Assembly (NCBI RefSeq): GCF_000143415.4
Contig: NW_003314263.1
Coordinates: 1,490,165 to 1,554,164, forward strand
Reading direction: 5' to 3'
Source: Selaginella moellendorffii
Lineage: Eukaryota; Plantae; Lycopodiophyta
Length of the DNA: 64,000 nt
The notes beneath the pieces are model-generated. The model worked only from the letters and a program-made list of their open reading frames with translations, ran no database searches and was not told the origin of the DNA. Of the stretch, positions 1-64,000 are shown piece by piece; the first letter of the stretch is position 1; each line of letters starts with the position of its first letter. Position numbers and translations under genes: made by a program.

Positions 1-579
1 TGTCACAACGATAGTTCGTCTATAGGACAACAGAATACTCTTGAAAAGTTCGAGAAATCTCCCGCTTCAAACTCATGCTATCATCTGCATTTCAATCAAT
101 GGAAAAAGTGGAGCTGAGCCAGGAACTTAGACGACTATGTAAATAAGATGAATGAATGTGTACATGTAAAGGTACCTTAAAACCAAAGAATATGACGTAT
201 TGACGTACTGTGCGTAACAGTGGCCCCTTTGGAGGGACGAGCTTCCACTTCCCAGACCCCAAGAAGCGAGCCAAAAACATCACCGAGTATGTGACGCACA
301 CAAGCAAAAAGAAGGTCCCAAAACGAGAAATGTTCGCGTCAAAAACCCCCTGTAAGAAACAAGACTGGTGGTCAGCATCTGGAGATGGAGAAATGGCAGA
401 CGTACCACAAACGCTTGAATGGAACGGGGTTTGACATTTCCTCGAGTGCAATTTGCCGAGTGTACGGATTTCTGTCAAAGCAGAACATTATAATCCGTAC
501 AGAATATTCTTTTATAGGAAGAATATTTTGGTGTGTCAAGTTTAAGGATTTTGGGGGGCAGTTTCACATATCAATAGTC

Positions 580-948
580 CATTGGGCTTTCTTGGCAAAA
601 TTTACTCCAGTAGAGTCCTCCCCTTATTATACTTTTGGAGCTCCCTAAACCTCCTAGGGTCTGGGAAACAATTGTTTTGGGCTTTCACCCTCAGACTTAA
701 ACTCAAACTCAATCTCAGTGTCAAACTCGGTCTTGGTCTTAGTCTTGTTCTCAGCCTCTGCCTTAGTCTTGGCCTTGACCTCGTACTCAACCTTGGACCC
801 GGTCTCGGTCTCCATCTCGAACTCGACCTCAGACTCCATCTCAGGTTTATCTCAAACTCCATCTTAAGTTCATCTCGCAGGTCCATCTCAGACTCCATCT
901 TGAACTCTATCTAGGGTCCATCTTGAATCCATCTCAAACTCCATATTA
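580..948 (+). repeat. Degenerate copy of the LTR-associated repeat family found at 59660-64000 (6-mer and 12-mer CTCCATCTCGGA tandem units)
   Basis: gtcctccccttattatacttttggagctc...gggctttcaccctc aligns to ~63265-63345, followed by decayed ctccatct repeats. Confidence 0.85.
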
Positions 949-1024
949 TGTGAATGAAATTCCTCAAGTGGTCAAAAGTGTGGTTAAGTGACTAAAATAG
1001 AATGGAAAAATTTAGTCACTTACA
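949..1024 (+). mobile_element. Short TG..CA LTR-like unit (~76 bp), homologous to 62356-62432
   Basis: tgtgaatgaa...aatttagtcacttaca is the reverse complement of 62356-62432; no TSD visible here. Confidence 0.7.
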
Positions 1025-1189
1025 TAAATCTCTATTGCAAGAGGTTGAATATCAATACTGATCAACATTTTACATGTTACATAATGCTTTCTTCTCTTGC
1101 CCAAGTAATTAGCCACCTCCTATTGGCTAAGAGCAAACATTAGCATCATTATTCATAGTTATTTGAGGCTAAATAAAGAATCTTGTCAG

Positions 1190-2911
1190 CTAGAATGTTT
1201 CTATTGCAGCAATTGCTGGGGCTGGGGATCTGGAGGAGGCATGGTGATTTTTTGATGGGATGCCTTTTTACAGTCTCGTGTTATGAACAATGATGATCAC
1301 TGAGTATGCAGATCGCAAAAAATGAAAAATTTATTTCTTGCACTGGTGCACAAAGACATCATTTGCTGGAATGTAATACTTTTGTGTTATGTCCAAAATT
1401 GGCATCTAGAGGAAGTCATTGCCCTCTTCAATAAGATGCCAAAGCAAGATGTTTTGTCGTATACAATGATGATATCAGTTTTTTCATTAGGAAATGATTT
1501 AGAAAATGTAAAGGATTTGTTTGATTCTATGCCATTATGAGCTGTAGGCGCTTGGAACTCTATGATTATGGCAAATGCTGTGAATGAGCAAATTGAAAAG
1601 GTGGCCATTGTTTTCTTTGAGATGCCCGAGTGGGACTACTGCTCGTGGAACAGCCTCCTAGGTGTGATCGCAGAGTCTGGGAGGATTAACAATGCAATTG
1701 TGATGTTTCAAAGAATCCCTTTCAGAGACAGTTTCATGGAACCTAATGATCACGGCAATGGGTTCTTGTGGCCATATCTGTGAGTCACAAGCTCTCTTCG
1801 CCGTGATGCTGCAGAGAAATGCTGTCTATTGGAGCATAATGATCAGAGCTTACACACAGCAGGGACTGGCCATGGACACAAAGATCATTTTTGATTCCAT
1901 CGAGTCTCATGACACGGTCGAGTGGAACTCACTCCTAGTGGCCTACCCTGCGAGTGCAAGCGATCGAGTGGGCAATTCTAGGAAAGTGTTTGATTCCATG
2001 CCTGATCGAGACACGGTGTTGTGGACGTCGATGATCTCCACCCATGCCACATGGTTTCTGCTGCACACTCTTTGATTCCATGCTGCAGTGTGTCATGGCA
2101 GCATGGAATGCAATCATCTCTGGCTATGCAAGGAGCAGCATCTCAATGAGGCGCAGCTCCTCTTTGGTCGGATGCCCTATCGCAATGCCGTGAAGATCAA
2201 TGCCATGGTTGTAGCACTCACATTTGGTGGCAGGATTGAGCAGGCCAAGCTCCTCTTTGATTGATTTGCATTGCCCAACTCTGCAATCTCCATGCTCGAG
2301 GATTGGGCGAGGCGTACACCCAGTCCAGGAGCATCAAGCTAGGGCACTGTTTTGATCACTTGAGCCTGGAGAATTGGGACTCTAGTGTGATCAGAGTGAT
2401 CATCGATGCATATGCCTGGATCGTCGGATCTTCTCCCATCCCGATGCCACGAGTTACAATGCCATGATCACAGCATTGGCCTCAAATGGGCATTTGCACA
2501 AGGCAAAGATCCTCCTCTCTAGGGTGAGAGAGAGCAACGTAGTGTCTTGGAACCCATCCTCACGAGTTACATCCAATTTGGCCATCTTGGCCATCCTGAT
2601 CGCAATCTTCCATGCCATGCCAGATCCAACTCTAGTCTCCTAGACAGCGGTGATCACTAGCATTGCCTGATCAGGGTCCAGCAAGAGGGCTGGAACTCCC
2701 GCGAGATGTGCTATAGAACACATGTACATAACATGCATTGTAGCACCTTCTTCTCTTGCCCCACACAGTTGGCTGCCTCCATTGGCTGGGAGCAAACATT
2801 ACCATGATTATTCACTAAGACATGATTAAAGAAACAACCATTTTACAGTTACCCCCCCCCATTGGACGGCTGCCATTGGCTGGATGGGCATTTCCTCCTT
2901 ATTATTATAGA
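1190..2911 (-). mobile_element. Non-autonomous Helitron-like element carrying PPR fragments
   Basis: Minus-strand 5' end TCTATAATAATAAG at 2911; ~170-bp subterminal region shared with 4520-4721 (partial third copy at 1070-1160); candidate 3' end hairpin cagcaattgctg plus CTAG at 1190-1193. Confidence 0.55.
1220..2690 (+). pseudogene. Degenerate PLS-type pentatricopeptide repeat gene fragment
   Basis: Repeated motifs such as ALFNKMPKQDVLSYTMMI and SRKVFDSMPDRDTVLWTSMI, broken by stops and frameshifts. Confidence 0.85.
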
Positions 2912-4721
2912 CTAGTATTTGCCTAGCAAAAGCTACATGGTTAGAAAAGGTAAATTTAGTGTTAAAACTGATGCCAATACACCATATTAATCATTGTGTT
3001 ATGCATTTGTTCTTCTTTTCCTGTTGGATAACAAAGGAAAAGCTCTTGGTGAGAATTTTTTTTCTTCCACAAAAAGGAAGCATGATACTTATTCCCAATT
3101 GGAATGAATTATCTCAAACACCCAAGCAATGCCAATGCCTTCTTTGTTAAACAAACACAATCCAACAAAAAGGGAAGAAATCAAACTATGATTACTCTTT
3201 CTTGGAGTGGATAGGATGGATGCTCTCTAGATGTAAGGACTTCTAGCACCACCACTAGCTCTATTGGGATCTCCTCCTCCTCTACCAACCTATGGTGAGA
3301 CATAGCTTCCCACCACTCCAAGCTTGTCAAATCCCTTCCCTTCAATTTAGGGCACTGGGACATGACTGCTTGCTGATTACCCAGATGAGCACTAAAGTTT
3401 GCCAGTGTGCCCATCACTATGGCCTCCCACTGTGTGGATTCCTTCACTTTCTCACCACCACTAGGATAGACTTGTGGATACAACACATACAAATTGCTAT
3501 TGCCGTGCGATTGAGCTTGATCATAGCTGGGAGGCTGCTGCTGCTATTGCTGCTATTGAGTCGCCATAGCTTCTTTCTTCCTTTCACATTTCTTCTTGCC
3601 TAAAAAGCACCACTTCAAATGAAATTGTGCCAAAGGGCAAAACTGCCCAAGTTCGTCTCTCCTCCTTAAGTTTCCTCTTTGCATGAGAGGAAAGAAGTGT
3701 TGCAGCAGGGACTAGGTGAATTGCTGTGCTAGGACTTGAGCATCATGTTTGGGAAGTGGCCATCTAATCTAGCTGAGCTAGAGAACCCTTTCAAAGAACT
3801 TGACACAAAAGATCATCCATAAAAGATTTCTTGGTACCAGTGGAGCTTGTTGTCAGCACTTTGGAATCACTACGTTTGATTGCAACCTCTTCAAATCCAA
3901 ATCATAGGATAGATGGTTTAGTACCAAATCAACCTTCTTTTTTCTAGCTTGAAGCAGTGGCAGCAAGCATCATCCCGATCACTTGTCCATCATGGTGCTT
4001 GCTCCATCCAGCATCAGCTCATGCCCACTCATGAACCGTGAGTCCTCGCTAGCCAAGAACACAGCCACATTGGCAACATCCTCCACGCTCAGCGGGCTCT
4101 CTAAATTGTCTCCATACTTGAGTGTCATCGCCCTAGATGCCACAGCCCTGGTGATCAACACTTTGCATGTGACACCAACCAGCACAAAATGCCCTTGCAT
4201 TTGTCGCCAAAATAGATAAAAAGAAAAAGAGAGAAAGATACTTGGTCACCACATCTAAAACTCTTTTGAACTCACACACTGTCACAAAATCCAGCATCTG
4301 CCTAAAGATCTTAAACATCTCCACCCTAAAGATCCTGTCGCCATGGCCGATGAACACCACATTCCAGTCAAGCAGCACATCTGGATGCTGGGACACCTCG
4401 CTCCACCGCCAAGAGGATGATCAATCCTGCTCCAGTCACCAGATCTTCCTCGTGGCCTTGGTCTACTACTACTGCTCGAGTGATCTCGATGCCCAGACAA
4501 CAGGCACAGTCACAGTTGCAACATGTGTCACTGCACCTTCTTCTCCTACCCCATGCAGCTTGGCCGCCTCCTATTAGCCAGGAGCAAACATTAGCGCAAT
4601 TATTCATTAGGACATGGTTAAAGAAATAACCTTTTTATAGTTACCCCCCCCCCCCATTGGACGACTGAGATTGGCTGGATCCAGTGGCCCAAAAAGTTCG
4701 GTAACTCTTTATTATGATAGA
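2912..4721 (-). mobile_element. Non-autonomous Helitron with captured gene fragments
   Basis: 5' A|TCTATCATAATAAAG at 4721; 3' short hairpin tagc-tttt-gcta then aaataCTAG at 2912, directly abutting the TC of the next element. Confidence 0.65.
3979..4150 (-). pseudogene. Captured C-terminal fragment of a short-chain dehydrogenase/reductase
   Basis: LSVEDVANVAVFLASEDSRFMSGHELMLDGA is a typical SDR C-terminus; N-terminal domain absent. Confidence 0.8.
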
Positions 4722-4794
4722 TGACTTAAGAATATAATACCACATCAGACTAAATATAAATTATATATTAACATAACTCTTCCGGATTTTCTTT

Positions 4795-5340
4795 CAGTTG
4801 TGGCTTTGCTTAAGCCTGCTCTTCTGGTTGTGATTGTGCTTAGGGCTACACTCTTTTGGTTCAGCTTGAGGTTGCTCTTTCAGTTATGGCTCTGCTTGGG
4901 GCTGCTCTTCCGATTGTGGCTTGTAGCTCCGCTTGTGGCTGCTCTTCCGATTGTGCTTGAGGCTGCTCTTCCAATTGTGCTTGAGGTTGCTCTTCCAGTT
5001 GTAGCTCTTGAGGTTGCTCTTCTGTTTGTGGCTTCACTTGAGGCTATTCTTTTGGTTGTGGCTTTGCTTGGGGCTGCTCTTCTGGTTGTGACTCTGCTTG
5101 GGGCTTTTCTTTTGGTTGTGGCTTTGTCTGGGGCTGGTCTTCCGGTTGTGGCTATGCTTGGGGCTGCTCCTCTGGTTGTGGCTCTAGTTGAGGTTGCTCT
5201 TCTGGCTGTGGCTCTGCTTGAGGCTGCTCTTTCGATTTTGGTTGTGCCTCTACTTGAGGCTGCTCTTCCGGCTGTGGCTTTGGTGGAGGTTGCTCTTCTA
5301 GTTGTGGCTTTGCTTTAGGCTGCTCTTCCAGTTGCTCTCT
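4795..5340 (-). repeat. ~30-bp minisatellite (ggctgctcttccggttgtggct...) in a decayed ORF; reads as an R/A/T-rich 10-aa repeat or as PEEQPQ
   Basis: Recurring gctgctcttc(c/t)ggttgtggct units; minus frame reads GDDFAMRPKRATGRAA*SKATTRRAT... Confidence 0.75.
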
Positions 5341-6584
5341 TGGGCCTCATTGCAAAATCATCACCAGAAGATGAGTTGTGGTTGAGCGCAATGGTAACCA
5401 GCTCCTCATGTCCATTTTCAAGATAGGGCTTAATCTCATACCTATGTGAACTCAAGATTCCCCAACCAGATGCTTATAAAGAGTGTCAAGCAGAACTTTC
5501 CCGGGATTGTCAGAATCAACATGAACTCTATGACAAGTAGCTTACTTTAGAGTCATATGGCAGGAACTATCTCTCCCTACCTGTGATATTAACTTTGCCA
5601 TCAAATTCACAAAGCAAAAGTGCATACATACCTTATCATCAATTTTTTCAAATTCTCTTTGATGAAGTTCACTACATCCAACGCCAACACAGAGGACTCA
5701 AATTTAGCACTCCCAACTACTTTAGCTGCTACGGTAGCTATGGTTGCAAAGCGTGCAAGAGATGATACTATAGTGCTGGTTCCTGATTCTCTAGATAACT
5801 AATTTTTTGCAAATCCAAGAATGGATGCAAGTGGCTGCTATTGAGGTGGTAGAAAAGCCAGCCAACCAAGATTTGGAGTTCATCCCGCACAGCCAAACTA
5901 AGATAAACATATGCAAGTTCATCCCCGTCTAGTAGTACAAGTTTCCAACGTCCTCACGATGTGATGGTAGTGAAAGTAATGGCGCTTTTTCACCTGCACT
6001 ATCCTTGTAGTGTACGCCGGCAAGATCACGAGGTTTACCACTGAATTGGAAACGTGATTGCCAAGATGGACAAACGTTTACTAGGCTGACATCACAGAAG
6101 ACTGATACACCACCATCAATCTCCAAAATGTCCAAGGCTAATGCAAGCTCGAATAAACAAAAGCTACACAAGAGGCTCAGTGCAAGAAAGCAATGGTAAA
6201 TAATTTTTTTTTTCTTCTCCCATAACTGGTATCTAATGAAAATGCTCTCGTGATTGCTTATACAATTTACTCTATACTACATCCATCATTTGATTGAGAG
6301 AAAATGGCTAGTCAAAGAAGGAATGAAGAGTGAATGAAAGTTTGTACACCTCCTATATATCTGTGCCGGATTCAATAGGATCAATATCTAAACTCTCATG
6401 AGAGTGTATGGAATTGATTGGTCTAGATGCAAAACTCTTTGATTTTATTGTGTTTGGCTGGAGGTATAAACCCTAAATCAAATCTAACTTTTATAAACCC
6501 AAAAAGGTTTTTTGCAATTAAGACACCCTTGAGCCTCAAGTTTGTGAATGCAAACGATGGCTATGGGTAACTTACCTTGACAAG

Positions 6585-8225
6585 ACTGGCCACGTATGAA
6601 CATTAGATCCAAATATCCTTGGTTCATGAGCACTCACAGCTGTCATCAAGAAGGGCTTAATCACATCACCCTGAAACCACTCTAGACAGCAAAAATTATT
6701 GCTAAAATTTACGAGGCTTGTGATGGCATTGCTAGTATAATCCTAAAGGTTTACATCCAGAACTGGCCAAGTAATGAAGTTATTGTTAAACAACACATAA
6801 ATTACTGAGTTCGAATCGCATTATAGAATTGCCAAAACATCTTGTCCGTGGATGTGATGACCACCCCCAAGGCACAACGGCAACTAGAATGGGTGCATAG
6901 ACACTTATATATTAGTGGGGCTGATAAAGTAGCTAACACACCCACATTCTTTTGCAAAACATTAGCCTGTAGAGAAGCACTTGCGTGGATGAACAATAAA
7001 GAGTTCTTGTTTGCAATTTTGGACAACAATGTCTTTGAAACACTTGAAACAGTTGTAAAACAATTGCTCGGCAACCCACTCTTATAGGAATTCCTGCCTC
7101 AATGACCAAATCTCTCATACCTCATGGGAATCTATAAAGTGTATAAAAAAAAAATGCACTGGTTAATAAATTTGGATGGATGTGTCTTCTCGAAAATCAC
7201 AGTTTGCCTAATAGCTATCCTAAAAGGGATATAGGAGGTATTACAAAATGTAGCTGATGATTTCTATACACAGGCAAATTTTTTGAGGAAAAACAAATAC
7301 ATGCTGGATTATCAAATCTATATAAGAGTTTGTAATTAATTTTCTTGAGAGAATCATAACAATCTACACTAGAGACAAAACCAAGTGCTATGAAGCAATT
7401 CTCTTCGAGGGAAACTAAAACTTTATGACAGCTATGACACATCTTGCTAATCTAGCCTTGATGCACCAAAATCACCTCCAAAAAAATTTTTTTTTTATCC
7501 AAAAGAAGAATGGTGAATTGGAGGCTGAATGGAAATCTCTATGCTACTCATTGGTAAAAGCTACCAGAATGGAACCAATGAAAGTCATCGAACTCAATAA
7601 CTTCATCATCCGACACACATATGTCCGCCTAGGGAATAGAGTATGGAGGTAGGTTTAAGGAATCCCTATGGGCTTCTCATACTCACTCTTGTGGTGTAAT
7701 TTGTTCCTCTTTTACTTTGAGTATAACTTTCTTACTTGACTTGTATAATTAGGTTAGTATGATCTACTTTGCCTTTTCAAACACCATTACAATTCCTTAC
7801 CATGCAAAACAAGATGAATAATCCATTTATTAGCATGGATGGCTCACTCGTGAATCTATCAGCTCATTTCCCGATCCTTCAGATCTAGATCATATGGGTT
7901 GATGGTACTTTTCTAACAACAAAGTACAAGTGCAGATCACTTCCATTCTAGATCTCGATGTACATTCATCGAAACTCTAATTGCCCTGTTGCAAACTCAT
8001 TTAAAGTAATCTTGGGACAAGTCTTTGTGCTTTTCTATTTGATTAATACTACTGATGGTGTAGTCCTTGAAATTGATAATCTTGTTGAGTGCTTTGTGGC
8101 ATATGGATTCCATCGTTTCACACTAAGACGACGTATCTTTTGTGGTCTAGACTAGATTAATTTGACTGGCCCATTGACATGGATACAAGTAATGCTTGAC
8201 ATTCTCTTTGACATTTGGAAAAAGC
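6585..8225 (+). mobile_element. Penelope-like retroelement reverse transcriptase remnant
   Basis: Ordered PLE motifs: KKGLNHI; LYISGADKVANTPTFFCK; YLMGIYKV; IYTRDKTKCYEAI (motif A); YVRLGNRVWR*V*GIPMGFS (motif B'); thumb MYIHRNSNCP...GQVF...GFH; many stops and frameshifts. Confidence 0.8.
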
Positions 8226-10035
8226 CAGCTAATCACCCACCACAGTTTGAAAACTCGACAAACTCAAGCTGAAAGCAAGAGATTCTATCCTTTACTCAAT
8301 GCATTCCACTCCTTGGGCATTTTATTGAAATATAATAAATTCAGTTTCTATGCCTTTTTGGAAAGAGAAAAACAAAATAATAAATTCCCCAAATTTATGA
8401 TGAAATTCCTTGGTTACACTTAGAACAAAAAGCACAAGTGAACCATCAATTGAATTTGTGTTTCATTTGATAACTGGAAAATACAATACAAACTCTGTTA
8501 TCCCACAATAGGATAGACCCCATGGTTTGATAACAAATTTTAAAAGTCTTGTTTATAGAAAAAATCTATTATCCCATCAACATGATAATGGGACATATGA
8601 GTAGATGTGGCATGGTAAAAAACAAAACTTTGGACTCTTTGCAGAATCTTGCTCTGAGAGACACGCTGTACAGCTAGGCCAACCTAATTACAAGCTATAG
8701 CTATTCGACTTCATGGTTGCAAGCACTGAATTTTCTCACACTAAAAGGTAAGAAGCAATGGGAAAAACCTTAATGTTAGGGTTTCTCGCTTGTATCTACT
8801 ACCGCCGCATTTTCCAGAAGAACATCCACAAGCAAAGCAAGGTTGGGCAGCTGCAAGGCTGTGCCCTGGCACAACCACGTGCATTCCTCACCCACACCAA
8901 TATCAATAGCTGCTTCGTTGCATATCACAAGAATGAGCAATGCCAACAATGTGGTTGCTTGGGTATACTTTTCTAACCACAAAGTATGACAAGCACAAAT
9001 CACTTCCATTCAGGATCTCAATGTACATCCATCAAGACTCTAATCCCTCGTGGCAAACTCATCTAAAGTAATCTTGGGACAAGTTTTTGTGCTTTTCTAT
9101 TTGATTAATACCATCAGTGTTATTGTCCTTGAGATTGATAATCTCATTGAGTGCTTCATGGCAAATGGATTCCATTGTTTCACACTAAGACGACTTATCC
9201 TTCGCAGTCTGGACCGAATTATTTTAACCAGCCCACTGACACTAGTACAAGCAATGCTCAACATTCTCTTTGACATTTGGAGAGAGCCAACCAATCGCTC
9301 ACCATAGCTTGATGACTTGGCAAACTCAAGCTGAGAGCAAGGGATTTTATCCTCTAGTCCATACAGTCCACTACTTGGGCATTGTATCAAAACATAATAG
9401 ATTCTGTTTCTATGCCTTTTTGGATAGAGAACAAAAAAAGAACAAGTTCCCCAAACTTACCATGAAGTCTTTGGTTATGCTTAGAACAAAATGCATAAGC
9501 GAACCATTGATTACATTTATGTTCTATCTGATAATTGGAAAATATAACACAAATTCTACTCTCCCACTATGGGACAGACCCCACACCTTGATAACAAAAG
9601 GTTTTTTTATTAAAAAAAAGTCTTGTTTATAGAAAGCTCTGTTATCCCATCAACAAGTTAATGGGACATATGAGTAGATGTGACATGGTAAAAAAACAAA
9701 ACTTTGGATTCTTCATAGAATCTTGCGCTGAGAAATACACTATATGGCTAGGCAAACTTAATTACAAGCTATAGCTATTCAACTTTATGGCCATGGGCGC
9801 TGGATTTTCTCACACCGAAAGGTATGAAGCAATAGGACATTAGGGTTTCTCGCTTGCATCTGCCGCCGCTGCATTCTCTAGGAGCACATCCACAAGTAGA
9901 GCAAGGTTTGGCAGCTGTAAGGCTATGCACTAGCACAACCATGCACATTCCTCACCCACACTAGGATCAATAACTGCTTTATTGCGCATCGCAAGAATGA
10001 GTGGCGCCAACGATGTGGTTACTTGGGTATATTTC
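7920..10035 (+). repeat. ~1.06-kb direct tandem duplication of the PLE 3' end (7920-8975 vs 8980-10035), pLTR-like
   Basis: Both copies run from aaagta..aag..gca.atcacttccatt to gtggtt.cttgggtata with visible colinear similarity. Confidence 0.85.
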
Positions 10036-10667
10036 AAAATGAGCTCACACCCACTACCAAGGTTGTGAGGAATCTCACTACTGCTTTCCTAGCCACACAA
10101 GAACAAGTACAAATGATTCAGTTTCTATGTTTTTCCTCACCCCTAGCCTATAGGAACTCTTTACAGCCAGAACGCTAGAACTTAATGTGATGACACAAAG
10201 GGCTTTCATTGACTCTACTCAGGTAGTGCTTGTGATATCGACTAATCTAGTATCTAATTGCCCCCTTAGAAAAAAGATGGGATGATGGCGACTAGACCAA
10301 ATGGCGAGATTCATGAGGCAATGGAAAGCGATCAGGTTAAGCATATTCCCTAGTTCTAGTCCTTGGAAGTCACTTCTAATGTGTGGCCCAAACATGTACC
10401 TGAGTACATTGGCTTGCAAGCATCAGTCGTGCAAGTCTCATTTCATTCTTGAATCCTAGTTTTGTATGCAAAAAATGAGAGATAAAGCTAGTTGAGATCG
10501 CATTACTAATCCTCATCTTCCATGATACAGGTACCCCTTGGACACCCAAATTGTAAGAGGTGATATAGGAAATGTTTGGAGATATCATTTTGGTCGTGAT
10601 TGCTATTGGATTACTGGAAAAATGATCCTACGCCCTAGACGAACGTACCAGAATTGGCCTAGTCAAT

Positions 10668-11027
10668 CTGCCTAACCAAAAATAGCCCACTTAGAGCTTA
10701 GATTCAAACGTTAAGATTCAACTGTCTTACCTATTCAAATTTTGAGAATAGGTCAAGGGTGTTTCACCCCAATGCCTCTAATCATTCACTTTACCTAATA
10801 AAACTCTCAACATGAGCTCCAGCTATCCTAAGGGATACTTTAGAAGGAACAGCTACTAGATGGTTCAATTAGTCTTTTGCCCCTATACCCAAGTCTAACA
10901 AACAATTTGCACATCAGTATCGCTACGAGCCTCCACTAGAGTTTCCTCTAGCTTTGCCCTGCTCAGGCATAGTTCACCATCTTTCAGGTCCTAGTAGGTA
11001 TGCTTGCACTCAAACCTTTTGCAGAAG
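10668..11027 (-). pseudogene. Degenerate 25S/26S (LSU) rRNA fragment
   Basis: Reverse complement of conserved LSU sequence (gagctccagctatcc...cagctactagatggttc.attagtctt..gcccctatacccaagtc...gcatagttcaccatctttc) with many C>T/G>A changes. Confidence 0.9.
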
Positions 11028-12049
11028 CTAATCCCATACATATTCATTATGGAGAGCTGACAAATGCACCATGGTGAATGCTAGGGTTTACTGGCCTACT
11101 ACATTGTCTGATGAGTTTTTTGTTCTCATAGTGCTGTGTGCTGTCAGATCTTCTGCCATAACTGTAGGTATGCTGGTTTGTTTTTTCAGATTGCTGTTGA
11201 AACTGGAAATCTTATTGCTTGTACTTAGTGGTTGACAAACTATTTTTGTAGAAGGGATAAAAGCCTTTTGTTCCAAATTTGAATTGGTTTTTTAAAAATT
11301 TGGTTGGCTTAAGCCTTTTGATATGTATTTCTAAAAGGTTGATATCCCAAAATGTTCAAATATGGAAGGCTCATACTATAAAAATTTGCCTGTGGTGTGC
11401 CAAATCTTTCCACTTCACAACAACTCAATCATAGTTGACTGCATCAATAGGAGGCCCTTCCAAGCTGATTATCACAAGTTCATTATTCGTTGTACTTGAA
11501 AGTTTGTTCCTAAACCTCATCTTCATCAGATTGATCCAATCCATGGTCCAGTGCTACAACATTGCACCATAGCAACTTTCACCAAATTCAAAAATTTATC
11601 AGTCCAAGTAGGATGTCCATAAATAACTCCCCATTGAAACACTTGCCTATATGCAGCAGGAAGACTTGATTATACTTCTGACTGGCTGTTATCATAGTGA
11701 GGTCATGATGCCATTGTCAACTTTATAGAGGAGAGAGAAGTGAGGGATTGTTAGTTTAATTAGCTGAGGTATTAAGGGATGGGTAGTTTTTGAGCTGAAC
11801 TCATGAGTTGAGCTTAAATCAATGAAAGTCAACAAAAGTCAAAGGAAGTCAATATAATCCCCTAACTAGCAAAAGTTAATAGCACTACCTTAGTTCGTTC
11901 TAAACAAAAAAATTTACTTAAAATTTATGTGTGAATGTATTCATAAGCTTATGTAAATTATTGTTTCAGTATTAACTAATCTTTTAGTCTACAAAGAAAG
12001 AAAATAATCTATTAAACAACGTAATTAATATTAAAATCAAAACATATTC

Positions 12050-15000
12050 AGTCTTCTTCTACTTCTATGTCCAGAAAAGTAAAAATGGGTATAGTGAAAT
12101 GCTCTTTCACTATAGGCTTATATTGCATGTAATGTTGTGCCATACATTCAGTATAAACAAGTAAGTGGCATTGACTTTGGTCCATATGATCATCCATATC
12201 ATTAGGATCAAGCATGTGCATTGAAACACCATGTGTGACAAATATGGATCTAATGACATAGAAACATTTGAGAATAAATATTATAAATTACTTGAAACAC
12301 TAGCATCACCTGTTGCAAAATCCCCCAAAATATCCTCAAAGGCACCCTCCTTTCTAAATGCAAAAACAGCTTAGCATGTCTCTTTTGCTACTTGCACCAT
12401 CGACCCAAATCCTGTTATAGCATCAAGCACAATCTCCTTTGACTAATAGAATAACTCCAACAAAATCTGTGGCTGTGACCAAACAGTGTTGATAGCCAGA
12501 GAACACTGAGTGAAGAAACTTTGAGTCAATCACATTTGGGATGATGTCTGTGAAGCTGTTGTATCTTGGTAAAGCAAGAGCAACACACTCATCAGCTCAT
12601 ATGGCCTTATGGCAGTTTCCAACGTGGCATAGAGCATGGTAGTTCCAAGAATAAACTTGGAAAAAAAAATAGAATAGAGGTAATTTATAAATAAAGGAGT
12701 CACACACCTTTTACTTCTGCCCACTAGTGCCTTTATATCCACCACTATACTCAAAAGAAGGCAACTAGATGAAAACTCCACAAATTCATCATCGTTCTCA
12801 GCCAAGTGTGCGAGAAGGCCTTCCCACATTAGAGAGCAAGGAAGGATCATGACAACCACACCCTCGTATGTTATGAAGTTGCTTGCAACCTATAAGGCTT
12901 GGGAAATGTGTTAAGCCAGCAACACATTCCATGATAGAGTATCCCCGTGTGGTGGTGGCATCCCATCAAGAAGATCGAAAAAAATGAAATCGATCTTCCC
13001 ATAAGGTGTGAGCTAACCTAAGCCATAGATCACCACATAAAGCTCCTGACTAGTAGCATCTAAAAGCTGTGTGTAATCCCCAATGAAAACAACAACTTCC
13101 CCAACACTAGCCGTTGGGGATAGAGGGCAAACTTGAAAAAAAATTATTAGAATTATAAGATAGTTCTAATTCATGTTTACTAACCTATTTATACATAGTT
13201 GCAGAGGAGAGCTCTTCCAGATTGTCATCTGTAGCTGTAGGGAGGGATGGGAAGAATATTTTAGTTCGCCAAGAAGACTAGTGAGGCTTCACGATAGCCC
13301 CTTCGAGGGTTATGAGGAGTAGGTACTGGAGTCTCTTATGCTTGAATCTCATATATAATTTCCTTTAGTTCAATGGTATTTGGATTTGGCATCTCTTGAA
13401 TGGTTTCTTGAGTGTGGATTCTTAGGTTTTGTTGTTGAACTTCAACAACATTGTCGTCAAGGTCAAAAAGAGCCTCTAGAAAATAAGAATATAACTCAAG
13501 GTTAATATTTCCTAGCTAAGCGGTGAGTTTCAAGTGAACTTAGATGATATTTAAGGTAGACATTTAGCTCAAAGTCTGATGTCGGCATCTGTTCCATGAG
13601 TTCAAGGAGCCACAAGCATAGCTCCCTCTCATGTGTATAAGGATAGTAAAACTCTAGCTCATACATCCCAAGCTTCTTGCCTCTAGTCAGAAGTTTCTTC
13701 AAAACACTAGTTGTATATACGGGTGCACTAGGGCAATATTTTAAATATCTACAAAGTAAAATAAAAATAAAAATACCAATATATAAATAAGAATTGAGAA
13801 AATACATGTAAACCATGCACCTTGCAAGAAATGGTTATCCTAGTTGGTTCTTAAACTCAGCCGAGCTCATCCCACCATAAGGAAGCCAATTGTTCCCTAG
13901 CTTCGTAAGACAAACATGAATATATTCTTTGAGAGTGATACTTATATGGGTGTTGAAAAGAAACTTTTTGTTCTAGACTTGCAGCATCTCCTCACTAGTG
14001 GCAATCCTTTAAGAAATGTATGCCTTCTCCTTTAATCAAGCACTAACTACTATGTTTGCTTAACCTTGTCCCAAGAACAACAAAAGAATAAATTCCCCAA
14101 ACTTACCATGAATTCCTTGGTTGTGCTTAGAATAAATAGCACAAGCGAACCATCAATTAGATTTGTGTTCTATTTGACAATAGGAAAATACAACATAAAT
14201 TTCATTTTTCCACAATAGGATAGACTCTATAATTTTTTTTCAAAAAAATCTTTGTTTATAGAAAATTTTATTATCCCCATCACTTTCTCCATCCTTGTCC
14301 CGCAACATTTTTTGTTGTTTCATAGCCAAGTGTTGAGAAGTTCCAAACAAATGCTTTGTTCAGCAAAGGACATTACTCTTAGAAATGTTGTAAATGAGTT
14401 CCTCTTGTGCTTTACTAGTTCCTACACACACATACAGTTATGAAATGTTTCACAAATTTTAGAAGAACTTATGAACGCGAGAACAAATCTTAGCAATGTT
14501 ATCAAGCCATTCCTGCCCATATTGTATGTTTGTAATCGAGAGCAACTTTTTCACCTTTATTCTCTTCATATTCAAAATTTGCTACTCAATTGCATGCCAC
14601 TCCATCTCCTTCTACTACTCATCCCTTTAGGCAATTTTAAAGAATGAGGCTCTTTCTCCTTTGATTATGGGCTAAAGAAATATTATGTAAGTTGATGCAT
14701 ACTTCAACACTAATTTACCTTCACCCAGACAGCAACCAGAAAATCAAGTGGCAGTTGGTACCTGATGTATAATTCTTGGCCTTTCCTAGCTGTTAACTTC
14801 ACTTGAATTGCTTCAAATACCTCATAATTGTACAATGTTTTGACCTCCTTTAGTGAGAGCATACCGATAAATCGAAGGTGCTCAATGTCATAAACCAATG
14901 TATGAGCTTGAAATGCAAACTAGTTAAGCCTGCAAAAACAAAATATTGGCTAAGTTTACAAAAAATAAATTCTTACATGTTGATCTTATGGTATGTTATT

Positions 15001-15960
15001 TTGAGCTTCACAGTGTGCTCCCAAGTCATTGGTTTGATAAGTGTAACTAGAACACTAATATGTCATTCTTTGTCATCTCAGAACTTCTTTTGAATGCACT
15101 TCCAAAATGCCAACCATGTATGGTTTCCATCAATCACCCAGAAGAGCTTTCCAATGAACCCTACAATTTCCATATGTTGTCCTAAGAATCCATCAAACGC
15201 ATGAGACTTTCGCAGCCATATTCAGCCATGGTTCAAGTTCAGTAGTCATTAGCTCTATTTGGCTGATTTCGGGGAAAGTTGGTGAAACAATGAAAGTACC
15301 AACTGTGCTCCCAAACCCAACCTCTGCAAAGGAGCTGTAGATAGCCATGTTAAGGTTGTAAGATGAGTGCACCCAATGGTTTTGAACGAACTAACACAAA
15401 AGAACCAAAAAATGATTAGGGCCATTCCATGCCATTTCCTATAACACTTTACTGACTGTCTGTTCTTGAGCTTGGATGATCGTGTCTTGAACACAGTCAT
15501 TCAAGATAGTGTCAGAATCATGCATACATAATCCTTCACCACCACTAACTCCCCCTACGCCTTAGGAGCAGTAGATATCCCTAACAGCCTCCGTAGTAGA
15601 TCTAGCTACAACACTATTAATAACCTCCTTAGTAGGTTCATCTACCTTGCCACAAGTAGCCTCAGTAGCCAAATGCATAGTTTCCCCACCACTACCAACA
15701 TTAGACACAAGTACCCTACCACCAGTAGCCGCAACCTTAGGAACACTAGTACCAATAGCCTCAATAACATTAGCATCAAGATCGATTTGAGCATCCATTT
15801 TAACGTCCACTTCATTGTTATGCTTTTCATTGCCTCCTTATCACGATTAGTAGGAACTTCATTAGATACTTTTCCACTCAATTGGCCAAGCTCACAGTGA
15901 TCAAGGTGGCTGCCTTTTCCTGGAGACCAGGACCATTGAGGCTAGCCTCGATGCTTCCTT
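12050..15960 (-). pseudogene. Decayed multi-exon gene: ParB/Srx-like domain plus beta-class N4C/N6A DNA methyltransferase-like domain
   Basis: FWVIDGNHTWLAFW (~15100-15143); VVVFIGDYTQLL (~13060-13095); KIDFIFFDLLDG (12962-12997); ILLELF..KEIVLDAITGFGSMVQVAKETC*AVFAF (~12355-12465); introns and stops; gene ends approximate. Confidence 0.65.
14073..14292 (+). mobile_element. Truncated insertion of the PLE 3' region with a 9-bp TSD
   Basis: Homologous to ~8365-8580 and ~9425-9650; flanked by ccttgtccc at 14064-14072 and 14293-14301. Confidence 0.75.
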
Positions 15961-16162
15961 TAAAATAAAAAGTAAAATAATATAACATCTAACTTGTAAT
16001 GTAAAGCAAATCTATGGCATTTTAAGTTCAAGTCCTTTGTTGAAAGTTTTAACTAATCAAGCTTGATTTTTATCTACTTTCACAAGAAAAGTTTGTAAGT
16101 AAAAGATATGAAAAATAGATTGTAAACTACAAGAAATGCAAAGAAAAAAAAACAACTCACTA

Positions 16163-16695
16163 GGAGAGGTTGGTTCGCACGAGAACTAACCTCACCCTAC
16201 CTCTTGAAAAAAAAGAAAAACATGACAAAAATATAGAGAGGTCAATTCATACAAGAACCAACATCTTCCACTCTCTCATTTTCACAAAAAATGCCCCATC
16301 AAGTTATTAAAATCAAGAAAAAACCTTGAAGATGTTGGTTTGCACAAGAACCAACATTTCTATCTCTCCCTGTTTTTTAAAATATAGAGATCTCACTCGC
16401 AAAAATATGAAATAAACCAAGAAAGCTCTTATCTAGGAAAAACAAAGGTGGGGAGACGTCGATTCATGCACAAATTGATCTTTCCCACCCCTTTATCAAG
16501 GAAAAAAAATCAAAACAACAAAGAAGAAATGGGTAGAAAACTAAAAAAAATGAAATAGAATGTTAGGAGATGTCAGTTTGCACAAGAACCAACATCTCCA
16601 TCCCTCAAGAGAAAACAAAAGTCAAGAAAAGAAAAAACCTCTAATGGAAGAAAGAAGGTGAGGAGATGTTAATTTGCATGCAAACTGGCCTTCTC
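16163..16695. repeat. Array of six 34-bp imperfect palindromes (GGAGATGTTGGTTY-N6-GAACCAACATCTCC) with A-rich spacers
   Basis: Copies start at 16163, 16235, 16328, 16452, 16566, 16662. Confidence 0.85.
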
Positions 16696-17238
16696 AAAGA
16701 AGCATACTTTGATTGAGGAGTGTCTTGAAGTGCATTACAAGGTTGAAATGCTTTTCTCTCGCCCTTCCCTGCTCAAACACACTTTTCTCTCGCAAGCTGT
16801 AAAACCCTAAAAATCAACGGTCGCGATCAATAATTGCGATCAATAGTCACAATTAATAATCATGATTTTCATTCTCTTTGATGGTGATTAATAGACACAA
16901 TCATTCATTGCTTTAGATATTAAGATATGTGTAATTGATTGTGAGAGGAATAATACTATTCAAATGAATGGCATTATGAGCGGAAGGCACCAGTCAATCA
17001 CAAAAGTTGTAACATTAATTGCTTGTTTTCCCTCTTATCTCCATACTCTCTTCCTTTCAAGAGAGTTTCATTCTTTTTTGAGAAGTGAGAGAGAGTCAAG
17101 TTCAAAGAGGTTGGTTTATGTGTAATTTGGATCAATTAGTCTGAAAGAATAGAATTTAGTGGGATCTTGATAGATGTACAAGTCAGAAGATTTTAGTTAT
17201 AGAATCTCCAAAGCAAGGAGAGGAGAGCACAACTAACT

Positions 17239-20200
17239 ATGCATGAAGTGAAGGATGAAATTATTATTCTCTCCAGTGATGAAAATGAAGAAGATGAACT
17301 TCTCGACATAGCTTCCCAGACAAGGAGGTGTGTTCTTTCTAGATTAATTTTTGAAGTGGTGAATTTCGATCATTACGGCTAGAATTGAAAGAGTTTGAGT
17401 ACATCAGAGGTGAGGAGCTTCTGTCTTCCTATAATGGGAATATATTCTTTGAATTTCCACCAGTTAGTTCATCAAGTAGGAAGAGGGGCATAGAAATGTG
17501 TTTTGATCCACATAATTAATGCAAAGTAAAGATAACCCACTTCTCCCATTTCCCAGGATCCATATCCATAATTTATTGTGGTGGACAACTTGAGTGTGTA
17601 ATTGAGAAATGCATTTTTTATCATGGCAAGAACATATGTTTCTTTAAAGGCTTAATGATCAATCCCCCTAGGCATGATGAGGTTGCTACAGAGTTTAAAT
17701 GTCACAAATACAATCCAACACCTATGTGTTAAGTATGTTGCAATACAAGGTTGTATTATTTTCTTTTACGGGATGGATGTTTAGATAGAGTAGCAGTGTA
17801 TGTTAAACACCACCAACACACAATAAAGGAAGGAATTCACCGTGATTCTTTTCACAATTTAAAAGCTGCTATTACTATAGAGGCTAGAAAGAAAAGTGCC
17901 ATAACTCTAAAGTGTGTTCAACAGTCTGTACTAAAGGACTATGTGGTGGATGTTGCTATAATCAAATAGAAAAAAGAGTTCACAGAGAATAGCTTGAAGG
18001 ACCTACTTTGAAATATAGCATGACAAATTTAAACAGGTATAAGATTAATACTTAACTCTACTTTATCACTAATAACACTCTTTTTTTTGGCAAAACAAAG
18101 AACTGAATATAGGAAGGGCAAAATGGAAAGCTTTAATCTAGATTGAATGCGATTTTGGAGCTAAAAAAAAAATGTCCCTATAAGTTTATTCATGGGAGCT
18201 TGTTCGTTGGCTAAATGACTTTGAACAGTCAACAACCTTTTATCTTTAAGATGTCAACCATTGATCCTACTTCTAGTGTGGACTTTGTACAGCAAATGGA
18301 TATGGATGGAGATGGGGACTTAGATAATTTTTGGATCCATTTTGACCATATGGAACAAGTTTCAAGCTACTATTTCAGAGAGCCCATATTTATGATCACA
18401 AGTAGTTTTTCATTTTTTAAGGATTTCATATCGGTTTACATTATAACCATTCCTTTTATAGGTTGCAATGCAACTTGGCTATAGTTATAGTTAAATTTAA
18501 GGTCCAAGATTTCTAAACTCAAACCATATTATGGACATATATGTCCGAGATTGTTAAACAACAAACTGGGAAGAAACCCAACTTTCGTAGATTCATAACA
18601 AATGCTACTGATGCTAATTGGTTGGCTATGCAACAAGTGTTTGGAGGTGATAAAAGTCAACCATTACAAAGTAAAGAGAAGAGTTGTTAGTTTCATTGGG
18701 CAAAGAGTGTTAATAAACATTGCCGATGCATTAAGTTTAACTTCCATCAAATTCAAGTAACTTTGTCGGAAATGGATGGATGCACCAACTAAATAGGAGC
18801 ACGAGGTAAATGCAAAGGAGATGCAAATATGGTGGCACAAAGGAGACAAAGTGCCAATTGAACACCTTTTATAAATGGAATGTTAACTTGCATAGTGGGA
18901 AGTTCAAATGTTTCAATAGGGCCATTTTATTCTCCATGTAATCTTTCTCTTATTTTCTTTTTTATTACATTCAAATGTTGCATTTTTTCTAGGATCAACC
19001 ACTTGATGACATTGCACTTATAGTAATAATTAATCTCTCTGAGAGCAAACATTGGAGTTGGAGAGCTTCCGAAGTAGGGAAAGTAAAAGTGTCCCTCTAT
19101 GAAGCTATGCTCTTTGACCTCACTAAATCTTTTGAGCAGTCATCAAAAACTTTAGCTGCATAGAAAGCAAGGTTTGCTGGTACAGGTTTGAACTTAGACA
19201 AGCTTTGAAAGCAGGTTGGTAGAAGGACAACACTAGCAATAGGGTCAATGTTTAAGGCGGTGGAGGAAGTTGTTGAAACTCCTATGGAATCAAATTATGA
19301 ACAATTTAGGGACATAAGAACAGCCCGTATGAAACATTAATAGACATTTGATAGGCCCAACATCACTCCTTCCAACACTCACTGTCTAGAGTTTAACTAC
19401 TATTCTATTCCACGACACCAGAGAAGAATTAAAGAACATAAAGTGGAGAAGGTGCTAGTTGTTACACAAGTAAATCCAGTATCAAGGGTTGAAAAGGTTA
19501 TTGCTTGTGACCTAGTTTTTCATATCAACTGGGCAATTCAAAGAGTTAGTGCCAAGAGCAATACATGTTACTCTGGAATGACTGGGAGTCAAGGTCAATG
19601 TCTTGCATTTGTGCACTCAAGTTCAAATTCTCCAGTAGTGCCATGTTTCTAGGGTTGTTGAGATCTAGGGGTAAAGGGCTGCTAGTCAAGTTGGATTTAC
19701 TATTATGGGACTGATGTTACTTATACAAATTGGATCCACAACTCAATTATTTCAAAGCTAGATTTTGTGCTAGAGGGTGGCAAGTTGAGCAAAGCTGCAA
19801 GCTTTTGCACATAGAGGGTTTAGGTTCCAATTCATGGTCACCCTATTGCAAAACACCGATTGAAAGTTTGGAGAGAGCAAGTTTCAAGTTGAAGACTTCC
19901 TCAACTGTTGTTGTTGATGCTACTATACCACTAATATCAACACTAGATTGGCATACACAATTAGCTAAAAATAGGAAGGCTATATAGTATAGGTTTTCCA
20001 TTTTGAAAGGTGCACAAGAGAAGATCAAGCTAGTAAAGGAATTAAAGTGCACAATCACAAAGACAAACTATATTAGCATTGTGGCTAAAGAGTTTGTTGT
20101 TGTAACTAAGTCATCAAAGGGTATGAGCTACACTATCAGAATTTGTGAAAATCCATCATGTACCTGTCTAGATTTTACACCAAAGGAGAATAGGGGAAAG

Positions 20201-20323
20201 GTATATTTAGCCTGCAAGCACATCTATTATATTTTTATGTAGAAACTAACCCAAGATTCTAAGATTGACCATTACATCCACCAAACAAGTATTATAATTG
20301 CAGAGCTTGAGAAATGTTTCTAG
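17239..20323 (+). pseudogene. MULE-type DDE transposase with N-terminal Cys/His (GCM-like) region and C-terminal SWIM finger, decayed
   Basis: CGGQLEC...C..HHQH; FWIHFDH; RFITNATDANWLAMQQVF; C*FHW; NLSESKH; SWIM CTCLDF...CKHIYY. Confidence 0.8.
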
Positions 20324-21313
20324 ATTGCTTTTAGTTTTCGTATCTATATTTATAATTATATTTTATTAGTCAAATTTACTTGGAAATATAGATTAAATCA
20401 AAATTTGAAAGATGAAAAAATGTTGGTTCAAAATGAACCAATGTTTTTCTTGTGTTTGAAAAGTCATGAGTTCAACTCGGGAGCTCATGAGCTCAAAACC
20501 TACCCAGGCTTAGATATTACAATGGTGATCTGGAAGTAGGTGCTAATAAAATGTCCACTAGATCATTTTTATTCATTCATTTATATTTTTTTTATATGGT
20601 CTCAGAGCCCACCCAAGAAGCGTGAGACCAAGGGATTTTTATTTTTATTTACAGTATTTTTATTATTCACATCCACATTTACTACAGGTGTTGAGGTAAA
20701 ATCATTATGTTGCTTTAGACCCTCCTAGACTTCTTGTGCAAGCTATGATCTACGCCATTGAAAAAGGTGTGGCTGGTCTTAGCCTTAAAATAAGGAAAGG
20801 AATACAACTAGCAAAAGGATTCTCATACTAGAGTCTTTCTAATTGGCTTGGCAAAACTTTGAAACTTTCAGGTACCAAAGCTATTGTGATAAACATTGTA
20901 ATATATCAAAAGTCTCAGATTGATGATTGGGTCATATGGCACAAAGTGGATTTTTTTATAGAAATGTATGAGTTGTTATAATTACCCCTTCTAGTTATGA
21001 TCTAATATTACTAAAAAACTTTGGCCAAGTTTTGGGACTTGTGTTTCGGGAAGGATGCTGTCACTATATTCAGGATGGGAGGAGTCCAATGATGGCATAG
21101 AAGGTAAGCAGTCAACAGGATTTTATTTGGAATTTATCCTATTAAAGAACACATTCTAATGTAGATGAAAGCACTTGTTTAAATTTCAAATTGCTTCACT
21201 ACCAATTAAATACTAAAAAAAATTATATTATATAACTTTTCTTCATTACATTGGGGTCTAAGAATTTATAATTTCAAGTGCAAACAGTTCCAGGGAATTT
21301 GTGTGACCTGTCC

Positions 21314-21502
21314 TTAGTGATGTTTGCCACTGCTGCTGCTGTGTGGAAGCTTTGGTTCCATGACTTTGTGATCTTGTGACTGGGGCTCTTCGTGGTGATG
21401 CCCATGCCGAAACGCTGCTGCAGTGACAACATCATGATCCAGGCAAGCTAATGCAAGCATGAAAAGGACAAAGAGGTGCCGAAGCAAGCTCACAAGTGCC
21501 AT
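21314..21502 (-). CDS. Small secreted peptide precursor (62 aa), His-rich, IDA/PIP-like C-terminal dodecapeptide
   Basis: Signal-like N-terminus MALVSLLRHLFVLFMLALAC; ends KLPHSSSSGKHH*; TATA-like motif ~35-40 nt upstream; ORF intact in the paralog. Confidence 0.65.
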   Translation of the reverse strand: MALVSLLRHLFVLFMLALACLDHDVVTAAAFRHGHHHEEPQSQDHKVMEPKLPHSSSSGKHH

Positions 21503-21862
21503 TCTTGAACTGCGAATTGCTGAGCCTAGGTTGTGTATTTTATAGAGAAACACCACATAAGAAACGTCAAAAGAGGGGTGCTCATGTTATCAACAAACAT
21601 GCCCCACAACTTTTGACATTTAAAAACAAGACAATCACCGAGTGGATAAACATAATGCGTGGAGTGTTTTGATGCCTTGTGTACAAAGCTGGGGGAGCAA
21701 AACACACTGTGGGAGATTATATTCCATGGAGAAATGTCAAAAGGCAGAGTGGGGTTCTCTTAAGTAGATTCTCACAAAAGCAGCACTATTTTGTTGACAA
21801 AAACTGTCATTATTTCCAGCATTAAATAATATTGAATCTGAGACTAGATGAGAAGCACGCTG

Positions 21863-22528
21863 TCAAGCGTGCTTCTCATCAGCCTTAACAGCGTCAGTAG
21901 CAACAGCATGGCCACCGTGACCACCGTGGCCACCATGCCCACCATGACCACCTCCTTGAGTCTCAATCGATTCAACACTACCAGCGTGGCTGTGGCCACC
22001 GTGGTGCCATCCAGATCCATACCCCTCCAGCTCCGCATCAGAATGTCCGTGACCACCGCCATACCCACCATGGTAGCCACCACCATAACCACCGTGTCCA
22101 TATCCATATCCTTCCGGCTCAACCGAGTCATGACCACCACGGTAGCCACCATGGTAACCACCACCGTAACCACCGTTTCCATATCCATATCCATGTGGCT
22201 CAACTGAGTCACCGTGGCCATGACCATTGCCGTTGCCACGGTGACCATACCCACCATGGTCCCCATATCCTTGTGGCTCAGCTGCATTAGCGTGGCCACC
22301 ATAGCCACCACGACCACCAGAGCCACCGTGGTAGCCTTCTGTGTCAGCATGGCCGTGGTGACCGCCACCACCATAGCGGGATCCTTCTGGCTCGGCAGAG
22401 TGACCGTGACCACCACCATACCCCTGTGGGTCTAGCGATTCATTCTCTTTCTCTGGGACAACTCTAGCAGAGAATGCGAGGTGGGAGGCACAAAGCAATG
22501 CTGCGAGAACTAGAGAGACGCTCTTCAT
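21863..22528 (-). CDS. Secreted Gly/His/Tyr-rich protein (GRP)
   Basis: Signal peptide MKSVSLVLAALLCASHLAFSA; GYGG/GHGH repeats separated by (A/V)EP(E/Q/H)G motifs; TATA upstream. Confidence 0.9.
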   Translation of the reverse strand: MKSVSLVLAALLCASHLAFSARVVPEKENESLDPQGYGGGHGHSAEPEGSRYGGGGHHGHADTEGYHGGSGGRGGYGGHANAAEPQGYGDHGGYGHRGNGNGHGHGDSVEPHGYGYGNGGYGGGYHGGYRGGHDSVEPEGYGYGHGGYGGGYHGGYGGGHGHSDAELEGYGSGWHHGGHSHAGSVESIETQGGGHGGHGGHGGHGGHAVATDAVKADEKHA

Positions 22529-23759
22529 TGTATCTTCTTTCTAGTTTTGGAAGCTAGCCCGAGAAAGGAGTGAAGAGCTTCGGTTATATAGAATATCGAG
22601 CATTGACAATGTCAAACATTGAGAATTTCATAACTCTTAGTGGAGGGAGAATCTTTGAAAATGCGAGGGGGCCGAATTATACCATCCCAAGAAGATCACG
22701 TCTTTGTTTCTTCTCATGAAATTCTTGTTAAAATCTTAACTTTAAAATTCTTTTCTTTCGTCTTGTTCTTGGAATCCAAAGGAATGCTGTCTAGAAAGCC
22801 TTTTTGTGCCATTGTCCTGACTGCATTGTCAAAAAAAAATAAAAATGGGAAGATGCATCAAGCTAGTCCATGATTGTTCATGCAAAAGCAAATTTACAGC
22901 TTTCATAAATGTTTCATGTGACATAAATTTGACTCATTGCATAATAAACATTCAGAAAATGCCGATTTTCTATCAACTGTGTAAAAAACATAGACATTTT
23001 TATAGTGCAGTTCTGAAAAATTCACTTAAAAATTCATATTTCTGGAGATTTTGAGCTTCTCCCTACAACGTTTTCACAATAACATTGGCCACCATTGATC
23101 GTGCAGAGAGACTGTTTAATGTTGTGTCAGCTAATTGACCTCAGTTGTCAGATTGAGAGGTGCTCACAAGACACACTCAGTGGTGCAAGGAGTGGAAATC
23201 TGGGTTATGCATAGCACTGCTGGTGGAATTGAGATTTTGCAGCACCAGGTTGCACTCCTTGTTCATGTGAGAATGTTTTTCTTTTTTTCTCACAGCTAGA
23301 AAAACCATGGGCTCCTAACATTTGCAAAAATAACAGGGACATGATCACCAATAACTTCATGAGAACAAGAAACAACTACATTTCCCTGAGAATCAGTGTG
23401 CCTATGCCCTGCCCTGGTGGCGAGGACAAACAGACAAAGAGATTGCACATGCCACTTCAGAGATCTTTCACAATGGCAACAGCACCTAGCCAGGCTCCCA
23501 ATCACAGGATGTTATATGCCTGATGTGGCAGCCTAGGAGAGGCATTTTGAGGGGATGGATCACAGCAAGAATGTAGTGGCATGGAATTGTATCATTCTGG
23601 GATGTGTGTACAGGGGTGAGGATGAATTGGACACCTCTTCTCTGCCATGGGGCCTGTTGCTCTAAATCACATAATGTTCTTAAGGTGTGCACTAGCCTTG
23701 TGAAGAACAATTAGCTACTAATGAAACAAATAAGGAGTGAATCCTAAACTAACCTCCCA

Positions 23760-24620
23760 ACTTTTAAGGCATTATAACTTTAACCATAACAACCCAAAGG
23801 TCATAAGTAAAGTCTATTAAAATGTTATCCTATTTGTTATCAGGTATACATATAAGATGATAGAAGCCAACAAGCTTTTAATGATTAATTTTAACTACTT
23901 GGTAACTCAAACAACCACATATATACTTCTTAACATTTGATTTTATCCTAAACCAAAAGAGGTGCCTCTTCACCAACATATACATCTTTAGTACCCTTGG
24001 ATGCCTAACACTTAGCACATTATAACACTTAACTAAAATTTGTTTAATGAGTTTATCAATACAAGGAATCACTACATATCCCTTCTTCATTAAGATTCCA
24101 TCTTATATCTCAAATGATGCAAATTTGTTACCCTTCAAATCTTTAGAGATGTCCCTTAACAAATCCTTCACGTGAATATTAATGATAAAAGAGTTGAAAT
24201 TAACAAACTCCTTAATCTCATCCAAGAAGTTGCTAGATAGTTTCACGAATGAGATAAAATTTATTATTCTAGATAATGCATCAAACACTTTATTGTCACC
24301 TCTATACTTGTACCAGATTTTAATAGATAATTCTTGTAGGAATTCTTGCCAACAAGCAAAATGGCCTCAAAGATTCTTTTGACGACTAAAATATTAAAGA
24401 AATTGATGGTTTGAATCCATATGGAAGTCTGATCCATAAAAATAATGTCACCATTCCTTCATAGCAATAATCATAACATACAACTCTTTATCTTGAACAA
24501 ACCAATTTTGTTGTATGGTTAGACTTGTGGCTCATAAACATGGCCAACTTGAAGTATTATGCCCCAATAGTAATGTCACTTATATCTGTTTCAACCATAA
24601 GAAGCTTAATCACCAACTCT
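23760..24620 (-). mobile_element. Ty3/Gypsy pol remnant (RNase H to integrase)
   Basis: VETDIS...DKELYVMIIAMKEW*HY...NKVFDALSR; integrase Zn region HPRVLKMY...FW...YICGCLSYQ. Confidence 0.8.
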
Positions 24621-25164
24621 AAAGCATTAGTCAATGAAGTATCATTATTGCCTATCTTTGCCTATAGATTCCACTGTAGTCACATTAACATTTGCTAACC
24701 CCTTTAGAACAATATTTGCCTCAATATCCAACTTTGTAACATCAAAAACAAGTGCCTTCCACTTTGTCCTTCTTTTGCTAGTCCTTCTTCAATGAAGTTT
24801 CTTAACCTCATTGCCATTTTCATTCTTCAAGCCCCAATGCAACAATGGTTGTTTTTTCCTAAATATAAAGCATAGGTTGGCTGATCATTACATTAACTAC
24901 CTTTTAAACCATTTTGTTGACTAAAGTTGACTAAGTTGACTGAAAAATCTGAGCCTTAATGATAACATTATTGGGAAAATCATTTTTGACCTTTTATAAC
25001 ACATTCATTGATCTTAAACCTTTGATGAAACATTGCACCTCATTATAAATACCTATAAAACTAAGATAAAGATCATAGAACTTGCCAATATATGCATCTA
25101 AAGACAAAATCCCTTATTTAATCTCTAGCAACTAGTTCATAAAATTAACCTTTTTAAACTTTGC

Positions 25165-26030
25165 TGGCAGATCTGCTGGCAGAGTTTTCACGGCCATCCA
25201 ACAAAGACATAAACCAGCTCTTGTGGATTCCGAGACTGGTGAAGGAAAGCTGGCTTTGGATCTCTACGTACAAAAATGAAGGAAGAAGGCTGTCCAGTGA
25301 ATCACGTCACTATACTCGCAGCACTCAAGGCCTGTGTAAGCTTACGAGAACAGCAAGGCACAGTGCTTGGAGAAAGGCCGGAGGATTCACTGAGACGCTG
25401 CAACCACCGGAAACAAACAGCAGATCTTCGTAGCAAGCGCTTTAGTTGACATGTACATGAGGTGTGGAAGCTTGGCCGACGGTCGCGGTGTCTTCGAGAA
25501 GATGGCAGCGAAACACGGTGTTGTGGAACTCTCTCATTCTGGGAAGCACGGAGAGTGGCCAGGCCGACGCAGATCTCGAGCTCTACGCTCGAATGAAACG
25601 GGAAGCTTAAATCCGGATGCTACAACTTACGTCGCGGTGCTCAAGGCTTGCGGAAGCTTGGAAGCTCTAGAGGCCGGCAGGAAAGTGGAGGCAAAGATTT
25701 CCAGCGCCGGGATCCACATGGTGGTCTGCAACAGCATGGTAGATTTCTATGGGAAGTGTGGAAGCATGGCGGACGCTCGCAGAGTTTTCGAGTGGATCAG
25801 AGGCAAGAGAAGAGGCATTGTTTCCTCTCATTGATGGATATAACCGGGTGCTAGCAACAGGCCTTTGAAGCGTTCGAGAGGCTTTGTAGCAAAACTCCAC
25901 TCCGGCCTGGCGATGCTAGTGCTATGTAGCCATGCCAGATCGAGCCAAGGATTACTTCCGTGGAGCACGGGCTTGCTCAAGAGCTGATCGACTAGACGAG
26001 GCCATGGCTATGGTCCTTGCTCTTAGCTCG
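25165..26030 (+). pseudogene. Frameshifted PPR gene fragment
   Basis: MYMRCGSLADGRGVFEKM, TYVAVLKACG, NSMVDFYGKCGSMADARRVF, with frameshifts. Confidence 0.8.
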
Positions 26031-26451
26031 TCAAGGGAAGGCTTTCCAATCCATAAAAAAACCAGTGGTTGGTAGGTCAACCTGAAGAGCCTTAATTTGG
26101 AACTCAAGGACTGTAATGGAAAGCGTTTGCGCCTCGACTAAGAAATAATTGGAAGAGACGCTTAGCTACCACCAGAGGTATACGCAGGTATAAAGTGCAA
26201 TTTGTAAAAAGGTGGAAACAACTGTGGCATTTTTCTCACAATACACTGTCCATGTGGCAGTTTTCTATTGGTTCAACATTAAATGTTAATTCCATGCCCC
26301 ATGGATGCTAGCCCGATGGGTATGGGTGGACACATTCTCATCGAGGTTCTTTCTCTTGGGAAAAATATTTGATCTAAGCAAGAATCCTAGTAAGAAGTGC
26401 TTTCTTTTGGTGATCCTCTCTGTTTCATAAATTTTTTTCTGGCTTTCTCCA

Positions 26452-26790
26452 GGGCTTATGGATCGATCGAGCTACTGCGGCTGTTTGCCACATCTTTTCT
26501 TCGAGATCTTTGGCTGTGACTTGGGGAAGCACTGCGGAATACTGGGAATGGTCCTCAAAGCATGGCACCAGGTACTTAAGTGGCGCACCTCAAGATGGTT
26601 TGCTGGCTAGAGCTCTCTGGGAACAGGAAGTTGAGCCTAGCTCCAGGAACTTACACTGTCTCTTGGAAACTCAAGCTCGATTCCGACGCCTTTGGGTTAA
26701 GGAACCAGTGAGATTCAGCTTGGCAACTCTAGATGGAAGGGTGACGAACTCTTCGTGCTACCTGGACTCCGAGGGGCTCCAGTCTGCACA
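26452..26790 (+). pseudogene. Phloem protein 2 (PP2) lectin-domain fragment
   Basis: RDLAVTWGSTAEYWEW and W(V)KEPVRFSL resemble PP2 motifs; frameshifted. Confidence 0.55.
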
Positions 26791-27256
26791 TAACATGAAT
26801 GACTCCATTCCGCACATAGCATGGTCATTGGTATGGGCATGAAGCCCCATCCGTGGCATAAGAAATGAATATTCGTGAAATATCCTATGCCTGTGTTTTT
26901 TCCACACTCATATTACACGTGGACCAATAGCAACCAGACACATATTGTGAGTGAAAAACACCACCCTTTTACGAATTGCACGCCATAAACAGGTGGCAAG
27001 GTGATAGATTTAAGTGTGCCTGTGTCCTGAGAGGAACTGGGCCAGTCATTCAAAAGCTGTACTCAATGCCAAACCGGACGAGGAAGTACCACAGGAATGC
27101 CGACTTCCCAGCGCCACCGTTGAGATGGCATAGAGATCATCGAAATCCTTGCGCAAGGTGAGAGCCAGCTTCATCGTCGTCTACTAGTCTGCGGACTTTA
27201 TCTGGGAATTCACATCCGAAGGCCAGGTATCCATCCATGAGAAGAGGGAGTACCCC

Positions 27257-27880
27257 TTGAGTCAATGGAAAAAATGTGTTGTTCACCTCATCAACCAGAA
27301 GATTAGGAGTGGAAATCCTCTGGGCAGCAGGGTGCTAGCAGCATCCCCGGATCCTGCAAACACCAAGAGCGTGAAGCCAGTAGGGGTCGAGAACGAGTTC
27401 TTAGTCCACACTTGGGACAAGGACGACTTTGAGGAGCTGCTAGGCGTATGGAGACTTGAAAGCAAGGAAATGTGGGAAGAAGCTGATAGACTGCTTGAAG
27501 AAGCTGGCAACTCGAATAAGTGCAGGTGGTCGAACAAAGCCAGTGTTCTTCGGAATGAGGCAGATGGTTTGGATGCACGCATCAATGCAGCTGGCTTCTT
27601 TTACGATTGGTACAGTGGGATTCCTCGTCTGCTTCGTCAAGCAGCGGTTTGTGATCTGAGTGAACAAGCCTGGGAGAGGAAGATTCGGGCCAGTGTCATG
27701 TATTACTGTACGGACTTGCCGAAAGTTTATTGGGCCCTCCATTCCAGGGATGACATAGCATGCTTGCTCCTTCACTTCAAGCAGCCTCTTGCCGACAATG
27801 CCAGATTTTTGCTAGATTTTGCACCTTCGAAGGTAAAGGATTTGTTCACTGAAACACTTACATGCAGCAGGAAGACTTGA
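27257..27880 (+). CDS. Hypothetical protein or gene remnant, unknown family
   Basis: 207-aa open frame with normal composition; 3' end homologous to ~11635-11670; no ATG start at the given boundary. Confidence 0.35.
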   Translation: MSQWKKCVVHLINQKIRSGNPLGSRVLAASPDPANTKSVKPVGVENEFLVHTWDKDDFEELLGVWRLESKEMWEEADRLLEEAGNSNKCRWSNKASVLRNEADGLDARINAAGFFYDWYSGIPRLLRQAAVCDLSEQAWERKIRASVMYYCTDLPKVYWALHSRDDIACLLLHFKQPLADNARFLLDFAPSKVKDLFTETLTCSRKT

Positions 27881-27901
27881 TTATATATCTGGGGTCCACT
27901 G

Positions 27902-28768
27902 TGTGAGGATGTAGTACATCCGAGATCACCATACGGCTGAGACACGTGGTGACACGTGGTGGATCTGGAGAGTCACGATTCTCACCTGTGTATGTATGAG
28001 CGATAGAGTTTTTTCTCTTCTTCCTTAGTTTTCAACATGGTATCAGAGCTCAGGGATTAAATCCTGGGCTGAATGGAGGAGGAAGAGGAGGAAGACAATG
28101 AGCCCCCTGATCTGGAGCTGCTGTGAATTGCAAATATCAAGATGGAGGTTTTCTTGTTTATTTTGTCTTGTGCAGGCAACCCTAAAATGGAGGCGGTTCT
28201 TGATCGAGACTGGCCTGGATTTGAATTGAAAGGGTTGCGGCACTGCTTGCTACGGCTGGAGACGATCTGATGCCCCTGCTGCTACAAGGGAAGGCTTCCT
28301 TGGGTTGGAGATTTGCTGATGCTGCCAAGAGGCTTCTCTTCTTCTTGGGAATTGCTGTGCGCAAGGGCCTTGAGGCTGATGGAGAGATCACATTTGAGTG
28401 GGGGAGATGGAACAAAATGCTAATTCCTGACGGGTCCTGATACAAGCTGGGCTGTGTGCAAGCTTGGGTACCTTGGAACGTGCTGCTATTGTTGTTCAAC
28501 ACCACAAGATGCTGATTTCATGAGCTCAACTTTTCTCGGCTGAGTGGGGGGAGTGAGATAGGTTTCCCGGTGGTTTAGCATTAGTTTCTTTTTTCTGATC
28601 CAGCCTTCGCACACTGATCTCGGCTAAGTGGGGGTGTGAGGATGTAGTACATCCGAGATCACCATACGGCTGAGACATGTGGTGACACGTGGTGGATCTG
28701 GAGAGTCACGATTCTCACCTGTGTATGTATGAGCGAGAGTTTTTTCTCTTCTTCCTTAGTTTTCAACA
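27902..28768 (+). mobile_element. Intact TRIM (non-autonomous mini LTR retrotransposon)
   Basis: LTRs 27902-28037 and 28635-28768 (TG..CA, nearly identical); PBS TGGTATCAGAGC 28038-28049; PPT-like aagtggggg; TSD CACTG at 27897-27901 and 28769-28773. Confidence 0.95.
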
Positions 28769-29913
28769 CACTGATCCTGAGCGGCTATTACCATGGTGAG
28801 GTTATAATGGCAATATCAACTTTATAGAGGAGATGAATTGTCAGTTTTAATTAGCTAAGGTATTACAATGGTGATCTATAAGTAGGTGCTGGTAAAGTGT
28901 CCATTATGTTATTTTTATTTACAGTATTTTTGTTATTCGCATTCACATTTGCTACAGGTGCTGAGGTAAAAACATTATATTGCTTCAGACCCTCCTAAAC
29001 TCTGCTCTTGAGGCTTAGAATAAAGAAGGGAATATGGATTCTCATGCTGGAGTCTTTTTAATTGGCTTGGCAAACTTTTGAAACTTTCAGGTACCAGAGC
29101 TATCACGATAAGCATTGTAATGTATCAAAAGTCTCAGACTGATGATTGGGTCACATGTCACAAGAATTCTTCAAGTGAATTTTGTTTTATAGAAATGTAT
29201 GAAAAATTATGAAATTTTTTGCAATATTCGGCTTAAAAAATGTAACATGTAATACAACTCTAAGTTCACTTTTATTTATTTTTATCTTGAACTGTGGTTG
29301 ATAAGTTGGATGTTATTATGTTACTAAAAAACTTTAGCTAGGTTTTGGGACTTGTCTTTCATGAAGAATGTAATCACTACATTAGGGGTCCACAGCAATA
29401 TTGGAATTATTTTCATGTTTTATCCTAATAACATAGTTAATAAAGTATATTATTCAAATTTATTTACAAAAACATTTTATTTAGCCAAAATATACTAACA
29501 AATGACATTGTCACAATTGAGGCTTATAATATCAAATGTATTCGTTATCATCATAGAAAATTTTAGAGATTGTTGTCTAATTAAGAAGTATGATTTACTA
29601 CATAGTCTATATTACATCACATTCTGATGTAGATAAAAGCACTTGTTGAAATTTCAAATTGCTTCACTATGGCAACTAATATGTGCCATACTTTACTACC
29701 AATTAAAAGCTATTTTTTAAAAAACATTATATTATATCACTTTGAACATTCTCCTTCATGTTTCTACATGAGAATTTTACTAATGTTTATAGGAAGGTGC
29801 TAATGCTTAGCCAACAATGCTAGAAGGTGTGAAACCCAGGTGGGGATCTGAGAATTATAATTTCTTCAATTCGCAAAGGCCAAAACAGTTCCAGGGAATT
29901 TGTGACCTTGCCT

Positions 29914-30102
29914 TTAGTGATGTTTGTCACTGCTGCCGCTGTGTGGAAGCTTTGGTTCCATGACTCTGTGATCTTGTGACTGGGGCTCTTCGTGGTGATG
30001 CCCGTGCCGAAACGCTGCTGCAGTGACAGCATTATGATCCAGGCAAGCTAATGCGAGCACGAAAAGGACAAAGAGGTGCCGAAGCAAACTCGCAAGTGCC
30101 AT
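29914..30102 (-). CDS. Paralog of the small secreted peptide precursor (62 aa)
   Basis: MALASLLRHLFVLFVLALAC...KLPHSGSSDKHH*. Confidence 0.65.
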   Translation of the reverse strand: MALASLLRHLFVLFVLALACLDHNAVTAAAFRHGHHHEEPQSQDHRVMEPKLPHSGSSDKHH

Positions 30103-30512
30103 TCTTGAACTGCGAATTGCTGAGCCTAGGTTGTGGATTATATAGAGAAACACCGTCTACAGTCACATAAGAAACGTCAAAAGAGGGGTGCTCGTGTTAT
30201 CAACAAACATGCCCCAGAACTTTTGACATTTATCCACGGACGAAATTGTTTTATAAAAAATAAGACAATCACTAGCTTGTTTGCATGCAATAGTGGATAA
30301 ACACAATGCGTGGAGTGTTTTGATACCTTGTGTGCAAAGCTGGGGGAGCAAAACACACTGTGGGAGATTATATTCCATGGAGAAACGTCAAAAGGCAGAG
30401 TGGGGTTCTCTTAAGTAGATTCTCACAAAAGCAGCACTCTTTTGTTGACAAAAACTTCCATCATTAAATAATAAAAATTATATTGAACATTATTTAAAAA
30501 TATCTAGATGAC

Positions 30513-30767
30513 TCAAGCGTGCTTCTCATCAGCCTTAACGACAGGATGGCCACCGTCACCACCGTAACCACCATGCCCACCTCCTTGGGTCTCAATCGAT
30601 TCAATACTACCAGTGTGGCTGTGGCCACCGTGGTGCAATTATGGCCTGATCCACCATACGCCTGTGGGGTCTAGCGATTCATTCTCTTTCTCTGGGACAA
30701 CTCTAGCAGAGAATGCGAGCTGGGAGGCACAAAGCAATGCTGCGAGAACTAGAGAGATGCTCTTCAT
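30513..30767 (-). pseudogene. Internally deleted, frameshifted GRP paralog
   Basis: Same signal peptide to ESLDP, then frameshift; C-terminal KADEKHA sequence retained. Confidence 0.8.
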
Positions 30768-31126
30768 TGTATCCTTCTTTCTAGTTTGGCTATTAGCCTG
30801 AAAGAGCTTGGGATATCGAGCATTAACAATGTCAGATTTCATAACTCTTAGTGGAGGGAGAATCGTTTGAAAATGCGGAGGGGCCGAATTATGGCATCCC
30901 AAGATCACGTCTTTGTTTCTTCTTGGTGCTAAAATCTCTACTTTAAAATACAATGTCTTTCGTCCTGTTCTTGGAATCCATAGGAATGATGTCTAGGAAG
31001 CCCTTTTCGCAAGCTCTGGGACTCTACAGAAGATGCACAAAAGAAAATTTAATTAGCTAATTTATAGTTGTCAACGGCCATATATTAACTTTAAAGATTA
31101 TATGTTTTTTTCAATAGAAGCTCGAT

Positions 31127-31762
31127 TTAAGCATGCTTTTCATCGACCTTAGCTTCAGTAGCAGCGTGGCCACCGTGACCGCCACCGCCACCACGACCGT
31201 GACCTTGAGTCTCAATCGACTCAGTGGTAGCGCTATGGCCGTGACCGCCACCATACCCACCGCCATATCCACCTTTACCACCGTATCCATATCCCTCCGG
31301 CTCAACCGAGTCAGCGTATCCGTGACCACCGCCATATCCACCATGACCATACCCACCATGGTAGCCTCCGCCATAGCCACCGTTGCCATAGCCACCGCCA
31401 TAACCACCGTTGCCATAGCCACCGCCATAACCACCGTGTCCATATCCATATCCTTCCGGCTCAACTGCGTCTGCGTGACCACGACCACCGCCGTAGCCAC
31501 CACCACGACCACCGCCGTAGCCACCACCATGACCGCCACCGTAGCCACCACGGTATCCTTCCAGCTCCGCCGAGTGACCATGCCCACCGCCGTAGCCACC
31601 GCGACCACCATAGCCACCACCACCGCCGTAGCCACCGTGACCACCACCATACCCCTGTGGGTCTAGCGATTCATTCTCCTCCTTCTCTGGGACAACTCTA
31701 GCAGAGAATGCGAGCTGGGAGGCACAAAGCAATGCAGCGAGAACTAGAGCGACGCTCTTCAT
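31127..31762 (-). CDS. Secreted Gly/Tyr/His-rich protein (GRP paralog)
   Basis: Signal peptide; GGYGGG repeats; VEPEGY/ELEGY motifs; TATA at ~31816. Confidence 0.9.
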   Translation of the reverse strand: MKSVALVLAALLCASQLAFSARVVPEKEENESLDPQGYGGGHGGYGGGGGYGGRGGYGGGHGHSAELEGYRGGYGGGHGGGYGGGRGGGYGGGRGHADAVEPEGYGYGHGGYGGGYGNGGYGGGYGNGGYGGGYHGGYGHGGYGGGHGYADSVEPEGYGYGGKGGYGGGYGGGHGHSATTESIETQGHGRGGGGGHGGHAATEAKVDEKHA

Positions 31763-32119
31763 TGTTGCTACTCAAAGCTTGTTTTGTGTGAGACTGGCGT
31801 GGAGGGCTGGGGGTTTATATAGAGTCTCAGGGATTGACACTTCAACGTTAAATTTTCAGTGGAGGGAGAATCATTCGAAAATGGCGGGACCGAATATGCC
31901 ACATCAAAATACAACAAGATCACGGCATTGGAAAAACAAACATTTCACAAAGTCCTTATGATTATCAAACTATAAGAACTCTTATAATTGTTTTTAGAAC
32001 CATCAGTGGCCATTGCAAATCGCTCCCTTGCTTATGGCACCTTGGTTCTTTATGCAAAAGACCAACCCTTTTTTATCAGTCTTTGTTTCGTTCGTTTTTT
32101 TTTTTTTCCTTCTTTCTCG

Positions 32120-35262
<3,143 letters not shown>

Positions 35263-35778
35263 GGCCGCTGCTGCTGCAATTCAAACCCTAGAAACCCTCA
35301 CAGCGCCCGCGCACCTGCGATTCCCCAGCGAAATGGATCAAAATCGAGCGCGCTCTCTCGCGAATCGGCGCGCCGCGTACCTGGAGATCCCAGATCCAGC
35401 GCCAAGACCAGCGGCATCGCATCCAGGCGCTCGCAAACCCTCACCCGCGAGTTCTAGGGTTCCATGCCGTTGCCCCTTCGCTTTCTGGCTTGCTCCAGGA
35501 AGGAGCTGGGGGCCGTACGCGAAAATGCGCAAATCCAATATGGCCCTGTACGGGGCTGCTGACTATTGTTGACTGGAAAGAGCTTTTTGGAAAAATTTTA
35601 GTCGCGAGTACACGTGGCGGCGGGTAAGAAAAAAATGAGCGCCAAAATGTTTTAACACTGGGAGGTAATATTTTTGAGTTGCGAAAGAAGAGGGGGGAAG
35701 AGCTTTCCATCGTTTCTTTCTTTCTTTCTTCCAAGAAACGCTCCACAGTCTCCAAGAATCCATCTTTCTCTCCAGGCG

Positions 35779-36666
35779 ATGACTCGATTCGCGGCGCCCA
35801 CTCCATCGCCATCGCCATCGCACAAGAAATCGTCAAGATCGTGCGCTGCCGCCGAGAATTCTCCAGCGGCGGGAAAATCTTCGCCCAGGAGGCGAGGGGG
35901 AAGAATGCCGCTCGAGATCTTGGATCACCAGGGCGGCGATCGGTTCGTTAGCGGCCTGGATTTCGATTTCGAGGGCCGGTTTGCCGCCGCGCAGACGAGG
36001 GAATCTTTCCACTCGCGGCGCATGTCCTTGGCGCCGCAGCAGCAGGAGAAAGATCCATCGATCGAGCGGCGCCGGCAGAGAAGGATGTCTCTCCAGGCCG
36101 GATCGATCCACAGGCTTGACAAGAACGGCGCAAAGAAGGCGTCCAAGATCCATCCTAGCGGCGCCATCGCCAAGAACAAGGGTTCCTCGCCTCCTCCAGT
36201 CCTCGTCGACCAGCTCTACATCGAGAAATCCGCTAGCGTTCTCTGGAGGGATGGCTTGCTCCAGCAGTGGGATAATCTCCTCGACAACACCTCTGGAGGA
36301 TTCAAGAGCATCACCGTCGCCTACGAGGAGCACCGGAAGAGCCTGGAGCCAGATCCAAAGCAAGGCGACGATCAAGCACAGATTTCGTCGCCGTGTTCTT
36401 GCGAGGGCGAGACCTCCAGCAGCAAGGACATCCACATGGTGGAAATCTCGTCCGAGGAGTCCGATGTGCCGCGCCTGGACGAGATTTCTCCATTTCCAGA
36501 GAAAGAGCTCGAGCTGGATGATCAAGAACTCAAGCGCAAGGGCGAGGAGCGCACCGGATGGACGAGCTATGCATTCACGGCGGCAGCAGCGCTCGTAGCG
36601 GCCGGCATTGCGATCTTGGGATGCGTCATCCATGGCAAGGTTCGTGCTTGTGTTTCCTCTAGCTAG
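35779..36666 (+). CDS. Hypothetical protein with a C-terminal hydrophobic (tail-anchor-like) segment
   Basis: Long ORF, ATG at 35779; AFTAAAALVAAGIAILGCVI near the C-terminus; 3' end may be spliced. Confidence 0.6.
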   Translation: MTRFAAPTPSPSPSHKKSSRSCAAAENSPAAGKSSPRRRGGRMPLEILDHQGGDRFVSGLDFDFEGRFAAAQTRESFHSRRMSLAPQQQEKDPSIERRRQRRMSLQAGSIHRLDKNGAKKASKIHPSGAIAKNKGSSPPPVLVDQLYIEKSASVLWRDGLLQQWDNLLDNTSGGFKSITVAYEEHRKSLEPDPKQGDDQAQISSPCSCEGETSSSKDIHMVEISSEESDVPRLDEISPFPEKELELDDQELKRKGEERTGWTSYAFTAAAALVAAGIAILGCVIHGKVRACVSSS

Positions 36667-38480
36667 GCGGCAGTGCTTTCTCTCGATCTCCTCGCTACGT
36701 TTCTACCAATCCCACTGTGAAATATCCTTCCCGGATCTCTTGCCGTGCTTGCCAGCAGCACATAGACAGCGCCATTCTTTGGATCAAGCTCAAGAACACG
36801 CCGCGCGGCGTAAGAGCTAGCTTCCAGATCGTCGTGATCGCGGCAAGCTCCAAGAACACACACCCAATTCACCGCTTGCGCCTCGAATGGCATCGTTTCC
36901 GCGAGCTCCCTCGCGGATTCCAGGCGCCCAGCGCGCCCGAGAGCATCGATCATGCATGAGAAATGCTGGTGCGTCGGCGATCGATCGAAATCCAAGCTCA
37001 TCGACACGAACAGGCACCGCGCGTCATACAGTCGGCTCCCAAGAATCGCCGGGACGAAGGAGACCTCGTCGGGGAAATCGACGGTCTTCATCGAATGGAA
37101 GAGCTGGAGGGCCTCATCGAGCCGTCCGTTTTGGCAGTAGCCAGCCAATAGCGCATTCCACGACATGGTACCACGCTCGGGGGAGGTATCCAAAAGATTC
37201 TTAGCATCAGCAAGATGCCCGGCTTGGGCATATGCCACAATCATCGCATTCCAGGACACAAGATTCCGGCATTGCATCTTATGGAATATCCACTCGGCCA
37301 GGTCGAGATGCCCGGCTCGAGCATATTCTCCCAGCAACGCTGTCCATGACACAACGTCTAGGAGGGCTGGGTTTTGGAGAATGTTCTCCATCGCTGCATG
37401 GAGATTCCCGCTGTGGGAATATGCTGGGAGCATTGCAGTCCATGAGATGGAATCGTGCTCTGGCATGCTGTGAAAGATTCTCTCGGATTCTTCAAAGAGG
37501 TAGCTGTTTGTATAGGTGGCGAGCAAGCAAGAGTAGGAGACTCTGTCTTTACAGGGAATCTTCTGGAAAAGATCTGTAGCATCTTTTACAAGACCAGACT
37601 GAGCATATGCCGCAAGGAGTGAATTCCAGCAGACTAGATCCCAACAGGGCATCTTGAGGAGGAGACTCTTGGCTTCATCAAGATGCCCAGACTGGCAATA
37701 TGCCTTTATCATTAAAGTCACCGAGAGAATATCCCTGGCAGGCATCTTTTCAAACAACTCCCGGGCTTTTCTGAGTTTTTTCGCTTGTATGTATGATTCG
37801 AAAAGAGTTGTCCACGATACCAAGCTCCATTCGGGCATTTGGAAGAAGATTCTCTCGGTATTAGAGAGATCCCCAGTTCCGGCATATACTGATAGCATCA
37901 AGTTCCAAGTGATGATATTTCTCTCCGGCATTTGAAAGACGAGCATTTGAGCTTCGCTAAAAAGCTCTAAAACGCAGTAGCACTTAAGAAACGCGTTCCA
38001 AGTTACTAGATTATGCTCGGGCATTGATAGAAAGATACGCCTTGATTCCTCTAGATGCCCTGCTTGGGCATATGCAGTAAGCATGGATGTCCAAAGAACA
38101 AGATCTCTTTGCGGGATTTCGTCCAGAATTTTCTTAGCCTGTGCGAGAGATCCACTCTTCACGTACGCGACGAGCATAGTCGTCCACAGTATGAGATTCT
38201 TCCCTTGGATTTGATCAAAGAGCTGCTGGGCGCTGTTGATCTTGCCGCTCTTGCAGTAGCCGGAGAGAAGGTGGTAGTAGGAAAAAGAGGATGGGTTTTC
38301 CATGGAGTCGAGAACCTCCCTCGCGCGCTCGAGGCTCCCCAGCGTCGCGTACATCTCGATGAGCTTGTCGTGGAGGAATGCATCGTGTCCGAGCAGCGGT
38401 TTGATGCGCTGGTGGATTCGCAGCGCGGTGGCGATGGTGGAGCAGTCCTGGATTTGCTGGATGCAAAAGCTTCTCTCCAT
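36663..38480 (-). CDS. PLS-class PPR protein with E-type extension (organellar RNA-editing factor type)
   Basis: Many PPR repeats (…MPxRNLVSWN…), C-terminal HFSCMIDALGRAG...GACR...YVLLAS; ORF is open upstream to 38786, start uncertain. Confidence 0.9.
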   Translation of the reverse strand: MERSFCIQQIQDCSTIATALRIHQRIKPLLGHDAFLHDKLIEMYATLGSLERAREVLDSMENPSSFSYYHLLSGYCKSGKINSAQQLFDQIQGKNLILWTTMLVAYVKSGSLAQAKKILDEIPQRDLVLWTSMLTAYAQAGHLEESRRIFLSMPEHNLVTWNAFLKCYCVLELFSEAQMLVFQMPERNIITWNLMLSVYAGTGDLSNTERIFFQMPEWSLVSWTTLFESYIQAKKLRKARELFEKMPARDILSVTLMIKAYCQSGHLDEAKSLLLKMPCWDLVCWNSLLAAYAQSGLVKDATDLFQKIPCKDRVSYSCLLATYTNSYLFEESERIFHSMPEHDSISWTAMLPAYSHSGNLHAAMENILQNPALLDVVSWTALLGEYARAGHLDLAEWIFHKMQCRNLVSWNAMIVAYAQAGHLADAKNLLDTSPERGTMSWNALLAGYCQNGRLDEALQLFHSMKTVDFPDEVSFVPAILGSRLYDARCLFVSMSLDFDRSPTHQHFSCMIDALGRAGRLESARELAETMPFEAQAVNWVCVLGACRDHDDLEASSYAARRVLELDPKNGAVYVLLASTARDPGRIFHSGIGRNVARRSRESTAA

Positions 38481-39027
38481 TGAAGACCTTTGGTAGCATT
38501 TGCGTAAGAGAGAAGAGAGAATCTTTCGAAACGTATTGTGCGCGAAACTTAGTCGCCCAAAACGGTAAAAAAGAAAAATGCCACCTTGGTTTCTGGATCG
38601 AGCAACCAACCAGATCAAGATAAGACGCCGCGCGAACACCGCCCAGGCTCTCTCGCGAATTACTGCGCTGCAATCACCTATCCATGCCTTTAAATGCATG
38701 CACAGATTTCCTGGGTTCTGGGAGCGCGGCGGTCTCGCTTCCATCGAGGAGAAATGGGAGCACCGAACGAATCCCCGAAAGGCCAAGCCAAGCCAAGAAA
38801 AAAAAAAAGAGAGAAAGAAACGAGGAGAGAGGAGAGGAGAGGATCAAAGTTCTTCAAAGAATCAAATCGTGCTCGTTGTAATGGAGCTTTCATGTTTAGA
38901 GCTTTGATAATAGAGTTACAGACAACACCAAAGACATGGAGGAATCAAACTGTACAAAGGGGAAGAACAGTAGCCACCGCCGCTGGGCTTTGGAGGCTGT
39001 GTTTCTTCGCGGATCGATCTTTCTCCA

Positions 39028-39483
39028 TCAGGGATTGAAATCGTAGATGTAGTCGACGTGGTCCTGCTGCTGATGATCCGGATGATCACGCGGCGACGCG
39101 GTGAGCTTCTATGGAAGAAATCAAGCGTTAAAAACAAGTAAATCACTCCACCCCAAGTGAATCTCACCTCAGTTTTTCCACCGGCCACAGCACTCGCGGA
39201 CGCTACCGCGTTGACACTCTTGTCATTCACCACTGAAACAAAACAAAAGAGATCTCTACATGAGCGATTTGCAAGACAAAGTAGCCATGAAACAACGAGC
39301 GTTCATGCAAAGCCATGCACTTCTTTCTCCATAGCTAAAAACTCATCTCAAAGCTTACACACGCGAAGAAACAGATAGTGTATGGAGCTAGAGCTAGAGC
39401 TTGCCTGTGGAGTCCTTGACAGGCCTGGCAGCCATAGCAGCGGCCACGAACAGCACAAAGAAGAAGAAAACGAGGCGAGACAT
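39028..39483 (-). CDS. Phytosulfokine-like secreted peptide precursor, 74 aa (exons 39483-39405, 39232-39168, 39108-39028)
   Basis: Spliced product MSRLVFFFFVLFVAAAMAARPVKDSTVVNDKSVNAVASASAVAGGKTEKLTASPRDHPDHQQQDHVDYIYDFNP*; GC-AG intron 1, GT-AG intron 2, frame preserved; TATA at ~39670. Confidence 0.75.
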
Positions 39484-40019
39484 GATACAATCGATCAAAA
39501 GCTTGCGAAATCTTTGCAGAGACTCGGAGAAACTCTTTGGAGCTGCGCTAGAGATCTAGAGCAATGAAACAAGTTTGCCGAGAAAGAAAAAGAGCTTCCA
39601 AAGACTAGCTTTCGAGCGAGCAAAGAGGCGAAAAGAGAGATGGAGGACGAAAGACGACGGCGGCGCCGGTGTATATATACGGCTCCAACAAAGAGACACG
39701 GCGTGGACGGATAGGATGCGATCAAGGAAGACAAGGCCTGCAAGTGCGACACGTGGACAGCATTGACCAGACAGAATGCTGACTAGGAAGAAGCCACAAA
39801 TCCAAACTAGATAAAATAGAAACCATGGAAGAACTCTCTCCATTAATTTTGCGTTGTTTCCAAAGAGAGAGCATGTCCCCCGAAATCTTTTATTTCATTT
39901 CATCCAATCTTGGAAGTTTCAACTATAGAGACTGTGATCCTCTCAAGAATGCTTGATATACACAGTGAGTTCTCCCAGAGATATCCAATCTATAAACTAT
40001 CTCTACGCAAAGATTTACG

Positions 40020-43000
40020 TTACGCTGCTATGGTACCTTCGGTCTCCTGTGGCATGCCTTTGATGGTTCTTCGCTTCCATATCGCCGACTTTGGATCGAA
40101 CGCCAATTCCCATGTTGGCCAGTAGTGCAAATCCTGCTTGAGCGTCAAAACCCGTGGCTTGCCGTTCAAATGGACCACTTTGACGCGCACAAAGTCTCCA
40201 TGGTTGAGTTCCTACAAAAAGAAAACAATATCAAGATCGCTACTATCGCACTAAACCCAAATGCCAAACCTTGACAACTTCGATAAACGTTTGCAAGTCC
40301 GGTGTCTTGTTCCCATTCACTTCCACGATCCATTGAAGAGCATAAAGGCCATATCTGTGAGCGGGACTTCCATGGCACCACCTGACAATCACGAATATCA
40401 ACCAAATGAGGCACTGCTAAAAATGAAAGAGTTTTGCCAAGTTACCTGGCAACGTAAACTCCATGGCCCTCTTCCGGGAGAAAGCCCAGTGCTCTTACAG
40501 CCGGATGAGGATCTTGGACGACGCAGCCTGCCCAGTTCACCATTTGCATCGTGCCAAAACCATCGCGGACGTCCGTTCCAATCACAATCTCTACTTCGAC
40601 ACCCTGATGGTAGCGAGAGATTTAAGACAAAAGTAGCAGAGGTTTTGCGTTACCTGTCGAAAGACGGTCATGTGTAGTTCGTCAGTTTCGCCCTCTTCAG
40701 CACGTTGGCAGGCTTGCTCAACGTCTTGAAAGCAAGTTATAGGCATGTTGTTGATTGCCAGTAACATATCGCTTTGCTCGAGTGCAGACTCCGCCTTAGA
40801 GCCCGCTAAACAGCCTTTGACCCGCAACACTTGACGTCTTATTGGATCTTTTTTAGCTAGAGCCTGCAATTCTTGTGTCAGTAAACACAAAACTGAAAAG
40901 AAGTGTTCGCTTACCTGAACCCATTTATCGCTAAGACCAAAGCTCCTTGCTTTTGACAACAAGGTCGGATAGAGCTCAACTTCCAGAACGCGAACCAGGG
41001 GCATACGTCTCTCAATACCGTTGATATGTAAAGGTGGTCCTCGGTGTCCATCGACAATCCCGTCGCGTATTTCACTGATGTACGATATTGGAATGCCTCG
41101 AACGAACTGGTGATCTTCCGGAGAGCTGTCGCCGTATTTAACCTGCTTATTGATGGATTATAAACATGAGCCATAAACCCTTTGTTCTTACTTGAGTTGA
41201 GAAGCTAGCCCAAAGAGCTTGTACTCTCCCTTCGTCGTCGGCAAGAACTCCCGAAAACGTATGGCCAAAATCTGAGGGATCAAACTTAACGTGAGAAGAT
41301 TGTGAAGACTACAACATACCAGTATCAATCTCAACAACTTCCATGTTCATTGCTCGATATCGTGGACAATCTGCTGCCCCCACATTCAGCGAAGCGGCAG
41401 GGTTGGTCACTACTGACTTGCGTGACGTAGCCTGCATGCTCCTGCTCAGACCAACTAGGTGAACGGCATCACCTCTTTTCAGTGGTTCTGCAGATAAACG
41501 TGTCTAAGATGCTTAGGTAACGGCAAAAGAAAGCTACAAACCCGGGTGTAAGACAGCAGCTCGGACGGCGGCTGCTCCAGCTTCTCCTAGAGCCGACGGA
41601 TTATAAGCAACAACCGCAAAGTCGTGTATTGGATGTAAAAACACCACCTAAGTAGCGGAGTCAGCAGATTGAAAGCTATTTCAAGATTACCTCAGCAGGA
41701 ATCTCGATTGGAATTGCGGCAAAAGAAAGCATTATATCGGCAACTGAAATTGCGACAGTGTTTCTGTCCACGGCTATAAGGCCCAAGTCGGAGGAGTGAT
41801 GTATAATGATCCCTGTACCAAAGAAGTGCTGGGCATGCACGCCATCGAGTAGTGAAGACGGTGGAATATGAACCTGCATCACTAAAAGCGTCTCAACAAC
41901 GCCAAAACGAAAATCCGCTTTCTTACCTCCATCATAACGAGAGTCGGCTCTAAAACCTGCTCAACACCTGAAGCACCACCTGTTACTTCTGGAGTTTGAG
42001 AATCAACAACTTCCGCAAGAATGTCAGGCTGATTATCTTCCGGAACAGCTAGAAGCTCGTTCACTCGTCTTCTCTTAGTTTCTCCTTGGTTCAAAGACCC
42101 GTCGCTCAGCTGGTTGCCTTCGTCACTTTGGAAGCCATCTTCGGCGCTCATTGAAACCGCAACTCCTCCTCTACATTCGATAGCAGAACCGTCTTGTAAA
42201 GCACCTGACATCTTGCATGGTCCCTGCTTCTCGTCACTATGAAAAGTTGAAACAGGTTTACTGGATATGGCCGGACGAGGATTCCAAAGTCCGGTAGAAT
42301 CATCACGAACATAGATTTGCGGAGGTGCATACCATTCGTGCCTTTCAATGGTCACCAGCACAGACTAGAGAAAACAAAATCCTTTAAGACGAGCAGGACG
42401 TCAAATATATGTAAAAGGCTCACCTTGCCTCTATGCCGATCGCTGTACACATAGAATTCTAGTGGGACACGCGCACCAGGGGCAAGCTTACCAAAACCGA
42501 CAATAAGATCTTCCAAGGTTGAAATGCTTTCTCCAGCAAGCTTTTTGATTATCCCAAACTTTGGAACCCCTGCTCGCGACAGCATGTACCTTCAAGAGAA
42601 AAAAGCTTAGCGATACAACTCTCACGTAATCGTGCTTACCCCGGATCTGCGACATATACAAGTCCACAGTTAAAGCGAAAATTCCGAGCCTGTAAGTCCA
42701 CGTGCATTATTGGCACAACAGTTCAACAAGCCAACGAACCTGTTGATAAGACAGAGGATGGATAATGGCTCCACTCATTTCTAAAAAGTAATTAGGCGTG
42801 ATTGAATGTAAGTCTTGCACCTGCTTCCAACTTCAGCATTTGACAGTTAAAGGAATATTTACACATACCTTCAACGTGACTTGAACATCTTTTCCACCTC
42901 TCTCGAGTTCGAGCTCCACGTCTTTGTCAACGTTGTCGTCAAGGAGTATTTCAAGTTTTAAAAACTGTGTTACTACCTGTCCCATTCTAAGTGTTAGCGA

Positions 43001-44465
43001 GTTTTCATTACTTCACAAAACCCTTACTTCTTTGTTCACGCGAACAAGCACATCTCCAGGCTCCAGGTGCTTATGAGAAGGACCACCCGGCACCTGATTT
43101 CAAAAACGTCGGACGATATACTTACATGGTATGTTTAAGAACTTACCACAGAATCTACGACGAGCATGCCGGTTTCACTCGGAGGAGAAGCAGATCGAAC
43201 AGTCTAAGGTGAAGCGAACTTGTTAATCAAGATCAAACAAAGAAGAAAAACTTACTTGCTCAGTGTCATGCCGCAAGCCCAGACGTCTGGTTTCATCAAA
43301 TCCTTTGTGCAGCAATGTCATCTTAAGAGAAAAACACATAGTTAATTATGTGACCTTTTCTCAATGAAGTCATTCACCTGCAAAGTCCCCCGAGGTATAT
43401 CCACTGGTTGCCACCCATCACCAAATCCATCTTTGCTTTCCTGAAGAACACGGAGTGCTCTTACCACCTGACAGAATGTAGACAGTAAGACTTAACCAGG
43501 AAACAGAAACTCGTTTAGTCTTACACGATCCAGAGGAAGAAAATACGCCGAAGCCCCTGCTACTTTGCTACCAGCATTTATAGCGACGGCCCTTCCTTTG
43601 CAATCTACAACAGGAGATCCACTAGATCCTCCTTTAGTTCCTGACGCTGCCTGGCAAAATTCACGTTATAAAAACCTCAGTCAGTTGATTGTCGATCACC
43701 AATTACCTGCATATAGAATGTGTTGAAATCGTTGTATCCATCCCTTTAGAACATAGAATTATGAACAACAAAGTTCTCAGACTGAAGATTCTTACTTTTT
43801 ATACGGTGGAGCATCTCGATCAAGCCTGGCAATGGTACCCGCAAGTATGGAGAGCTGAAAGAAAGAAAATGCCAGTTAGTACCAAGCTAAGGTTTCTAGT
43901 ATTTGTTTTGTTTTCGCGAAAGTACCTTTTCTCCGCTATCATTCCCCACAACACGAATTTCTAGACCCACAGCCGCGGCCTCTGGAGCGAGAGGAATCTC
44001 CTCGTAGTTCATAAACTCGACGCTCTTTGGATCGAATCGAAAGAACCCAAAGTCGTGTACCTGGATCCAATCCAAAAACAACGTAAACCACGCTTTCCAA
44101 AAGAGAGGAACCAACTTACAGGATCGCGATACAAAGGATACACCGGAATTTCTTCCCTGTTGAGAAAGATCGCCTCCGCAACCACGGGACCTATAGCCGG
44201 AATCCCTCAAACAAGCTCCCTACATTGAAAATTGGAGATTACCAGGCTTCACGACATGGCGATTGGTGAGAATTATGCTCCGGGCCTTGTCCACCACGAA
44301 TCCCGTCGCATAGCCGGAGCTCGCAGTCTCCGTATCGAATGCCCTGCAAGCGGTCGTCCTGAGCACCACGACGCCGCGGACGACGCGAGCGAGCGATTTC
44401 TGCCAATCCTCGGCAGTGGCTCCGCTGCTGCCAGCGCCTTCCAGAGGCAAGCCATCGAGCTCCAT
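40020..44465 (-). CDS. DEG7: Deg/HtrA serine protease of the DEG7/Nma111 type (two protease domains plus PDZ), multi-exon
   Basis: [49 protein letters not shown]-terminal [11 protein letters not shown]. Confidence 0.92.
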
Positions 44466-45077
44466 GCCACCAGAGAGGAGAAAAGGCGCCGCGATCAAGC
44501 GCCAGGGATCACCACATTCGCCACAAACCCTAAGACGCCGAGCTTTGCCAAAATCTCGCGAGGAGAAGCCAACACCATAGCCACGTTAAATTATTAACCT
44601 ATATGAATCTGAGCCGTCGGATCGAGTCTATGTTCGATCGAAAACTTCCGTAGCATATGCCATTCGTACAAATGAATTTAAAATTGATTAAGTACGTAAT
44701 GGATACATAACTGTTTATCATTGTGTAGGTACTTACACCTAAGATATATTTGAATATTTTAGGATATTTTACTATCTAATTGTTGTTATTCATTTAAATT
44801 AATTTTGTATTTATGATTTTAAAAATTCTTATAATTTCTAAACTTTCCTAAACACTTCTAAGTATATTCTAGCTTAATATTACTTTCTAGACTAATACTA
44901 ATCTTGTATAAACATCTTTATAATTATTGATCAGCTTGGTCATAGTTTTATTTTCGTTCAACCCTCCATTCCGGGCATATAACTGAAGGTACCAGGTGGG
45001 CTGTTTAATGTGCTCGATCTTTCGGCCTTCTAGTTGACACCTCTCGTCAACTCTCTTCTTTCATGGGCGCTCCATTC

Positions 45078-47325
45078 AGATGATGCTTTGCCCCTGGAGA
45101 GGAGCAAAGGATTGCAAGGAGATGCTTGATCGAGTCACCCGGGGAGTCGTCGTTCTCAATTGCAGTGCTTGCAGGGCATTTGATAAGCCGGATATCCACA
45201 CTGCAACGGCATTTGGTGGACAATAATTCGCACCAATCGCCATGTCGTTAAAGGTTGTTAGATCTGCTTCTCCTCTGACTGAAACAGGCATGCTAGTCGT
45301 AGAAGCTCTATAACATTGTATATAACATATGAAATACCAATGTTGTACAAGGCCAGGTGCCAGGTGGTCTTTCGCATACGCATCTAGAACCAGGAGATGT
45401 GCTTGTTCGAGTGAACAAACAAGTAAGGGTCGTGCTGAAATCATAGAAATTTAGCCAGTTTTTTGTGAACGCAAACACATTTCTTACAAGTTGAGATATA
45501 TCCCGACGACAAAGTTGAAAGATATGGAGCTCGAGTTAGAGAGAAGTGGAAAACATGTCCATTTCACATTTTTATATACACTACGTATAAAAAATATTAA
45601 AGCTGGAAAGATGGAAACAGGTGCAAGACTTGCACTCAATCACGCCTAATCACTTCGTGGAAATAAGCGGAGCCATTATTCATCCTCTGTCTTATCCCTG
45701 TAATATAAACTACATCGTTGTGGAGAAACAGGCTTGGTTTTCACTTCAAGTGCAGGCTTGTTTATGTTGTGGAACATAGTTACATTATTAGTACCATCAA
45801 TTAATACTTATCGTTTATTTTGGAAGCTACATGCTATCGCGAGCAGGAGTTCCAAGGTTTGGCATAATAAAAAAGCTGGCCGGAGAGCGGAAGACCTTAT
45901 TCGACACAGATCCCATACACAGCAGATGCTTCCGAAGGTGTAATTTTTTTCTCTTGACCAGTCCGTGCTGGTAACAATTGAAAGGCACGAAGGGTATGCA
46001 CCCCCTCAAATCTATACTCGTGACACTTCTACCAGCCTCTGGAATCCTCGTCCAGCGCTACCTCAGAAACCTGAAATTTCAAGCTTGCATGCTGAATCGG
46101 GAGCTGCGAGTAAAGTAGCTGGTCCTGCTGTTTCAATGGGTGGCAATGCAACTGTTCTTCTAGAACTAAGCTAGACGTCTAAAGCAGTTCGGTTATATGA
46201 AAGGTGAATATATTTGCTGGTTTAGGTGGGTAAGATTCAGTAGTAAGGCATCTCCACTGGAGTTGTGGCGAAGTAGAGAATTATATCAGCAACTGCAATC
46301 CTGACGGTGTTTCTGTCCACGGCTACGAGGTCCAAGTCCGAGGACCTCGTGATGTATAACGATCCCCGTACCAACAAAGTGATGGTCATGCTCGCCATCA
46401 ACTCGTGCAGACTGCGCAATATTCACTCAGTCATTCATATTCTGTTTACATGGTCTCGCGGCGCCCCAGACCGAATATGAACCTGCAATGTTTACGGAAA
46501 AGCTATATTTGTGGAAAATGAAGGTGAGTTTCCTTACGTAGTCCCAGGTTTGTATTCTGTGGAGTAGTCCACAGAAGCATTAAATAGAGGCGATGAGGTT
46601 CATCTTGTTGGCCTGAGCAGGAGCATGTGGACCATATCTCGTAAGTCAATCGTAATCAACCCTGCTGCTTTGCTACCGATGAGCATGGAGGTTATTGAGA
46701 TTGACAATGGTATAACCCCTGTCTCATTGATTTACGATTTTCCTTATATGCTGAAATTCTATGAGACCTTGATAAAATTTCGGGAGTTCTTGCCGATGGT
46801 AAAGGGAGTGGTAAAGCTCTCTGGGCCACATTCTTCACTCAAGTAAGTACATTTATTATAAAACAGCGTTTCAAGTAATCTCTGTGGTTTGAACCATGTA
46901 AAGTACTGGGACTTCCAAGAACAAGAGTTTGCGAAAGGAATACCAATTTCATACATTTGTGAGATATGAGATGGAATTGTCGGAGGACACAAGGGAATTG
47001 AAAGACATCTGCCTTCCGTTCGCATTCTCGAAGCTGAGCCTTTACCCGACTTTGTTGTCCGAGGCAAGGAATTTTGGTTTGAGTGACAAATGTCTTCATA
47101 TACTTTTGCTCTTGTATTTCCATCTCCCTAATGACGTGCTAATCGCAGGCTCTTGCTGAAAAGAATCCATTAAGACGCCAAGTCTTGCAAATGAGGCGCT
47201 GTTTTGCAGACTCCAAGTCGTCCAAGTCTGCACTGGCGCAAAATGATAATCAACAAAGTGCCTATAACTTGCTTTCAAGATATTGAGCAGGCCTGCCAAC
47301 TTGCTGAACAAAACGAGAGTCATTA
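45078..47325 (+). pseudogene. Decayed inverted (head-to-head) duplicate of DEG7 with an internal inversion (~46235-46490)
   Basis: Colinear DEG7 pieces ([40 protein letters not shown]) with intron remnants; the VAVDRNTV segment lies on the opposite strand. Confidence 0.85.
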
Positions 47326-48865
47326 TCTGGCTATGAGATCATCAGGGTGGCGAACAAAAGATAGTCACTAAGAGGGACTCCCGTGATCGTTTTGGGACGG
47401 CGGTTGAGGATGTTTTCCACGTCCTATATAACTGTGGGGCATATGACCACCTCCGCCAGCGTCTTCCAACCATTCCCTGGCGAGATAGGGCCTCTCCAAC
47501 ATTGACACTGAACTTGCGAGGTATCTCTTGCGAGACTAGAGGACCACTCTTGGAAGCTACAGCAGTACCAGTTCAAGGAGTGCTAAAGAGCGAATGGGTA
47601 GGCAGGCAAGTACAATGTCCTCCACCTCAGTGGTCTCATGCCTCCAGCTGGGCGCTGCAAGACCCTCCAAAAATAATCCAAAGTTTTTGTCCAGCCATAA
47701 GAGCATTGGGGTTTGAATGAACAAGTGTCATAGCACCTGATCAAAAGCTTTGACAAAATCGACATAGCCAATGTGTCTGAACTGTAACCACTATAATAAC
47801 ACTTAGAGAGTGAGAAGTTGGTCTACACAAGAATAATGGTGGCAAAAGACTGTTTAGCCATTTGCATTAAGATGGTGACTTTTTACCCAATTCGAGAGCC
47901 ATTTTTTTTGCAAAAATACTGGCTAGGGTCTGATAATTTGCCACATTAGTCAAATCACCAACTTATACATCCACAAATAGTGTTTTCAAAGAATATGCTC
48001 TTAAAAGGTTGAGAGGCTTTATGATTTAGCTTTGGAAACCCTGGCCAAGGTGGTTTTGTAGATGAATATTTTACAGTGTAACCTAATTGACATTGCGCAT
48101 GGTAGCTTCAGCTGAAAAGCTTTGCAGTCCAATGTATCCAAGAATCAGATAAACCCAGAAGCTTGAGTTCTTTAAGCGGGTCCTTCAATGATTGCCAGCC
48201 ACTTATATGGCCGCAGCTTCTAAAACCAAGCGACCTCCAAGTGGCAGCTGTAATTGTACCATGGCTCTAAATGTTTTATAATCCAAAAGAAACGAGTGTG
48301 GATGAGGGGATATGCTAAAAAAAGATGTCCCGCTAAATTAGAGTTTTGTATTACAAGCAAAACAAGTGGTGGTAAATGCATATTTCCTTTCTTTTCTTTG
48401 AAGGATTTCAATTTAAAGTTTATATTAAAGATAAGAAAAAATAACATTAAAACACTATATAGATTAAGGTACAATCTAGCATAAACCTGGATACTTATAG
48501 TATATGTCTAAACCAAAAGGACTGATAAAAATTTAAAATAACTTTCGCGCCATTAGCTAAGAGAGGATTTACCAAAAGAACTAGAACCAAAATCACTACT
48601 ACAAACACCACCCACATTTGCAAATCTTTTTTTGGAGTTATTTCCCCGACTCCATACCTGAAAGAAAGAAAAATTTAGAAAGAAAAACACGACGCACCAT
48701 GGAAACTCCGAGCTCTTGTCTAATCGTCTTTCGGATAGATCAAAGTAGAACTAGTAGCTGCTGGAAACATTTCAAAACCACCTGGTAAGCTAAACGAGCC
48801 AATGGAAAACTGACAGCTTACCAGGAATCGATAGATACTCCACAAACTTCCATTCCATCTTTCGG

Positions 48866-50864
48866 TCACGAGATCACGGCAACGTCCGCTGGTGTCAGCA
48901 TCTCCTTCCCGACGAGCTTCCCGGATGCTGTCCTAGTTTTGAAGCTCCCACTGCCTTTGCCACGCGCCTCCCTCCTGGAGTTCTTGGATCCCGGCTTCTC
49001 AATCGCAGCCTTGGACTTCGGTGCCTCACCATCGCTCTTCTCCTGTGCCGCCGCGGTAGCAGGCTCCACTACACTATCTAAAGTCGCATTAACAACACTA
49101 TCCTGGTGATCGGCGCCTGTAGGAGCGTCAGCTGTCTCCGGAGCGCTTTCCAGACCGAAGTCCTTTCCGGTATCACTATCTGCGTCCCCCCCGGATTCGG
49201 TCCCAGCTGATGCGTTCCTCTCTACCACCCCGTTTCCCTTGGTTTCCTCCAGCACCCCGATGCCTTCGACTGTCCCATTGCCGAGGACCTCGTTGGATGG
49301 CTTCTCCTTGCTCTTCACCTTCTCGCTAGAGATCTTCCCCGAGAACGACTTCCTGATCGCCTTCTTCGACGGGACCACGTTCTCCTTGACTTGTTGCCCG
49401 TTGTCTAGCTTCTTGGCGTCCTCGTTGTCGGTGTGCTTGCCGTTCTCGGACTCCGCACCGCTGATACTCTTTCGCCTGCCCAGCTTTGGAGATCTTGCGC
49501 GCGTCGTTGGGATCTGCATCCATTTCCAAAAATGTTGGTAAGCGCACCAACTATCAGCCATTCCAACCTTTCTCAGCTCAGCCTTAGGAGGAGGAGCCTC
49601 CTGGTAAAAGCTCGGCATTGGAGTTGCCTTGAAAGTGAGGCTCTTGCGAAGCTGTTTGATTTCAGCTTCCATCTCCTCCTAATGATCGATTGTTAGAACG
49701 CAGAAGGCAAAGAAAGGCTTTTTCACGCACCTGTGTTTTGGCTTGAATCTGACACTTCTCCGCTTCTTTGGCGTTTAGCTTTTCCTCCAGCTTTGAATAG
49801 AACTGCAAGCACAAAACTACATAAGGATTGGAAGACTTGTAACATCACGTACCTCTTTTCGCTTTTCTGCACGTTCATCACATTTGAAGCTGAAAGTGGA
49901 GGCAGCGGCATTTTTCCTGTCTTTTATACCAAATCCAGGCCTGCGGATTGATGCAAACACTCAACACAAAGCAGAAAGACATAAGGCTTACGATGTGCAA
50001 GATCCAACTTCGCTGTTTGCATCACTCACTTCCTCTTTCTGAGGGGGCCTGCAGCCATAAGTTCCCGTTAGAAAAGATAGGAAAAAACGTAACTAGAAAA
50101 CTGTACTTTAAGGCTTCCACACTTAATGGTCTTACAGACGAAGGTTTTGTGGTCACCTTGCTAAGAACCTGCAACTTAAACTCAGTAAAGAAGAAACACG
50201 CAGCTTAATACCTGAGACTTTCGGATTGGCTGGGACGGTATTACGGGAGTTGGCTTAGCAGGTTGTTTAGCAGGAGCTTCAGTAGAAGTTGGCAACAGTC
50301 TGCTGCCACCGAGTGAAGCTCTTTTATCAGTTGCCAGAGCAAATGGTTGTGGAACTGTAACCGACGCCGTCGTTCGAGAGCTCTTTGGAGCTGGATCAGC
50401 AGCCGACTCCTTTCTAGCTTTTGAAGGAGCCACAGGATTGCTTTTGGGCCTTGCCGTCGTCGCATTAGCAGCAGCCACCGAAGTCTTAAAGCTCGACGAA
50501 GACTTCTTTGCCGGGGCTGTGCCCTTCGGATTCTTGGCATTTTCAGATCTTCTCTCCTGCAAATGCAAACAAAAAACCATCTGTTTCCTCCTCTGGCTCC
50601 AAAACAATAAACTATCAAGTGGGTCGTACCAACCTTCACAGGCTTCACATGGCAAGCGTTATCCTTTCCAAGGTTTGATTCCTCCGAAACCCCCATACCA
50701 TCGTGAGTTCCATTACTGTTCTCCTGACCGCCCGAAACTTCGACTCCTGATCCCTGGAACTCCTCGTCACCATTCTCCTCCTCCAAGTCCATGTCGTCCA
50801 CATTGCTGCTCCTTGGAGCGTCCACCACTTCCTTAGGTTCATCACCTGTGCCTGACCCCTCCAT
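48866..50864 (-). CDS. WVD2-like (TPX2 C-terminal/KLEEK domain) microtubule-associated protein, multi-exon
   Basis: [15 protein letters not shown]; KLEEK; [22 protein letters not shown]; [14 protein letters not shown]. Confidence 0.9.
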
Positions 50865-52911
50865 GACGCTGCCGGTTTTCCGATCACCCAAGTCTCGAAC
50901 TCGCGATTGCCCTGATCATTCCCTGCAATCCACAAGAGCCACTGTTAAAGAGGAAAAGAACCGTGGAATCCCCGACTACACCCTCGATAACCCAAGAACC
51001 CCACCGCCGCTGGCAGACAATCGAAAAGCCCATCGCTTCAAGATCACGATGCAATGTAGCATGCACAACGCATCCGAATGCAAATTTCATGGAAGCCCCT
51101 TGACGCTCATGCAAGAAAAGAATGAAAGAATCTCGGCGGTATTGCCGCGGAGCGCCACATTGCCGAGCGCCAAGGACCACGACCCCAGGAAGGCACACAC
51201 AGATCTCTCAAGGGCAAGCAAGGAGCCATGGATTCCATAGCTAGAACCGCAGCGAAATATCCTCGCCAGAGCTCACCTCTCCATCGCGGCGCCGATTCCC
51301 TCGCCACAATGCACCTCGATCCCTGCTGAAAAACCTGGGGGAGAGATCTCGTGACCGCCGGACAGCGCGCTCAACCGCTTGCCGTGCCGGCACCGAAGAA
51401 CTGGCAGCGCGCACGGGAGATCGAGGAGGGAAGATCGATAGGCGCGAGAAGACGAGCGCGTGATTCTCCAGTGGCACAATCACTCCACAAAAACCCAGCC
51501 TGCCCCGTTTTCTAAACGGACCCCCACAGAATATCCACGAAACATTCCGTCCATCCCCAACGGGCCGCCGAATATTCTCCGCAGCCCTAATCCGGCGAAT
51601 ATCCCCCTGGCTGCGTCGTCGTTAGCTTGACGGTCGTCTTCGTGTCGGGTGGCCGGCGGGGCCGCCGCCGGCCTTGGCACATCCGCGCCAATTGTTGTGG
51701 GCCGCGACTGGCATTTGTCGGTGGCACACCATACGGTACGTTTGTGTGGACCAGTCGCACCGAGATTCCCCGCAAAGATACCGGTCGCTGACTGCCAGGT
51801 GTCGGTGGGGAGCTGTACTCCAAACAACATTCCCTTCCTCTTTGGGGGCGAGGCGAAGGCTTTAAAATTTTTTACAGGTAGATAGCAGCGCTTTGATGGG
51901 CATTTTAAATTCTTAAAGGCCATCACGTTTTGGGAAAATGCGATAGCTTAACCATTCCCGCCAAAAAGAAAAGGTATATGCATTCGAACGTGGAAAGATG
52001 ATCTTGGCCACCACCTTGATATTATACACTTTAGATCTCAATCCCGCCAAACACGTTAAGGAATTTTAGAGCTTAATCTCAACCTTGTTAGACGCTTGAT
52101 CATTCCAAAACAATCGCTATCGTCCAAAGTTTTTAGCTCACAAATAAATTGATCTCTCCTCCACCTTGATGGGTTCCATCTTCGCCACACGCTTTGCGCA
52201 GCACGAGATTGCAAATCGCTTGTGAGGACTGAAATGGACGCCTCGCCCGACTCGCAACATCATCCTAGGGTCTTCAAAGTCGTCCATGGAGAAGGAATTT
52301 GGATAGAAAACAAGGAAATAAAAACCATATACCAGAATAATTTAAGTTCCCGCTGCTTGGTTTCGCGAGACAAAATCGACTGCTTGATTGATGGATCCAT
52401 CCATTGGCTGCCTTTTGCCTAGCTATGGACACAGCAAACAAATAAATACAAACACAAAAGAATCATTCAAGGCTTTTACACTGTTGTCTGCTGGCCAGCT
52501 CTGGAATGAATCCAAAGAAGAAAATGTTAGATCGCTCCAGGAGTCCATAGCCGAAGCTGTCCAAAGCGAACGATACCTTTTCTATGTTCTTCGGAGGTTA
52601 TGCTTGCCTCGTCCTGCCATGCCAAAGAGACGAGAAAGTTCGCGAAAACTACGAATTCGTTCCACATTAGCCGAAGCTGTCCAAAGCGAACGAACCTTTT
52701 CTATGCTGCATGGAAGACTTTAGATATCTTCTTTGTCTAGAAAGCGGTGATTCTTGCCTTGTCCTGCTATGCCAAATAGACGAGAAAGTTAGCAAGAGCC
52801 ACATATTCGTTCCATACCTTGACAACGATTTCGCTGTAGCGTTCCAGTGCGATGTCCTGATCAATCGTCCATCCTACTCTTCTCTGTGGGTCTCGAATTG
52901 GAGTAGGCCTG

Positions 52912-54678
52912 TCAAAGTCGAAGTTTTGGGGAATTCTTCAAGTCCCATTCGCTCGCGTGTTGGAGAATGTTGGCCATGAGCACGTACGCAGCTGAGTTGC
53001 AAGGATCGAGCTCCAGTATGCTTCCGTAAGCGGCCCGACCAACGTCGACGTTTTTCCACTTGTGACAGGCGCCGAGAACACTCATCCACAAGCTTGGTGT
53101 GGGCGAGGCACCGGACATCCCCCTCAGTACTGCCACTGCTTCGTCGAGAAGGTTAGCTCGGCCTAGAAGGTCCACCAAGCAGCTATAGTGCTCGATCCCT
53201 GGAGTGATACTGCGCTGCGTCATAGCTCTAAACACCTCCTTCCCGTTCTCCACAAGTCCGGCGTGTGCACACGCTGTGAGAACCGTAAGATAGGTGACCG
53301 AGTCCGGAGCTAAACTCGTCCGGCACAGAGCTTCGAATGCTTCCAGCACTTCTTTCATCTCCCCTTGTTGGCTATAGCCTGCTAGCAGCGCGTTCCAAGT
53401 TACCAAGTCGATGCTTGCCATGGACTCGAAAACTTGCCGCGCTCGATTCATACTTCCAGACTTCCCGTACAAATCCACCAGAGAAGTTGCGACTCCCGGC
53501 TGGCCCTCTACTCCAGCAGTGCATATCTTGGCATGAATTCTCCTCCCAGCTCCGGAAAAACCTTGGCTTGCGCAAGCCTTGAGCACGGCCACAAAAGTTG
53601 CTGGATTCGGAGCGCAGCCATCACCCTCCATTTTCTCAAAGAGCTCTAGCGCCATCTCTGCTTCTCCACCTTGTGCATAGCCCAGAATCATCGCCGACCA
53701 CGAAACCACGTCTCGGAAAGACCTCTTCATCCTCTGGAAAATGCTCCAAGCCTCTCCCAGGCTTCCACACTTGCAGTACATATCCACGAGAGAGCTCGCG
53801 ATCGAAGCATGGAGCTCGAATCCAGAGCCTCGAATCTGACAGTGCAAAGCTCGCCCGATCTCCAAGCTCTTGAGCTTCACCACCTTTCCATCCACAAGCT
53901 CGCCTTCGTCGACCACCGCTAGAGCCGCGCAAGCTTTGATCACTGCGAGGTAAGTCACTCGGTTTGGAGCGCAAGGCATCCTCCGGAAAGTTTCTAGCGC
54001 CAACTTTGCATCGCCAGCCTCGGCAAATCCCAAGATCATCGCACTCCACGAGACGACGTTGCGTTCTTCCATTCTTCCAAACAAATCCCGGGCATCCACC
54101 GAGCTCCCACACTTCCAGTACAGATCCACCAGCGTGCTGGCCACGAACAAGTCCGATTCCAATCCGTGCTGGCAGATCTCCAAGTGAAGAGCTCGAGCGG
54201 TTTCGAGTGCCTGTTCTCGAGAGTTCTCGCAAGTCGCGGCACAAGCCTTGAGAGCCGCCAAGTAAGTGACGCGATTTGGAGCGATGGAATCGTCGCTGTC
54301 TTGCTTCATTCTCTGGAAGAGTCCTAGTGCCAAATCCCCTTCCCCATTCTCGGCGTAGCCCAGGATCATCGCACTCCAAGACACCACAGAGCGATCTTCC
54401 ATGGCATCGAAAACCTCGCGAGCCTCGTCGATGCTGCGGCATTTCGCATACATAGTGACCAGGGCGCTCGCAATGTCGGCGTCGATGCCATCGTCGCCAT
54501 CGAAGCCCGGCGATGCCCGGCGATTCTTGACGATGTAATCGTGGATTCGCTTACCGGACTGGAGATCCCCGACGCGGCCGCACGCCTTGAGCGCTGCCGC
54601 GATGATGGATTTCGCCGGGGAGGAGCCCTCGCTTTGAATCCGGTCGAAGGCGTGGATTGAATCCCTCGCGCTGCGCAT
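52912..54678 (-). CDS. PLS-class PPR protein with E domain
   Basis: 588-aa ORF, PPR repeats, HYSCLVDLLGRA...LGAC...YVLMANI. Confidence 0.9.
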   Translation of the reverse strand: MRSARDSIHAFDRIQSEGSSPAKSIIAAALKACGRVGDLQSGKRIHDYIVKNRRASPGFDGDDGIDADIASALVTMYAKCRSIDEAREVFDAMEDRSVVSWSAMILGYAENGEGDLALGLFQRMKQDSDDSIAPNRVTYLAALKACAATCENSREQALETARALHLEICQHGLESDLFVASTLVDLYWKCGSSVDARDLFGRMEERNVVSWSAMILGFAEAGDAKLALETFRRMPCAPNRVTYLAVIKACAALAVVDEGELVDGKVVKLKSLEIGRALHCQIRGSGFELHASIASSLVDMYCKCGSLGEAWSIFQRMKRSFRDVVSWSAMILGYAQGGEAEMALELFEKMEGDGCAPNPATFVAVLKACASQGFSGAGRRIHAKICTAGVEGQPGVATSLVDLYGKSGSMNRARQVFESMASIDLVTWNALLAGYSQQGEMKEVLEAFEALCRTSLAPDSVTYLTVLTACAHAGLVENGKEVFRAMTQRSITPGIEHYSCLVDLLGRANLLDEAVAVLRGMSGASPTPSLWMSVLGACHKWKNVDVGRAAYGSILELDPCNSAAYVLMANILQHASEWDLKNSPKLRL

Positions 54679-55842
54679 TCCATTAAACAGAAGTTAGGGC
54701 TCTTTCCAAGAATTGACCGTTTAAACTTGAGATTTTTCATGTAGTGGATGCATGATCAGTTAAAAATTTCTAGTAGATTAGTTTTTCCCAAAGACACATA
54801 TTTATTATTACTACCAACTGACTAAGAACTGCTAAAAATAAATTATTTAGTATAACATTTTATTAAGAGTTTGATTGTTGTAATTTCTAATTTAAGGTTC
54901 ATGTAGGAATTAACACTAAATTAACAAGTTGGTTCATGTTCCATTTGATATTTAGTGCTTCTTTACATGATTATCAAAATAAAATTATTTTTTACATTAA
55001 AATTAATTAATATTTTTTAAATAAAATGTAAAATTTACTGCAAAAGGGCATTAAAATGATGTGTAAGATATTATTAAATACATCAATGATATAACAAATA
55101 TAAAAATTAACATTCTAGAAAAGTTCATCATTGTAATATTTAAAATAAATAAATATGAGCATAACAATGTGATGTAATATATAAGGAAAGCTAGATTATG
55201 AAGTGATTTATGTTTTATCCAGTATCTTTTTGCTATGTTGGTGTATAGTAAAATTTAAAAAGTAAATTAATATTTCTTTACACCCAAATAAAACTAGTTA
55301 AAATAAAATATAAATTTAGCTTTAAATGAAGTTACAAAAATATGGATTTTCTAAAAATATTAACCTAAATATTAATATTATTTTTGATATAAAAAGTTTT
55401 GGATAAAAACATTTCCCTTATAATTATTTACATTAACAAATTTTTAACTATTTAATATCAAAAGTTAAAATTATATAGAAATTTAAATTAGTTAAATTTT
55501 ACTTTACCTTTGAAGCTCTCAAGAGGTATTTTGTCAATTTAAATAATTTATAAATAATATACAATAAAGTACTAAAATTTATATTTATATTATAATATAA
55601 AAATCACTAAAATTAATTTATAATATTAATTTTATATTGTGTAAAATATAAATATTATATTATATTGTTTATATATTACTCAAAACAAATGATCAAATAA
55701 CTTTTGTTAGCTCTAAAGCAAAAGTAAAAATTAAAAATCAAAACTAGCAAGTATATTTAATATTTCAAAGCTAAATAATTAAAATTTATCTACTATCATT
55801 GATATAATGTATTTAAAGATATAAAGAAAAATTAATTTATTG

Positions 55843-55895
55843 TATATAGTTATATCTTATTGACCAACTAACATATTACACACACACACACACAC

Positions 55896-55948
<53 letters not shown>

Positions 55949-55981
55949 TCAATAGTTGGTCAATAATAGATAACTATATAT
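55843..55981. repeat. (CA)n/(TA)n microsatellite flanked by a ~27-bp inverted repeat
   Basis: tatatagttatatcttattgaccaacta ... tagttggtcaataagataactatata. Confidence 0.85.
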
Positions 55982-56599
55982 AATAAATTACTTTTATATA
56001 TGTTATTTGACCAACTATATATAGTTATACCAATAGTTGACCAACTTATATATGTTATTGACCAACTATATATAGTTATATATTATTGACTAATCATGAG
56101 AAAAAACTTAATAGTGTGAAAAAGTAATATATTTTTTATTTTATGGTGATATATAATAATGAGAAAAACTATTATATTTTAAGTTTATAATGATATAGAC
56201 CTTGATGTTTTTTATTTTATTTTATAGACTCATATAAATTAAGCAGCTTATTTAAAATATTCACATTATTTCATTTTTTTTATCTCTTGACCATATAATT
56301 TTTTTATGAATCTAAATTATCAATATACAAATTATAAGTGTATAAATTATGGAGAAATATACATTTTTAGGTTCAGATTAAAACCAATCTAATAACTATC
56401 AAAATCACACTACATTAATTTTAGTATACAACATTGTAGCCATGTATTTGGACATCACATCAAAAAGATGTCCTATCAAAAAGATGGAAGATAGTTAATG
56501 GTTTGGTTGATGGGTGAGGATTTGAATGAATAATAGAAGGAAGCACCAATGGATATATAGATGGTACAACTTGTTGTTGATATATATATAAGTGCTTAA

Positions 56600-57950
56600 C
56601 TATTTAGCTATTTCACATATGTAATTTTTAGAGGATTGGCTTATTGAATGTGATGCCAAACTTCATAAATTTGCAATTAAACTTTCTATAACATTTAGTA
56701 CAATCCCTTTCACTAAATAAAAATCCTCTTAAACAAACTATATATTGTAAAATTAGGAAAACAAATCAATAGCAAATTGTCCATTTATATTTTGCAAGTG
56801 GATGATGATTGAATTTGTAATATCATTGTTGTCCCATTTGTATGCCTATGACATACCACTTTTTGCTCCCCCTGGCTTCGAAACATAAGTATTCAATAGA
56901 CTCTACTCAAATTAGTGAAAGAATGCTTATGAAGTACTAATCTCAAGTCCTAGCATTAGCATTTTGTAACATTTGCAAAAATAAACTCAACTTTATTGGT
57001 AGTATTAGATTATAATTATATATTTTTTTAATGAAACTTTATACATTTGTGACATATGTATACTAAAGAGACATCAAATAATTATCCCAATCTAAATGCT
57101 AAAAGTTTATGTACTTCATAATCATCCTTTTGAAAATTTGAATGAACCATTCTACCAAACCTATATGGATGATAAACACTTGTGAAAGTGTTGCATATCC
57201 TAATAGAAACATTAAAACATAAAATACCTCAATTATAAATATAAAATTATTATTTGAGAGAATCCACTTTGGACAATAATATTAGAACACCATTTGATTA
57301 AGGAAGAAGTATCTAATAGTAATTGCAAATGCACTAACAAGAGTACCAACTTCCACCTAATGAGTCAAATAGTCAAAAGTGATAATGATATTCTCATCAT
57401 CAATAGTTGACTATGGGAAAAGCCCAATTAGATCAAATATCACCAACTCAAATGAATAAAAAATTGCAATCAACTTCAACTATCCTTTTGTAACTTGATA
57501 GAGAGTATTATGAGTTTAGCACTAAATCCAACTATGTACATACTAGATAACATTAAATTATATCTCCAATTAATAGAAAGATATGTATAACTTCTTAGTC
57601 ACATAACGATATCTTATATGTTTGTCTAAAACAGAAGCGTTAGAATAAGCTTGGAATAAAGATTAAAGACACCACCAACCATAAATGATTATTATGATTA
57701 ATCCTTACAAAAGAAAGAAGGTCATCCTTAAGGTGATATTAAAAATGTAAATGCCAAAACAACAAATTATTAGTATGTAATACAAAATTCTCATACCCAT
57801 AACAAAGCCTTGAGATTTATGATTTAACTTTTTGAGTCTCATGAACCTCATCAAACATTAATAATAGCTATAGAACTCTCTAGGTAATGAATAACCTCAA
57901 ATTCATATATCTAAACTTTCAAAACTCCCTAAGTAGAATGACCAACTAAA
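56600..57950 (+). mobile_element. Possible very old, AT-drifted Gypsy pol remnant
   Basis: Only short motifs visible (EDWLIECDA; VIANALTR resembling VADALSR). Confidence 0.3.
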
Positions 57951-58129
57951 TTCTTCAACAACACTCACAATAGTGCAATATGATTAAAAAAATGATTAAT
58001 AAAACAATCAAGATATTGCGTAAGAAGCACTACATATCATTTATACACTTCAGAATAGGGAACTTCAAAATAATCACAAGTTTTTCAGAATCAACTTACA
58101 AACCTTTCTAACATCTCCTCTCCTTTTTT

Positions 58130-58880
58130 ATAGCGCACCTTATCCCATGATCACATGCACTACACTCACCCCCCCTTTAGAGATCTTTATCCCATGATCA
58201 CATGCGTTACACTCACCCCCCTTTATCCTCTAAGGTTCCAAAGATCCACGATGACAGTATATTCAAATCTCATCCCAACACTCACCCCCCTTTATCCCCC
58301 AAGGTTCCAAGGATCCACAGTGACAGTATATTCAAATCTCATCCCATGATCACATGTATTACACTCACCCCCCTTTTAGAGATGTTAATGTCTTTATTGA
58401 TTATTGACTAACAACCCCTATTGAGCCAAGGGGAACCACCACCTCCATTTCCGCACTGAATCTATCAGTCATTCTATTGTGTAGACCAACTATTCCATGT
58501 GAGGCAATTAGTCATCCACCTGTACTGCAGTCCCACAGTGGATACTTTCGTCCGTGAATATTCCACACAAGAGGAAGGATGTACGTATGGATGCCCAATA
58601 CGTACAATTTCAAATTTAGGGGTAAGAATATACCTTTCTCAAGGGCATATTATATTTTTAAGTAGCCACTAATCAATGGGAATCAAACCTGTGCCATTTG
58701 CTCCGATACCAATTGTAACGCACCTTATCTCTCTCCCCTTAAGCCAACTGAAAAAGGGGCAATTGCTTGATAATAGAGCCCTTAGTGGCTATTTTATCCC
58801 CATTTATCCCCTAAGGTTCCAAAGATTCACGGTGACAGTATATTCAAATCTCATCCCATAATCACATGCGTTACATTTTT
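58130..58880 (+). repeat. Short tandem/dispersed repeats (cccatgatcacatg..tacactcacccc; aaggttccaa.gatccac)
   Basis: Several copies at 58140-58375 and 58795-58875. Confidence 0.7.
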
Positions 58881-59659
58881 CCACCATTATGCAATATGTG
58901 GGTGGCCATTTCCTTTCCCATTCACGGCCATCTCCTCTTACTTGTGGCCACTCCTCTCCCACTCATAGCCTTTCCTCTCCCACTTCGAGGCCATCTCCTC
59001 TCCCTCTTCCACCATCACGCAGCATGTGGACAGCCATCTCTTTTCCTTCTTCCATCATCTCACTGTACTTAAGTGGCCATCTCCTCTCCCTCTTTCACCA
59101 TCTTCTTTTACCATCACAGCCATCTTCTTTCCACTTGCGTGGTTATATCTCTCCCTTTTTGGGCCATCACTATTGATCTTTTCTTTTGCTAGGATGTTTG
59201 TTTTGCTTTGACTTTGGGCTGCTTGAGGTTTGTATGAGAGATGATTTGACCTTTTTCTTTCTTCTTTTCGTGTATATGCTCTTTGTTTGATCTTTCCATT
59301 GCAAGCATCTTAGAAAAAAAAAAATTGAAGTCTTTAGACCTTTGGAAAGTTTTAAATCTTTAGAAAGTCTCTACATTTTTAGATTTGTGAGGAGTTCCAA
59401 GATCTAGATTGAGATTCTTAGGGGTCTTTAAAATTCTTAGATCTACAAGAAACTCTAAGATCTTATTTCATTTTTAATTTTTTTTAATGTTTTTAAGCAC
59501 CTATGATCAGTTGAGCTTGAAGCGCCTATAATTGGATAATATTGAAGTGCCTTAGTTTAGTATGAGGTCTTTGTCCTCAAAGTAGAAGTTAAAAGCAAAC
59601 ATTAGTTTTAGATGTGTTTACCTCAAACTCAATGATATATTTATTTTTTTGTTTGGTTT

Positions 59660-59972
59660 TGTTTATCTCAGACTCCATCTTGGGTCCATTTCGAGTCTAT
59701 CTTGGACTCTATTTTGGATCTATCTCAAACTCTTTCTCGGATTCTATCTCAGATCTATCTTAGACTCCATCTCAAGTCTATCTTGGACTCCATCTCGGGT
59801 CCATTTTGAACTCCATCTTGGTCTATCTTGAACTCCATCTTAGACTCTTTCTTAAACTCCATTTTGACATTTCCACGTGTCATGTGTTGGTCCTCTTGTG
59901 TTCCTTTTCTAAGCCACTATCATGTGGCACCCTTTCAACTCCACTTTGGGGCTTAGGGATTTGTGTCTCACA
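59660..59972 (-). repeat. Truncated copy of the LTR-associated repeat, terminus TGTGAGACACAAATCCC
   Basis: gggatttgtgtctcaca at 59956-59972 is the reverse complement of 60534-60550; ctccatct repeats. Confidence 0.75.
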
Positions 59973-60533
59973 ACTCCACCACCCATAAACAAAATTTTAA
60001 ACCATTTCATGGATTACTATTTTCCTTAGCACCAAGCTAATATTCATCAATAGTTTGACATTGAAAGCTCACTATGCATTTCCTATCCTCTAAGGAGCAT
60101 AGTCTGTCTGATTTAGAATTTTATTACATCATAAGTGATGGTTCTCTCCCTTCATTTATTTAGTTTTAACTAAACTCGTTAAAAATACCTTTTCTATCTC
60201 AATCGTACTACCCATCCTGGAGTAATCTTAGCCTCCATCAATATAGCCATCACACTTTGGAATTAATATTATCTTAGACTTTGCTAATCTAATAACCTAT
60301 AAGGTTTTAGCTTCATGGTTGTTTTTGAGATGCTAGCTTACTGAAATACAACTTTTTGTATTCATGTCCTACTCACAAAGACCATCTTTGCAAGTGTTAC
60401 TTCAATACTTGATTATTCTTTGTTTCATGTGGGTTACTTAAGACTATCTATTTATATGATAAGAATACTGATTCATCCTCTAAATATACCCCAACTCCTT
60501 GAGTTGTTCTAGCATTTATTCAAGGTAGCCTTG

Positions 60534-62352
60534 TGTGAGACACAAATCCCTGTGCCCTTCCTCCTTGTACACGGGAACAACCCTGCGGATCGCGATCTTG
60601 GGCGCCATTGCGCTCACAGCAAGTCCGAGTCCGAGTTTGAGTCCGAGTCCGAGTTCGGGTCTGAGTCCGAGTTCGAGTCTGAAAGTGGAGCCAAAAGGGT
60701 GCTATGTGGTAGTGGCCGAAGCAAAAGCCAAACGAGCGTAACACGTTTGGACTAAAAGGCTCTAACTTGAAAGGTCGAGAGTGGGAGTGGAACTCCCAAT
60801 GGAGTGCTCAAGGAACAAGCATGAAGCGAGCAATGAGCAAGGCTCCAAAAAGGGACCCAAAAGGACCAACATATAACATGTGGAAGTGTTCGAGATGGAG
60901 TCCGAGATGGACCCGGGTTGGAGTTTGAGATGGAGTCCGAGGTGGACCTGAGATGGAGTCTGAGATGGACCCGAGTTGGAGTCTGAGGTGGAGTCCGAGA
61001 TGGAGTCCGAGGTGGACCCGAGATGGAGTCCGAGATGGACCCGAAATGGAGTCTGAGGTAGAGTCCGAGATGGAGTCTGAGGTGGACCCGAGATGAAGTC
61101 TGAAATGGAGTCCGAGAAGGACCTGAGATGGAGTCTGAGATGGAGTCCGAGATGGACCCGAGATGGAATCCGAGATGGAGTCCAAGAAGGACCCGAGATG
61201 GAGTCTGAGGTCGAGACTGAGACCGGGACTGAGACCGAGACCGGGACCGAGCCCGAGCCTGAGGCCAAGACCGAGCCCGAGTCCGAGTCTGAGTTCGAGT
61301 CTGAGAGGGTGAAAGCCCAAAGTGTTCGTCTCCCAGACCCTAGGTTTGGAGGATCGAGGTTGAGGCCGAGCCCGAGCCCGAGCCCGAGCCCGAGTCCGAG
61401 TCCGAGTTTGAGTCTAAGAGGGTGAAAGCCCAAAGCGTTTGTCTCCCAGACCCTAGGTTTGGTAAGCTTCAAAAGTATAGTAAGGGGGAGGACTGCAGTG
61501 GAGCCAGTTTGGCCAGGAAAGGCCAGTTTGGCCCAGGAAGGCCAGACCCAGTGTTAGGTGATGAATTGACCACTAGGAAATCCAAGACTAAAGTGAATAC
61601 GTGTAAGCTCTTGAGTTTGGACTTCCTAAGAGGTCACCCAGCCCAGTACTATTCAAACCCAAGGACGCTTAACCCCAAGTATCCCAAGACCCTTAACCGA
61701 TTGAAAAAAGGGGTGCACTCTTGTTCATGGGCCCTTTCCCTCTATATTTGAACCCCATGGATCATCTCTCAAGTTATTCTCTTTGGCTGCTTACAATACG
61801 GACCGACAAACAGGGTAGCTTGGTGAAGTGTTCAAGAGCCGACTCTAGTTCCCCCGGGAGATCGACTGGCCGATGCTCCCAGTCCAAGTGTGAGTGGTAC
61901 TACCTACTTGGATACCTAGTGTGGCTCAACGAAACCTCACTCTAAGCCCATGGCTAGAGCACCTAAAGGCAGAAGGTGGGGAGAGTACCCATGGGGCTTG
62001 CGTATGGCCACGGTGTTCCGATATGTCGTCCCGAAGTCCCAAATGGGGGAAAGGAGGATGAGCAATCCTCTAGTGTAGTGACTACAGATACGGTCACATG
62101 GTGAGGAAGTCCTAGAGGACAATGGGACTTAGTGGCTAGGCCTGCAGGCCTTGATCTAGTGGCAATGTTGGTGAACATGGCCATGGACAAAAAAGGGACT
62201 TGGCAAGAACTGACAAAGGGATGTTGGGGAAGGCTATTCCCCATGTTTGTGGGCATCCTAAGGATGTTAAGGAGTGGATCTTGGATGACCACTCGTGGAT
62301 GGATGGCCCAGTCTTGGAGAGACAGGATTGTGATGCAAGTGGTATTGGACCA
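60534..62352 (+). mobile_element. LTR-retrotransposon-derived repeat copy with GAGATGGAGTCC and GAGTCC tandem arrays
   Basis: TG terminus; 60709-62352 aligns in inverted orientation to ~62617-64000. Confidence 0.8.
61602..61795 (-). mobile_element. Cassandra-like solo LTR containing a 5S rRNA internal-promoter segment (61619-61673)
   Basis: TGTAAGC...GCTTACA ends; TSD ATACG; minus strand ggttaagcgtccttgggtttgaatagtactgggctgggtgacctcttaggaagtcc matches the 5S box A to box C region; empty site at ~63150-63180. Confidence 0.9.
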
Positions 62353-62355
62353 CTA

Positions 62356-63456
62356 TGTAAGCAACTAAATTTTTCCATTCTACTTTAGTCACTTAACCAC
62401 ACCTCCGACCACTTGGAGGAGTCTCATTCACAACCCCCATAAGTCCCATTCAGGACTTGGGGCTTGCTAGCCCTGAGAATGGCATCCATGCCACTCAACC
62501 TTTGCACTTGGTCCAAGTGCTCCACGTGTCCGATCCCATGACTGACACCCAAAGGTACCACTGACATCTCGGCCCGTTACGCTAAGGCCATGCCCATTCC
62601 CCTTTGCTGCGCAAATGGTCCAATACCACTTGCATCACCATCCCGTCTCTCCAAGACTGGGCCATCTGTCTACGAGGGGTCATCCTAAATCCACTCCTTA
62701 GCATCCTTAGGATGCCCACAGACCTGGGGAATCGCCTTCCCCAAAGTCCCTTTGTCAGTTCCTACCAAGTCCCCTGGCCGTGTTTGCCAACGCTGCCACT
62801 GGATCGAGGCCCACAGGCCCGACCACTAAGTCCCACGGTCCTCTGGGACTTCCTCACCACACGACTGTGTCCTTGGTCACTACCCCAGAGGACTGCTCCT
62901 CTTCCTTTCCACAGTCTGGGCCTTTGGGACGACATTTCGGAACACCGTGGCCTTACGCGAGCCACCTGGGTACTCTCCCCATCTATCGCCTTTAGGTGCT
63001 CTAGCCATGGGCTTAGAGCGAGGTTCCGTTGAGCCACGCCTGGTATCCAAGTAGGTAGTGCCACCCACACTTGGACTGGGAGCATCGGCCAGTCGATCTC
63101 CCGGGGGAATTAGAGCCGGCTCTTGAACACTTCACCAAGCTACCCTGCTTGTCGGTCCATGTTCACTCTAGTCTTGGACTTCCTAGTGGGCAGCTCATCA
63201 CCCAACACTGGGTCCGGCCTTCCTGGGCCAAACTGGCCTTTCCTGGCCAAACTGGCTCCACTACAGTCCTCCCCCTTACTATACTTTTGGAGCTCACCAA
63301 ACCCCCAGGGTCTGGGAGACGAACGCTTTGGGCTTTCACCCTCTCAGGCTCCGGACTCGGACTTGGACTCGGACTCGGACTCGGATTCGGATTCGGACTC
63401 GGACTCGGGCTCGGGCTCGGTCTCGGCCTCGGCCTCGGTCTCGGTCTCGGTCCCGA

Positions 63457-63494
<38 letters not shown>

Positions 63495-64000
63495 CCGGTC
63501 TCGGTCTCGACTTCGGACTCCATCTCGGACTCCATCTCGGACTCCATCTCGGACTCCATCTCGGGTCCATCTCGGGTCCATCTCGGACTCCATCTCGGGT
63601 CCATCTCGGACTCCATCTTAGACTCCATCTCGGACTCCATCTCGGGTCCATCTCGGACTCCATCTCGGACTCCATCTCGGACTCCATCTCGGGTCCATCT
63701 CGGGTCCATCTCGGACTCCATCTCGGATTCCATTTCGGGTCCATCTCGGGTCCATCTCGGACTCCACTTCGGACTCCAACTCGGGTCCACCTCAGACTCC
63801 ACTTCAGACTCCATCTCGGACACTCCCACGTGTCATGTGTTGGTCCTTTTGGGTCCCTTTTTGGAGCCTCGCCTTTTGCTTGCTTCGTGCTCGTTCCTCG
63901 AGCACTTCGTTGGGAGTTCCACTCCCGCTCTTGACTTTTCAAGTCGGAGCTTTTGGTCCAAACGTGTTACGCTCGTTTGGCTCTCGCTTCGGCCACTACC
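62356..64000 (-). mobile_element. Second copy of the same family on the minus strand, ending in a PPT-like tract and a 77-bp LTR-like unit (62432-62356); runs off the window
   Basis: Minus strand ...ttatgggggt|TGTGAATGAG...GCTTACA; internal sequence is the reverse complement of 60709-62352. Confidence 0.7.

What the first reader, a model, noticed from the sequence alone, without database searches (positions are those of the whole stretch)
39028..39483. Hidden phytosulfokine-like gene with a YIYDF core and a GC-AG intron
Seen: not in the ORF track. Three exons splice in frame (CAG|GCAAGC donor, then a GT-AG intron) to a 74-aa protein with a signal peptide ending AARP and a C-terminus HVDYIYDFNP. 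Established: PSK precursors end in H(L/T/V)DYIYTQ..P, where the D before Y supports tyrosine sulfation and processing. Here TQ is replaced by DF and the usual Cys/RR segment is missing. Inference: a divergent sulfated peptide hormone that gene callers could easily miss.
Basis: partly seen in the sequence, partly recalled or inferred. Interest (0 to 1): 0.8.

Follow-up and report, generated by a model that had tools for sequence, protein, structure and literature searches.

The report
Spikemoss phytosulfokine-like secreted peptide gene
A tiny three-exon gene of the spikemoss Selaginella moellendorffii, merged with its neighbour in the gene call on record, encodes a small secreted protein ending in a close look-alike of the plant growth hormone phytosulfokine. 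That hormone is reported only from seed plants; expression, sulfation and activity of this copy were not shown here.

Summary
On the minus strand, exons 39483-39405, 39232-39168 and 39108-39028 join in frame through a GC-AG and a GT-AG intron. They give a 74-residue product with a signal-peptide-like start and the C-terminus HVDYIYDFNP.

The window is Selaginella moellendorffii, scaffold GL377567.1.

This is more than a chance ORF:
- All three exons score like coding sequence in exactly the predicted frames. Each lies in the top 1-4% of stop-free windows outside gene calls.
- Exons are GC-rich; introns are T-rich.
- Only 3 of 999 ATG starts in the window look like signal peptides.
- The leader has a TATA box and no ATG.

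The gene call on record starts at the same ATG but runs into the neighbouring PPR reading frame (786 residues). It cannot use the DYIYDF frame, and that reading scores as non-coding.

The best reading is a divergent phytosulfokine-like precursor: the conserved H-x-D-Y-I-Y is present, T-Q is replaced by D-F, and there is no Cys or dibasic segment.

The joined protein was not searched, by rule.

The scan noted at least seven look-alike genes elsewhere in this genome. I did not re-test them.

The parts
39673..39679 (-). TATA-like box (TATATAT) about 190 nt upstream of the start codon
   Evidence: sequence
39484..39645 (-). Putative 5' leader. It has no ATG anywhere between 39700 and 39484. The transcription start is not mapped, so the upstream limit is a guess.
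39405..39483 (-). Exon 1: start codon, one basic residue, a 16-residue hydrophobic core and A-M-A|A-R-P. This is a signal peptide plus the first propeptide residues. It ends in phase 1.
   Evidence: codon-usage score +0.31 to +0.36 bits per codon in this frame only
39233..39404 (-). Intron 1, 172 nt, GC-AG (CAG|GCAAGC ... TTTGTTTCAG|). GC 0.42, T 0.38.
   Evidence: It is the only good phase-1 donor in exon 1.
39168..39232 (-). Exon 2: variable Ala/Ser/Val-rich propeptide segment
   Evidence: +0.43 bits per codon in this frame; both other frames contain stops
39109..39167 (-). Intron 2, 59 nt, GT-AG (GAG|GTGAGA ... TTCTTCCATAG|). GC 0.39, T 0.42.
39028..39108 (-). Exon 3 coding part: acidic/His-rich propeptide tail, the motif, and the TGA stop
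   Evidence: +0.31 to +0.33 bits per codon, against negative scores in the other two frames
39031..39060 (-). C-terminal motif H-V-D-Y-I-Y-D-F-N-P. The proposed sulfated core is Y-I-Y-D-F or shorter.
   Evidence: compared with the H-x-D-YIYTQ of seed-plant precursors described in PMC2667306 and PMC13157962
36663..38786 (-). Neighbouring PPR reading frame. It is not part of the peptide gene, but the 786-residue gene call on record fuses it to the peptide gene. Its own first ATG is at 38744, preceded by 22- and 26-nt pyrimidine tracts at 38843-38795.

Best explanation
This is an intact nuclear gene of Selaginella moellendorffii for a 74-residue secreted pre-propeptide. It belongs to a spikemoss group of phytosulfokine-like precursors whose only strongly constrained part is the C-terminal H-[V/I]-D-Y-I-Y-D-[F/V]-x-P.

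Shown here: the exon structure, the reading frames, coding-like codon usage in all three exons, a signal-peptide-like N-terminus, and the motif.

Inferred by analogy with seed-plant phytosulfokine:
1. The signal peptide is removed in the ER.
2. Tyrosylprotein sulfotransferase sulfates the tyrosines in the Golgi. Y1 has the required Asp at -1, and further acidic residues sit at -4, -9, -12 and directly after Y3.
3. Asp-dependent subtilases trim the propeptide in the apoplast. The site V-D|Y-I resembles the phytaspase site D|YIYTQ.
4. The short disulfated peptide (YIYDF, or YIYD / YIY if the second Asp is also used as a cleavage mark) is sensed by a leucine-rich-repeat receptor kinase of the phytosulfokine-receptor type.

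The 786-residue gene call on record that fuses this gene to the PPR frame is most likely an annotation error.
For: Model and frames.

Organism and position. The PPR at 52915-54678 is an exact product on GCA_000143415.2 scaffold GL377567.1, and window w equals record 1490164+w.

Coding signal:
- In each exon the predicted frame has the only positive codon-usage score (+8.1, +9.0, +8.7 bits). That is 0.31-0.44 bits per codon, against 0.22 +/- 0.16 for true coding windows and about -0.3 off frame.
- Each exon lies in the top 4%, 3% and 1% of stop-free 26-codon windows outside gene calls.
- Exons are 0.56-0.57 GC. Introns are 0.39-0.42 GC and T-rich.

Start of the gene: TATA box, a leader free of ATG, and a signal-peptide-like N-terminus that only 3 of 999 open ATG starts in the window share.

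Splicing: the GC donor is one of only two phase-1 GT/GC sites in exon 1, and the only one with a donor-like context.

Against the fused call:
- No 786-residue solution keeps both introns.
- The read-through frame scores -0.10 bits per codon.
- The candidate 288-nt intron has weak donors and purine-rich acceptors.
- The PPR frame has its own ATG behind long pyrimidine tracts.

Literature:
- H-x-D before YIYTQ is conserved (PMC2667306; AHTD|YIYTQ in PMC13157962).
- Asp before Tyr is required for sulfation, and nearby acidic residues help (PMC6698702).
- Phytaspase cuts D|YIYTQ, and SBT3.8 cuts before an Asp at P1' (PMC13082318).
- The sulfotransferase gene is present in S. moellendorffii (PMC8462819).

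Leads not tested here: at least seven look-alike loci in this genome, several reported as transcribed and spliced.
Against:
- No protein containing exon 2 exists in the 5.8-billion-protein collection within 58-184 residues. However, the neighbouring 707-codon PPR frame is absent from it too, so coverage of this locus is poor.
- Pfam finds nothing in the exon pieces.
- Positions 4-5 (D-F) lie outside all natural plant variants, which change only positions 2 and 5 (PMC10796568; PMC13081851).
- There is no dibasic pair 8-10 residues upstream and no Cys.
- At 74 residues it is below the usual 80-120.
- The stop codon lies only 283 nt from the PPR ATG, which leaves little room for a 3' UTR plus a promoter.
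- No relative outside this genome was seen, and the joined protein could not be searched.
Confidence: 0.52

Rival explanations
1. It is a real secreted-peptide gene, but the resemblance to phytosulfokine is convergent or superficial. The product would be a lineage-specific peptide with another receptor or another role, possibly not sulfated at all.
For: Only six to seven residues (H-x-D-Y-I-Y) match. Pfam gives no hit. The dibasic and Cys features are absent (PMC2667306). D-F lies outside all known plant variants. Reviews report no PSK outside seed plants (PMC10796568; PMC13074997).
Against: The match covers exactly the residues that are functionally defined in phytosulfokine: Asp for sulfation and cleavage, His at -3, and the Tyr-Ile-Tyr core. 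It sits at the same place, a few residues from the C-terminus of a short signal-peptide precursor with a two-to-three-exon gene. Precursors of true PSKs share little else with each other either (PMC10796568).
Confidence: 0.23
2. It is an intact-looking but silent or decaying copy of the family: a young unexpressed paralog.
For: No expression evidence was obtained here. Another copy in this genome was reported without RNA support (note s1-433146; untested). The gene is squeezed between a DEG7-like protease gene ending at 40020 and a PPR frame.
Against: The start codon, both introns' splice sites, the frame, the stop, the TATA box and the ATG-free leader are all intact. Codon usage is still coding-like in all three exons.
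Confidence: 0.13
3. The exons are the N-terminal part of a long PPR protein, as in the 786-residue gene call on record for the GenBank assembly.
For:: a gene call spans 39483-36663, starts at the same ATG and ends at the PPR stop. Solutions of exactly 786 residues exist that keep intron 1 and add one 288-nt intron.
Against: Such a model must retain the well-formed 59-nt intron 2. It must read 83 codons that score as non-coding (-0.10 bits per codon). It must use weak donors (CAT|GTCTTT, ACA|GTTTGA, TTT|GTACAG) with purine-rich acceptors, and it splices out the PPR frame's own ATG. A cleavable hydrophobic signal peptide does not fit an organelle-targeted PPR protein (general knowledge). No near-identical protein is present in the large collection.
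Confidence: 0.07
4. It is a chance arrangement of an ORF start, splice-like sites and a DYIY motif in non-coding DNA.
For: DYIY occurs by chance elsewhere in the window (+9509). Thousands of in-frame splice combinations are possible in this stretch.
Against: Three separate exons each fall in the top 1-4% for coding-like codon usage in the predicted frame. There is an exon/intron composition contrast, a rare signal-peptide-like start (3 of 999), a TATA box and an ATG-free leader.
Confidence: 0.05

Closest known systems
Phytosulfokine (PSK) precursors of seed plants (PSK-alpha YIYTQ; legume variants YVYTQ, YIYTN, YVYTN)
   Same: Short secreted precursor with an N-terminal signal peptide. The peptide lies a few residues from the C-terminus. 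Asp comes directly before the first Tyr and His sits at -3. The core is Tyr-Ile-Tyr. The flank is acidic. The gene has two to three exons.
   Different: Positions 4-5 are Asp-Phe instead of Thr-Gln/Asn. There is no dibasic pair 8-10 residues upstream and no Cys. It has 74 residues instead of 80-120. Pfam gives no hit on the exon pieces. The host is a lycophyte, where reviews report no PSK.
PSK-like mimics of root-knot nematodes, theta (DYIYDN) and omega (DYVYDN) classes (preprint PMC13081851)
   Same: They carry the same Thr-to-Asp change right after the second Tyr (D-Y-I-Y-D). [quoted passage not shown] The precursor layout is the same: signal peptide, variable propeptide, C-terminal motif.
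   Different: They are animal genes. Their last residue is Asn, not Phe, and some end in an amidation signal. No evolutionary link is implied by the data here.
Putative bryophyte PSK-like sequences (Marchantia YIYTSQ, Physcomitrium; PMC8462819)
   Same: They are candidate PSK relatives outside seed plants, found by motif search and not by family models.
   Different: They lack the Asp before the first Tyr, whereas this gene has it. They keep Thr at position 4, whereas this gene does not.
Other tyrosine-sulfated plant peptides (PSY, RGF/GLV/CLEL, CIF/TWS1)
   Same: Secreted precursors with a DY sulfation site near the C-terminus.
   Different: Their mature peptides run 13-21 residues beyond DY and have conserved Pro/His/Asn positions. 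Here only six residues follow DY, and there is a second Tyr at +2 as in PSK.

Membership tests
Phytosulfokine precursor (PSK; Pfam PF06404) | N-terminal signal peptide for the secretory pathway | tested here: met
   Exon 1 has one basic residue, a 16-residue hydrophobic run (mean Kyte-Doolittle 2.8) and small residues at -3/-1. This is a crude rule, not SignalP.
Phytosulfokine precursor (PSK; Pfam PF06404) | Disulfated pentapeptide core Y-[I/V]-Y-T-[Q/N] close to the C-terminus | tested here: not met
   The core is Y-I-Y-D-F, two residues from the stop. Positions 1-3 match and positions 4-5 do not. Known plant variants change only positions 2 and 5 (PMC10796568; PMC13081851).
Phytosulfokine precursor (PSK; Pfam PF06404) | Invariant Asp directly before the first Tyr, with conserved His at -3 (H-x-D) | tested here: met
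   H-V-D-Y. Conservation is described in PMC2667306 and PMC10796568.
Phytosulfokine precursor (PSK; Pfam PF06404) | Conserved dibasic residues 8-10 positions upstream of the peptide | tested here: not met
   The upstream residues are P-D-H-Q-Q-Q-D-H-V-D. The only basic residue in exon 3 near the motif is a single Arg at -13. The feature is described in PMC2667306.
Phytosulfokine precursor (PSK; Pfam PF06404) | Precursor of about 80-120 residues from a gene of two to three exons | tested here: inconclusive
   Three exons fit (PMC7734187). At 74 residues it is slightly below the quoted range (PMC10796568).
Phytosulfokine precursor (PSK; Pfam PF06404) | Significant match to the family profile | tested here: inconclusive
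   No Pfam family reached E <= 10 for any of the three exon pieces. Pieces of 21-26 residues give the profile little to score, and the joined protein was not submitted, by rule.
Phytosulfokine precursor (PSK; Pfam PF06404) | Tyrosine sulfation by TPST, and perception by a PSKR-type receptor | not testable with these tools
   Only the sequence context (DY plus acidic flank) and the reported presence of TPST in S. moellendorffii (PMC8462819) are available.
PSY / RGF / CIF-TWS1 sulfated peptides | A mature peptide of 13-21 residues starting at DY, with conserved Pro/His/Asn positions downstream | tested here: not met
   Only I-Y-D-F-N-P follows DY before the stop.

The most novel reading that the evidence does not exclude
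Selaginella carries a true, ancient branch of the phytosulfokine system whose constrained unit is D-YIY-D. Asp-dependent subtilases would cut on both sides: after the first Asp like phytaspases, and before the second like SBT3.8. This would release a disulfated tri- or tetrapeptide, the minimal active core of the hormone. It would mean that PSK signalling arose at or before the origin of vascular plants, not in seed plants. It would also mean that the 'nematode-specific' DY[I/V]YD mimic classes have a natural plant counterpart.
Probability: 0.25. Interest if true: 0.8.

Novelty: new variant of a known kind. Interest (0 to 1): 0.58.

Why it matters
Reviews state that no phytosulfokine has been found outside seed plants (PMC10796568) or that it arose in gymnosperms (PMC13074997). 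The bryophyte candidates lack the key Asp (PMC8462819).

A lycophyte gene family that keeps H-x-D-Y-I-Y but changes the last two residues would matter in three ways:
- It would move the origin of this hormone type back to early vascular plants.
- It would show which residues are the ancient core.
- It would give a directly testable set of peptides (sulfated YIY, YIYD, YIYDF) for receptor and growth assays.

It also shows a concrete annotation failure. A mini-gene with a GC-AG intron was absorbed into a neighbouring PPR model, which suggests that peptide-hormone inventories of non-seed plants are undercounted.

Tried and rejected

2. Pfam on the three exon pieces found nothing.

3. Word search with the 105-residue ORF that holds exon 2 in frame gave 0 hits at E <= 10. 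An identical 21-residue stretch should have scored, so no protein carrying exon 2 in that frame within 58-184 residues is in that collection. The neighbouring PPR frame is missing from it too, so this says little about expression.

4. Exon 3 could not be searched usefully.
- It is closed by TAG at the acceptor and by TGA, leaving 26 residues.
- That is below the 30-residue floor of the big search.
- In the word search it would see only 14-45-residue proteins.
- The big search and the last word search were therefore left unused.

That step is left out.

6. Allele on the second haplotype: scaffold GL377662.1 is collinear. The target lies 13 kb from the nearest single-exon gene on record. The other single-exon genes are on record only for this haplotype, so the allelic DNA was out of reach.

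7. The exact structure of the 786-residue call could not be recovered. 7173 models with up to three introns fit. Two brute-force scripts timed out.

8. A metagenome scan for a back-translated HVDYIYDFNP found 0 matches.

9. Paper search for YIYDF / DYIYDF found no relevant paper.

10. No transposon-like repeats flank the gene.

11. Look-up of the scan's notes by sequence was blank.

12. The claim that the tripeptide YIY is the active core of PSK could not be found in the held papers. It is used only as my recollection of Matsubayashi et al. 1996.

Full report
**Where this is.**
A PPR reading frame of the window (52915-54678, minus strand) is an exact product on GenBank assembly GCA_000143415.2 of Selaginella moellendorffii, scaffold GL377567.1. 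Window position w corresponds to record position 1490164+w. A second scaffold, GL377662.1, carries the collinear other haplotype with the same run of genes: PPR, TPX2, DEG7-like protease.

**The observation.**
- Exon 1 is 39483-39405, 79 nt.
- Intron 1 is 172 nt, with donor CAG|GCAAGC and a pyrimidine-rich CAG acceptor.
- Exon 2 is 39232-39168, 65 nt.
- Intron 2 is 59 nt, with donor GAG|GTGAGA and acceptor TTCTTCCATAG|.
- Exon 3 is 39108-39028 and ends in TGA.

Because 79+65 = 144, exon 3 is entered in phase 0. The product has 26+1+21+26 = 74 residues and ends H-V-D-Y-I-Y-D-F-N-P. None of the three pieces contains Cys or a dibasic pair. I checked the frame by arithmetic and exon by exon. That step is left out of this report.

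**Is it more than chance?**
The motif alone is not. DYIY also occurs in an obviously non-coding frame at +9509. 'Splices in frame' is cheap too: thousands of in-frame GT/GC-AG combinations exist in this stretch. The following tests carry the weight.

1. Codon usage. I trained it on Pfam-supported reading frames of the same window.
   - The score is positive only in the predicted frame of each exon: +8.1, +9.0 and +8.7 bits.
   - That is 0.31-0.44 bits per codon. True coding windows give 0.22 +/- 0.16, and off-frame windows about -0.3.
   - Introns, leader and 3' flank score near zero or below.

2. A null that allows for the selection of open frames. Among stop-free 26-codon windows outside all gene calls, only 4%, 3% and 1% reach the three exon scores. 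A GC-matched null gives the same picture.

3. Composition. Exons are 0.56-0.57 GC. Introns are 0.39-0.42 GC with 38-42% T, the usual plant contrast.

4. The start of the gene.
   - A crude signal-peptide rule is passed by only 3 of 999 ATGs with at least 22 open codons, and this ATG is one of them.
   - A TATA-like box lies at 39679.
   - There is no ATG between 39700 and the start codon.

5. Splicing. Exon 2 is open in one frame only. Exon 1 offers just two phase-1 GT/GC sites, and CAG|GCAAGC is the only one with a donor-like context. The unusual GC donor is therefore forced by the frames, not chosen for convenience.

Together these make a chance arrangement very unlikely.

**What the record says.**
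The gene calls held for the GenBank assembly show a 786-residue product. It spans exactly 39483-36663: it starts at this same ATG and ends at the stop of the neighbouring 707-codon PPR frame. So the locus is not empty in that record. The mini-gene has been absorbed into its neighbour.

No 786-residue solution can keep both introns, because exon 3 in the DYIYDF frame ends in a stop. The solutions that keep intron 1 add one 288-nt intron and read straight through intron 2. That reading has several problems.
- It scores -0.10 bits per codon over 83 codons.
- Its candidate donors are weak (CAT|GTCTTT, ACA|GTTTGA, TTT|GTACAG).
- Its acceptors are purine-rich.
- It would splice out the PPR frame's own first ATG (38744), which sits 50-100 nt behind two pyrimidine tracts of 22 and 26 nt.

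A hydrophobic secretory signal on a PPR protein is also implausible (general knowledge). I therefore read the fused call as an error, with residual probability 0.07. I could not recover its exact exon structure.

**What could not be obtained.**

Sequence searches were also limited.
- A word search with the 105-residue ORF that contains exon 2 in frame found nothing.
- The same collection also lacks any near-identical copy of the adjacent PPR frame; its best hit is 34% identical. Its silence on this locus therefore means little.
- Pfam finds nothing in pieces of 21-26 residues.
- Exon 3 is closed by the TAG of its own acceptor and by TGA. The motif-bearing piece is thus only 26 residues by reference, too short for the large search and, in the word search, blind to full-length relatives. 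I left those searches unused rather than spend them on uninformative queries.
- The allele on GL377662.1 lies beyond the reach of any single-exon gene on record.
- A metagenome scan for the back-translated motif found nothing.

**What it most likely is.**
The match to phytosulfokine precursors covers the residues that have a defined job in that family.
- Asp directly before Tyr is required for sulfation, and nearby acidic residues help (PMC6698702). Here Asp sits at -1, -4, -9 and -12, and directly after the second Tyr.
- H-x-D before the peptide is conserved among PSK precursors (PMC2667306; AHTD|YIYTQ in PMC13157962).
- The precursor layout fits: signal peptide, variable propeptide, peptide close to the C-terminus. 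The two-to-three-exon gene also fits (PMC10796568; PMC7734187).
- Processing is plausible. Tomato phytaspase cuts D|YIYTQ and prefers hydrophobic residues at P2 and P2' (PMC13082318). Here the site would be V-D|Y-I.
- The sulfotransferase gene is reported in S. moellendorffii (PMC8462819).

The differences are real.
- Positions 4-5 are Asp-Phe, whereas natural plant variants change only positions 2 and 5.
- The dibasic pair 8-10 residues upstream is missing.
- There is no Cys.
- The precursor is slightly short.

For these reasons I do not file it as a proven member of the PSK family, but as a PSK-like variant.

**Two points from the literature sharpen the picture.**
First, a 2026 preprint on nematode PSK mimics describes classes DYIYDN and DYVYDN. 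[quoted passage not shown] This plant gene has exactly that change.

Second, SBT3.8 cuts the C-terminal side of PSK1 only when Asp is at P1' (PMC13082318). In D-Y-I-Y-D-F the second Asp could play that role. The mature product might then be YIY or YIYD rather than YIYDF. By my recollection of Matsubayashi et al. 1996, the sulfated tripeptide retains part of the activity. I could not confirm this in the held papers, so it is a lead only.

**Earlier notes of this scan.**
A word look-up lists at least seven other places in this same genome with three-exon mini-genes ending DYIYDF(N/S)P or HIDYIYDVDP. Follow-up agents reported several of them as transcribed and spliced as predicted, and reported the motif unchanged between copies.

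I could not fetch that DNA, so these notes are untested leads here, not support. If they hold, they exclude chance and point to a conserved unit H-[V/I]-D-Y-I-Y-D. The organism named in note s1-434257 was confirmed independently.

**Verdict.**
- The gene is very probably real and wrongly merged with its neighbour in the record.
- Its product is best read as a divergent phytosulfokine-like secreted peptide precursor.
- Expression of this copy, sulfation, the mature form and the receptor are all unproven.
- Given published statements that PSK is confined to seed plants (PMC10796568; PMC13074997), a lycophyte family of this kind is of real but moderate interest. It is a new variant of a known kind, and this locus is one more member of a set the scan has already met.

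Noticed in passing
window 36663-39483 (-): The gene call on record for GCA_000143415.2 is a 786-residue product that starts at the peptide gene's ATG and ends at the PPR stop. It is most likely a fusion artefact. Its exact exon structure could not be recovered.
   Followed up: partly
window 36663-38786 (-): This 707-codon PPR reading frame has no near-identical protein in the 5.8-billion-protein collection; the best hits are 29-34% identical Selaginella and seed-plant PPRs. It also has no DYW end. It seems not to be annotated as a gene of its own. The 93-nt periodic direct repeats at 37831-38118 reflect its repeat units.
   Followed up: partly
window 38795-38843 (-): Two long pyrimidine tracts (22 and 26 nt) lie 50-100 nt upstream of the PPR frame's first ATG. 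They resemble a plant pyrimidine-patch core promoter, only about 190 nt below the peptide gene's stop codon.
   Followed up: no
window 40020-44465 (-): A DEG7-like protease gene (1069 residues, Trypsin_2 plus PDZ domains) ends 537 nt upstream of the peptide gene's ATG. The same 1069-residue call exists on the other haplotype.
   Followed up: no
window 32120-35262 (-): An EDR1/CTR1-like Raf-type kinase gene (826 residues) whose first exon is a 340-codon open frame.
   Followed up: no
window 9509 (+): A second DYIY in the six-frame translation. It has no His at -3, no nearby stop and no gene context. It is a useful reminder that the tetrapeptide alone occurs by chance.
   Followed up: yes
L003 17001-18683 (-) (scaffold GL377662.1): The other haplotype carries a 297-residue gene call between the TPX2 and DEG7-like genes. 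It has no counterpart call in this haplotype (compare L001).
   Followed up: no
window 31127-31762 (-) and 21863-22528 (-): Two single-exon gene calls (211 and 221 residues) have no Pfam match. They are on record only for this haplotype, and the 211-residue sequence is absent from the large protein collection.
   Followed up: no
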